Under the pieces are notes generated by a model, which was not told the origin of the DNA, did no database searches, and saw nothing but the letters and a program-made list of their open reading frames with translations. Of a stretch of DNA of 64,000 nucleotides, positions 1-64,000 are shown in pieces. Origin of the DNA: Chrysomallon squamiferum (taxonomy: Eukaryota > Animalia > Mollusca). A program made the position numbers and the translations under genes. Where the stretch lies: the NCBI GenBank assembly GCA_012295275.1, contig CM022671.1:24924001-24988000 (forward strand), in the 5' to 3' direction. Position 1 is the stretch's first letter. Each line of letters starts with the position of its first letter.

Positions 1-2197
1 ACTGAAATACACGTTACTATTTTAGCTGGTATAAGTACTCCACCACAGTTTAATCAGCATCACCACTTTTAATACCTCTGTTAATATTATGAGTATTATT
101 GTTATTATTAGAAGTAGAAATATTTAGAAACAGCTTATTACATAATATATATATATATATATACTTTTTTTTTACTGTGTTACGTTATACAAAAATATAT
201 GTTTTCAGAATAATAATAATTTACAATAGTATAAGAAAACGATTGTGTCAGTGCCATTATATCTTCCTACCTAAACTAAACAGTGTTGTAAAAAACGATT
301 AAAAAATAAACATAAAATACTACTTACGTCTTTACATAAACACAAAATGTTTGACACTTTGCAAACATACAGTACTGAACGGAATTTCAGTCTTGTTACT
401 TAGAAATTTGTTGTGATTAGAAACAGTGACACATTTTCTTGTAGTGCAAAATGGGTTTCTAATAATAAGTTTTTTGAAGTTGTTGACTGTTTGATTTAAA
501 CTGGATTAAAGTAAATTTTAATGGTCAGTTTACAAAAAAGTAATCTCCTCTCAATGTGAGAACTATAAGTGGCGTGGTTTCAGTTTATGTAATAGAATGT
601 CACTTAATACTAAAACGTATGTTTCTACTGTTTTGAGTTTCGGTTTTCATCCTGCTCAGATGTTGTTGTAAAGGTTAATCCGTATCTGTAAGAAAATTTT
701 AAGTGTTAACAGAAGGGCAAGAAACACAATTTTTCTGAACTTGGCAGAAATCTGTTATATATTGTTAGAAAAATAAAAACAGTTAAGACCTGGATAAAAC
801 TTTTAAAAATAAAAATTGTATTTTTAAATCGCATAATAAAAATATGCTGCAATGTCAGATTGGTTGTTACTGGCTTTGCTTTGTTAGAAAAATATTGTTA
901 TCACTAGGCTTGGTACAGGTTTGTTCAAGAAAGAGACATTACATAATTCGTATCAATATAATATAATGTAATGCAATGTAATATAACATAAACATTTGTA
1001 CTTAGTTTTTTTTTTGCAGATGTTTGCTACAGTCAGCATGCAAATGTCATAGATTGGTGTTTAAAAAGTGTGAAAATGCGTCTAACCGAAAACTTCGTTC
1101 AAGAAAGAGACATGACATTACATAATTCTTCTCAATATAATATAATGTAATATAAACATTTGGGTCATGCATGTTTTGATGCTACAAAGCAAAACCTCCA
1201 TTAAAGCAAACCAATTATCCATTTAGATATATTAAAATTACATTTTTAAAATTTTGTGTTGTTATTATCCTCCACCTTAAAATGTACTTAATTATGAAGT
1301 ATTATGCGATGCCATGCAACATTTCTTACATTATTTACCCATTTTATTTAGACGAATTACAAAATAAGTATTTTACTTTTGTGAGTATTGGTTATTGTGA
1401 GACCAAAACGTACAGGACAAAAATATACTGTAATATCAGATTTCTTAAAACACAACAAAAAACCCATTACGAATTATTAATATACACAAAACAGTCAGCA
1501 TGAAAACACATAAATATAAATAATCTCTTTATGCGCACAGAAATTACAAACAGTTTATGGTTTCTTCGTGAAATGCAATCTTTCACGACATGAAAAATTA
1601 ACGTAGATCAAATTATATATTAGAATCTTTTATATTATTTATTTATTTGTTTAATTATTTATTGAATTTTATTTGACTTTTTTCTTCTTTTTATTTCATT
1701 TTACTTTTATTTTATTTTATTATTATTATTTTTTTTTGGTACATATTATTGCAAATATATTCTGTTGACAAAGACTTTTCTAAAGAAATCATTTTTAGAA
1801 AACAGCTTGGGTTTTCCTATCATCACGATCACGATAACCAAAGACAACGTCAATTGTATGACATCTAACTGTACTTGCACTGCATTGTTCTTAATAAATA
1901 TTAATACCCTACTATTAGTATCAGCAGCATACAGTTCATACAGTGATGCAGAGTTCATGACACGAAGAAAATCTAAACATAGCCATTACTGTCCATCGTT
2001 TCTTAAGTCTGATTTTCCTCTGAAATCTTTCTGTTATTGATGAAAAATACTCGCAACAAAACAGTTTTAACCTGTACATGGTCTTCGGGGTCTTCCTTTT
2101 ATTATTATTATTATTAGTAGTAGTAGTAATACTTGTAGTAGTAGTAGTAGTAGAAGTAGTAATAGCAGTAATATTTATAGAAGTAGTAGAGAGGCTT

Positions 2198-2760
2198 TCA
2201 GCACTGACATTTAGCTAAGCACTCAACTGTTAAAAGCGTGTCGCAGTTCCCAGCTTCAGGTATTTTAATACTAGTATTTTCACCAGCTTTATCACTTTTA
2301 CGAAAACAACAACAAAGTTTCCTTGTAGTGTTCCTGAAGTTTCGCATCAAAATAAAGTAAACAAATACGTTCATTAGAGGGCACATCAGTGACAGGAACG
2401 TAAGGACGATATTTACGACTATGAATTTCGTGCAACGCACGTACAATGCGAAAAGGTAACTGAGTCAAGATATGTATTATAAAAATTATGGTGTTTAATT
2501 TATACAAACGAATTTTACTTTCTGTTGCTCTGCTGTTATAACAGTTGGTTAAAATGGCAGATTTCTGGTGTAGAATTATCTTTATCATGCAAACTGTTAC
2601 AACTATAAAAGGATAACAATTAAACCGGATAAGTTAATTGCTCCAACCCACCAGTTACTAGAGTTATAGTCCGCTTCCATTCTCCCGGATTCTTCATTCA
2701 GACTATAAAATGTTCCTTCCAAAAGAGAGTACGTCAATGATATTGGAACCTAGATCCATA
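2198..2760 (-). pseudogene. R1: 5'-truncated 7TM receptor pseudogene (TM4 end to C-terminus), close paralog of R2
   Basis: ORFs 2298..2588 and 2198..2446 carry ESKIRL...LPF and PLMNVFVY...MRNFR in different frames. The nucleotide sequence is near-identical to R2 9480-9830. It has a TGG>TAG stop in the W-I-W-V-P motif (~2750), a 1-bp deletion at ~2611 and a 2-bp deletion at ~2430. Homology ends at ~2760, where a (GTA)n tract begins. Confidence 0.9.
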
Positions 2761-2769
2761 AGTAGAAGC

Positions 2770-2820
2770 AAAACGGTAATAATAGTATTAGAAGAGGTAG
2801 TAATAGCTATAATAGTAATT

Positions 2821-2858
<38 letters not shown>

Positions 2859-3045
2859 CTCAGCAGCAGCAGCAGCAGCAGTAATAGCAGCAGCAGCAAT
2901 AGTAGTAGTAGTAATATTAGAGAACGAATTAGAAAGAATAGTAGTAGTAGTAGTAGAGGTAGTAGTAAATGTAGTAATAGTAGTAGTATCAGAAGCAGCG
3001 ACAGTAGTAGCGGTAGTTATTGTAAAAGTAGTAGCTATTGTAATA
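2770..3045. repeat. (GTA)n/(GCA)n microsatellite region replacing the 5' half of R1
   Basis: Runs of gtagtagta and gcagcagca, which give the poly-V/A ORF 2710..3081. Confidence 0.9.
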
Positions 3046-5834
3046 ATCTTTATATTAATTGCTGTTGTATTAGGAATCTGATATATCTGTAATGTATTTT
3101 TCTTTAATCCAGGCAGGTTATTAAAAAAAAGCTTTGACGAGCATCTAATAATCCTTAGAGTGAATAATTCTTTTCGTCAGTCTTTAAATCTTAAATCCGA
3201 TTATTTCCACCGAAAAGACGGAATATTTTTTTCAAAAGATATTAATTAAAATTTGACAGTATTAATAATGGAAATGTGAATTTAATTTTTGCTTAATTAG
3301 GTTTTGTTCTGATGTGGATTTTATAATTATTTTACATAATCCTAAAAAATGAGTTTTCATTGTCCAAAAACTATCCTTTTAAATGTGTACTTTTTAATTA
3401 TGTCTCTTCTTCAACGTAGCGTAGAAAAGTTAATATGTTTTCTAATTAATCTTTACATTGTTTTGCTGTAATATTTTTTCATTAATATTAAATATCTTTG
3501 AATTAATTATGTGTGTGACAAATACTTTCTCTTCTTTATTTGTAGCTGCGAATGTAATACAGAAAACAGTTAATTATCGAAGTAGTAGTTTTCTCTTTAT
3601 GTCAACATTTTCACAATATCTTATTAATGAACTTGGGCATTTATGTTCTAGAAGACAAGATTATTTATTTAATTACTTGGGAATTTGTGATAAAGAGTTC
3701 TAACATAAAATAAATATTAATTCTTTAACTGGTGTATAAATATAAACTATTGAGCTATCACACATCTTCAGTTTGAAATAACAATTAACAGAACTGGAGA
3801 GTTCAGATTCAGAACTTGAAGATATTGATCATTAACCGTCCCAAGCCAAATTTAAAAGACTTTATGATTTCCTGTCCATGAGAAAGTGTTTCCTTTGAAA
3901 CTGAGACATTGTCTTTTAGCAGTAAGAAAACAAACAGATGAAATGGGCGAGTAGCAAAGAGTTATTATTTTCGAATTATCTGATTTTAATATCATGCAGA
4001 ACATGTCGATGGAAGTGTATGAATTATCTGATTATTAATATCGTGTTCAACATGTTGATGGAAATACACGGACAATAAAAAACGAAAATTTAACAATGAT
4101 TAAAGTGCAATTATATTTATTGTTTCTTTAAAATTAAGCTTATTATTGAATGAATTTTTCGTCAGAGTGTTTGATTTCATTGTGTGTGTATGTCTTATTT
4201 TTCGCTGGAATAAAATATTTTTATTGCTTGTTTTTAATTTTTCTTAATTACATTTAATTTCATTAAGCTTATGCAATTTTCACACTTTGAAACGTATATA
4301 TAATTATTTTTCCTGTAGTTCAGTTACTTTCTTATATGTTGAGATCACTCAGAATTACAGTTACAGTTCATGTAACAAATAAATGACAACGAGTATATTA
4401 TATCTACGCTTACGTCATTATCTTTATTTTATGATCAGTGACTAGGATATCCCAGTACCCCAGTGACAATGCATTTTTAGATACCAAAATATTTTATATA
4501 TCTAAGTAAATGAAGTTATTCACTTACTCTTTCACTTATCTTTCATTTACCCTCTAGTTTCATTACAACATAAATTGATTTTATTGACCAAAAGGTGAAC
4601 CACTTATCAGTTTTAGGCTAAGTTTAATGTGCAAATGGTTTACTAATGTAAAGAATAATGCAAACATTTGCATATGCCTCTAGACTTTCTTGCAGTTGTC
4701 TAGACATTATTAAGAATAAGGTAATGAGAAGGAAAAAACCCTCACAGTTTGCTGAAGTCCTTTTTAAATGAATTACATCTTTCCAGTGTATAAATATGTA
4801 CATTCCCACGTACAGGAAAATACGTGTCTTCGATAAACGAGATTTGGAAAACTGCTTGATACAGAAAGTGTCCAGGAGCCATTTCTGAACACATCACGAT
4901 TAATTAATTAATTGCATATTTCAGGAAAATTCTGATTTCTAGCGACTATCGTCAGCCTTAATAATATAATTGGATTGAATCATCTGTGTACATATGAGAG
5001 TACGTGAGTACCTAAGTATGTATGTGTGTATGAATGGATGTACGTATATATGCAGCTTTTAATCATCTGATTATTACAATGTTTAAACTGTTATCTCTTT
5101 GGCAATGGTTTGCAGCATCTTGCTTTGTTTCTTTTAACCTTATTTTTTATTTTATTATTTTTATTTATTTTTTATTTTTGTATTTATTTTTTTATGCCAT
5201 CTTTTTTTTTGAATGTCAATATTTAAAATAATATGACTACAACTCTGATAAAAAAAAAATCAACAACTATAGTTTGGTATGAAATATGGAATAAATCACA
5301 TAAAATTATAGCAAACTTTTAAATTAATACACTCATTCTGTAAAGCATTTTTATATAAATAATTTGTTTACCAGTTCATTCCAAGCCAATCATTGTACTC
5401 GTTCTGTGATATTTATAAATTGTTGCAGAAGACTGAGGATAGATTATTAATGATTTTGTTAATTTTTTTTTTTTTTACATACATATTTTCACAGAACAAC
5501 ACAATGAAAATAATGTTGAATTTACAACCAACAGAGCTATTTGAATTCTTTATGTGGTCCATGAGCTTCATTACGAAACCATTTATTATTAATGATATTC
5601 ATACAAACTGTCAGAAACTGTCTATTACATTTCAGTAATAGTCCAAAACTTATTTTGCTTTGATCATTTAAAATATTTTCCATGTGTGTGACAATGTAGT
5701 GGATAGTAACGTTAATTCGATGTTGTTATGCTCAGTGACAAAACAATTAAACCAAATATGTTGATTTCCACGCTCTGTATAAGCTAATGATAATTTAAGT
5801 ACTTTGTTGACATGAATATAAATCAAATACTTTA

Positions 5835-5894
<60 letters not shown>

Positions 5895-5952
5895 AGAAAG
5901 AAAATAATAAATAAATACTACTACTATTAATACTTCTACTACTACTACTACC

Positions 5953-5994
<42 letters not shown>

Positions 5995-7478
5995 ACAAGA
6001 AAAAATACTGATATGCTTTCTAATTTATGTTTTTTGATTTTTGATATGTGTGAAAAAATTGCATCTAAAATTAAATAATAATGAATACAATGATACCTGT
6101 CTTGTCCGGACACCTGTTGGTTGAGTAAAAATGTCCCAACATCGCATATTTACAAATCCATCACGTTTGAATTTCTTCGATATCATCAATTTATTTTATT
6201 TATTAGTGCTGTCTTAGGAGTGTTAAGATATTCCTTATGTCCTTCGATCTCTTCCGTCGATATAACTAATCTTTACAGTTTTTAAATATTTAATGTCAAT
6301 GATTAAATGATTTTAAATATAACTGCAACATAGTAAATATGTAGCCAAACATAACATATATACGTCTCAGTATTTTAATAAGTTCTATTAAATGTCTTTA
6401 GTATTTTTGTATATGTCTTTACATAACGTGTCACTAAAATCATTGAAATACGTTACTGTTTTAGTCTGCATAAGTACACACCCGTAATCACTATCTAAAC
6501 CACACTTTTAATACCCCTACTAATACTACGATACTATTGTTATTATTATAAGCAGAAGAGCTTCACGTTCGTGATAGTCATCAAAGACAGATCACATATC
6601 TTAAGAAAATGATTTTTTTCGCTATACGAGGTGAACTGTCTGATTTTAATAGATATTCCTCTGTGGTCTTCTGTTCAAATGGCACCTCGGACACAGGCCA
6701 AACCTGCTACTGCTTAAAATAGTCATTGTATTCAGGACTGAGTATCAGTGTTGAAGTTAACTGGAATTGCTTCCCTTTACTCGCAAATACATATACTAAA
6801 GTTTCCCACAAAAATCGCCGAAACACATTTGTTAAATGTATAGTTAAATATATTAAAAGAAACTTGAACAGTTTGAAAGATACTAATATATTTATTTATT
6901 TATAATGCAGTATTTACGAATTAAAATAAAATAAAATCAATTTATATAAAGATAGATTATGGACAAAGAAAAAGGGAACAAAAATCACTAATTTGTGTAA
7001 TATAATTTATAATTATATATAATTTTAAATTAGTGACATGATTACAGGCATGACACGTATGTGGATTTACAAGAAACCGGAAAAGACATCCCGTAGGAAA
7101 AAATATACACACTTCATTTTCAGTATTAGAACGATTTTACACCAGCCATTAGCAGATTGAAATTATGATGTGGGTGATGATATCCTCGATTTTTCTTTTT
7201 TTCTTGGTTGTTTTGACTTTGACCGTGGCACTTCACTAGATCATGTCTGTGAAGTTTTCACACAGAGGCTCCGAAGCAGAACTGAGTCTTGTTGATGCTG
7301 TGATATCTACTTTAAACAGTTTCTTGTTGACTAACGTTTTCCTCTTAACACTATGTTTAGTTTGGTTTTGCTCATTACCAATCTTTGGTCATTTCTATTT
7401 ATCTTTAGGATGTTGTCTCTTCATTTATTGTTCATAGAAAATATTTACTTGCTTGTCTATTTACCTTTACTGAGTAAC

Positions 7479-7519
<41 letters not shown>

Positions 7520-9281
7520 ATGTAAAATACGCTAAGAAAAATCAAATGGAATAATTAAAAAGAATAACATGCTGTTCCAAAGGTAATATATTTTTTATTC
7601 ATTTAGTTTCAAAATTATACAATTATTTATCACGTATTACATTAATGAACATTTGTACTAATGAAAATATTATACAACAATTTCTTATTCGAGTAGATTA
7701 CCACGGTGTCTTGGCTTTTCATAAATTTTCTGGATGAATTAAGATATAACAATTACTACAAAAAAAAACCAGATGAGTGTAAATAATCTATTTATCCACA
7801 GTGTAATTAGAAATAATTTAGTTTCTTCGGGAAATACAATCTTTTAAGTAATGGAAGATTAACGTACATCAAATTATATATTTTTTCATATAAAAAAAAT
7901 CTTTTTTGTTTTCGTCTTTGAAAAATAGATTCTCTTAACAAAGAACTTTTTGCAGAAAACCTTTTAAAAAGCTGCTTCTCATTTCTGAAAAACCAAATGA
8001 CAGCAACAGAAATCTGAAAATTAATTTAACCTAGCACTGCATTCAACAACTTATTAACGATATTAGAGAGGTTTGGCACATCGTGATCCTTTCACGTATG
8101 CAGTACGGGTCATCAACGTAACTCGCTTTCACCTTGGCTTTCACGTAAAGCACAAAGCTCATATCAAAATACGTCAAGGAAGGGAAGTAACTATAGCTCT
8201 AGAACTCACAAAAAGGTTTATTTTGATATAATATATAATATAAATATATTTGGTTTGAACATGTATAAGATATTCAGTGCTTATGTTGCCAAATGACCAA
8301 AAATCAATAACAGGTTCTCCATAGATTTTGAAAGAAAAAAAATACAGGCCAATTGTATTCAGATAAAAAGCTATGAAAGACATCTTGGAGTCATTTTAAT
8401 ATGTTGTTATTGCCGTTTCTGATCATGTATAATTTTGTCACATACCAGTTATCTCTTATTCACTTCTTTCGCAACGGTATATTACACAGAGAACTATAGA
8501 ATGGCCAGTATTTTCGCTTGCGAACAAGTATATGTTTCGTCTGTTCTCAGCAAGAAGCAAAACATCTTAAGGCAATATAAGCGTCAACAACGTTAATGTA
8601 ATAAAACTATTTTTCCAAGTGTATATTAGTAATCGTAATCTTGTTCAGCCAATGGTGCAATCGTACCAACCAAGGCTTTTTGGGGGAGAAGGAGGTCTGT
8701 CTTTGACGGTCATTTATCCGAAAACGATGCAAGAAAATGCACCTTAAAAAGCACTAATACGTGCAGAGATAATTAAAGAAATCATAAAAACAAGATACAA
8801 CCTTCATAATGTTTCACAAAATTACTATAACGATACGGAAATGCACACGTGTAAGAGCTTCGCTATACGTAGACACGTGCCTATAGCCTTGTCTCGTTTC
8901 GAGGAAATCTCGCGAGAAAAGACGATACGGGTTCGGTACGTGATAGTAACGTCTATGCTAAACCTTTCTGATATGTTTAACGTACGTATCAGAAGCACAG
9001 TTCATACAGCAAAACATGATTCACGTGTCAAAGTTAACAACAAGCTAAATTAAAAAAGTCAAATATTATTTGTAATGATTATTACATCATTCCCGCGATC
9101 ATCAGCGATTTTGCACCGTTATCTTTCTACTACTGATGAGAAACATGTCCAGTAAAATAGTATTAACTGTTACACCGTCTTTATTGTTGTTGTTATTGTT
9201 AGTCGTCATCGTCGGCATCTTCATCGTCGTCGTCGTTGTTTTTTGTTGTTGTTTCTTGATATTTTGAATAAAACTCAGTTG

Positions 9282-10216
9282 TTAAAAGCTTGTAACATTT
9301 TCCAACTTTATTATCCTAATTCTTGTATCTTGATTCTTTTTATTGTCGCCTGTTTGATCACTTTTGCGAAACCCACAACAAAGTTTCTTTGCAGTGTTTC
9401 TGAAATTTCGCATCAGAGTTAAGTACACAAAAACATTCATCAGAGGGTAAATCAGTGAAAGAAAGTAAAGACGATACTGATGACCATATCTTTTATGTGC
9501 AAAGCACGTACAATACGAAAAGGCAATTGAGACAAGATATGTATGATAAAAATTATGGTGTTTAATTTAGCCAAACGAATTTTACTTTCTGTTGCTCTGC
9601 TATTATAACAGTTGGTTAAAATTGTAGATTTCTGGTGTAGAATTATCTTTATCATGCAAACTGTTACAACTATAAAAGGGATAACAACTAAACCGGATAA
9701 GTTAATTGCTCCAACCCACCAGTTACTAGAGTTATAGTCCGCTTCCATTCTCCCGGATTCTTCATTCACTGCATAAAATGTTCCTTCCAAAAGAATGTAA
9801 GTCAGCGACATGGGAACCCATATCCAGATCCCTGCCAAGTAGATCATCACTCGTTTGACTGAAATATGAATCTGGTATTTGAAAGGATCGCATATTGCTA
9901 TAGACAACATAATGCTTAGTCCCATAAGAGAAAAACATTTAATGATTGTGAATGCGTTACCAAAAGCGAATAGAATTCGCATTTTCGAGCTAAAGCGATC
10001 AACGGTGATAACTGAGAAAATTATAATGTTCAAGCCTATGTCAGCCAAAACTTCGTTCACCATGAATTTGCCAATAACGCCATTACACATCCTGGATTTG
10101 AAAAGTATCAACAGTATGAACAAATTGTTTGAAAATCCCCACGTTGCAACAGAATAAGTCACGAATAAAATATATCCCGAAATGGTATGAGATGTGTTAG
10201 TTACACTGTTATCCAT
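9282..10216 (-). CDS. R2: intronless class A-like 7TM receptor with one 1-bp frameshift in TM7 (pseudogene or assembly error)
   Basis: The 254 aa ORF 9452..10216 stops at TFFH*. Adding one base at TTC TTT CA (~9457) restores LIYPLMNVFVYLTLMRNFRNTAKKLCCGF...TSF* ending at 9282, giving 311 aa, the same length as R3. Confidence 0.8.
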
Positions 10217-11302
10217 AGCGAGTTTGTGAAGTATTAGATCAAGAAAAAGATTAACTTACTGTACTTTTTTCTTTTTAACGTTATACAGATATACACATGT
10301 ATATGTGTTATTATTCCCTAACCTTCTTTGTCTGCTTCTGCTTTATATACACAATATATTTTCATCACACGTAGACTGCTGTTTGTAACAAACAGACGGG
10401 CCAACTCTTTTTCAGACTTAAAATGAAATTATTCATTTTCGATGACAGTTCAGTACCATGTAATTCCTATTGGACAAGAGAGGAAAGCATTATATTAGTA
10501 GCATAAAATAAAGACAATTATGAGTTTTTAATATGTTTTATTATTGATCCAAATGGATTTGTTTTTCAACCATTTATCTACATCAAACGAAATAGCTATG
10601 GATACATTTTTCCTTTTATTGTTTTCGTTATGAATAAGATATGAAAAATAAATAAATTCATTGTTATTATTTAATTATTTATTTTCTTTTTTAATTTATT
10701 AAATTTTTTAAAATTATTTGTTTGTTGCCCTATCATCTGGAATTGTAATGATTACAAATTTTTCCGAAAATGATTTTCTAATGATTTTTAAAAAATAAGC
10801 AGAAATAATTTTCTTAGTTTTTTCTCATTCTCTGATTTTCAGTGTAAAATTTTTAAATTTGTAAATACCAAACAACCAACAAACAAACCAAAAAAAAAAA
10901 AAAAAAAAGAGAGAGAAAAAAACACGAAAACAAACAAAACAAAGAAAAAAAAAAAAAAAAAAAAAAAAAAAACGAAATTAAAAAAAAAAAAAAAAAAAAA
11001 ACCCATATTACAAAAAAATACATTTATTTACAATTCATTATAAAAACAAATAAAAAAGAAAGCAACGGTAACAACAACAAAATTAAAGAACAATAAGATC
11101 AACTATGGTTAAAAATGAGAATAACAAGAGAAAAGAAAAAAGAAACGAGACAAGCTCGATTAACTACAAAAGATAACAACTGAGTGTTTTATAACTGAAT
11201 TATAAAGACATTTCGTGTAATGTATAATTTAATCTAATTATATCAGGCAGATTTCACATTAAAATCTTGAAAAAGCAAAAACATTTCCGTTTATTTTAAT
11301 GA

Positions 11303-11818
11303 ATGTAACAACGATGTTAAACTAACACGATCATAAGACAAAGATACTGAACTAACGCCATCATGTAACAAATACTGAACTAACGCCATCATGTAACAAA
11401 TGCTGAACTAACACCATCATGTAACAAATACTGAACTAACGCCATCATGTAACAAATGCTGAACTAACACCATCATGTAACAAATACTGAACTAACGCCA
11501 TCATGTAACAAATGCTGAACTAACACCATCATGTAACAAATACTGAACTAACACCATCATGTAACAACGATGTTGAACTAACACCATCATGTAACAAATA
11601 CTGAACTAACACGATCATAAGACAAAGATACTGAACTAACACCATCATGTAACAAATACTGAACTAACGCCATCATGTAACAAATGCTGAACTAACACCA
11701 TCATGTAACAAATACTGAACTAACACCATCATGTAACAATGATGTTGAACTAACACCATCAGGTAACAAATACTGAACTAACACCATCATGTAACAAAGA
11801 TGTTGGACTAATACCATC
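11303..11818. repeat. Minisatellite, ~28 bp unit TGAACTAAC(G/A)CCATCATGTAACAAAT(A/G)C, ~18 copies
   Basis: Head-to-tail near-identical units with occasional 30-bp variants and no unique spacers. Confidence 0.95.
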
Positions 11819-11889
11819 AAATTCTTAAAATATTCCATACCAATTTTGATTTTCAAGTGAAGATATTATAATGGCCATATATTATTTAT

Positions 11890-11977
11890 ACGAGGCCATT
11901 ATATGAATAGAAAATGTTTTGCGAATTCGAAACGAGAAACACACACACACACAACACACATACGCGCTCGCACACAG

Positions 11978-12050
<73 letters not shown>

Positions 12051-12447
12051 GAACAGTAGAAAATGTATCTAAAGACTGAGCTAGCAAGAAAGCGATAATT
12101 TACCAAGAACTGTATGTGTAATGAAGCAGATTTGTGTATTTAAGATTGATCAGCTTCATACTCATTAAAACATAGCAAAAAAAGTAAACTGTTCAGAACC
12201 GATGCTTGACACATTTACTGTTTGTCACATGTCACAGTCGGCAGTTAGTACTTCAGGCGTCATTTTTTCTCTCCAACAGCAGTTGCGGATATCAAACATA
12301 TCTCATTAGCATCAGCCAATGAGCGATCAGAATTAGTCCGCGTGATCGAAACGTATTTACTTTTCCGCTCCATTTAAAGTTTTATCCTGCTGACGTAAAG
12401 ACGTCAATGTTCGCTTAGAAATAGTAATCTGGAGCTGTTTTGTTTAA

Positions 12448-12487
<40 letters not shown>

Positions 12488-12783
12488 TATTTATTTATTT
12501 TAATTTTTTGTTTTCAGTGGTGGATGTGTTTATCCTCCTAGTTTATTTTGGCTGAAATTTCATGACTAGACAAATAAACAGTTCAAGGTTCAGATTTAGC
12601 AAGTTTCGCTCTGTTGAAGTATTTACTCTCAGACAAAAACGATATCAGTCGTACGATAGTACTGAATGTTGAAAGCAGAGCTCAGTAACATAAAAAGAAA
12701 AGCGTGCTGTATTTTGAAGATAGGTTCTATTTTGTTTATCGTTTCGAATTCGCAAAATAAATTCTATTTCGTTGTAGTTTCGT
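11890..12783. mobile_element. Putative non-autonomous DNA transposon with ~50 bp imperfect terminal inverted repeats
   Basis: 11890-11940 (...ttttgcgaattcgaaacgagaaac) is the reverse complement of 12734-12783 (gtttatcgtttcgaattcgcaaaa...), with a 19-bp perfect core. The interior has no ORF. Confidence 0.5.
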
Positions 12784-14906
12784 TTCGGAAGTTTAAAAAT
12801 CAGTTTCGCGCTCTCCGAATTAGAAGTTTATTTTATTATTAGCAAATGTCCATGCTGAGGCAAAAAATAGAAGAAAAAAATAGCAATAATTTCTAAACAT
12901 ACAAAATGCTTTTAGACAATTTATTTATACACTACAGATGCACTTTAACACAATTCTTTATTCATTATTTATCGTTGTTGCTTAATCTTAAGTTTGAATT
13001 CTATTTAATCTAAAAGAAAATAATATTAGTATTCACTGTTGGAGGTCTGCTCAGATGGACATTTCGACTGGCAACGATTCCGTTTAGTTTACTCATTTAA
13101 CAATAAATGAGTCGTTGATTTATATCAGGGGTCTTGGATTTCTTGTTGTAGCGTGTGTATGTACTACTGCATGGTCAAAACAGTTTTTATTTCTGGCTTA
13201 GAACCAGCGATTTAAATACAAATGTCTCTCTGAGCTGTTCTCAAGAGGATACTCAGGCTGTATGTTTAAATTAATGTTTTTATTTCAATATAATTGCGGA
13301 ATCATGTAATTCGGATATGTACTGGGTTGGACAGTGAATTTCACGAAAGGAGATTTAATTATTGTGCTGTATATACTAACCTTCAAAACGAAATGATTTT
13401 CATTATAAAGAAAGAAGAAAAGAAAACCCCCCAAAACTTCGGTCTCGAAATTAAAACCAAGTGTGCGGGGCCCTTGAGCAACGTTTAGAATTATGAAATA
13501 TTTTCTCAGGTGGAAATATAAAAGATGATTAAATAAACTGTTAAAAAGACACGCTTTATGAGCTAGACAGATGGCAATGTGTGTGACAAGGATGCAGCTG
13601 TGATTAAGAACCTGAAAAATAAGCTTAGTCTTCTGTCTTAATGTATTAACACCGTTCATGTTTTTAACTCGTAGTGAGACTAATTATTTGATGCGAAGGT
13701 AACAAAATACGTAGAAGCTAATTGTAATAAACCAGTTCTCTATTTCGAACAATGCTGTTACGAGTATATGAAGCTCATAATTCTAAAACATTATATGGAG
13801 AAATATGCTATAAATGATAAATAAATTTCTGTTACCGAAGAAAACTGATTTCTTTTTTTCGCGTAATAATTTGAATGGAAGTTTACAAGAAGTTTTTCCA
13901 AGTGCTTGATTTTGAAGAAAAAAAGAATGGCATATTTCTACAAGGTTTTATTGTGTTATAATATTAATCCGTTAAATTTTGTAACCTTTTTAATTTCCTT
14001 TTGTTTTTAAAAACATCTTTATGCAAGACATACAACTGTAAGTCAAATGATAATAAAATTTATTTTCGAATAAAAATAATAATGAACATTCGATAATACA
14101 TTTATTTATTTATTGTGAATTTAATGAAATGTATAATATACATGGTAAGCATGTGTTTCTTGTGCGTATGTTGTGTGTGTGTGTGCTTTGTGTGTGGGTG
14201 TGTTTGTGTGTATATTGTGAGCAAAACATGCGCTTAGTGTATATATACATACACATATATCACGTCAACCTTAACTATGTTAATTGGTGTAATCTAAATA
14301 TCTATTGTCTATGTACTGAAATCTATGAACTTATGTTTCACTGTCTACATCAAGATACATGTATTCACACGTGAAAAACAACGCTAGCTTCTTACTCTTT
14401 TCTTTTTCCTTTATTCTAACTAATTGGGGAGAAGGAAATCATGCTAATTTACTGTAATCTTGCTTCGTGTCAAATATATTTACAATAATACCTTCTCCCA
14501 CTTGATTAACATACGTCTTCTGCGTGATGTCCAGTGAGGTGTCCAGAACATGACAAATTAAATATTATTTTCTTTTAACATTAGCAAGGCAAAGTTCTGT
14601 TTAACAGAGATCGTATATGATACACTTTTGTAAATTTATCTCTGTATATAATTGATATACCAGAGAGAAACTCTATATGGCTTTGCAAGTGTAAAGAAAT
14701 AACTCTGTCTACTGAAGAAAACAGGTAACTGTAAATCAATGAAAAGTGAAACTAGATTAGAAAAAATATTTGAGTAATCAGGATATTTCCATTCTAAGAT
14801 ACTTTAACATCAGTAAAAAGGTGGAAAATTACCTGCATTTTCACCGTTTCACAAAAGGAAAACAAAACAAAAAAAGAAAAAAGGGAAAAAACTTTCGATA
14901 ACGAAT

Positions 14907-15842
14907 ATGGCCAATAACGAGACTAATACATCCATGGTGATTCCCATGCATATTCTAGGAGCCAGTACTTTTATTCTTGCTTGGGGATTTTCAAGTAACA
15001 TTTTCATGCTGTCGGCTCTGGTTAAGTCGAAGATGACCCGCGATATCATAGGTCAGTTCATGGTCAATGAAATATTCGCGGACATGTCTTTGCATCTGAA
15101 CACTGTTGTATTTCTTATTGTCAGCTTCTACACTCCAGAACTAATGTTTGGAATGGCTTTAGTTGTCGCCTTCGCGGGTATCAAATGTTTTTCTCTGATG
15201 GGGTTAAGCATCGTCCTCTGCATTGCCGTGTGTGATCCATTCAGATATCAAGTGCACATAACTGTGAAAAAGGTTAAAATATGTCTGGCGACAACCTGGT
15301 TCTGGATTCCCTTGGCGCTGTGTTACGTATATCTTGAAGGAACATTTTACAGAATTAATGAATTTTCTAACAGACTCGATCCCAACTACACAGCCGATAA
15401 CTGGTGGGTTGGAGTTCTTAATTTGTCAACCGTCATCGGCATCCCTTTCGTTGTAATCACGACCTGTATGGTTAAAATAGCCAAACACCAGAATGCTGCC
15501 ATTTTGAACAACTGCAACAACAGTCGAGTAACTGAAAGCAAAATTCGCTTGGCTAAGTTAAACACGGGTGTTTTCATTCTGTACGTTTTGTCTCAGTTTC
15601 CCTTTCACATTGTTCTTTCTCTGCATGTCATTAATCCTTTTATACTGGCGACTGGAGTTTTCTTTTACTTAATGTATCCCTTGATGAAACTCTTGCTCTA
15701 TCTGGCCTTGATGAGAAATTTCAGACGTGCAGCAGCGCAGATGTGTGGATGTGGAAAAACAAACGTGAAGAGATTGGATCGTTCCGGGACAAGTGTTTCG
15801 ACGGTAACAAAAAGCTGTGCGTCTTTAGTAACAGTTAAATAG
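14907..15842 (+). CDS. R3: intact intronless class A-like 7TM receptor, 311 aa (candidate chemoreceptor)
   Basis: Seven hydrophobic segments, N-terminal N-glycosylation sequons, GFSSN (TM1), NEIFAD (TM2), IAVCDPFRY (ICL2), W4.50, P5.50, SQFP (TM6), YPLMKLLLY...NFR (TM7/H8). Confidence 0.92.
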   Translation: MANNETNTSMVIPMHILGASTFILAWGFSSNIFMLSALVKSKMTRDIIGQFMVNEIFADMSLHLNTVVFLIVSFYTPELMFGMALVVAFAGIKCFSLMGLSIVLCIAVCDPFRYQVHITVKKVKICLATTWFWIPLALCYVYLEGTFYRINEFSNRLDPNYTADNWWVGVLNLSTVIGIPFVVITTCMVKIAKHQNAAILNNCNNSRVTESKIRLAKLNTGVFILYVLSQFPFHIVLSLHVINPFILATGVFFYLMYPLMKLLLYLALMRNFRRAAAQMCGCGKTNVKRLDRSGTSVSTVTKSCASLVTVK

Positions 15843-17302
15843 CACAGAACCGATCGACTGATGGACAAAGAGATGAAGAAAGGTTATGTAGAATCAGATA
15901 CACAGAGAAAAAAAGACTGACAGATACAGAAGTATAGACAGAGAGAGATAAAACATTTTAGCTATGTAAAAAGAAATATAGAGTTGACAGTTTTATCCCA
16001 AACGAACCGAGAATTATCCATATAATGAAATGGATTGGAAAAAAAAATTAATATTATATTAGGAGTTGTAGCATATCAAATATTTTAATCAGTTTTATTT
16101 TATTTTATTTTTTATTTTATTTTTTTTTATTTAAAAGCTGCTTTACGGTAAATATGATAACTTAGAGCTGCAACATAACATTATGAACATTTTACTCTCC
16201 TTAATACTTATTTTATTTTTGAAAAGTATATATATACACACACACGTAGACACAGACATATCTCCTAACAATTCTTCTGAATATAAATAACAGTATTTTA
16301 AAGATTTTCTTCTCAGAACAAATAAAATATAATATCATCCGATTTTAGTAAATGTATGTAAAATGACATTTTGCTAGTTTTAGTTATTCGAAAACGATGT
16401 CTGAAATGATGCAAATGTCACTGAATTATTAAAACTCTAAATGAAGTTATTGCTTTTTTAAAGAGGCACTCAACTGCGCACAGGGGATTTATGAAGAATA
16501 TGTATAATAACTAAAATCACTTTTCATTAGACGTTTGTTGTATTGATGATTGCATTTATATGTATATAAATGTGTATATATATGTTTGTATGTGTGTGTG
16601 TGTGTGTGTTTTTGTTTGTATGTTTGAATGTATGTTTTATTTAACTATATGTATGTATTTATGCATGTATATAATATATATGCATGTATGAATATATGTA
16701 TTATATATATGTATGTGTGTATCTATACATTTATGTATGTATGTATGTATGTGTATGTTTTTGTTTGCCCGAAACAATAAAGAGAACATCCAGATGAGAA
16801 AACTTCGTTGAATTAAATGATAATAAGACGTATATTTCTTAAAACTGCATTGTATACTTCACTTCAGACTGGAGATATTGTCAGACATTTGTTTGTAGTT
16901 TAAATATATATACGATGTATAAATGTTGCGAAACACACAAACCAGCGATTGGCAGGATCGCAGTGTTTGAGTGCAGCAAGTGTCATTAAAATACAGAGTT
17001 TTTTTTTCGTATGTTATCACTATATATTGTATGTCGTTCTCAGTTTCTGTCTGGATAAAAAAAAAAAAAATGATATGTTTTACAAGCCAAAGTATGATTA
17101 GACAGTTATTTTATATTTTCACTAGCAGCAAATGAACAATAAGTCGACAGCATAAGAGCCTAGTCAACAAAATCTCCGCTGACTATGCCTTCATATAAAC
17201 TAAATGATTACGTAGGTTTTATTATTATTATTATTATTACTATTATTTATTATTTATTATTATATATTTATTTATTTATTTATTTATTTGTTTGTTTATT
17301 TG

Positions 17303-17353
<51 letters not shown>

Positions 17354-17825
17354 TATTGTTGTTGTTGTTGTTGTTATTGTGATTGTTGTTGTTGCTGTTG
17401 ATTTGAAAAAGATAAAATAACTCACATGATTTTTTAAAGGTTGCAGTGGTACTTAAATGTAAGTAAAGACGAACGTTTAAACACTTACGATAGCCTCTTT
17501 GACCCTAGACGAGAGAACGTTGTGTACGCTAAACCAGATTAGTGAAATTCGCTTTATAATCCGTCTGAGTTTCCGGACGTGTTTGACCGGTATAGCGGTA
17601 AACTAGCTATCTGTCGACTTATTTTTATATAATAATATGAAAAGATATCTTGATTTAATTGCCACAGTGTATGTGGTTTTTCGTAATTATCAACATTAAG
17701 AAAAGAGAAAGCACCTATGACAGTGCAGTTATAGAACAGCAAAGATAATAGAACTGGTATGAAATTTTCCTTTTATTAATTAATAGAGTTGGTAACACTA
17801 ATAATAAAATTAATTACTGGCATCT

Positions 17826-18031
17826 TATTATATTATATTACAATATATTATATTATATTATATTATATTATATTATATTATATTATATTATATTATATTA
17901 TATTATATTATATTATATTATATCATATCATATTTTGTTATATTACATTATATTATATTATATTATATTATATTATATTATATTATATTATATTATATTA
18001 TATTATATTATATTGTATTGTATTATATTAT
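17826..18031. repeat. (TATTA)n pentanucleotide microsatellite
   Basis: ~40 tandem units. Confidence 0.95.
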
Positions 18032-18239
18032 GCGAAAGAAAAAGAAATTCATTATGAAATATATTTCCTACATAATGAGCACAAAATAAAATAAAATAAA
18101 ATAAAATAAAAATTTCAGTTATACATACTGCCAGCAGTTTCCTACGAAGTTGAAATTACAGCAGTGAAGTTTACTCTATACAAATGATTATTTAGCCAAT
18201 AATAACTCTAGTAAAAACTTACCTATATTATACTCCTGT

Positions 18240-18320
18240 TGTCAATCAACATTCTTCACAAAACAGTTATAAATGTTAACCAATGACAAGCGAGATGGAC
18301 GTAAACTAATAAAAAATAAA
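18240..18320 (+). promoter_or_regulatory. R4 promoter module: TGTCAATCA, then TTAACCAATGA, then an A/T-rich box
   Basis: TGTCAATCA at 18240 and CCAAT at 18280, ~345 bp upstream of the ATG. The same order occurs upstream of paralogs. Confidence 0.55.
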
Positions 18321-18623
18321 ATTAATGCAACTACATTTCGCTTACGTAATATAAATTATGTGCTGCACAGTTGGTGACAGTCATTACTGTTGTAAATGCT
18401 AGAATGAAAAAGAACAAAAGAAAAAAAAAAAAAAAAAAACATAAGGCGAAAGTTTTGATTGAAATTTTTTCTGACGTTTGATGGCTGAAGTAGTAACTAG
18501 AAGTATAGATTGTGGCCTTTTGTTGTGGAGAATATTCAGTAATTCTTCAACATAACTGTGATTTGTAACATAGGCACTAACGCGTGAAAATAATCTTATA
18601 ATATTTCTAAAGAGGAAGTTACC

Positions 18624-19595
18624 ATGACGGTGAACATATCGAATACCTCTGATCTCATACCTCCTTTAGGAGCGAGTTGTTCTGTGATACTGTGGGGATT
18701 TTCAAACAACATCTTCATTCTGATGATTCTTGTAAAATCCAGGATGGTTTTCGGTGTGATCGGCCACTTCATGGTTAACGAGGTTATTGCCAGCATGTTG
18801 CTGCATTTAAACACTGCGACTCTGCTAATCGCTAGTTACTATGCTTCACATGTAATATTTAACATGGCGTTAGTGCCTGCCTTCTCATCGGTAAAATGTT
18901 TTACCATGATGGGGTTAACCATCGCTCTGTGCATTGCTATATGTAACCCTTTGAAATATCATATCCATATCACAAAGACGAGAGTGAAAACATATTTGGC
19001 AGTAATATGGCTGTGGGTTCCTGTTGTGTTATGTTTCATATACTTGGACGGGACATATTTTGAGTTCAATGAACAGTCGAAAAGACCTGATCCCAGTTAT
19101 ACTTCAGAGAACTGGTGGGTTGGGTTAATTAATTTATCCGGCGTAGTTGCTGTTCCTTTGATTGTAATCACTGCATGTATGATAAAAATAACCAGACATC
19201 AAAATGCAGCAGTTTTAACCAGCTCTTACATTAAGAGGACGACAGAAAGCAAAATTCGTTTGGCTAAGTTAAACACGATAGTTTTCATTTTGTACATCTT
19301 GTCGTACTTACCATTTCACATCGTTTTGTCGCTTCACATTGTGGACGCTGTAGCTTTTGGATGCATGGCTTTTCTGTATTTCATCTACCCGTTGTTAAAA
19401 CTGTTTGTTTATTTAGCTTTGATGCGAATATTCAGGACCACTGCAGTAAACATTTGTTGTTTTGGTTGTAGAAATAAAACAAACGACGATACATCAAATG
19501 TTCTTAGAATAACAGCAAAATCGGCTGAAAACAAAGATTTCCAAGATATTCGAATGGTCGTTAGCAGAGGAAAAGAGCAACAAGGCACGAATTAA
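18624..19595 (+). CDS. R4: intact intronless 7TM receptor, 323 aa
   Basis: Same motifs as R3 (GFSNNIF, NEVIAS, KCF, IAICNPLKY, NWWVG, ESKIRLAKLN, YPLLKLFVY). Confidence 0.92.
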   Translation: MTVNISNTSDLIPPLGASCSVILWGFSNNIFILMILVKSRMVFGVIGHFMVNEVIASMLLHLNTATLLIASYYASHVIFNMALVPAFSSVKCFTMMGLTIALCIAICNPLKYHIHITKTRVKTYLAVIWLWVPVVLCFIYLDGTYFEFNEQSKRPDPSYTSENWWVGLINLSGVVAVPLIVITACMIKITRHQNAAVLTSSYIKRTTESKIRLAKLNTIVFILYILSYLPFHIVLSLHIVDAVAFGCMAFLYFIYPLLKLFVYLALMRIFRTTAVNICCFGCRNKTNDDTSNVLRITAKSAENKDFQDIRMVVSRGKEQQGTN

Positions 19596-20134
19596 CTAAA
19601 CTAATTGTAGCATCACGGTGTTTATTTATTAGAAGAACGGTCATAACGGAGGAGTATAAATTATGTCCTGTATTCTGCGTGTTGGCTACTGGAATAAATC
19701 ATGACACATGGATGAAAAACAGAGACGGAGTCAAAATAAAGTTAATAATGACAAAATATTTCAATAAACGTGTTTTAGACAGAATTTCATAGAATTCATT
19801 ATTACAAGATAATACTCTTTTGTAATACCTTAAACTGTTAATAAACGTATTTATTCGAGTGTTTTATTTTCAGTGACTGGAATTTGTGACATAATGTTAG
19901 AAAGCGGTAGGTGTTTGATTTTTGTAAGTGTAGTCGTTTTTTTTTTAATGCTTTTTGTATGTACAGTTATAGGTGAAGTAATATTTTATTTTATCATATT
20001 TTGTAATTACAACATTAAATTTGTTAGTTATGATAATGCTACAGCTGCTTTAATAAGTAAGGACATATTTCGATTTAAGTCATAAACATTACAGCTTTGT
20101 AGCTACGTGATAATAATAATAATAATAATAATAA

Positions 20135-20167
<33 letters not shown>

Positions 20168-20437
20168 GAAGAAAACTACATACATACATACATTCAACAA
20201 TACAAACATACAAAAGCTGTATAATTTTATTTCATTGTTAGTTATTGATTAATATTTTGTTGATGCATTCTTACATAAATTGTTTACTCGGCTTGTTGTT
20301 GCTGTAGTTATTGTCGTTACAATAGTTATGAGTATGTGAATGCAATATTTAAAATCACTATTCAAAAAGTAAACTGTATATAAATTTTATACTGCTTCAA
20401 ATAATTGTTTTGGTTTTGTGGACACTATTCTTTTGAA

Positions 20438-20471
<34 letters not shown>

Positions 20472-20764
20472 TGACAATAATAACACAAATACGTCAAAAG
20501 GAATGGGTATTTTTGCTCTTTTTGGGACATAATTTGCGTTAAGAAGTGTAATAAAGCAATTATTTGCAAAACTGGAAAATGATAACTAATATCTACTAAA
20601 CAACGTCACAGCAAGAAAGAAATGGTTGCCTTTAGACGGGGGTCTGACCTTTCATTTTACTTCCTTATTTTATTAAGTTTTATTAATCATACTGCCCATT
20701 CAGGTGCACGAAATATTTTAATTTTGTTATGTGTAGCACCATAGTTTTATATATATATAACTAT

Positions 20765-20804
20765 GTAATCATTTTGTTTATTAGCTGAATGTATGTTTAT
20801 ATAA

Positions 20805-20842
<38 letters not shown>

Positions 20843-20869
20843 CTTTCAGCTAATAAACAAAATGATTAC
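20765..20869. repeat. Perfect 25-bp inverted repeat around a (TA)n tract
   Basis: gtaatcattttgtttattagctgaa (20765-20789) and ttcagctaataaacaaaatgattac (20845-20869). Confidence 0.9.
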
Positions 20870-21009
20870 GTGTAATATGAAAAAAAAAATAATAATAAGT
20901 CTCAGATTTTCACAAATTATTTAAACCCCAAGTAAATTAAGAGTTTTAAATCTGAAAGAAAGAAAAAGGGAATTAAAAAAAAAAAATACTAATTAGTTAC
21001 ACGTAATAT

Positions 21010-21270
21010 TGCTACACTAATACTTTCGAATTTAATTCTGTTATTATTAATCACAGACGTTTTTATTCTAGGATGTGTTTTTGTTGTAATGTAGATTTTT
21101 CCATTTATTCAGATTAAATCCTTTGATCTGTTTCTTATGTACTCTCTTATGTGGACTTTTACATTTGAATTACGTGGCATTTTTCTTTTTCAAGATCTTA
21201 TAATTTGTCGTTTTGCTTTTCCATTGTTACTGTAATCCGTAATCCATATTGACGAACGTAATTAACCCAG
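21010..21270 (+). other. Conserved downstream non-coding element (copy after R4)
   Basis: Core ttttattctaggat...ttgttgtaatgtagatttttccatttattcagattaaatcctttg, also found after R5, R6, R7, R9 and R10. Confidence 0.65.
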
Positions 21271-22242
21271 TAATGCAGCAGTTCAAAGAGTATTTGTCTG
21301 TCATCAGTTAGTGCTAACAGCAAACCAATAAGAAAATGTCTGTCTGGAAATAAAAAATAAATAATAATGATAATAAAAGATAAACTGTGCACAAGAAAAA
21401 ATAAATAATAATGACAAGAAAAGATAAACTGCGCACAAGAAAAAATAAAGCAATAATGATTGTTCTTTTTTGCATACATGCCTACATACATACATAAGTA
21501 CGTACATAAGAACATACATACATACATACATACACATAAATTAACTTATTATTTTTCATAATAGATACGGATATTTTAACAGGCAAATAAAACAAACAAC
21601 ATAAGATAAGACATTATAACCTTAAATCATTTACGTGTGCATATATATTTGTATGCATGTATGTATGTGTATGTAATGTTTATACATGTAAAACTGATTG
21701 TATTTACGAACGTACATGTACACTATGTTCTTATATACCTACTAAGTCCGACAAGCTATCAGTGGATAATGAAAAATACATTTCTTGAGATGTATGGCTA
21801 ATCTTTGATTCTGATGGCTGAGAAGAATTATGACGGCCAGACTGTTTAACCACTTTTATAAATAATTAGGTAAAAATGTCCATGCTTGGATCTACAAGGT
21901 TTTATATCTCACAGTACTAATGCTCACGATCTACTGGGAGTAAGATCGCTCTCAAACCTTAAAGTTAGTCTCGAATTTTGTCAAAACAAGCTATGCACTT
22001 TGTTAAATGATGTTATGATAAAGTTATCTAAAAGGTGAGTGTGTAATGGGGCGCAATCTCATATGTCCTTGTTTATAAACTGTTCGTATCTGTCAAGTAA
22101 AAAAAAAAAAAAAAAAAAACAGAGGACACATGTACATGGCCTCGATACTTTGAAAATATTGTTTATTAATAGGTTACGACATTATTTAAACATTTTCACA
22201 TATGTAAATTAAATTTTACTATTTCTGTATTTTATTTGTGTA

Positions 22243-22275
<33 letters not shown>

Positions 22276-22283
22276 TGGTGTGG

Positions 22284-22324
<41 letters not shown>

Positions 22325-23058
22325 GAATTTACGTGACTAAATATTTCATTTAATCTAAATCTAGGCTCATTGCGCGTAAATAAACATCACCAATTTCAGC
22401 TTTCACTTCTTTTTTTCTTTTTTAAACTTCCGCGTACAGTATTATTTACAAGAATAATTTTATAACATTAATTTACGTGTCTAAATATTCCATGATAGTA
22501 TACCTAGACTAAATAATACCATTAAGAAAAAAATGTATAATTTTCCCAAGTTTCGGTTTTCGTTTGTTCTAATTTTCAAAAATAGCTTATTAAAGGTTTC
22601 TAAACGTAGCTAATTGCCAGCATAAAAGTCTGTAAGCAGTTTCTTCTTATAGACAAAACATTAATTAATTTGTTTCCGAAGCAGAATGATTTATTCATAT
22701 CATAAACTGTCTGTTTTAACAAACTTTCATGTATTAAAAAATGTATATGCTTTAGTTCATATCCATTTAAACTGAAGAAGGTAAACAACTAAAACAGTTT
22801 CATCACTGTTAATTTTTTTTAATAAAGACCGAATGCTCTTTTTATATAAATATGTAAAGTAGATATGATGTTATATAATTTAACGCTGGACTTAAAACAC
22901 TTTATTTGCGTAGACAGATTCTCTCGTATTCAGTATCGACAAAACGTTCTTACGTATATGATAGAAATCAATAAAAAAAAAGAAGAAGAAGAAAGGGAAA
23001 TAAATAGCAATTTTACTACTAATAATAATGGTTATAATAATAATAATAGTAATCATAA

Positions 23059-23089
<31 letters not shown>

Positions 23090-23171
23090 ATAGATAGATA
23101 AATAATTATAGACTTGTTTCTTCATATTGAAATAATTATAGATGGAATTACAAAGAAACACTGGCTCTAGA

Positions 23172-23246
23172 TGTCAATCATAATTCTTGACAAAATCAGT
23201 TTATCCATTAACCAATGATAAGCGAACTGGTGCATGAATATATAAA
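23172..23246 (+). promoter_or_regulatory. R5 promoter module: TGTCAATCA, CCAAT, TATATAAA
   Basis: Motifs at 23172, 23212 and 23239, ~390 bp upstream of the ATG. Confidence 0.6.
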
Positions 23247-23599
23247 GAAGTAAAGTACATCGCATTTCTCATAATATACTCAGTTTCGTAACATATTTAA
23301 CAGGCTAGAACAAAACCTTACAAGTGCAGAAAAACCACTTCATTATCATTAATACATTATTAACTAACACGGAATTTTTTTAAAAGAACAATTTTCATCG
23401 CATGTACTCTTACGGAGAACATAACCGTCGGACACACTGAAGGAATATGTTAATATTTGATAGCATCTTTGGTAAAGGATTAATAAATATTTTAATTTAA
23501 CCAGCAAATACTTAATTATGCACAGTGTAAAATCAAAGAGTTCAGAATTTGTTCTGTGATTCGCGAAAAACAAACACGAACTGTGAAGAGGAACTGAAT

Positions 23600-24568
23600 A
23601 TGACACCAAACGTGACTAATGCATCCGAAACAATACCTTTGGGTTTAATAGGAGGAAGTGTCTCGGTCATGATATGGGGAGTGTCGAACAACATCTTTAT
23701 ACTGATGATTCTGGTAAAATCGAAGATGTTTTTTGGAGTCATAGGCCAGTTCATAGCTAACGAGGTTCTAGCTGATATGGTTTTACATCTGAACACGGCA
23801 GCGTTTCTAATCGCTAGTTTCTACACGTCGAAATTATTGTTTTCTATGGCTTTCGTCGCCGCCCTGGCTTCCATTAAAAGTTTTTCTATGATGGGGTTAA
23901 GCATATCTCTCTGTGTTGCTGTGTGTAATCCTATAAGATACCACATACATATTTCTGTGAGACGAGTGAAGATTTACTTGGCGACGACGTGGCTGTGGGT
24001 TCCCGTGGCGTTGTGTTACATCTATCTTGAAGGTTCATTTTACAAGGCGAACCAACGTTTGAAAAAACTGTTTCCCAATTACACTCGTGACAACTGGTGG
24101 GTTGGTGCATTTAACATGACGGGCATAGTCGTGATTCCTTTCATTGTAATCACATTCTGTATGACAAAAATAGCCAGACATCAAAGTGCTGCAGTTTTAG
24201 CCAACTCTTACCTCAAGAGGACAACGGAAAGCAAAATTCGCTTGGCTAAGTTAAACACGATAGTGTTCATTCTGTACGTCTTATCTCACGTTCCGTTTCA
24301 CATCGTTTTCTCGCTTCACGTTCTCGAACCAGTTGTCTTTGGAACCATGACTTTCATTTACTTCATCTATCCACTGATGAAACTCTTTGCTTATTTGGCT
24401 TTGATGAACATTTTCAGACGCACAGCAGCAAAGATTTGTTATGGCGTTTGTACGAATAAAACAAGTGGAGGCAATGTTTCCGACCACACGACAATAACAG
24501 CGGAACCGGCTACAAGTCGAGATATTCATGAAGATGTTGACCTGTGTGTTGGTAAGACAAGAAATTGA
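23600..24568 (+). CDS. R5: intact intronless 7TM receptor, 322 aa (ATG at 23600; the ORF track uses an upstream TTG)
   Basis: MTPNVTNAS start aligns with paralog starts, and all family motifs are present. Confidence 0.92.
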   Translation: MTPNVTNASETIPLGLIGGSVSVMIWGVSNNIFILMILVKSKMFFGVIGQFIANEVLADMVLHLNTAAFLIASFYTSKLLFSMAFVAALASIKSFSMMGLSISLCVAVCNPIRYHIHISVRRVKIYLATTWLWVPVALCYIYLEGSFYKANQRLKKLFPNYTRDNWWVGAFNMTGIVVIPFIVITFCMTKIARHQSAAVLANSYLKRTTESKIRLAKLNTIVFILYVLSHVPFHIVFSLHVLEPVVFGTMTFIYFIYPLMKLFAYLALMNIFRRTAAKICYGVCTNKTSGGNVSDHTTITAEPATSRDIHEDVDLCVGKTRN

Positions 24569-26047
24569 CTGGAAGTCACAGAATACAAAACAGACAAACA
24601 GTGGAAGCCACGTCCGTAAATAGACTCTTTTTGAAATGAGGCAAAAACATTTATTCGCCCCGCTCCGCTTGGTCATGATCGCGATGATGTCGATAGACTT
24701 CAAACGGTAACCGTAGACATAAACGAATTCATTCAGTGGATATCTTTTCTATCGGAATTGAGATTTATATTTTATATTTTTTAAAACAAAACCTTTTGTA
24801 AAAAAACAAAAAATAAAAAATAAAAATAAAAAAATAAATAAAAAATAAATAAATAAAATAAAACAATAATAATTAAAATCTTCGATTTCGATATGAGGCT
24901 TTTGCATCAATGTAGTTACAGCCATGGAAGCTGTAATAAAGTATGTGTATTTGTGAGCTGTGAAAAACTGAGTATCAGAATAACACAGACATCTGCTGTT
25001 ACCAATGATAAAACAACAATAACTTTCTGGTGTTTGGCTTTACAAGTTATTCACAAGCAATTCACATCAGAATTGCAAAAATTATTGTTAGTGAAGAATA
25101 ATAAATGTGTAAGAAAATACTGCAGTTTGTAAAATTTTAATATATAACAATAAACTTTTTCTTCCTTTATGTAACTTTGATGAAACAAAATTTAATGATA
25201 ACACGTATTTTGTTTTCAGTTTTACTTGGTAGTTTTGATATTTGTTAAATTAAATATAAAATAACGTTTGATGATGGTGATGATGATGATATTCATAATA
25301 ATAATAATGATGATGATGATAACGATGATCACGAGTCGTGAAAGTACATCCCATTAATGTATTTTGAAGGAATGTAATTCTGAAAGACATTAAATATTAT
25401 TTCTTACATTTACTGTTACAGGTTCATTACTGTTGTTGTTGTTGTGCTGCTACGGTTGTTGTTATTTTAGTTGTTTTGCTCGTCTTAAATATATTAGTCC
25501 AATGACTCTGTTTAATATTTTGTATAATTAGATTAAGTGAAACCACATATTTAATATAATCTGATAGCTAGAATTGCTTTCTACTTTGTAGCAAAATAAA
25601 AAATAAAAAAAAATAAAACATATTCAAATATATGTAAGCCGTATAGCGGAAATAGTTATTACAGTTTTGTCAGGAGATAGTCAAAGATCTAAAGATAATT
25701 AATAAATGACAAAAACAATTTTCATGACTGTTTTGACAGTTCGCTTCAGTAGTTTCTTCTTTTTTTTCTTCTTCTTCTTATTATTATTATTACTATTATT
25801 ATTAGTAGTAGTAGTAGTACCAGTAGTAATAGTAGTAGAAGTAATAGTACTACTACTAGTAGTAGAAGTAGTAGTAGTAGTAGTAGTAGCAGCAGCAGTA
25901 ATAGTACTACAACAAGTAGTAGAACCAATGGTAGCAGTAGAAACAGTAGTAGTAGTAGTAGTAGTAATAGTAGGAGTAGTAGTAGAATTGTTAATTGACG
26001 GGATTGTCAGTTCGGCAAAACAGTTTCTTCTTCTTCTTCTTCTTCTT

Positions 26048-26078
<31 letters not shown>

Positions 26079-26339
26079 TTATTATTATTATTATATTATT
26101 TGGTTTTATGTAACGTATTACAAATCTGAACTACACGAATGCTTCAGCAATACATGATTAATGTTTTGTATGCAAGAAGAAACTGGCGAAGTTTGTTTAT
26201 TTATTATTTTTATTAATTTTCCTTTAAGGCGTTAATTTTTGAGAACTGCACTAATTAGTAAAAGTCAAAGATAGATTAATGAATTTCAAAAACCAAAAGA
26301 AAAGAATTTTTTTTTTTCAAAGTACCACTATTTTTCTCA

Positions 26340-26600
26340 TTTAATAATTCTGAATTTAATTTCATGCTGAAACATTGATTTATGTATTATTATTAATAAT
26401 CATCATTCACGTTATTATTCCTGGGCTTTTTGTTGTGATATAGGTTTTTCATTTATTCAGATAATGTCCTTTCGATTAGTTTCTTATATAATTTGTGCAA
26501 ACCTTTACATCGGAATTACATACAACTTTTTATCTGAACGAATTCTAATTTGTGTTTCTTTTTCCTCTGTCGCTATAATCCACAATTCACGCTGATGAAA
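26340..26600 (+). other. Conserved downstream non-coding element (copy after R5)
   Basis: taataattctgaatttaatttc...tttttgttgtgatataggtttttcatttattcagataatgtcctttc. Confidence 0.65.
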
Positions 26601-26734
26601 TTAATTTTCTAGGTGTTTCGCTCAGTAACATTTATAGATCGATCTTCAGCATATACACAAAAACAAACTATCTGCAGATGAATATCTTTAAATATCACTA
26701 CAGTAATAAGAGATACAGTAATAACAATGATAAA

Positions 26735-26808
<74 letters not shown>

Positions 26809-28129
26809 AAACAGAAGAAAAGAGAAAAGAAACATATATGCTATCTTTATTTATTTATTTATTTATTTTAAACATGCTATATACTTGTTATTATAACATG
26901 TTAAACACATAAACAAGTACAATGAAAAGCATCAGCTGAAAAATCTAACAAACAATAGAAAGATGCATGCGCATTTAACCGGATGTTTATATAAACATTT
27001 GAAAGATTCCTTATTAAAATATTGTTGTTGTTGAAAGTGAAAAAGATAATATGGATTGATCATAATAGTTTGAATATATTTATTTTGGAAGCTTTTTAAC
27101 TGGCCATTTGTACTTCTGAAAAATCGACTGAAACTTTAAATATTATAAAAATAAAGAAATCTGCGGTTGCTTCCAAAACAGTATCAGAATAGTCCTAATC
27201 AGCAAAGCCATAATTGTAATGTACTGTTGATGTAAATTTGATATAAGTCTGGACATAAGAAATAATATATTTGTCATGTTTATCTTTGAATTATGCTTTT
27301 TATGCATTTTATGTCTATATATTAACTGAAAGAAATTAAGTGCGGTAGTATTAATATAATATGATTTCTGTATTTCATAATTCTTGTATAACCGACCACT
27401 ACAAATATATTAAGTTAAGAAATATTTTTTGATGTTAGGTTGCGTTCTTATTATATGAAATGATTATTATTTTGCAGTTATTTAATTAATTATATATCTT
27501 ATTTTAACTAAACGACTTTATACGAAACACCTCAAATAATAATAACCGTATAACTTGCCCTTTTTTTTATTCATTTGGAAAGGTTGTGGTCTTTTTGGGG
27601 GGGTGATTGGTGGGGCGGGGATGGTTCAAGAAAACAGTATATGTGATCTGGTTTCTTCGAGTCAAGAACAAAAAAGAAAAAAGTAAACAGATGATGTTAA
27701 TCTTTCTACTGCTGAAAAATGCCAGTAAAAACAAAGTTGACAGTTACGAAAACAGTAACAGTAATAATATTAATAGCAGCTGTAGTAGATTAGTACTAGA
27801 AGAGTAAGTAGCTAGTATTAGCAGCAGCAGTGATGTTCCGTTTGATATAATAATAATAATAATAATGATAATAACAATAATAATAATAATAATAATAATG
27901 ATGATAACAATAATAGTAATAATAATAATAATAATAAAAACAATAATAATAACAACAATAATGATAATAGTAATAATAATAATAACAAAAATAATAATAA
28001 TAACAACAACTACATTAATAATAGTAGCAAAGCAAGTGCGTTATCTACAAACACGGATTAATATGAATAAAGAATTAAAATGCTCTTCGGATATTTAAAT
28101 AGGCCATCAAACAAAAATTAAACTATCGT

Positions 28130-28620
28130 AATTTCTGAAACCAGGCGGAATAGCCACTTGGAAAACATCTCCGTACCACAGTATTTGTCCCAGTTTATTT
28201 ATGTGTAAAGAGATATAAGCTAAATACACCCTGTGGAAAACATTGTCAGTTATACTCAGAATCAAATTACATTAATCTCTATGTACTTTTTCTTAAAACA
28301 GATAATGACTGAGCTCCAATTATCCTCTGTTAAACTGATTATAATATTATGTTCAGAATTTCCTTCTAGAACTTCTCTCCTGCCATTTAATGAAGAGTAC
28401 ATTTTAAAAAAAAATCAGAACGGATGCCTAATCCTTCTGTGTCAGAATGTCACTTCTCTTAAGACAAGTTTCCAAAACAGTCACCTTTCTATAGCACTCT
28501 AGTCTACTCCCAAAACGTATATTCTAATAATAAATAAAATAATTTAGGCTACAAGATGTCCAACATCTGTCAGTACAAAAAGTGCTCAAAGATTGAGTGC
28601 TGTTAAAATAAAATTCTTTA
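28130..28620 (-). mobile_element. Possible highly decayed L1/Tx1-like LINE ORF2 C-terminal relic
   Basis: Minus-strand peptide fragments (LTEDNW...; NVFHRVYL...LH) loosely resemble the region downstream of RT in L1-clade ORF2. There are many stops and frameshifts. Confidence 0.25.
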
Positions 28621-30397
28621 TACGTATGTATTATATTTGTATATGGTGTGTGTGTGTGTGTGTGTGTGTGTCTTTAAAATATTTGTCATTTGTTATTTGT
28701 ACCATTAAAACATTAAATTAAACTGTATATCGCATGTCATGTACATTTCGAAAAAAATAAAATGTGTGTATGTGTGTCTGAATGTATGTATTCAAATTAT
28801 TTTGGATATGTATATATGTGTATATAATTGTGAAGAAGAATTTTTTTGAGGGGTGCAGAGGGTTAAGTGTGTGTTTTACACCCTCGCAGATGTATTATAT
28901 CTATATTATCATCAGATGCTGCACTGTGTAATTTATACTCGTCATTTCATTTTTTCCAGACAGCAGATTAATCCACTGTTATTTTTATTTATTTATTGGC
29001 TTTATCAGTTGCTTGCAGGCGTATTTCTTAATGGAGTCAGTGAACTCGAAGTTCACGAGACAGTGAACATGAGATAATTAAACTGATAACCCTGTCTCAA
29101 GCAGAATAACGGATATTGATACCCGATATCTGCCTCTTTCTTCATTCGCCATTTTTTTTTAAATACTTGTTTTATTTGTTTTACGCTGCATCCATTACTG
29201 TGTATACAACGGTCGTAGTAGTAGTAGTAGCAGCAGTAGTAGTAGTCACAGTAGCTGTTGTCGTTGTAGAAGATGTTGTAGTAGCAATAGTAGTAGTAGT
29301 AACAGTAGCGGTAGTAGTAGTTGTAGAAAATGTAGTAGCAGTAGTAGTAACGGTGATACTAGTCGTATTAACGGTAGACGCAACAGTAATAGTGCTAGCA
29401 ATATACTGACTCCTACTTTATTACTACAGTATTATAAATTTACATTTAATGTATACAACACAATAAATGGTTTTTCACCTAATCGTCGCATTCGTGAAAA
29501 CCTAGAGAGAGAAACAAAAACAAAAAAAAGAAATTGTGTACGATCAGTCTTCAAATATCTTAATTTGAAAAATCACAGGTTTAATGTTGTGTAAAGCCCT
29601 AATCTTTTTACAGTTATCTCTTTCTAAAGTGTGTTGGTGTTTGTTTTATGGTTCAATAGCAGGACGTCAGCTATAGGCATGAAGAAAAAGTAGACATTCA
29701 GTTAATTCGTTAAATGGCAGTATTTGTGAACAACATCGCTAATCTCTCCCGGTCGGATTATCGACAGGGTCCGTCTCCGAAATACAAAAACTTCTAGGCT
29801 GTCAGACTGCAATCACAATAGATTGTGCATTATAATGGCGGCCATCCAGACAAAATTGGCTAACGCGAATCGTTAAAATGGGACATAATATTAAAACTGA
29901 ATTTTTACATGGCATAAAAAATATTTAGCCGTGTATGTATGTATATATATATATATATATGTATCTTCAAGTGAACCAAAATTAATTCTATTACAACATA
30001 ATAACATTATTAATTTGACACGAATTCCAATGCTGTAATCCCAAGGATCAACAAAAAAAACCCACATAAACATGCAATAATTCCGCCATTCTCCTTCCTG
30101 CTACTAAATAACTGTGAAAAATAGGCGTGATGCAATGACACCATTGTGAACGTACATTTATTTCTCATGTATTTCAGATGCAAATTAATAGCGCAGGAGA
30201 GTGACATGAAATATTTATTAATGCTATAAAACCGCTTATAAAATTCTGAATAAGACAGAATACACATAAAATAGTCTTAATTATTTGTAAATTAATTCAG
30301 AAAAGTATTCTGCATTTTGTGATAATTGGGGAAAAGCAAATGTAAAGAAAATAATAATTTATTTCGTCACTATTTATTTTTATTTTTATTTTTATTA

Positions 30398-30490
<93 letters not shown>

Positions 30491-31249
30491 TTACTTCATA
30501 AACAAACTATAATCACCAGTTACATTTCTCTAAAGTTATTGATTTTAATTTTTACAATCCTTGAGCATATATTATGTTACCTTTATTAACTAATTAATCA
30601 ATTTCATTATTTCTTTCCTTCTTTGTTATTTATTTATTTAGTTATTTAGTTACTTTGATCAGTTACGAGGATATAAGTGGTCCAATGATATAATAATTAT
30701 TATTATTATCATTAAGGGTGTTTTAAAGTGTTCCTTCCCACAAACAATAAAACGTATATTACATACATGGATAAACAGAAAGCAGACAAAATGTGTTAAT
30801 CATGTTTCGGTTTTATTTGAAATATTAAAAGATCTTTGAAATACAAGTATGTATAAATATTGGAAGTTTGTAAAATCTTTGAAAACTATGGAAATGTGTG
30901 AAAAAATAAAAAAAAAATTGAAAATTTGTAAATATCTGGATATTGAATTAAAAAAAATATATATAAATAAATCAAAAATATAATTTCAGCACGTAAATCT
31001 TAATATACTTTTTCGAAAATATAAATAAATAAAAAACAACAGAAAAAAAAAAACAACAGAAAATGAAATAATAAATAACACACTTCTGAGCATTTTTATT
31101 TTTCTGTTTATTTCTTTCTCTGTGTCAGTTTTCTCTTCTTTAACTTTTCTCTTTCTTTCCGTGTAAAGTGCAACGTACAGCTTTTTTATTCTTTCATGCA
31201 GTGAACTAAGAATATGTTATTAAAATGAGTTTCTTTCACATGCTGCAAT

Positions 31250-31530
31250 ACGGAGTTGATTAGTTTTATCTATATGGATTATGGCTTAGTAATACAAAGG
31301 AATTCCAAAAAGACAAATTAAACATTATTCTTAAATGAAAAGTAAAATGTAAAAAGTATTGGAAGCTTTATGTAAGAAACCATGGAAAGGATTTAATCTG
31401 AATAAATGAAAAACCTACATCACAACAACAAAAAACCCACACCAAGAATGAAAACGTCAATGATTTGTAATAACTAAGCATTAATAAAATGATTCTAAAT
31501 AATCTTTCAACGTGAAATTAAATTCAAAAT
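31250..31530 (-). other. Conserved downstream non-coding element (copy after R6, minus strand)
   Basis: The reverse complement reads ttgttgtgatgtaggtttttcatttattcagattaaatcctttcc. Its orientation follows R6. Confidence 0.65.
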
Positions 31531-31688
31531 TATTATAAAGAATACAATACGAAAAACAAACAATAATAAAAAAAAAACATTTTTGACCGTTTTCATTTTC
31601 TTTCGTTTTACTTTTATATTTTAATCTAACTCTGGCTGTCACTGATTTGTATTATAAAAAATAGCAGTAGTCTTATTACTACTGCTAT

Positions 31689-31744
<56 letters not shown>

Positions 31745-31811
31745 TTACCATTACTATCACTGTCACTGCTTATAATACTTTTATTTCTACTGTTTTTTCC
31801 TCTTTTACTAT

Positions 31812-31844
<33 letters not shown>

Positions 31845-33664
31845 CACTACTATCACTGTCACTGCTTATAATATTGCTTAAAATACTTTTATTTCTACTG
31901 TTTTTTCCTCTTTTACTATTACTACTACTATTAGTTCTTCTACACCTGTTACTACTACTCAAACTATTACAACAGCAATCAAGCTGTTGTCACGGCAAGC
32001 CCACATCGAATTTATTATACATTTTAATACACTATAGCAACTCATTTCATCTGATCTCTTCACTGACTCTCACAGCCACACATTCAACTCTATAAGACTT
32101 ATTATTTACCACTCCTTCTACAAATCGAACAAACAACAACAACAACAGTAAATCATACATAAATGCAAACATACATTTACATAAATGTATTAATTTCTAT
32201 CCTGGAGTATTCTGAGACGAGAAAAGAAATATTAAGCCACATACTGACAATTGCAGTTTTTATATGTGTAACGGTTGCCCTGTCATGTCGCCACACACAG
32301 AAGAAACTGACGACGCCTTAAAACCGTGCCACGCCCTGCAAGGTGTGCCGTCTTTGCCTTAAACCCAGTATTAACATCATTCTGTAGGTAGTAATTCTTT
32401 TAGAATATCAAAAATAATGTAAATGCTAACATTTCTAAAAAATTAGCAGAGATCGTTTATATATTTATTATTTATAAACATTTACGACAAAAGGTGTCTC
32501 TTATGCATTAGACTTACTGTTTTGAATTATTTGAAAATTATTCCAATTCCCTGTCATGTAATTTTGAAAACGTTTTGTTAAAGTTTCAAAACCTCTAAAA
32601 ATGTTTCCTTAATACGAGTATGCTATTTAATTTACACAATTTTAAGAAATATATATAGAATTAAATTTACTGTATAATTTGGTTTGCCTCCGACAAGAGT
32701 GGCTCCCCTGCTATATACGCACATTTTTCGGAGTCACGATTGTTTTCCAGTGGATATGTCACAGCATTTAAAAAATTATTATTTCACTGCTAAAGTGGAC
32801 ATTCATATCAATTTGGATCTGTTTTCTCCAAAATAAATAACTATATTATTATTCGGCAGCTTTATTTGGTATTTTTACATGCAATGCACACTGTCGAATC
32901 ACAAGAGCCCGCAATCAGTAAACGCCAAACCATGCGAGATTAACGGATTTGGTACACAATTTTGATAATTCAACCATTCAGCATCATTCCATGCATATTT
33001 ACGTTTCATAAACAGCGCGTCTCAGCAGACTTTCGAGGTGGAAAAGATGTCGCGCTTTGTACCAGTCGGTGCTCTATTTCGGTTTCGACAGCAATATTTT
33101 GTCAAATATAAATATACCTTAAGCTTATTGTGATTTTCATGACAAGTCAGTATGTTTTATTTACATCCATCAATGAAGTCGATTTGTTTACAGTTGAGTT
33201 TTATGAGAACGTCCTGTGGCTGTGGCAGTGTCCGTCCACAACGATTTACGTTTGTTGTGGGTGATTGTGTGGTGTGTGTCAATAAATATGTCAATAAATA
33301 TTGTAAATATGTTAAATGTCTGTAATTTTTGTCCCTCTGATGAGGGGACACCTGCGATGAAGGGAAACCTTTACATACAATTCAGGTACAACTGAACAAT
33401 GATAACATTGACTATTTAAAATTAATTTTAACTATAGTTTAATGAGGAATACCGTGGTATAAAACATGAATATAAAAATAAATATATAAAAATTAAATGT
33501 CAAACCACAAGTCTCTGACTGTTATTGTTACTTGGATTTGTAGCACTTATTCCCAGAAAAGTCAGAACTTTCAACTTCGACTAACTTTTCTTCTAATCTT
33601 TAATTTTGATTATAGTATTATGAAAATAATATATATCTTCTTATTTCATATCCACATTATCTCC

Positions 33665-34618
33665 TTATCGTATGATACTGAGTTCTGCACACTGCTGAAT
33701 GTATGCTGTGTCTGTAAGCGACTGTCTTGCTATTCTAGGAATCTCCGACCTATTGTCACTTGTTTTGCTCGTACACATGTAACAACAAATCTTCACTGCA
33801 GAGTTTCTGAAATTTGGCATCAAAGTCAAATACACTACCAGTTTCAGCAACGGGTAGAGAAAATAAATAAAGATCATACATCCAAACATGATGGGATCGA
33901 CGATATGAAGAGCGAACAGAATGTGAAAAGGCACTTGCGATGTTACGATTAAAATAAAAACAATCGTGTTTAAATAAGCCAAGCGAATTTTGCTTTCCGT
34001 TGTTGTCTTAAAGTAAGAATTGGTTAAAACTGCAGCACTTTGATGTCTGGTTATTTTTATCATACATGCAGTTATCACGGTCAAAGGAATAGCAACTACA
34101 CCTGTCATGTTAAGAGCCCCAACCCACCAGTTCGTTGAAGTGTAGTTAGGATCGAGTCTGTTGGAATGTTTGTCTACTTTGTAAAATGTTCCTTCTAAAT
34201 AAACGTAACACAACACAGTAGGAACCCACAACCAGATTACTGCCAAATAAATCTTCACTCTCTTCTTTGTAACATGAACGTGATATTTTAACGGGTTACA
34301 TACAGCGACACAGAGGATGACGCTTAACCCCATCAGAGAAAAACATTTAACAGAGGCAAAGGCTGCAACTAAAGCCATTCCAAACATTAGGTTTGGCTCG
34401 TAGAAACTGGCTATCAGAAATGTGGCAGTGTTTAAGTGTAACATCACATCGGCCAGAAGCTCGTTAGCAATGAAATGTCCTATGACGCCGAAAATCATCC
34501 TGGATTTTACAAGAATCATTAGTATGAAAATGTTGTTGGAAAATCCCCATAATATGACACAGCTGCTTGCGACTGCAGTATGCTTAGAGATGTTATCAGA
34601 AATATTTGTTGCATTCAT
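33665..34618 (-). CDS. R6: intact intronless 7TM receptor, 317 aa from the ATG at 34618 (in-frame upstream ATG at 34705)
   Basis: MNATNIS start aligns with paralogs. Motifs: GFSNNIF, NELLAD, KCF, VAVCNPLKY, NWWVG, ESKIRL, YPLLKLVVY. Confidence 0.92.
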   Translation of the reverse strand: MNATNISDNISKHTAVASSCVILWGFSNNIFILMILVKSRMIFGVIGHFIANELLADVMLHLNTATFLIASFYEPNLMFGMALVAAFASVKCFSLMGLSVILCVAVCNPLKYHVHVTKKRVKIYLAVIWLWVPTVLCYVYLEGTFYKVDKHSNRLDPNYTSTNWWVGALNMTGVVAIPLTVITACMIKITRHQSAAVLTNSYFKTTTESKIRLAYLNTIVFILIVTSQVPFHILFALHIVDPIMFGCMIFIYFLYPLLKLVVYLTLMPNFRNSAVKICCYMCTSKTSDNRSEIPRIARQSLTDTAYIQQCAELSIIR

Positions 34619-34951
34619 TGTCGTGTTAAATCCCTGTTCAAAATTAATATCACTACATTCTGCTTTACACTTGCTGTACTCTTTTACACACACAATATGT
34701 TTCATGAAATTAAAATATTTGAAAACGGAATATATTGTTATCCTTTACAGGAAACACTCCCGCAAACATTCAGATTATACTGTTTCTGCTTTCATATTGT
34801 CCATAAGTCACTTCAGCGGTTTCTATTCTTCCCTGAATAAAGAAGCCATCGTCTTTTATCTTGCGACAGAAATTCCTATATATTATTTCCTAAGTTTATC
34901 ACACCTTACGCTGAAATAAATTATTTTGTTGCATCATCACATCCTCCATCA

Positions 34952-35027
34952 TTTATATTTTAGCTGTCATTCTCTATTGATTGGTTAAAGTATATCAAGG
35001 GGCTATTGTCTGAAGGTTTGATTGACA
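34952..35027 (-). promoter_or_regulatory. R6 promoter module: TGTCAATCA, CCAAT, TATAAA on the minus strand
   Basis: tgattgaca 35019-35027, attgg 34980-34984, tttata 34952-34957. Confidence 0.6.
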
Positions 35028-36437
35028 ACATGAGCCGAGTATAACTGTGTAATTAAGACTGTTTTTCTTGAATATATAACCTCTGATCCTTTGTTCTGAT
35101 CGCATCGCTTTCTTTCTTATTTCAATTAAATAATCAAAGTATGGACTATATTTTGTGATACTGATAACCTATATAGACAAGATATATGTCTTTAAATGTA
35201 TAGTCACTGGTCTACGGACAGTTTTCTTTAGTAGAGTATAATTAAAAAACAATAAGAACTGCATCTAATTTCTTAAACGTTATAAAGAGAGTCGCTGACT
35301 AGCAGCAAATAAACATTTAATTCGTTTTGCACATTTAGATTGTGTTGTTATTCATATTCTGTTAGAGTCTAGGGAAAACGCAAAGGATAACAGATCACAC
35401 AATGTAGGTAACGCCAGACTGTTGTTTACTAATACAGTACTCAGAACAATTGTGTTCTTATGGAATAACATAACTCGTTTATGTATATGTATGTATGTAG
35501 TATGTGTTTGTGTTCGTACGTATGTATGTATGTATGAATGATATGAGTATGCATGCATTATGAATGCATCTGTTTGTCTACATGTGTATGTGTGTGTATA
35601 CGTATGTATGTATGTATATATGTATGTATGGAATATGTGGATATATCAGTGGACAGACATATATTGTAAACAGTTGTGTAAATGACAACCAATTTTATTT
35701 TTTAAAGTCGAAAGATTTTCTCTAAATGTCAATGGTTTAATATTCTGCTAGTGCATTACCATTGAAACACCACGTTATATCTAGGTTAATAAATAAAAAG
35801 ATCAGGAAACACAGTTATTTCCCTTGATTTGCAATCGGAACAGAAAAGGCTTTGTTTGATCAGTTACATGTTCTCTTTCTTTCTTTCCTTTCATTAATAA
35901 TCAATGTTTCAAAAAAAAAAAAAAAAATCTCGAACATACTGACGAACGAATAGTAAAGTCAAGCAGTTATAAAATCGCCTTCTTCCAAAATAATTTATTA
36001 ACATTATTATTTTATTCATTTATGAAATATTAATAAAACACTATTAAATTTGCGGCCTGTGAAATCAAGGTATAAGTTCAACTAAAATGTATTCTGTTTA
36101 GTTTAATGTCTGCAAATTTCTCTGTATTATCTATTTATCTACTTTTCTCCACTTTAATAAAAAAAATTGACGACGAAATCCGGACGAAATCTTGAAAAAA
36201 CACAAAATTCGAACTTAACCTCCATTTCCCTCCTGGAAACCTATCTTTTAAGTTATCACAAGTTCCACTATACAATCATGACAGTCCATTCTCAACATAC
36301 TTTCCAAGAAGATAAGAGTATTTAAGCATCATAAACTAACAATCCTCACCCAACCTAGCCTATATTTTTCTACTGTACATTTGTTTTGATTTTTTTTGTT
36401 TTTTGTTTTTTTAATATTGTATGGCATTTCTTTAAAT

Positions 36438-36615
36438 CAAGGGTGCGCAATACGTCGATCGCATAGACACTGTGGGTAGATCGCATGACGCTAAAAAATA
36501 GCCTATCATCCATCCTGCAGCCATAATAAAAGCATTTTGTGTTCTTTGTAGGTTATCATTTTGACTTGGTCATTTAAAAAGTAGCTCGCAAGCCAAAAAA
36601 GTGTAGGCACCCCCG
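36438..36615. mobile_element. hAT-family (Charlie/Buster-like) MITE, 178 bp
   Basis: Ends CAAGGGTGCGCA... and ...GGCACCCCCG fit a CAGGGGTGCC-type TIR. It is flanked by an 8-bp TSD ctttaaat/gtttaaat with central TA, and has subterminal GATCGC repeats. Confidence 0.75.
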
Positions 36616-37810
36616 GTTTAAATTGTCGTTATGTCTCTTATATTCTGTGTGTTGTTCTTGCACTGTTATATGTGTTGTTGTTACACTGTTATATTACTTA
36701 TAATAAAGGTGTTATGTGTACTAAAGTTTAATGTTTCGGTAACTTTTAGGATTAGAGTTTTGCATTTTCCGGACTGGGGCTTCCCCTTATTACTCCCCCT
36801 TAATATATATATATATATAAATATTAAAACGAATCAGGACTGACGTTATTCAACTATTGCAATTTAAAATAAAAAGAAATGTTAAAAAAAATTAACGAAA
36901 TGAACAGCGATATTATAATGTTTTTGTTTGTTTGTTTTTAAATATTCTTAGAGTAGGAAGCGGCCCCAGAAATTTCATTATGAATTTCTAATTTTAATTT
37001 TTTTCCTTTTGATTTTTAAATTGTTAAAAATTTACTTTATTTTACTTTATTTTGAATGTGTGTTTGATAAATTTAACTGTTGAATACAAATATCTTGCTT
37101 ACTTTTTGAGATATGGCGCTTTGAATACTACGACACTGCTATAGCATCAGCAAAGGTAATATGAGCCATTTTCTCATCAGAAACCTTAACTTGATTAATT
37201 AACAAATAACACTGGCCGCCTATTGAGATCTGTTTTACTACTACTACTACAAGAAATAAGTCACACATTTTCAAAGCTGGTATGTCGTATCAAAATATAT
37301 GAAAATGAGAAAAACAAAAACTTTAAATGACATATGAACAAAAAAAACAAAAACAAAAAAAACCCAAAACAACACCATTTTTTAACAGTGTCTCATTCCA
37401 TTTCTGATGAGCATTGTTAAGTAGAACTTAAAAGCCTGACGTTATTCCACACAGACAGCATCTTGGAGTTCTTCACAGTGATCATTGTTGTCTGGTTCAT
37501 GATATGATCCTCCAAACATGAAAACAAAAACAAAAATATACAGAATGGCTTTTTATGACATAAACAATCACCATATGATAAAACACATAAATGGTTATAA
37601 TTTATTACCTGTCATATTGCTTCTACGATATATACCAAGCTGAAGCTGAAGGAGTCGATAAAGGCTTAACTCCAGCCAATCGTTAACATAATTTGTGTTA
37701 TCTCCAAGATAAATACACTTTACAAAACCAATTTATTTCTTTTCATTCTTATTTATTTTGTTTTTATAAAATATCTGTCTTTTATGAATACATTTATTCT
37801 TATTTAAAAA

Positions 37811-37901
<91 letters not shown>

Positions 37902-38178
37902 TAGACGAACAGATGGATAGACACACCGCATATACACAACACTATATATTCTATTAACTAAGTTCTAGAATGACATCTATTAATGGTCAGATCGATTACC
38001 CAGGCAACCGATAACTAAATATATTTTTAACTTATCTTTGTACCCAGTCTGATACTTTCACATCTACTACAAAGTTCAGAGTCGACACCTAAACAATAGC
38101 GATGTAATTTCTTGTGTCTGTATAGCTACCTTTCTGTAGATGTAGGTACGTAGAATAAAAGTGGCTATTTTGACTGCC

Positions 38179-38309
<131 letters not shown>

Positions 38310-38511
38310 ACAACAATAACAGTATTAATAATAATATCTGTACATGAGAGTTTGCTCATTTGTATGTGTGTATCGTTAGATTAGTTGTTTGTTGTTGTTT
38401 TTTTGTGTTTTTTTGGGGGGCTGGCTTTTTGTGGGGTTTTTTCTATGAATAGTAGTACAACGTCATTTCAACATAAGAAGGCTTTAATGAAAAAAGAAAC
38501 TGAACAGCAAA

Positions 38512-38746
38512 GGGCAGGGTGGGGCGTGTGACGTTCAGAAACACGCAACAAAATATATACAGTATATATGTATAAGAAAGAAAGAACCCACCCTTTTCCA
38601 TTATGAATACGTCCATTCGTTACAAATCCAACAAACACGTAATAATTTGCATAGGTTATGTTGTCAATCAAAACTGTCACTATGTACATAATTCATTGTT
38701 TATACGTGTGTTAACCAATGAGAAGCATTAGAAAGCAAAATATAAA
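38512..38746 (+). promoter_or_regulatory. R7 promoter: GC box, TGTCAATCA, CCAAT, TATAAA
   Basis: ggtggggcgtg ~38518, TGTCAATCA 38662, CCAAT 38715, TATAAA 38741. Confidence 0.6.
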
Positions 38747-39212
38747 GTTTGAGGAAATTCTCGCAGCGACATTTCTCTCACTAAATAAATGTGTTTGATT
38801 TTCAATTACGAGAAGACAAGATATAAGTTAATCTCATGCAAAATGATATTTTCAAGAAAATATAAAGAAAAGAAGTTCAGTGACTTTTAGAAGATATTCC
38901 CATAAATGGAAGGATTCCAGCGCGTTTATTTTTAATTACATTATTGTTTAATCTGTGCCAGATCAGTATTTTTATATCAAGAAATTTTATATTTTTTGTA
39001 CAAGAAGGGAAGTAATATATTCAATCTGAAGAAGAAATTAATGATGTAATGATGTCGGTGAATGTGACTAATATCTCTGACACTATGTTTTTTCAAACAG
39101 TTTAATTTCATCATTGTTTAACCTGTACTACTTCATCAGTGTGAAATCAGGAAGGTTTATATTATTTATACAAAAGGAAAAGTCACATTTTAATTCTGAA
39201 GAAGAAACAACG

Positions 39213-40143
39213 ATGTCTGTGAACGTAACCAATATCTCTGACACCACGGCTACACGTATGTTGTTAGCGGGAAGCTCTGTTTTACTGTTTGGATTTTCAA
39301 ACAACATCTTCATGCTGGTAGTTCTTGTAAAATCTGCAATGAGTTCTGGTGTCATTGGTCTGTTCTTGGTTAATGAAGTTGTGTTAGACATGATGCTGCA
39401 AATCAGTTCAGAGATGTACCTCATCGCCAACGTCTTCCAGTTAAAGTTTGTCTTTACAACGGCTTTGATACCTGCAGTATTATCAGTTAAATGTTTCTCT
39501 ATGATGGGCTTGAGTATAGTCCTGTGTATTGCTATAATCAACCCTTTGAAATTTACAATTTACGTGACAAAAAGAGAGTGAAGATATATATGACAGTAAT
39601 CTGGCTCTGGGTTCCCTTGGTGTTGTGTTATGTTTATTTAGAAGGAACGTTTTACACGGTGAATGAACATTCAAAGAGACTCGATCCTAACTACACTTCA
39701 ACGAACTGGTGGGTTGGGGCTATTAACATGACAAGTGCAGTTGCTATTCCTTTGACTGTGATTACTGTATGTATGATAAAAATAACCAGACATCAAAATG
39801 CCGCAATTTTAATCAATTCTTACATTAAGAGAACGACTGAAAGCAAAATACGTTTGGTTAATTTGAACACTATCATTTTCATCATGTACATCCTTACACA
39901 GTTGCCATTCCATGTCGCTTACTCCCTTCATATCGTTCATCAAAGCCTAGTGATATCAGTGATAATTATCTACCTTCTATACAGTCTAATGAAGCTGTTT
40001 GTTTATTTAATTCTGATGCGTAATTTCAGATATACCGCGACAAGATGTGTTGTTTTGTTTGTATGAACAAAACAAGTGCCAAAACTACCAGGGTTCCCTC
40101 AGTGAAAGCCGTACCGAATGGTAACACTGACATAGCTGTATAA
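39213..40143 (+). CDS. R7: full-length 7TM receptor with two 1-bp deletions in A-runs (pseudogene or assembly error)
   Basis: ORFs 39114..39581 and 39491..40066 are joined by adding one A at ACAAAAAGAG (~39570). A second A at GCGACAAG (~40042) restores KMCCFVCMNKTSAK...DIAV*, as in R9/R10. Confidence 0.8.
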
Positions 40144-40713
40144 CTTAGCCTTATAAAAAAGAAGAAAACCCCGATCTTCAAATAAGAGGAGAAGACTAAT
40201 AATTACAGGGGAAAATTATGAACGTAATTCTATAATTTAGATAGAGCTGTGAGAAATGTTGACCTTCTCCCTTATCATGTTCAACCAACAAAAAATAGCA
40301 CTGCAAATTAGTGCAGAACGATCTATGTTTTATCTAAGCAGTGAAATTATACTGGAATGAATGATACAGATTATTGTTACATGTCATAACTATAGACACA
40401 TTGACTTGGAATAACAATTAATTTCTGGTTTCATATTGTGCATTCGGTTTAGATATTTGTGCTAAGGTAATACATATTAGATGTTTTATGATTACATTAA
40501 AATTGCTAAACCTTTTGAAATAATGTTTTTTATGTTCCCAAACTAGAATTTTATTTCTGTCAGTGACAAAGTACAGTGATGATATTTGGTGTAATTACAT
40601 TTTTGTGTTCATTATTAGATCTTCTTCAACTGTTACTTTATCATTACTGCGATTTGTTTGTCTTAATAATTATGTTGATTATAATGATGATGATTATGGT
40701 GATGACGGTTACA

Positions 40714-40769
<56 letters not shown>

Positions 40770-41867
40770 TGTAATGATGATGACGATGTGTTTAAATATG
40801 AACATCAGTTAATTTTTATTCTATTATTTATTTATTTACTTCATTATTATTTCTTTAATCGTAACTTTTATCTTGGATATTTGCGTCAAAAAAAAAAAAA
40901 AAAAAAAGGCAGTTAATATTTTTCTATTATTTGTTTATTTTATTATGCTTTATTTAATTGTAACTTTGTTGAAAAATTATGGCAATTTGATATTTGAAAA
41001 AATGACGATAACAATCGTGATATTGATTATGATGATGATCAGCATATACCAGTTAATTATTTATATATCAGGCCATCATAAAATATGGCCTTTAACAAAA
41101 TATTGTACCCAGACTCATGCAAGAAATGAGAAAATTATTCATCAAAGGTGTTATTCTTACGTTTCTTTACGATTCCTTACAGCCTGTTTTCTCCAGTCTC
41201 GAACCTCTACTTACGTACGTTTGTTAAATGCAATCTTTACTGTTCATGTCATTCAGTCAGTTGTCGTGTTCATCTCAGCTCGTTTAATTTGTATACAGAT
41301 TTAAAACAACTGCGTTTTTTTTTGTTTTTTGTTTTTTGTTTTTGCCAGCCTCTAATCACAGCAAGTAAAACAATGCATTTTTGCAGCTATTCACAGAGTT
41401 GGTCATATGATTAATTAACGAAATCACACAGCTTGACGAAAACAACGGAAGTTCACTGGCCGAGTGCTAATGGAGTTTTCGTGATGGCTGGACAAAATGG
41501 AGGCAAAAAATATATCGTTACTTTCAACTTCCAAGTGATGTATTTTAAATAAAATAGAAATAAATTAAAGGAAATTTGTAAAAAGAAAAAAAAAAAAAAA
41601 AAAAAAAAAAAAAGAAGGCGGCTAAAAATGGGTTAAAAATGAGGCGATATATATTTAGTATGCTATTTTTTATTTATTTTATGTATTATATATATATATA
41701 TATATATATATAAATATATATATATATATTTTATATCATCAAAATAATCGTCTTCAGTTTTACATCATCATCACCATCATTATAATCATCATCAACATTG
41801 TTCATGTTATTGTTAGTGGTAGATTTAGCAGCAGAAGAATGAATAATATTATAGGTTACTAACAGTG

Positions 41868-41915
<48 letters not shown>

Positions 41916-42319
41916 TAAAAAAATTAAACATTAATAATGGTAGTAGGAGTAATTAGTGGTATAATATTAGTTATCGTTGTTGCTATAACAGTAGCAGTAT
42001 TATTATTTAGTAGTTGTAGTAGTAGTAATAATAATAGTAGTTTAAGTCATAGTAGTACTGGTGGAGGTATTGCGAGTAGTTGTTTGAGAAGTAGTAGTTG
42101 TAATAGCTGTTGCAGTAGCAACCGTACCAATAATACTGATTTTAATATAAAATTATATGTTTTATATTATTATAAAATACAAAGTAATTTCTGAAGAATA
42201 GAAATAATAATAATAATTATATATATATATTAATTTGCTTCAGTCGAATTTATGAAATCTGGGTAACAAGAAATATATAAGCTGGCACAAAACATATATT
42301 AACATTTTTCTCATAGCTT

Positions 42320-42620
42320 TGCTTGATTAATAATTTTGAATTTAATTTCTGATCCACAGTATGTAATCTTGAATGTCATTTTATTAATTTTTTTACTGTT
42401 AATCATAGACCTTTTTATTCCTGGATTTTTTGTTGTCATGTAGGTTTTTTTATTTATTAAAATTAAATCCTTTCAGTTGGTTTGTTAATAAAAAAAAATT
42501 CAAAACTTTTACATTTGAAATGCTGAGTTCATTAATTTGTCGATTCGATTGATTTTTTCTTCTTCTTTTTTTTTTTCTTTTTCATTATTATCTGTAAACC
42601 ACATTACCTCATGTAATTAA
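42320..42620 (+). other. Conserved downstream non-coding element (copy after R7)
   Basis: ttttattcctggattttttgttgtcatgtaggttttttatttattaaaattaaatcctttcag. Confidence 0.65.
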
Positions 42621-42824
42621 AGCATGGGATTATGGCGTCTTTAGAAACTCATGTTTAATAACGTATTCACAGATCACAGATACAAACGTAAAGAACCAAA
42701 GTAATTTCAAGTCATTAATAAACATTTAAAAGGAAAATTTGAAAAATAATTAAAGGAAAGGAAAAAAGAATGCATGTGTAAATTTTATTTTATCGTTTAC
42801 TTCTGTGTTGTTGTTTTATTTGTA

Positions 42825-42865
<41 letters not shown>

Positions 42866-44713
42866 CTTTGTTTATATTTATCTTGTTGTTGTTGTTTTCT
42901 TTGTTATATAAAAATTCAATATAAATATTAAGTTTTATTTTTCAATATCCTTCCTATATTCATCAAATTAGTAACATTCTTTAGCGTTTTGTAAGATAAA
43001 TGCAGCATTTCGAAATTTAACTAACCAGCACATATCATATGTCACACCTTTCGTTTACTCAAAAAACCACTTTTAATTAGTGTCTGTCTGTTGAGCGATG
43101 CAGAAACATGAAGAAAGCGGTAAATGCATTGATTTCAGTATATTATTTACTACTTAAATTTATGTCTACAAGGCTTTATCTTGTTAAACACAAAAATTAG
43201 AAGTGACATCTGTCTTTTTGATACTGGAAATCCATAATAGACTCAAAATGACAAAAATTAAAAAAAAAAAAAATACCAACTAGTTATTTAAAACGTCAAT
43301 AATGCAACAGTTTATATTCAATACAATTCATTACATGTATCCAGCGTGGAAATCAAAATATTTAGTTTAACTTAATTCCAATTGAGCATTGCAACATCGA
43401 ATTATATATCATTACTGTCAACTATATCTTCCTATATGCATCGAAAAATGTTTTAAATGATGAAACTAGACAATTTATTTGATTATAACTAGAAGTTAAT
43501 ACAATCGCAGGCAGACATACAATTTCTGACAATTTGTATGGATATTATTAATAATAAATTTATTCATAATGAAGCTTAAGGAACAGGTAAAAAAATTTGA
43601 AGAGCTATTGTTCTGTAAATTCAGTATTATTTTTATTCTTTTATTCGGTGAAAATATTTATTTAAAAAACAAACAAAATCAATTAAATATCTATTTGAAT
43701 TACTAATAACAGTGCTCAGGCTTTTGTAAAAATGTGTCAATATCGCAAAACTTGCTATGAGCCGGGAGTGAGTCAGTGAAAATTAAACATGCTAATCAGA
43801 GTGAGCTGTTGTGAAGCATGTCTGCGACAGTTACGTTAACTGACAAAGCCCGGGGGAATGCGTCTGACGCAGATATGAGCATTTATAGGTAGAACATGTT
43901 ATGTATATCAAACGGACCTACAGAACAGATATATTAATTTACAGATAATATGTATGTGTATATCTTGTTGGGTCCAGGTCCGCCTATTTTTTTTTTTTTA
44001 AAAGTCAACAGATGATCGCTAGATTTCATTTCTCTTAATGCATTACGAAAGAAACAGCACAGTCTATGTTTCGATTAACCAAGAGTTTATTTCAAAACTT
44101 TAATTAGGAAAATGTTATAATCTTTTGACTAGAATTCTATTCATAATGTATGATAGTCTAGATGGCTATAATTACATATATTTTAAATAATTTTGAAAGT
44201 TTCGAAACGTTCGATTTATTATTATTATTAGTGTTGTTGTTGTTGTTGTTGTTGTTGTGCTTGTTGTTGTGTGTTAGTAGGAGTGGTGGTAGTAGTATTT
44301 CTACTAGCAATAGTAGTAGTTCTAGTGATAATTGTAATTTATTGTTTCTATTTATATATTTATATAGGTCCACCTGTATCTTTTTTAAAGTCAACAGATA
44401 ATGGCTAGATTTCATTTGTCTATTTGTATGTGTATTGTACATATGTAGGTAGCATAATCTGTTCAAAAATGGATAACTCCGACGATCTAGCTTGCTTTCG
44501 ATATGGTCAGGATCAGCTTTTAAGAAAGGTGTTTCGTTATGGACACATTTTGACACTACTGTTGCAGTCAATCACTAACTACGTGTCTCCTGATCAGAAC
44601 TGAGACAACTTAAACTAGTAATCAGTGAAATAAACGACTAACATTGTTTGCTTTGTGTTGTTATTTACGTCCACGTATCACAGTGTATGTATAAACACAG
44701 ACTGACACGTATA

Positions 44714-44747
<34 letters not shown>

Positions 44748-45300
44748 CGAGCGTTAGAGCCAGAGGGTCTTAAGTGCATTTTTTGAAAAAATGACATTTT
44801 ACTACCAAAACACGGGTTATGGCCCGGAACGTTGATAAACTTGTATAAATGGTCCTAAAATGAATTCTACGTCGCGGGACTTGTTGATGTTTACTAATTA
44901 AGATCTGCCTACGTCCCGGTACTCGTTAGTTGCCCTTTTACCTGGTTGACAGTGTGTGCAGTCAACAGATAACAACCGAATAATTCTGTACCACAATGCA
45001 GTGGTTATGTTGGTATTACAAATAAATAAAATAAAACAAAACTATAAAATGATATACAACAATACCCAAGTTTTAATGGCATCTGGTGTAAATATTCTGT
45101 CCGTATGCTGTCTGTGTGTCTGTCTCTCTGTATCTATGTTTGTCTGTTAATTTGTATGTGTTGAAACAACAAACTGTAGCATAACATTTGTATTCAAACT
45201 TCAGTAATACATTAATTGTTTCCATAATTCAGTCCCACACTTCATTTTGAACGCAAAACATGCAATAATGACGGCGACTACAACTAAAAATGAGAATGAA

Positions 45301-45339
<39 letters not shown>

Positions 45340-45419
45340 ACAAACAAAATAATAAAGAAAGAAAGAAAGAAAGAAAAGAATGAAGGAAAAATTAAGAAAG
45401 AAAGCAACCGAAGGTGATT

Positions 45420-45978
45420 TACTTTGAATAATATTTCCGTTGATTCTCGCAGAGCTTTCAGTTGAAAATATTTGCTCTTGTCCTTCAACTCGGAATCTAA
45501 CCCTCAGTACGGATTCACTCGTTTTCCAGGTTAATTTCTTGTCTTGTCTTGGGTAGACGGGTCAGGGTTTTATGGCGTTATCTGTACAGTACCGTCTTGA
45601 TGACACTGAAATGGGAAATCTCGGCTAACAAACTGTCAGGCACAGCGTCATGGTTCTTTCTCAGATTGCAGATTTCATCTCGGTAAATCTTCAAAAACTG
45701 GCGTAGTTTCCGTCTTATCCCGGTCAGTGAGTTTTGCCGTGGAATGCGTCTATCTGCTTTATGAATGGCACAGCCACGTGGTTGTGCTGCATATGTTCTG
45801 CCATCAGCAACATGTTGTCCACAGTCACGACGTAGACTATGCACTGCGAGTTAACACTTTTCCAATATGTTCTCTCTCCATTCTTTTTATTTACGCGAAA
45901 TTTTTGCTCGTTATAGTACAGATGCCTGCTGCCTCGTAGTGTGTCAATATAAGTCACTCGAATCTCTTCAGCTGCCAT
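45420..45978 (-). mobile_element. Decayed, 3'-truncated Mutator/MULE-like transposase with N-terminal FLYWCH zinc finger
   Basis: RGSRHLYYNEQKF...TYWKS...C...HNH is a FLYWCH pattern with the first Cys changed to Ser. It continues after a frameshift as FSVIKTVLYR*RHKTLTRLPKTRQEINL and IFST/LKALRESTEILF, typical of the region before the MULE DDE domain. Stops and frameshifts are present. Confidence 0.7.
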
Positions 45979-46060
45979 TGTTTTAAATCCTCAAAGACCA
46001 ATACGAGCGAAATAAAACAAACAAAGGAGAAAAAGGAGAAATAACAATAAAAGGGAAGAA

Positions 46061-46113
<53 letters not shown>

Positions 46114-47167
46114 CTGTCTGCTCAGTTGCCACCCCGAACAGTAATTTTGTTGGTAAAGAAAACACGACTCACTCTGCAACGCAGAACACATGAACCAATT
46201 AGTTCCTTCTACTTCCCAGGACATTCATAATTCGGCAAACCTGTACTACACAAAATAGGATTTTCTCCGTCCCGGAGCGACACCAGCATATGTACGTTAG
46301 TATATTCTTTCATATACCAAAGAATCAAGCTAGTAGCATAATAACCTTTTTGAGATATCAATCAGAATCACATAGTCGTAAGTGATTATGAATAGTAAGT
46401 CCCTACGTGGTCATGCCAGTAGGTTGTAAGTGAATATTTGTTAATGTCAAAACGTTGTAACTGCACTTACGATATTTTGGTTCCAGTAAAATTAGTACTT
46501 TCACATATTATGTTGTTTTGCCAGTAACTAACACACACAATTTTCTTCAAGTAACACACATACTGTTCTTCAACAAACATAGTTTTCTAGATGTAATTCA
46601 AAATACCGAAAATTACCTAATGCAACATCATCAGTTTGTAAGTTCGTAATACGAACGAAAAACATGCATACACATAAACAAACACACACACACAAAATTC
46701 ATTGCGGTTAATAATATTTGTTGTTTCATATTGCATTCTTAAAATTAATTGTTTTACAATTTATAAAGCTCTTTTGAAAGAGAAACAGAGCATTTCAAAA
46801 TAATATTAATTAGCCAAGTTGATTTCGCACATTTCGTGTAATAAAAAATAAAAAAGTTTAACTAGTTAAATAATGCTAGTATACTGGGATACGCAGAAAT
46901 TCCAATAAAATAATAAATCGATTAATTCCAAAATATTGTTTTTGACAAATCAATACAAACACTACGTAGTTGGACATTATCATTATATCCAGCGTGTGTG
47001 TGTGTGTGTGTATGTGTGTCTGTGTGTTTATGACAGTGTGCATGTGTGTGTTTTAATACCTTATTACGAGTCGATATGAGATAAAAACACAAATTCAAAC
47101 AATACTAGCCTTTTATTTCATAATTACTAATCTCTCTCTGTATGTATGTATATATACATACACATAT

Positions 47168-47237
<70 letters not shown>

Positions 47238-47545
47238 TATTGTAAACACAACAACAGCTATAGCAAAAACAAAATAATATTTGTTTCTACATTTGTATGT
47301 GTGTGTCGTTCGACATATCTACTTTCCTACTTTTTTCGTTCGCGCTTTACTTTTTATTTATTTATTTATTTTTTTTTTTTTTTTGGTTTATGAATACCGC
47401 AACGTCATTTTCACACAAGAAGGCTTAAGAAAAAAACTGAACAGCAAACGTAAAGGCGGGGCACATTAGGTTCAGAAACACAAAAGAAGAAAAAACATAT
47501 AACAGAGAAAGAAACCATTAATTTACGTATATATGTAGGTCATGT

Positions 47546-47623
47546 TGTGGATCAAAACTGTCAATATATAATAGATTTTCTACACGTGTACCCAATGAGA
47601 AACATTAGAAAGCAAGATATAAA
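47546..47623 (+). promoter_or_regulatory. R8 promoter module with a mutated TALE-like site, CCAAT and TATAAA
   Basis: tgtggatca 47546, CCAAT 47592, TATAAA 47618, GC box ggcggggc ~47455. Confidence 0.5.
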
Positions 47624-47929
47624 ATTGTAGAAGAAATTTGCGCTGTCACATTTCTCTCAGTAAATAAATACCGAGTAATATGTTGGACTGCCGGCTACGA
47701 AGACAAGATATGAGAAGACAAGATATGAGAATAAAGTTCAGTGACTTTTAGAAGATATTCCCATAAAAGGAAGGATTCCAGCGCGTTTATTTTTAAATAT
47801 CTTTATTTTCATTATTGTTTAATCTGTGCCACATTAGTCTTGTATCTGGTAAGTTTTCATTTTTGTATCCGGAAATTTTGTATTTTCATATACGAAAGGC
47901 AATTATATAACCATTCTGAAGAAGAAATA

Positions 47930-48580
47930 ATGATGTCTGTGAACGTAAAGAATAACTCTGACACTACGTCTAAAAAAATTGTTAGCGGAAAGTTCCGTTA
48001 CACTGTGTGGTAGTTCTTCCAAAATCTGCAATGAGTTCTGGAGTCATTCGACTGTTCTTGGTTAATGAAGTTGTGTAAGACATAATGCTGCAAATCAATT
48101 CAGAGATGTACTTCATTGCCAATGTCTTCAAGTGAAGGTTTGTCTTGACATCAGCTTTGATACCCGCCGTATCATCAGTTAAATGCTTCTCTGTGATGGG
48201 CTTAAGTATAGTCCTGTGTATTGCACAACCATTTGAAATATATTGTATATGACACAGTGAAGAAAGTGAATATATACATGACAGTAACCTGGTTCTGGTT
48301 TCCCTTGGTGTTGTGTTATGTTTATTTAGAAGGGACATTTTTCACGGTGAATGAACATTCAAAGAGACTCGATCCTAACTACACTTCAACGAACTGGTGG
48401 GTTGGGGCTCTTAACGTAACAAGTGCAGTTGCTGTTCCTTTGATTGTGATTACTGTATGTATGATAAAAATAACCAGACATAAAAATGCTGCAATTTTAA
48501 CTAATTCTAACGTTGAGCAACCGACTGAAAGCAAAATACATTTGGCTAATTTGAAGACAATCATTTTCATCACAACATGA
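47930..48580 (+). pseudogene. R8: 7TM receptor pseudogene, truncated at TM6
   Basis: The MMSVNVKNNS start is followed by a frameshift and a 26-bp deletion in TM1 relative to R10. In-frame TAA (gtg taa gac) and TGA (aag tga agg) occur, and homology ends after IIFI at ~48572. Confidence 0.9.
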
Positions 48581-48772
48581 TTTTCATAGCGAAGAGAGAT
48601 TTAACAACGAACTTAAACGCTTGGCATGTTAGGTTCAGAAACAAACAATATGATAAGAAAATATAAAACCCGCCAATTTATCTAATAAAAAAAAAGACCC
48701 GATCCAATAGATAGAAATGTAACTACTTACATGTGTGTAATATATATATGTATGTATGTAGGTAGGTCGGGA

Positions 48773-48849
48773 TGTCAATCAAAAATGCTCCATGTGTAAT
48801 TTTATTTTACACGTTAACCAATGAGAAGCATTAGAAACTAGAGTATAAA
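48773..48849 (+). promoter_or_regulatory. R9 promoter module: TGTCAATCA, CCAAT, TATAAA
   Basis: Motifs at 48773, 48818 and 48844. Confidence 0.6.
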
Positions 48850-49222
48850 AGATGCAAAAATCAGCGCATTCACATTTCTCACCAAATCTGTAGTGAAACG
48901 TGTTGTATTCAACTTATTAAGACAAGATTTGATTTAACTTCATACAAGTGGTGACCAAAGTATTATCTTCAAATTCATAGCAAGAAGAAAAAAGAAAGTT
49001 GTATGGATATTATGTTTTCGAATTTTTCTTAATAAGGATAATTTTCAACGTATAATCATTTTTAGAAGATATTTTCCAGAAAGGAAGAATTTTAGCATTT
49101 TATATTTCAAGTATTTTAATTTCATTATTGTTTCTCTTGTACTACATCAGCGTGAAATCAGGAAAGTTTGTATGCTCATATAAAAGACCAAGTCGTATAT
49201 TAATACTGAAGAAGAAACAACG

Positions 49223-50149
49223 ATGTCAGTGAACCTAACCAATTCCTCTGACGTTTTAGCTAAAGGATTTACTGCAGGGGGAAGTTCTGTTATACTGTTT
49301 GCCTTTTTAACGAGTGTCTTCATACTGGTAGTTCTTGTAAAATCTGCAATGTCCTCTGGAGTTATTGGTCTATTCTTGGTTAACGAAGTTGTGACAGACA
49401 TAATTTTTCAAATCAGTACAGTAATATATTTTAGCAAGTCAAAATTTCTCTTCTATTCGGCTCTGATTACTGCCTTAGCATCTGTTAAATGTTTCTCTAT
49501 GATGGGATTAAGTATAGTCCTGTGTATTGCGATTTGCCACCCATTCAAATATCTTGTACATGTTACACAGAAGAAAGTGAAGATATATATGGCAGTAATA
49601 TGGCTCTGGGTTCCCTTGGTGTTCTGTTACGTTTATTTAGAAGGAACCTTTTTCACGATGAATGAACATTCAAAGAGACTTGATCCTAACTACACTTCAA
49701 CGAACTGGTGGGTTGGGGCTCTTAACGTAACAAGTGCAGTTGCTATTCCTTTGACTGTGATTACTGTATGTATGATAAAAATAACCAGACACCAAAATGC
49801 TGCAGTTTTAACCAATTGTTACGTTAAGGGAACGACTGAAAGCAAAATTCGCCTTGTTAATTTGAACACGATGATGTTCATCGTGTACATACTAACACAA
49901 CTGACATTTCATGTCGCGTACTCCCTTCATGTCGTTGATCAAACGCTAATGATACCAATGATAGTTATCTATCTTTTCTACAACTTGATGAAACTCTGTG
50001 CTTACATACTTCTGATGCGGAATTTCAGATATACCGCGATGAAGATGTGTTGTCACGTTTGTCTGAACAAAACAAGTGCTAAATCTATCAGAGTTCCCTT
50101 CGTGAAAACCGTGCCGACTGGAAACACAAACATACAACAAACTGTGTAA
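49223..50149 (+). CDS. R9: intact intronless 7TM receptor, 308 aa
   Basis: Family motifs NEVVTD, KCF, IAICHPFKY, YLEGTF, PNYTSTNWWVG, ESKIRL, LMKLCAY...NFR. Confidence 0.92.
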   Translation: MSVNLTNSSDVLAKGFTAGGSSVILFAFLTSVFILVVLVKSAMSSGVIGLFLVNEVVTDIIFQISTVIYFSKSKFLFYSALITALASVKCFSMMGLSIVLCIAICHPFKYLVHVTQKKVKIYMAVIWLWVPLVFCYVYLEGTFFTMNEHSKRLDPNYTSTNWWVGALNVTSAVAIPLTVITVCMIKITRHQNAAVLTNCYVKGTTESKIRLVNLNTMMFIVYILTQLTFHVAYSLHVVDQTLMIPMIVIYLFYNLMKLCAYILLMRNFRYTAMKMCCHVCLNKTSAKSIRVPFVKTVPTGNTNIQQTV

Positions 50150-51272
50150 GTTAAAAAAAATAAACAAAGAAAATGATGAAGACAATTCTATTATTTGCAT
50201 AGAGCTGTGAGAAATGTCAAATAGCATTGCCAATAATGCAGTAAGGTCTGTGTATTCTGTTACATGTCATTAGAATAAAAACACTGATTTCGAATCAAAA
50301 TTAAGGTCTAATTTGATATTGTATATTTGACTTAAATAATGATGTTAATACGATAATACATGCTAAACATTCTATGACTACATTACAACTGTTAAACCTT
50401 TAGAAATTCCCAAACAAGATTTTTTTTTTTTAAGAGAGTGATAATGTATTTGGTATATTTTCATGTTTGTTACTTTTTAAGGTCTTCTTGCCTTTTATCT
50501 TTATTGCGGTTTGTTTTCAATAATGATGGTGATTATAACGATGATTATAATGATGATTTCAGTGATGATAATAACAATGACAACAATAATAATAACAACA
50601 ACAATAATAACAATAATAATAATTATAATGACGACGACGACGACGACGATGATGAAGTTATTGTTGATAATACATTTAAATATATACATCAGTTAATATT
50701 TTTCTATTATGTATTTATTTATTTCATATATCTACGAATTTAAAAGAACTGCGTTTATTGTCAGCCTCTAATCACAACTAGTAAAGCAATGCAGTTTTGC
50801 ATCTATTCAATGATTTGGTCATATGATTAATTAATAAAATTATATAACCTGACTATCGCAAATGGTGTTTTCATGATCGTTCGAAAAAATGGAGGCAAAA
50901 TATATCGTTAATTTCAACCTCCGAGTGATATATTTTAAATAAAAAATAAATAAATTAAATTTTAAAAAAGGAATTAGAAGGCGACTTAGATCTTCGCCAT
51001 TTGTTAAAAGTAAAGCGAAAGTTAGTACTTTTATTAGTTAATATTGTTTTCGTTTTTTTTCTTTTTTTTTTTTCATAACTGGTATAGTATTTATATATCA
51101 AGTTAATGCTTGCACGTTTATCATTATGAACATAATCATCTTCAGCATTAGCATCATCACCATCATCATTATTATCATCATTATAATCATCATCAACGTT
51201 GTTCATGTTATTGTTATTGTTAATGATAGATGAATAATATTATAGGCAGCAGTAACATCGACATTCTGTTTG

Positions 51273-51345
<73 letters not shown>

Positions 51346-51819
51346 CATTAATAGTGGCAGTTGTAGTAACAGTATAGTGGTAGGTAGCAGTAATTACTGG
51401 CATAATAGTTGTAGTGGTTGTTGCTGTAACAATGGTAGTATTGTTGTTGTAATAGGAGTAGCATTATTATTATTTATTAGTATTAGTAGTAGTAGTAGTT
51501 TCAGTCATGATAGTAATACAGAAATAGTAGTATTGGTGGAGATAGTACTAGTAGTTGTTATGGAACTAATAGTAGTAATAGTTGTGCTGTAGCAACAGTT
51601 TAATATATAATTATATGATTTATATGTTTATGAACTAAAAAGTAATTCTTGAAGAATAGAAATGTTTTTATATATATATTTTTTTATTTTGCTTAAGCCT
51701 AATTTATGAAATCTATGCAACAAAAAATATATGAACTGGAACGAATCACTGGCAGACAGAGGTAGATTAAAATACATAGCAGAGAAGAAGATTAAAAATA
51801 TAGATTAATAGTGCTGCTT

Positions 51820-52120
51820 GACTAATAATTTTGAATTTAATTTCAAATCGAAAGACTGTAATCCTGAAAGCCGTTATAATAATATTTTTACTGTTAATCC
51901 CAGACGTTTTTATTCCAGGATTTTTTTGTTGTCATGTAGGTCTTTTCATTTATTAAAATCAAATCCTTTCAGTTGGTTTCTTAAATAATTTTTTTTTTTC
52001 AAAACTTTTACATTTGAAATGAGCATTATATAATTTGTCGCTTCGATTGATTTTTTTCTTCTTTTTTTTTTATTTATTTTTTTATTTTCATTTTAATCTA
52101 TAATCCATAACGCATGGGAT
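51820..52120 (+). other. Conserved downstream non-coding element (copy after R9)
   Basis: cagacgtttttattccaggattttttgttgtcatgtaggtcttttcatttattaaaatcaaatcctttcag. Confidence 0.65.
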
Positions 52121-52264
52121 TGTGGCGTTTCGTGAAACACATGTTTAATAAGGCATTCACAGATCAGAGATAAAACCTGAAGAACTAAAGTAATTTAGAA
52201 AAAGAAAATTAGAAAAATGATTATGGGAAACATGTGTAAACTTTATTTTATCGTTTGTTTCTTT

Positions 52265-52445
<181 letters not shown>

Positions 52446-53518
52446 GTTTCTTTGTTTATATTTAAGTTTATTTTCAGTTACACTATGTCTGCTGAGCGAT
52501 GCAGAAACACAAATAAAACAGTAAAACTATTAATCGCAATATATTACGTACTATTTAATTTTAGGTCTTTTTTTTCACACTCAAAAAAAAAAAAAGGTTT
52601 CATCTTATCAAACACAAAATAGAAATGACATCTGACTTTTTGATATTGGAAATCTCAAACAGATACAAACTGACGCAAATCTATTATTTAAGAAGATCAA
52701 AAATGTTTGTATAATTAAAAAAATCAATAATGCAACAATTTATATTCAATCAAATTCATGACATGTCAAAAAGTATCGTTATATCCAGCGTCAAAATAAA
52801 AAAATCTTAGTTTAATTGTGTTCCCACTGAGAATAAAAAACATCGCATTATCTATCATTACTATCCAAATGTATGAATCGAAAAATGTTTTAAATGATCA
52901 AACAAAACAATTCATTTGACTGTAACTCAAAGTTAATAGAGTCGCAGACAGCCATACAGTTTCTAACAGTTTGTATGAATATCATTAATAAATTTTTAAT
53001 TCATAATGAAGCTTATAGAACAGGCAAGGAATTCAAGGAGCTATTGTAGCTGTAAATTCAGCAGTATTGCTATTCTTTTATTCTGTGAAAATATTTATTA
53101 AAGAAAGAAACAAAATCAATTAAGTCTCATAGATTCATTAATAACTGTGCTCAGTTTAGGAACATTTATGAATATCGCAAAACTTTCAGTGAGCCGTTCA
53201 CAGGTAGAACAAGTTATGTATGTAATAAGACTACAGAATAGGTATATTAATTTACATGTAAAAATTTATTTTACGTTATTTAACCTGTTAGACCATTCTA
53301 ATCATTTAAATGTTGCTTATAACTGGAGTTTATTTCAAAGATTTAATTAGGAAAGTATAATCTTTTGATTAGAATTACATTTATGACGTGTGATAGTCTC
53401 GATGACTAGAGTTACATATATTTTAAATATTTTCAGAGTTTCGATATTTTGATCAGTGTAATTTCACGTTAGTCTAATTTCAGTTACATCATAATAACTC
53501 TTTGTAACATTTTGATAT

Positions 53519-53549
<31 letters not shown>

Positions 53550-54029
53550 TTTTATAAAATTTTAAAATTTTCATTTTATTTTGCTTTTTATATTCATATT
53601 CAAATTGGTATCATCATTAATAAAAAATAATAATAATTATTATTCTTGTTGTTGTTGTTGTTGTTGTTGTTAGTAGTTGCAGTAGTAGTAGAAATGAGAA
53701 TCTCAGTAGCAGTAGTACTAGTATTAACAGTAGTTTATTAATTGTCTCTATTTATATTTGAAGGTAAGTAGATTATCAGCAGTTGTCGTTTTTTTAAAGA
53801 CAAGAAAGAAAAAGAATGGAACACATAAATTAAATTATACATTAATAATGACAAAAAAGAAAGAAAATTCCAGGCACACAGACAGAAACTCACTGATCAG
53901 CACCAAGTGATCTATTGCAGATACCTTCTAATAATCGATAATATCTCCTTTATACATTGTTATGTGTTCGTACGTTCACATGTAGGTAAGTATGTAAGTT
54001 GTTTAGGATTTTGAATATTCTCTGTACAT

Positions 54030-54196
54030 AAGTACGTCTGAACAGACTCAATATTCAGGAACGCACAGGCGCAGGAGGACAAAGTCCAATCACGATCTCA
54101 CAAACACCGTCAGATGCCACTGACGAGACTCGAACTTACGACCTCCATTCGCACGCACTCAGAAGGCGGACGATGTTACCGTCTGGCCACTGAGAC
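54030..54196 (-). mobile_element. tRNA-derived SINE head
   Basis: The minus strand reads gtctcagTGGCCAGACGGt (A box) ... aaGTTCGAGTCtcg (B box). A second copy lies at ~63830-63945. Confidence 0.65.
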
Positions 54197-54876
54197 AACC
54201 TGAAAAACGTTGCTCAATAACCGAGGGTAATCATCGCTTCCCACGAAGCACGCAGTTCTTTGTCTTTCGTCATTTTTGTGGGAAACCTGGCACGGAGAAG
54301 TATATATTTTAGGATTTGAATGTATGTCTGTATGTATCTGTGTATGTATGTATGTGTGTGCGTGTATCTGTGTATGTATGTATGTGTGTGTGTATGTATG
54401 TATGTATGTATATATGTATGTATGTGTGTTTTTTCCTGTCCACCTATTTTTGTTAATGTGTTACGAAAGAAACACATCGTTATCTGTAGATTAACCAACA
54501 GCAAGATCACGAAACGCCGTTATCTCTCTATGCGAATGTGTATTATAGATATCTAGTATAATCTGTTCAAAAACGTTAAAACTCCGGTGATATATATAGC
54601 TTGCATTCGGCATAGTCAGGATCAGATTTTTAGAAAGGTTCTTTTTTACATGGACACATTTTGACAATACTACGGCCTGACGATCATTAACTACTCGGTG
54701 TTTCCTAACCAGGACTGAGGTCGCTAAAAACTAGTAATCAATCAATGAACTAAACGGCTAGTATTATTTGCTTTGTGTTTTTATTACGTATTGTCGACGT
54801 ATAACAGTTCATATTTAAACACAGATACAGACATATACAGAAACTAATAACTTCATGTATGTATGTATGTATGTAA

Positions 54877-54936
<60 letters not shown>

Positions 54937-55598
54937 GTGTATGTATATGTATATGTGTTCGAGTGTGTGTGTGTATGTATGTACAGATGCATGTAGTATA
55001 TATGTATGTAACTATGTATCTATGTATGTATATATATGTGTGTGTGTATGTGTGTAACTGTACATGCTCTGTAGGCATGTGTATATGTATATACATACAC
55101 ATACAAACAAAAAAACACACAATGCACTGCAGTTAGTAGCATTAGTTTTTCATGTTACATTCTTAAAATTAATTGGTGTTTTTTTTCAATTTATAAAGCT
55201 CTTTAGAAATATAAACAAAGCAGTTCGAGAAATATTAATTAGCTAGGCTGATTTCATACATTCCGTGTATTCAAATTAAAAATATTTAACTAGTTAATTA
55301 GTGCTAGTGTCCTGGGAAACGCTGAAACAAGAAAACAGCAAATCCGTTAATTCCAAAATATTGTTTATTATTTATTAATCTTAGATGAATTTGTGTTACA
55401 ATCAATACAAACATAGATTAGAACAGTTTATATTCAATATCATTCCAGCTGTATTAACAAAGTAGTTGGACATTATCATTATATCCAGTGTTTGTGTGCG
55501 TGTGTGTGTGTGTGTGTGTGTTACATAAAAACACAAAGCAAAACAATACTAAACGTTTATTTCATTAATTACTGATTTTAGTGATCTCTCTCTCTCTT

Positions 55599-55684
<86 letters not shown>

Positions 55685-56460
55685 TAGTAACAACAACAGC
55701 AACAACAGCAAAAAATAAATAAATAAATAAAAGAAAATAAATAGTAGTAATAATAATAATAATAATACTTGTACATGAGTATGTGTGTCTTTCTGCATAT
55801 CTACTTTCCTACTTTTCTCTTTCGCGCATTAGTTTTGTTCTTATTTATTTATTTATTTTTGATTTATGAATACGGCAACGTCAGTCCAACTCAAGAATTC
55901 TTAATCATAAGAAAGAAAACTGAACAGCAAACGTAAGGGCGGGGCATATGAGGTTCAGAAACACACACAAAAGAAGAAAAGAGAGAAAGAGAGAAAGAAA
56001 CCACCTATTTCCATTAAACAATATGTCCATTCGCTATACATCCAGTAAATACAGTCGAAATAATTAACGTATATATGTAGGTCATGTTGTCGATCAAAAC
56101 TGTCAATATATAATAGATTTTCTACATGTGGAGATTAGAAAGCAAAATATAAAGATTGAAGGTTTTTGCGCAAAATAAATACCGAGTAATGTGTTTGATT
56201 TTCATCTACGAGAAGGCAAGATATGAGTTAACATCAAACATTTTCAAGAAAATATAGAGAATAAAGTTCAGTGACTTTTAGAAGATATTCCCATAAAAGG
56301 ATAAAATTCCAGCCTGTTTTATTTTTAAATATTTTAATTTCATTATTGTTTAATATTGCCACGTCAGTCTTGTATCTGGAAAGAAGCATTTTTATATAAA
56401 GAAGTTTTTTTTATTTTTATGTAAGAAAGGAAGTTATATACTCATTCTGAAGAAGAAATT

Positions 56461-57401
56461 ATGATGTCGACGAACGCAACCAATATCTCTGACACCACGG
56501 CTACACGTATGTTGTTAGCGGGGAGTTCCGTTATACTGTTTGGATTATCAAACAACATATTCACACTGGTAGTTCTAGCAAAATCTGCAATGAGTTCTGG
56601 TGTCATTGGTCTGTTCTTGGTTAATGAAGTTTTGTCAGACATAATGCTGCAAATCAGTTCAGAGATGTACTTCATCACCAACGTCTTCAAGTTAAAGTTC
56701 ATCTTGACATCGGCTTTGATACCCGCCGTATCATCCGTTAAATGTTTCTCTATGATGGGATTAAGTATAGTCCTGTGTACAGCTATCTGCAACCCTTTGA
56801 AATATATTGTATATGTTACAATGAAGAGAGTGAAGATATATATGACAGTAATCTGGCTCTGGGTTCCCTTGGTGTTGTGTTACGTTTATTTTGAAGGAAC
56901 ATTTTTCACGATGAATGAACTCACTAAAAGAGTCGATCCTAATTACACTTCAACGAACTGGTGGGTTGGGACTATTAACATGACAAGTGCAGTTGCTATT
57001 CCTTTGATTGTGATTTCTGTATGTATGATAAAAATAACCAGACATAAAAATGGAGTAATTTTAACGAATTGTTACCTTAAGAGAACGACTGAAAGCAAAA
57101 TTCGCTTGGCTAATTTCAACACGATCATTTTCATGATGTACGTCCTGACACAGTTGCCATTTCATGTCGCTTACTCCTTTCATATCGTTGATCAAAGCCT
57201 AGAATATCACTGATAATTATCTACCTTTTACACAACTTGATGAAACTCTTTGCTTACATATTTCTGATGCGGAATTTCAGATATACCGCGCTGAAGATGT
57301 GTTGTCACGTTTGTCTGAACAAAACAAGTGCTAAAACTACCAGAGTTCTGTTAGTGAAAACCGTGCCGACTAGAAACACAGACATACAACAAGCTATATA
57401 A
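56461..57401 (+). CDS. R10: full-length 7TM receptor with one 1-bp deletion before TM7 (pseudogene or assembly error)
   Basis: The 250 aa ORF stops at QSLEYH*. One added base at CTA GA ATA (~57203) restores ISLIIIYLLHNLMKLFAYIFLMRNFRY...QQAI* ending at 57401. Confidence 0.8.
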
Positions 57402-59382
57402 GTTAGCTTTATAAAAACAGAAAAACATCTTCAAGGCAGAGGAGAAGATTAATAATTACAGGAGAAAAATATGAAGATAATTTTATAATTTATAAAGAGC
57501 TGTGACAAATATTGACCTTCTCTCCGTTATCCAGTGCAATTAATAGCATTGCCAATGGTGCAGTAAAATCCGTGATTCTCTTACTTTTCATTGGCATAGA
57601 AAATTGACCTGAAGTCACAATTAAATTATGGTTTGGTATTGTGCATTTGGTTTAGATAATGATGTTAATAAGCTGATACATGTTAAATGCTTTTTGATTA
57701 CATTACAACTGTTAAACCTTTTGAAATAATGTTTTGTATATTCCCAGATTAGAATTTTATTCCTGTCAGTGATAAAATATAGCAAAGATATTTGGTATAA
57801 TTACATCTTTGTTTTCATTAATATGTCTTCTTCAGTTGTTACTTTTTCATTTTTGCGATTTGTTTTTAATAAAGATGGAGATTTCAATGATGATGATAAT
57901 GGTTGATGACAGTGATGAAAATAACAACAACAATAATAATAATATTTATAATAATAATCGTAATTATGATGATGATGATGTTTTCATTGATAATAGATTT
58001 AAATATATACATCAGTTAGTTTTTATTCTAGTATTCACTTATTTATTTCATTATTCTTTCTTTCATTGTAACGGTATCATTATGGATATTTGCTTTAAAA
58101 AAAAAGACGGCAATCGTGATGATGATGATAACAATAATTATGACGACGCTGATGATGATGATCAGGATACACCAGTTAATTATTTTTGTATCAGTCTATC
58201 TAAAGGTATGAACAGGGTTTTCTCGCTCGCCTAGAAAAATAGGGAGAAATATTGTGATAAAAATATTTCAGCAAATTTTATTCTTATGTTTATTTACGAT
58301 TATTCGCATCCTGCTTTTTCGAGTCTCGAACCTCAACTTACGTCGGTCTGTTAATTGTAATCTATTTAGTCAGTTGTCATGTCCATCTAAGTTAATTTAA
58401 TTTGTAAACGAATTTAAAACAACTGCTTTTTTTTTTTTTTTTTTTTTTTCAGCTTCTAATCACAACTAGTAAAACAGTTTTGCAGCTATTCAATGAATTG
58501 GTCACATGATTAATTAACAAAATTATATAACTCGACGATCGCTAATGGCGTTTATGTGATCGTTCGACAAAATGGAGGCAAAAGATACCGTTACTTTCAA
58601 CTTCCAAGTGATGTATTTTAAATAAAATAAAATAAAATTAAATCAGATTTATAAAAAGGAAAAAAAGGAAAAAGAAGGCGACTTCGCCATGGGTTACAGG
58701 TAAGGCGAAATTTAGCACGATAGGGCGACTATTTATTTGATATGCTTTTTTTGTTTTTATTTTATTTTATATGTAACTGGGATATAATACATACATACAT
58801 ATATATATCAAATTAATGATCATCTTCAGTATTAACATCATCACCATCATTATTATTATCATTATTATAATCATCATCATCAACATCATTCATGTTATTG
58901 TTATTTTTAGTGGCAGATTTAGTAGCAGAAGAATGACTAATATTATAGGTTACTAACAGTAGTAACTGCGGAAGCAGTAATAGCGGCATTGCGTTTGATA
59001 TAATAATAATAATAATAATACACATTAATAGTGGCAGTAGTAGTAACAGTCTAGTGGTAGGTAGTAGTAACTACTGGTATAATAGTTGTAGTCGTTGTTG
59101 CTGTAACAATGGTAGTATTGTTGTTGTAATAGGAGTAGCAGTATTATTATTTATTATTATTACGATTAGTAGCAATACTAGTAGTTTCAGTCATATTAGT
59201 AATAGCAGAAATAGTAGTATTGTTTGGAGATATTACTAGTAATTGTTAAAGAAGTAGTAGTAGTAATAGTTGTTGCTGTAGCAACAGTAGCTGTGATACT
59301 GAGTTTAAGTTATAATTATATGTTTGTATATGATTATGAACTAAATGGTAATTTTTGAAGAACAGAATTATTATTATTATTA

Positions 59383-59415
<33 letters not shown>

Positions 59416-59436
59416 TATTATTATTATTATTATTTA

Positions 59437-59481
<45 letters not shown>

Positions 59482-59619
59482 TTGCTTAAGCCTAATTTAT
59501 GAAATGTATGTAATAGGAAATATATAAGCTGGCACAAATCACAGGCAGTCAGAGTTAGATTAAAATACATAGCAGAAAAGAAGATTAAAACCATATATTA
59601 ATATTTTTCTCATAGCGTT

Positions 59620-59900
59620 GCTTGATTAATAATCTGGAATTTAATTTCAGATCGATACACTGTAATCCCGAAAGCCGTTTTATTAATGTTTTTATTCTTG
59701 GATTTTTTGTTGTCATGTAGGTTTTTTCATTTATTAAGATTAAATCCTTTCAGTTGGTTTCTTACATATTCTTTTTTCAAAACTTTTACATTTGAAATGC
59801 TCATTTTATAATTTGTTGCTTCGATTGATTTTTTTTCTTCTTCTTTTTTTTTTCTTTTTCATTATTATCTGTAAACCACATTACCTCATTTAATTAAAGC
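59620..59900 (+). other. Conserved downstream non-coding element (copy after R10)
   Basis: ttttattcttggatttttgttgtcatgtaggttttttcatttattaagattaaatcctttcag. Confidence 0.65.
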
Positions 59901-60082
59901 ATGGGATTATGGCGTTTTGAGAAACTCATGTTTAATAACGTATTCACAGATCACAGATACAAACGTAAAGAACCAAAGTAATTTCAAGTCAGTAATAAAC
60001 ATTTAATAGGAAAATTTGAAAAATAATTAAAGAAAAGGAAACATGTGCAAATGTTATTTCATCGTTTGCTTCTGTGTTGTTG

Positions 60083-60184
<102 letters not shown>

Positions 60185-61969
60185 ATGTTTGTTTCTTAGT
60201 TTATGTTTATTCATTTATTTAATTTTTTTACTATATAAAAGTTTATTATACAATTCACTGCAAATATTAGTTATTGTTTTTCAATATCCTTCCTATATTC
60301 TTCAAATGAAGTGTTATCATAATTAGTAATATTCTTTAGCTTGTTGTAAGAAAAATATGCATTTCAAAATTTAACTAACCAGAACATAACTTATTTCACA
60401 CCTTTCGTTGCGTCACAGTTTCTGACAGTTTGAATGGATATTATTAATAATAAATGCATTCATAATGCAGATTACGGAAAACAGGTAAAGAATTTAGATT
60501 GCTATTGTTGCTGTAAATTCAACATTATTTTTATTATTTTATTCTTTGAGAGTATTTATTATAAAAAAAAAAATCAGTTAAATATCTTTGAATGATTATT
60601 TACTGTGCTCAGTCTTTTGTATGAATATCGCAAAAGTTACAATGAGGCATGAGTGAATGAAGATAGTCTGTATATTTTTTATGTTTTTATTAGTTTTTAG
60701 CTGACATTTTGCAGTTAATCTCGGAGTAACAACGACTACCACAGTTTTCAAGAGTTATCTTCCTGGTTTCCGAAAATGATTTTAATTTCGTTACATAAGT
60801 ATATACGTATTTAAGTATTTATAAACTTTGTGATCTTTCATGTATGCATATGTGATGTAGATATGTATATGTATGTATGAATGTATAAATGAATAAATGT
60901 ATGTATGAACTATATATCAGTATATTACGTATGTGTATGTGTATCTAACAGAATAAACATTGTTATATAAAACAATAAAATGACGTCATATCTTTGTCAC
61001 TTTATGCTCGTTACCTGGAGTCGTTGTTGACTGCCTGTATATTTCACATGTGGTTGGCTGCTTAGGTAACTAACTCACATACTGTTCTTCAACAAACATA
61101 GCTGACTAGCGCTATATCCAAGAAGTTATTGAAAATACCGAAAATTACTTAATGCATACATACATACATACATACAAGCAGATAATTTACTGCACTTAAT
61201 AGCATTTGTTTTTCGATATCCATATTACATTCTTCATGTCAATTGTTTTTACAATTTAAAATGGTCTGTTAAAAGTATACCGCAGAAACAGCAAGAAAAC
61301 AGTAAATCCACTAATTACAAAATATTTATTATTTATTACTCTTAGATGAAGCTAATAAAACAAATAAAGTATTCAAATAGCTGTTATGGTTGTAAATTCG
61401 ACATTATTTTCATATTATTTATTCTGTGAGAATATTTATTACAGAAAGAAACAAAATCAAATAAATATCTCTTTGTATTATTAAACTACATTCAGTCTAC
61501 AGCGTCATTTGCAAAATCGACCAGCTGACTTGTTGCCAATTTATTGTCTCCTGTGAAAATATATAGGATAAAAACATAAAAAAGAAGATTCAAGGAAATA
61601 TCTGTTTGAATCATTAAAAAGCTGTACTCCGTCTTCTGTAACAATTTATCAATATTGCAACTGACCTGGTGTAAGCAATTTACCATAGAACACGTTTTTT
61701 TATATACAAAGTACGCTAGAGAATGAGTATATATTAATTTGCAACTGTTACCTTTAATATTACTTTACTGATTCCTAACTCCTTAACATCTTCTTTTGAC
61801 CAGAACTGCATTCGTAAGGTAGAGTAGTCTAGATGAATATAATTATATACTAGTTTTTTTTAATATCTTCAAAATACCGCTGAAAGATTAATTGGGGAAA
61901 AAAAAAGAAAAAAAAAAAAGGATACTGGAAGAAAGAAGAAACAAAGGCCGAAATATTCTTATTATTATA

Positions 61970-62004
<35 letters not shown>

Positions 62005-62460
62005 TGTTGTTGTTGTTATATTATATCAAACGCAATGACACTACTACTACTAATGCGGCAGCATCTACCGCTATTACTAACGTGCTAATACTATTTATTC
62101 TTCTACTAACCTTCCACTAGAAATATCACTGTGATGAATGTTAATCTAATTTCAGTTACATAAAGAACTCTGATATCAAACCTTACATTTCTTAATTCTC
62201 TTGCTGACTTCCTGGTACAGCTACTGAACCATTAATTTTATCCGGCAAATACTGAACTGAATGTGGTCACGATTTCAGGATAAAAGCTAAATCTACCTTT
62301 AAAGTATGAAAAACAAAGAGCTAAAAATTGTATCTAACAGATAAATATTAATTCACTTCTAAAGAAAGCTGTCTTTGATTTTCACTGATATTTGACTTTA
62401 ATTCACTTAAAGTTAGCTGATATAGAATGTGTCTTTCATTAGCAAGCTATGTTTTAAATA

Positions 62461-62517
<57 letters not shown>

Positions 62518-62549
62518 AGAGAGCCCTCGCTGTTCATTTCCCCTATGTA

Positions 62550-63290
62550 CGTTGTTTGTCACATACGTCGACAACAAACAAAGGACAACATGTCAGTTAA
62601 GGTATTTTCTGTTTCACATTTACATTGTTTTGAGCGATATGAAGAGCATCTTGACGATTAGAATAAAAACTACAACGTGTGAATTAGTCAAGTGAAATTT
62701 TGATTTCTCTTGTTCTGTTAACACAAAAAAAACAAATTGTCTAAAACTGAAACATTTTGATGTTTGCCAACTTTTCTGATACATTTAGTAATTAAAAAAA
62801 AAGGAACAGCAACTACACTTGTCATGTTAAGATCCCCAACCCACCATTTCGTTGAAGTGTAGTTAGGATTGAGTGTCTTCGAATGTTCATTCACTGTGTA
62901 AGAACATCCTTCTAAATAGACATAACACAAAACTACAAGAACCAAAGCTGTGTTACTATCAAATATATCGTCACTCTCCTCTTTGCAACATGAACGTGAT
63001 ATTTTAACCGGTTACATACACCAACACAGAGGAAAAAAACATTTAACAGAGGCAAAGGATGCAACCAAAGTTATTACAAATAGAAACTAGCTATTAGAAA
63101 TGTTTAAATGTCAAATCATTTCGGCTAGAAGCTCAATGGCCATAAAGTGACCAATAGCAGAGAAAGACATCCTGGATCTTTCAAGAATCATCACTTATGA
63201 AAATATTTGGAAAATACTCATAATACAACATAGCTCTTGCAAGTAAATTACCTTCAAAGAGGATATCAGCGAGATTAGTTACATTTGCCT
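62550..63290 (-). pseudogene. R11: heavily decayed 7TM receptor pseudogene (R6-like)
   Basis: Fragments ANVTNL, MILERSRMSFSAIGHFMAIELLAEMI*HLN and CYVYLEGCSYTVNEHSKTLNPNYTSTKWWVG lie in shifting frames. The upstream flank 63560-63790 resembles the R6 upstream flank 35810-36050. Confidence 0.85.
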
Positions 63291-63829
63291 TTCAAATAGA
63301 ATATTAGTAGCTGTATACGTGGGCAAAAAACATTTTATGAGATGCTATTAAAGTATCTGAAAAACGAAATATATTTTATAGAGAACACTAATATTTTTAT
63401 TGTGTGTGTCAATGTGCACCAATTTTTTATTTTAATGGCTGTATATAAGTAAACCAACACCATAAGATCAAAAAGCGCCATTATCTCTCTATGTATATAT
63501 GTATTATAATTTTACACATATTATAAAACCTGTTCAAACATAGAAAAGTCATTTTTACAATACAGAGTCATTTCCCTTGATCTGAAAACGAAAACGAAAA
63601 CGGTTTGTCTGACCAGATATGTATTTTCTTTCCATATTAAATGAATATCGATGTTTCTTATGGCAAAGAAAAATAATCGTAAAGAACTGATGAATTAATG
63701 TCAGTGATAGAATCGCCATCTTTTACAATAATTGGTTATTATTAATATTTTTATTACTTACGAAATATTTTGTTAAGTTTGTTTTACTTTAAATCATGTT
63801 TTGATTTTAATTTAAATATTCTCTTATGT

Positions 63830-63945
63830 ATGTCTGATTAGACTCTGCAATTAGACAAAATTCGTGAACGCACTAGACGCAGGACAAAGTCCAATCACGA
63901 CCTGACAAACCCATTTGCTGACGAGACTCGAACGTATGAACCCAA
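63830..63945 (-). mobile_element. Second, more decayed copy of the tRNA-derived SINE
   Basis: aggacaaagtccaatcacga...ctgacgagactcgaac is shared with 54077-54135. Confidence 0.55.
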
Positions 63946-64000
63946 ATTCATCAACACAGTCTTCAAAGTCATCTAGTCGTATGTATGTATGTATGTATAA

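Follow-up and report, generated by a model that had tools for sequence, protein, structure and literature searches.

Class A (rhodopsin-like) GPCRs encoded in tandem in the genome of the snail Chrysomallon squamiferum have replaced the DRY, CWxP and NPxxY motifs with a different set of residues. Since these changes are fixed, are under purifying selection and, judging by the sequences of relatives, are old, the activation mechanism of the receptors is very likely non-standard, unlike the DRY/CWxP/NPxxY relay of the textbooks. Class A receptors are held to share one activation pathway, to which the DRY, sodium-pocket and NPxxY residues belong; departures from it are known in individual receptors (DP1, C5aR2) or in classes apart (TAS2R). 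In the present case, it is an entire family that carries a coherent alternative set under selection in two snail subclasses. A first-pass annotation of the same DNA had reported altered motifs, and the replacements that it described are real; it omitted the rebuilt sodium pocket, the shift of the TM7 proline, the missing TM3–ECL2 disulfide and how old the family is.

The receptor cluster and its class A numbering

The window, that is, the whole 64-kb stretch of DNA analysed, is AT-rich (GC 25–35% in 2-kb bins) and abundant in microsatellites. Searches of the window by tblastn and by profile identified one receptor gene in eleven tandem copies, numbered R1 to R11 from left to right and distributed over both strands, the coding region of each copy being a single exon:

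R1, 2222..2761, minus strand: broken 3' fragment, 87% identical to R2 in DNA
R2, 9282..10216, minus strand: frameshift as assembled near 9461; MLS in place of DRY, with N7.49 and K3.39
R3, 14907..15842, plus strand: intact class A GPCR reading frame in one coding exon, 311 aa; the gene studied here
R3 residues: E55 (2.46), D59 (2.50), K93 (3.39), V103-L104-C105 in place of DRY, C187-M188 (5.57–5.58), Q230 (6.48), P258 (7.46), K261 (7.49) and Y265 (7.53)
TESKIRL in R3, 15531..15551, plus strand: seven residues at the cytoplasmic end of TM6, present in 8/8 copies
R4, 18624..19595, plus strand: intact, 323 aa; Ser in place of D2.50, with E2.46, K3.39 and K7.49 retained
R5, 23600..24568, plus strand: intact, 322 aa
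R6, 33665..34618, minus strand: intact, 317 aa
R7, 39213..40066, plus strand: single frameshift in an A-run near 39572; short tail
R8, 47930..48580, plus strand: pseudogene with stops and frameshifts, ending within TM6
R9, 49223..50149, plus strand: open, 308 aa; N1.50 replaced by Ser, P6.50 by Thr, and TM7 without Pro
R10, 56464..57401, plus strand: single frameshift near 57204, as assembled
R11, 62654..63285, minus strand: decayed pseudogene

Five copies (R3–R6 and R9) are open as assembled, three (R1, R8 and R11) are decayed and three (R2, R7 and R10) are frameshifted, and this mixture of intact, frameshifted and decayed members makes the birth and death of copies evident in the cluster. 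The earlier statement that reading frames stay open across the paralogs holds for these five and for R2, which is open over 311 aa with the base seen in four of four public runs, and does not hold for the decayed copies or for R7 and R10 as assembled. Read depth is raised at the R2 break, where near-copies elsewhere may contribute. Single bases are absent from the window near 9461 (R2; all four runs have the base) and near 14742 upstream of R3 (three of four runs). The assembly may carry small deletions at these two points, and the break in the A-run of R7 may be of the same kind; the R7 frameshift may reflect either a pseudogene or an assembly error. The flanks of R7–R10 are mutually about 75–82% identical and therefore point to an origin by recent duplication. 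The comparison with public runs covered R2 and R3. Contigs from four of these runs (three studies) span R3, with at least two coding differences listed there, both synonymous, and sequencing or assembly error was accordingly rejected as the source of the R3 motifs.

Several further features of the locus were recorded. At least 32 bases are identical between R3 (15534–15565) and R5 (24227–24258) over the ESKIRLAKLN codons, with dS about 1.2, and the public contigs of three of the four runs break at this shared stretch; a short gene conversion is possible, as is chance combined with codon bias. A GA-rich motif (GAAGARGAA-like) lies about 15 bases upstream of the ATG in R4, R5, R7, R8, R9 and R10 and may represent conserved sequence of the 5' UTR or of a splice element. 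Beside R2, positions 8500–9300 show read depth several-fold above the single-copy level and many loose ends, marking an interspersed repeat of unassigned kind, and a minisatellite of 28-base units in about 17 copies occupies 11320–11819. Rfam and ARAGORN returned no match in the window.

The window copies have the class A fold. R3 scored 39.2 bits against Pfam 7tm_1, for which the curated gathering cut-off is 30.5, and four of the five copies scanned passed this cut-off, R9 falling below it at 22.7 bits. A profile of the window copies matched H2R among solved structures (E 2.5e-9). The AlphaFold model of R3 built with relatives in the alignment (pLDDT 79, pTM 0.77), which superseded an earlier fold from window copies alone (pLDDT 53), contains seven helices, an ICL2 helix and helix 8, with a continuous TM3 at 80–109, ICL2 at 111–117, TM5 at 166–200 and TM6 at 206–238. 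It superposes on class A structures with a best Z of 24.6 and an rmsd of 2.6 over 252 aligned residues, at only 10–20% identity to solved receptors. The superposition, compared by its end points in TM1 and helix 8, agrees with N31 as 1.50 and F272 as 8.50 under A2A numbering and under H2R numbering counted from the profile alignment.

The remaining reference positions of R3 are D59 (2.50), L104 (3.50), W131 (4.50), P180 (5.50), P232 (6.50) and Y265 (7.53). Across the eight near-complete copies these anchors are N1.50 in 7/8, D2.50 in 7/8, and W4.50, P5.50, Y7.53 and F8.50 in 8/8; P6.50, which the first-pass annotation had used as an anchor, serves in seven copies and is Thr in R9. In the same alignment, Arg occupies the L104 column in 20 of 21 unrelated class A hits and Gln in the other, a 22nd hit (P0013) having been left out as an unalignable protein that is not a GPCR. 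The TM3 of R3, K93-C-F-S-L-M-G-L-S-I-V-L104-C-I-A-V-C-D-P-F-R-Y, is in register with S3.39-x-x-x-L3.43-x-x-I/L3.46-S3.47-x-D-R-Y-x-A-I-x-x-P-L-x-Y. BLAST and HMMER place a four-residue gap within TM3, which would pair K93 with 3.35, because the D2.50-to-3.50 span is short in the window copies (45 residues in 7/8 and 41 in R9, versus 51–53 in eight controls). The continuous modelled TM3 and the longer ECL1 of Haliotis relatives indicate that the shortening lies in ECL1 and that K93 is 3.39, an assignment made by counting along the continuous modelled helix and from a MAFFT alignment. Among nine well-aligned copies there is no Arg or Lys at residues 94–112, no Tyr in TM5 (166–200) and no Trp in TM6 (208–243). 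A register shift that would restore DRY, Y5.58 or CWxP was therefore rejected.

Replaced motifs, relatives and constraint

Position 3.50 is Leu, 5.58 is Met, 5.57 is Cys and 6.48 is Gln, Tyr or His, never Trp, in all eight near-complete copies, and C3.51 is present in seven. R3.50, Y5.58, W6.48, P7.50, S3.39, N7.45 and C3.25 occur in none of the eight, and N7.49 in one. Positions 7.49–7.50 read KL in seven copies and NV in R2, as also in the fragment R1; the TM7 proline lies at 7.46 in place of 7.50 in five of eight; and neither C3.25 nor an ECL2 Cys is found in any copy, so the TM3–ECL2 disulfide is absent. All strings previously listed for these motifs (VLC, ALC, SLC, ILC or MLS for DRY, IPxxVITxCM, S/T-Q/Y/H-x-P, and KLxxY or NVxxY) are present in the copies, and the reported loss of R3.50 withstands both the DRY-bearing controls and the AlphaFold superposition, neither of which restores an Arg. 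Of the three relay residues R3.50, Y5.58 and Y7.53, the first two have been lost, and Tyr is retained at 7.53 in eight of eight.

Other positions also vary or stand out. In R7, R9 and R10, the youngest subclade, the TM7 proline is gone (Ser or Asn at 7.46) and K6.35 is lost; R9–R10 has the highest pairwise dN/dS (0.41), with R9 also lacking N1.50 and P6.50, and this subclade may be decaying or functionally diverging. At the top of ECL2 and TM5 (R3 15339–15422), G145, Y161, N165-W-W-V-G169 and N172 are invariant in 8/8 copies, an N-glycosylation sequon lies at 160 in most copies, and the model shows an ECL2 hairpin; the hairpin and invariant residues may hold the lid in the role of the absent disulfide. 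The window copies carry Pro at 4.54 in place of the usual TM4 proline, which lies later in the helix.

An exhaustive HMMER profile search returned 34 proteins. In a quick tree of 14 relatives and 16 DRY-type proteins, which has SH-aLRT support alone, long branches, motif columns included and proteins cut at 420 aa, and from which P0012, P0013, P0014, P0019, P0020, P0029, P0033 and P0037–P0048 were left out, twelve relatives (ranks 1–11 and 15) join the window copies in one clade that excludes the 16 DRY-type receptors (SH-aLRT 97), the eight window copies included form one clade (97), and these group with the Gigantopelta protein and one further protein (99), a placement that makes a neomphaline source of the window probable. 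R2 is the earliest-branching window copy in this tree. The named relatives come from Neomphalina (Gigantopelta aegis) and Vetigastropoda (Haliotis rubra, H. asinina and H. cracherodii):

XP_041374360.1, Gigantopelta aegis, named 'melatonin receptor type 1A-like'
XP_046566010.1 and XP_046549402.1, Haliotis rubra
XP_067682765.1 and XP_067649064.1, H. asinina
XP_071114834.1 and XP_071102321.1, H. cracherodii

The RefSeq relatives are 19–28% identical to R3 where aligned, and their RefSeq names disagree, ranging over melatonin, opioid, somatostatin and adenosine receptor-like and uncharacterized. Leu or Met at 3.50, Lys or Arg at 7.49 and Tyr at 7.45 are found in 12/12 relatives, and Glu, Gln or Lys replaces L2.46 in 11/11 that could be aligned. 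A motif change private to the C. squamiferum genome was rejected on the residues at 3.50 and 7.49. Position 5.58 varies among the relatives (Ala, Val, Phe or Tyr), which makes Met5.58 a peculiarity of the window branch, and C3.51 occurs in only two of the twelve and is thus not a defining state of the family. On this sequence evidence, the motif replacement appears old and spans two gastropod subclasses, Neomphalina and Vetigastropoda, whose split is Palaeozoic.

Word-index protein searches with R3 and with the window alignment gave no match, and with the relatives added they gave two, the already known P0015 and a Ptychodera protein outside the clade; metagenome contigs yielded 71 pattern matches and no confirmed relative, and the ESM Atlas only generic class A clusters. 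Because the relatives were reached only by exhaustive HMMER search, the taxonomic range of the family is under-sampled. Titles and abstracts in the literature, where coverage of subscription journals was thin, held no description of the family or its motif set, and no paper on K7.49 in receptors was found; the motif strings were absent from one supplement of PMC11886862, and the available parts of PMC13174522 and PMC11526382 gave no information on the motif set.

The copies are under purifying selection. All 21 pairwise dN/dS values lay between 0.09 and 0.41, some of them at a dS close to saturation, and a codon model over eight copies gave an omega of 0.27–0.28 and rejected omega=1 (2dlnL 303, 1 df). 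The claim that the motif changes are fixed under constraint is thus upheld, dN/dS not being near 1 across copies, and neutral decay was rejected on this omega and on the motifs shared with relatives. The inner half of the receptors accumulated fewer changes per site than the outer half (1.47 versus 2.35, p=1e-6). The 43 positions of the class A common activation pathway, as given in the available part of PMC6954041, are conserved in the copies though their residues are non-standard, with a mean of 1.16 changes versus 1.96 at other sites (p=0.0003) and versus 1.59 in the rest of the inner half (p=0.018). The 13 replaced motif positions, taken by themselves, exceeded random sites in conservation only by a borderline margin (p=0.059). 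All copies have L3.50, encoded by three different codons, and E2.46, encoded by two, in a set where 59 of 256 sites are invariant and a single invariant site is little proof; TESKIRL is the longest invariant run among the window copies. The cytoplasmic face and the pathway positions are the most conserved parts of the receptors, and as the pathway positions also belong to the buried core, a folding constraint could explain their conservation.

Charged residues at the sodium pocket and candidate modes of signalling

The sodium pocket comprises positions 2.50, 3.39, 7.45 and 7.49 in PMC6954041, as far as its available part goes. R3 has four charges mid-bundle, E55 (2.46), D59 (2.50), K93 (3.39) and K261 (7.49), with His/Gln/Asn at 2.54, and Glu2.46, Asp2.50, Lys3.39 and Lys7.49 are the buried charges at sodium-pocket positions, the lysines being predicted to fill the usual sodium site. 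At least one pocket Lys and at least one acid are kept in every near-complete copy, R2 lacking K7.49 and R4 lacking D2.50, and seven of eight are basic at both 3.39 and 7.49. E2.46 accompanies K/R3.39 in all eight window copies and in the two closest relatives. In the other nine alignable relatives, a small residue occupies position 3.39 and 2.46 is Gln (seven), Lys (one) or Glu (one), the last being P0010, the sole exception to the pairing in having Glu without Lys. These distributions suggest that K7.49 is ancestral in the family and that K/R3.39 and E2.46 were added in the branch comprising the window copies and Gigantopelta. The retention pattern fits a required ion pair, and it represents one or two evolutionary events, not independent repeats. 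Outside the clade, the DRY-type control receptor P0034 has Lys7.49 (MKPA), so K7.49 has arisen elsewhere too.

The first-pass annotation had inferred from the fixed motif changes a non-standard signalling mode (altered G-protein coupling, arrestin bias, scavenging or a heterodimer role). Non-standard activation is sustained by changes that are fixed, old and selected, but none of these modes follows from the loss of R3.50, since DP1, V2R R137L and TAS2R4 signal without it. DP1, with ECW in place of DRY, is Gs-coupled (PMC12508460); in V2R, R137L puts Leu at 3.50 as here, and the mutant is constitutively active (PMC4814114); and TAS2R4 binds gustducin while bypassing DRY and NPxxY (PMC13172528), each as described in the available portion of its source. 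In the window copies, four of five common G-protein contacts (3.53, 3.54, 5.61 and 6.33) keep ordinary residues, Ala or hydrophobic, position 34.51 is hydrophobic, no copy departs from K6.30 or R6.32, and the TM5–ICL3–TM6 stretch has a net charge of +4 to +6.

Taken together, we lean, by a little, towards these proteins being G-coupled receptors of chemosensory type, in which a rewired switch and a buried-lysine off-lock would replace Na+, and which would form an old tandem family of snails; this reading draws on sequence, model and analogy. Loss of D/E3.49–R3.50, L2.46 and W6.48 would remove the usual restraints on the inactive state, and Lys7.49 and Lys3.39 would pair with the pocket acids, restoring an off state that needs no Na+. 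On binding, a ligand would then break or re-pair the Lys–acid bridges, as K2.54 does in DP1. Y7.53 would pack on a hydrophobic L3.50/M5.58/L3.46 surface in place of the Arg–Tyr–Tyr bond network, and the Gα C-terminus would be taken by the conserved ICL2 (P-hydrophobic-x-Y), I5.61, L6.33 and the basic end of TM6. That the window receptors are chemical sensors is probable from the genomic pattern, in which tandem copies and pseudogenes go with a variable outer half and the absence of the disulfide.

A bolder form of this reading, which we hold tentatively and would not yet bet on, is that of a built-in cation solution: Lys7.49, and later Lys3.39 with Glu2.46, would have replaced the allosteric Na+, the receptors would still signal without R3.50, Y5.58, W6.48 and NP, and the family would predate the Neomphalina–Vetigastropoda split. 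If true, nature would have arrived at a second, sodium-independent way of activating class A receptors, with graded intermediate forms in Haliotis, Gigantopelta, R2 and R4, and with lysines at the very positions that engineers use to freeze receptors.

Four other readings have to be weighed. It is unlikely, if a serious contender, that the receptors are arrestin-coupled and G-protein-independent in the manner of C5aR2, with Leu3.50 unable to engage Gα, a Cys3.51–Cys5.57 link stiffening TM3–TM5, and signalling or uptake proceeding through arrestin. The trio described for C5aR2 recurs here (L3.50 in 8/8, C3.51 in 7/8 and C5.57 in 8/8), the tails of the five open copies hold 8–11 Ser/Thr in 39–59 residues, and the conserved cytoplasmic face would fit an arrestin partner equally well. 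The F7.53, broken ICL2 helix, short TM5/TM6 and uncharged cavity described for C5aR2 are nevertheless absent from the window copies, which have Y7.53, a modelled ICL2 helix, long TM5/TM6 and a basic TM5–ICL3–TM6 stretch, and C3.51 is rare among the relatives. We think it quite improbable that Lys3.39 and Lys7.49 hold the proteins permanently inactive as scavengers, decoys or heterodimer partners. Such a lock would agree with the inactivating N7.49R in M4 and S3.39R in M2 (PMC7055379), given that most copies are basic at both positions, and the structures closest to the model are mostly antagonist-bound or inactive, a weak point as the model was built without ligand or transducer. Against it, two acids balance the two lysines, unlike in the engineered mutants; conservation is highest in the cytoplasmic face and at the pathway positions; the natural pocket Lys of DP1 mediates its activation (PMC12508460); and a diversifying outer half in many copies suits sensing better than a single decoy role.

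There is little to recommend the idea that the receptors are constitutively active and set a basal G-protein tone that ligands may turn down. V2R R137L behaves constitutively in the available part of PMC4814114, and D/E3.49, L2.46 and W6.48 are all lost, but the pocket lysines point to a compensating off-lock. Least credible by far is an artefact of misnumbering, or pseudogenes drifting from the motifs: three of eleven copies are decayed and two more are frameshifted as assembled, R9 lacks N1.50 and P6.50, and identity to solved receptors is low, yet the omega is 0.27–0.28, all twelve relatives share Leu/Met3.50 and Lys/Arg7.49, the L104 column holds Arg in 20 of 21 control GPCRs, and no basic residue lies within eight positions of 3.50.

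The family offers natural variants at single pocket positions (Lys or Asn at 7.49, Asp or Ser at 2.50, Lys or a small residue at 3.39). Such a series could show which microswitches G-protein coupling needs, and whether Lys can act as a reversible sodium mimic. For invertebrate receptors, automatic names such as 'melatonin receptor-like' are unsafe, and so is the rule that no DRY means a decoy.

Comparison with known systems

ACKR1–4 and C5aR2 are vertebrate receptors, and the nearest named relatives of the window copies are orphan gastropod proteins, in a tree without ACKR or C5aR sequences. The RefSeq gastropod relatives share Leu3.50, Lys7.49, Tyr7.45 and a polar 2.46 with the window copies, the Haliotis forms differing in having neither K3.39 nor E2.46. 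C5aR2 has L3.50–C3.51 and a reported C3.51–C5.57 disulfide, is G-protein-incompetent and uses arrestin only, according to the available part of a preprint whose text and legend number the Cys differently (bioRxiv 10.1101/2025.11.01.685996). It resembles the seven window copies in which Leu3.50–Cys3.51 occurs with Cys5.57; unlike them, it keeps D3.49 and NP and has F7.53, short TM5/TM6 and a hydrophobic cavity.

Lophotrochozoan class A expansions have been put forward as candidate chemoreceptors (Nath et al. 2025, PMC11886862). As reported in the accessible part of that paper, which includes gastropods, they resemble the cluster in their tandem full-length, truncated and pseudogene copies, in an outer half more variable than the inner and in the lack of a TM3–ECL2 disulfide, but they keep DRY and NPxxY, both of which are lost here; motif loss is thus not routine for such genes. 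Compared with a single-species expansion, the family has apparent counterparts in two gastropod subclasses and is therefore older, and its members may sit unnamed in the external data sets of PMC11886862.

In the engineered receptors, the new Arg of N7.49R (M4) or S3.39R (M2) forms a bridge to D2.50, imitates Na+ and keeps the receptor inactive, N7.49R nearly abolishing M4 signalling (PMC7055379, available part). The two mutants carry a basic side chain where the family has its pocket lysines; however, each is a designed single substitution by which a normal receptor is inactivated, whereas the lysines of the family occur naturally, are fixed and have a second acid as partner. DP1 is likewise a class A receptor without R3.50 and most motifs and with a natural sodium-pocket Lys, K2.54, which fills the pocket in the inactive receptor, turns towards the agonist upon activation and is needed for signalling through Gs (PMC12508460, as available). 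It differs in that its Lys lies at 2.54, a placement called unique in that paper, whereas the family has Lys at 3.39 and 7.49 and an additional acid at 2.46, and in keeping the TM3–ECL2 disulfide that the family lacks; the likeness is one of analogy, and no kinship is claimed.
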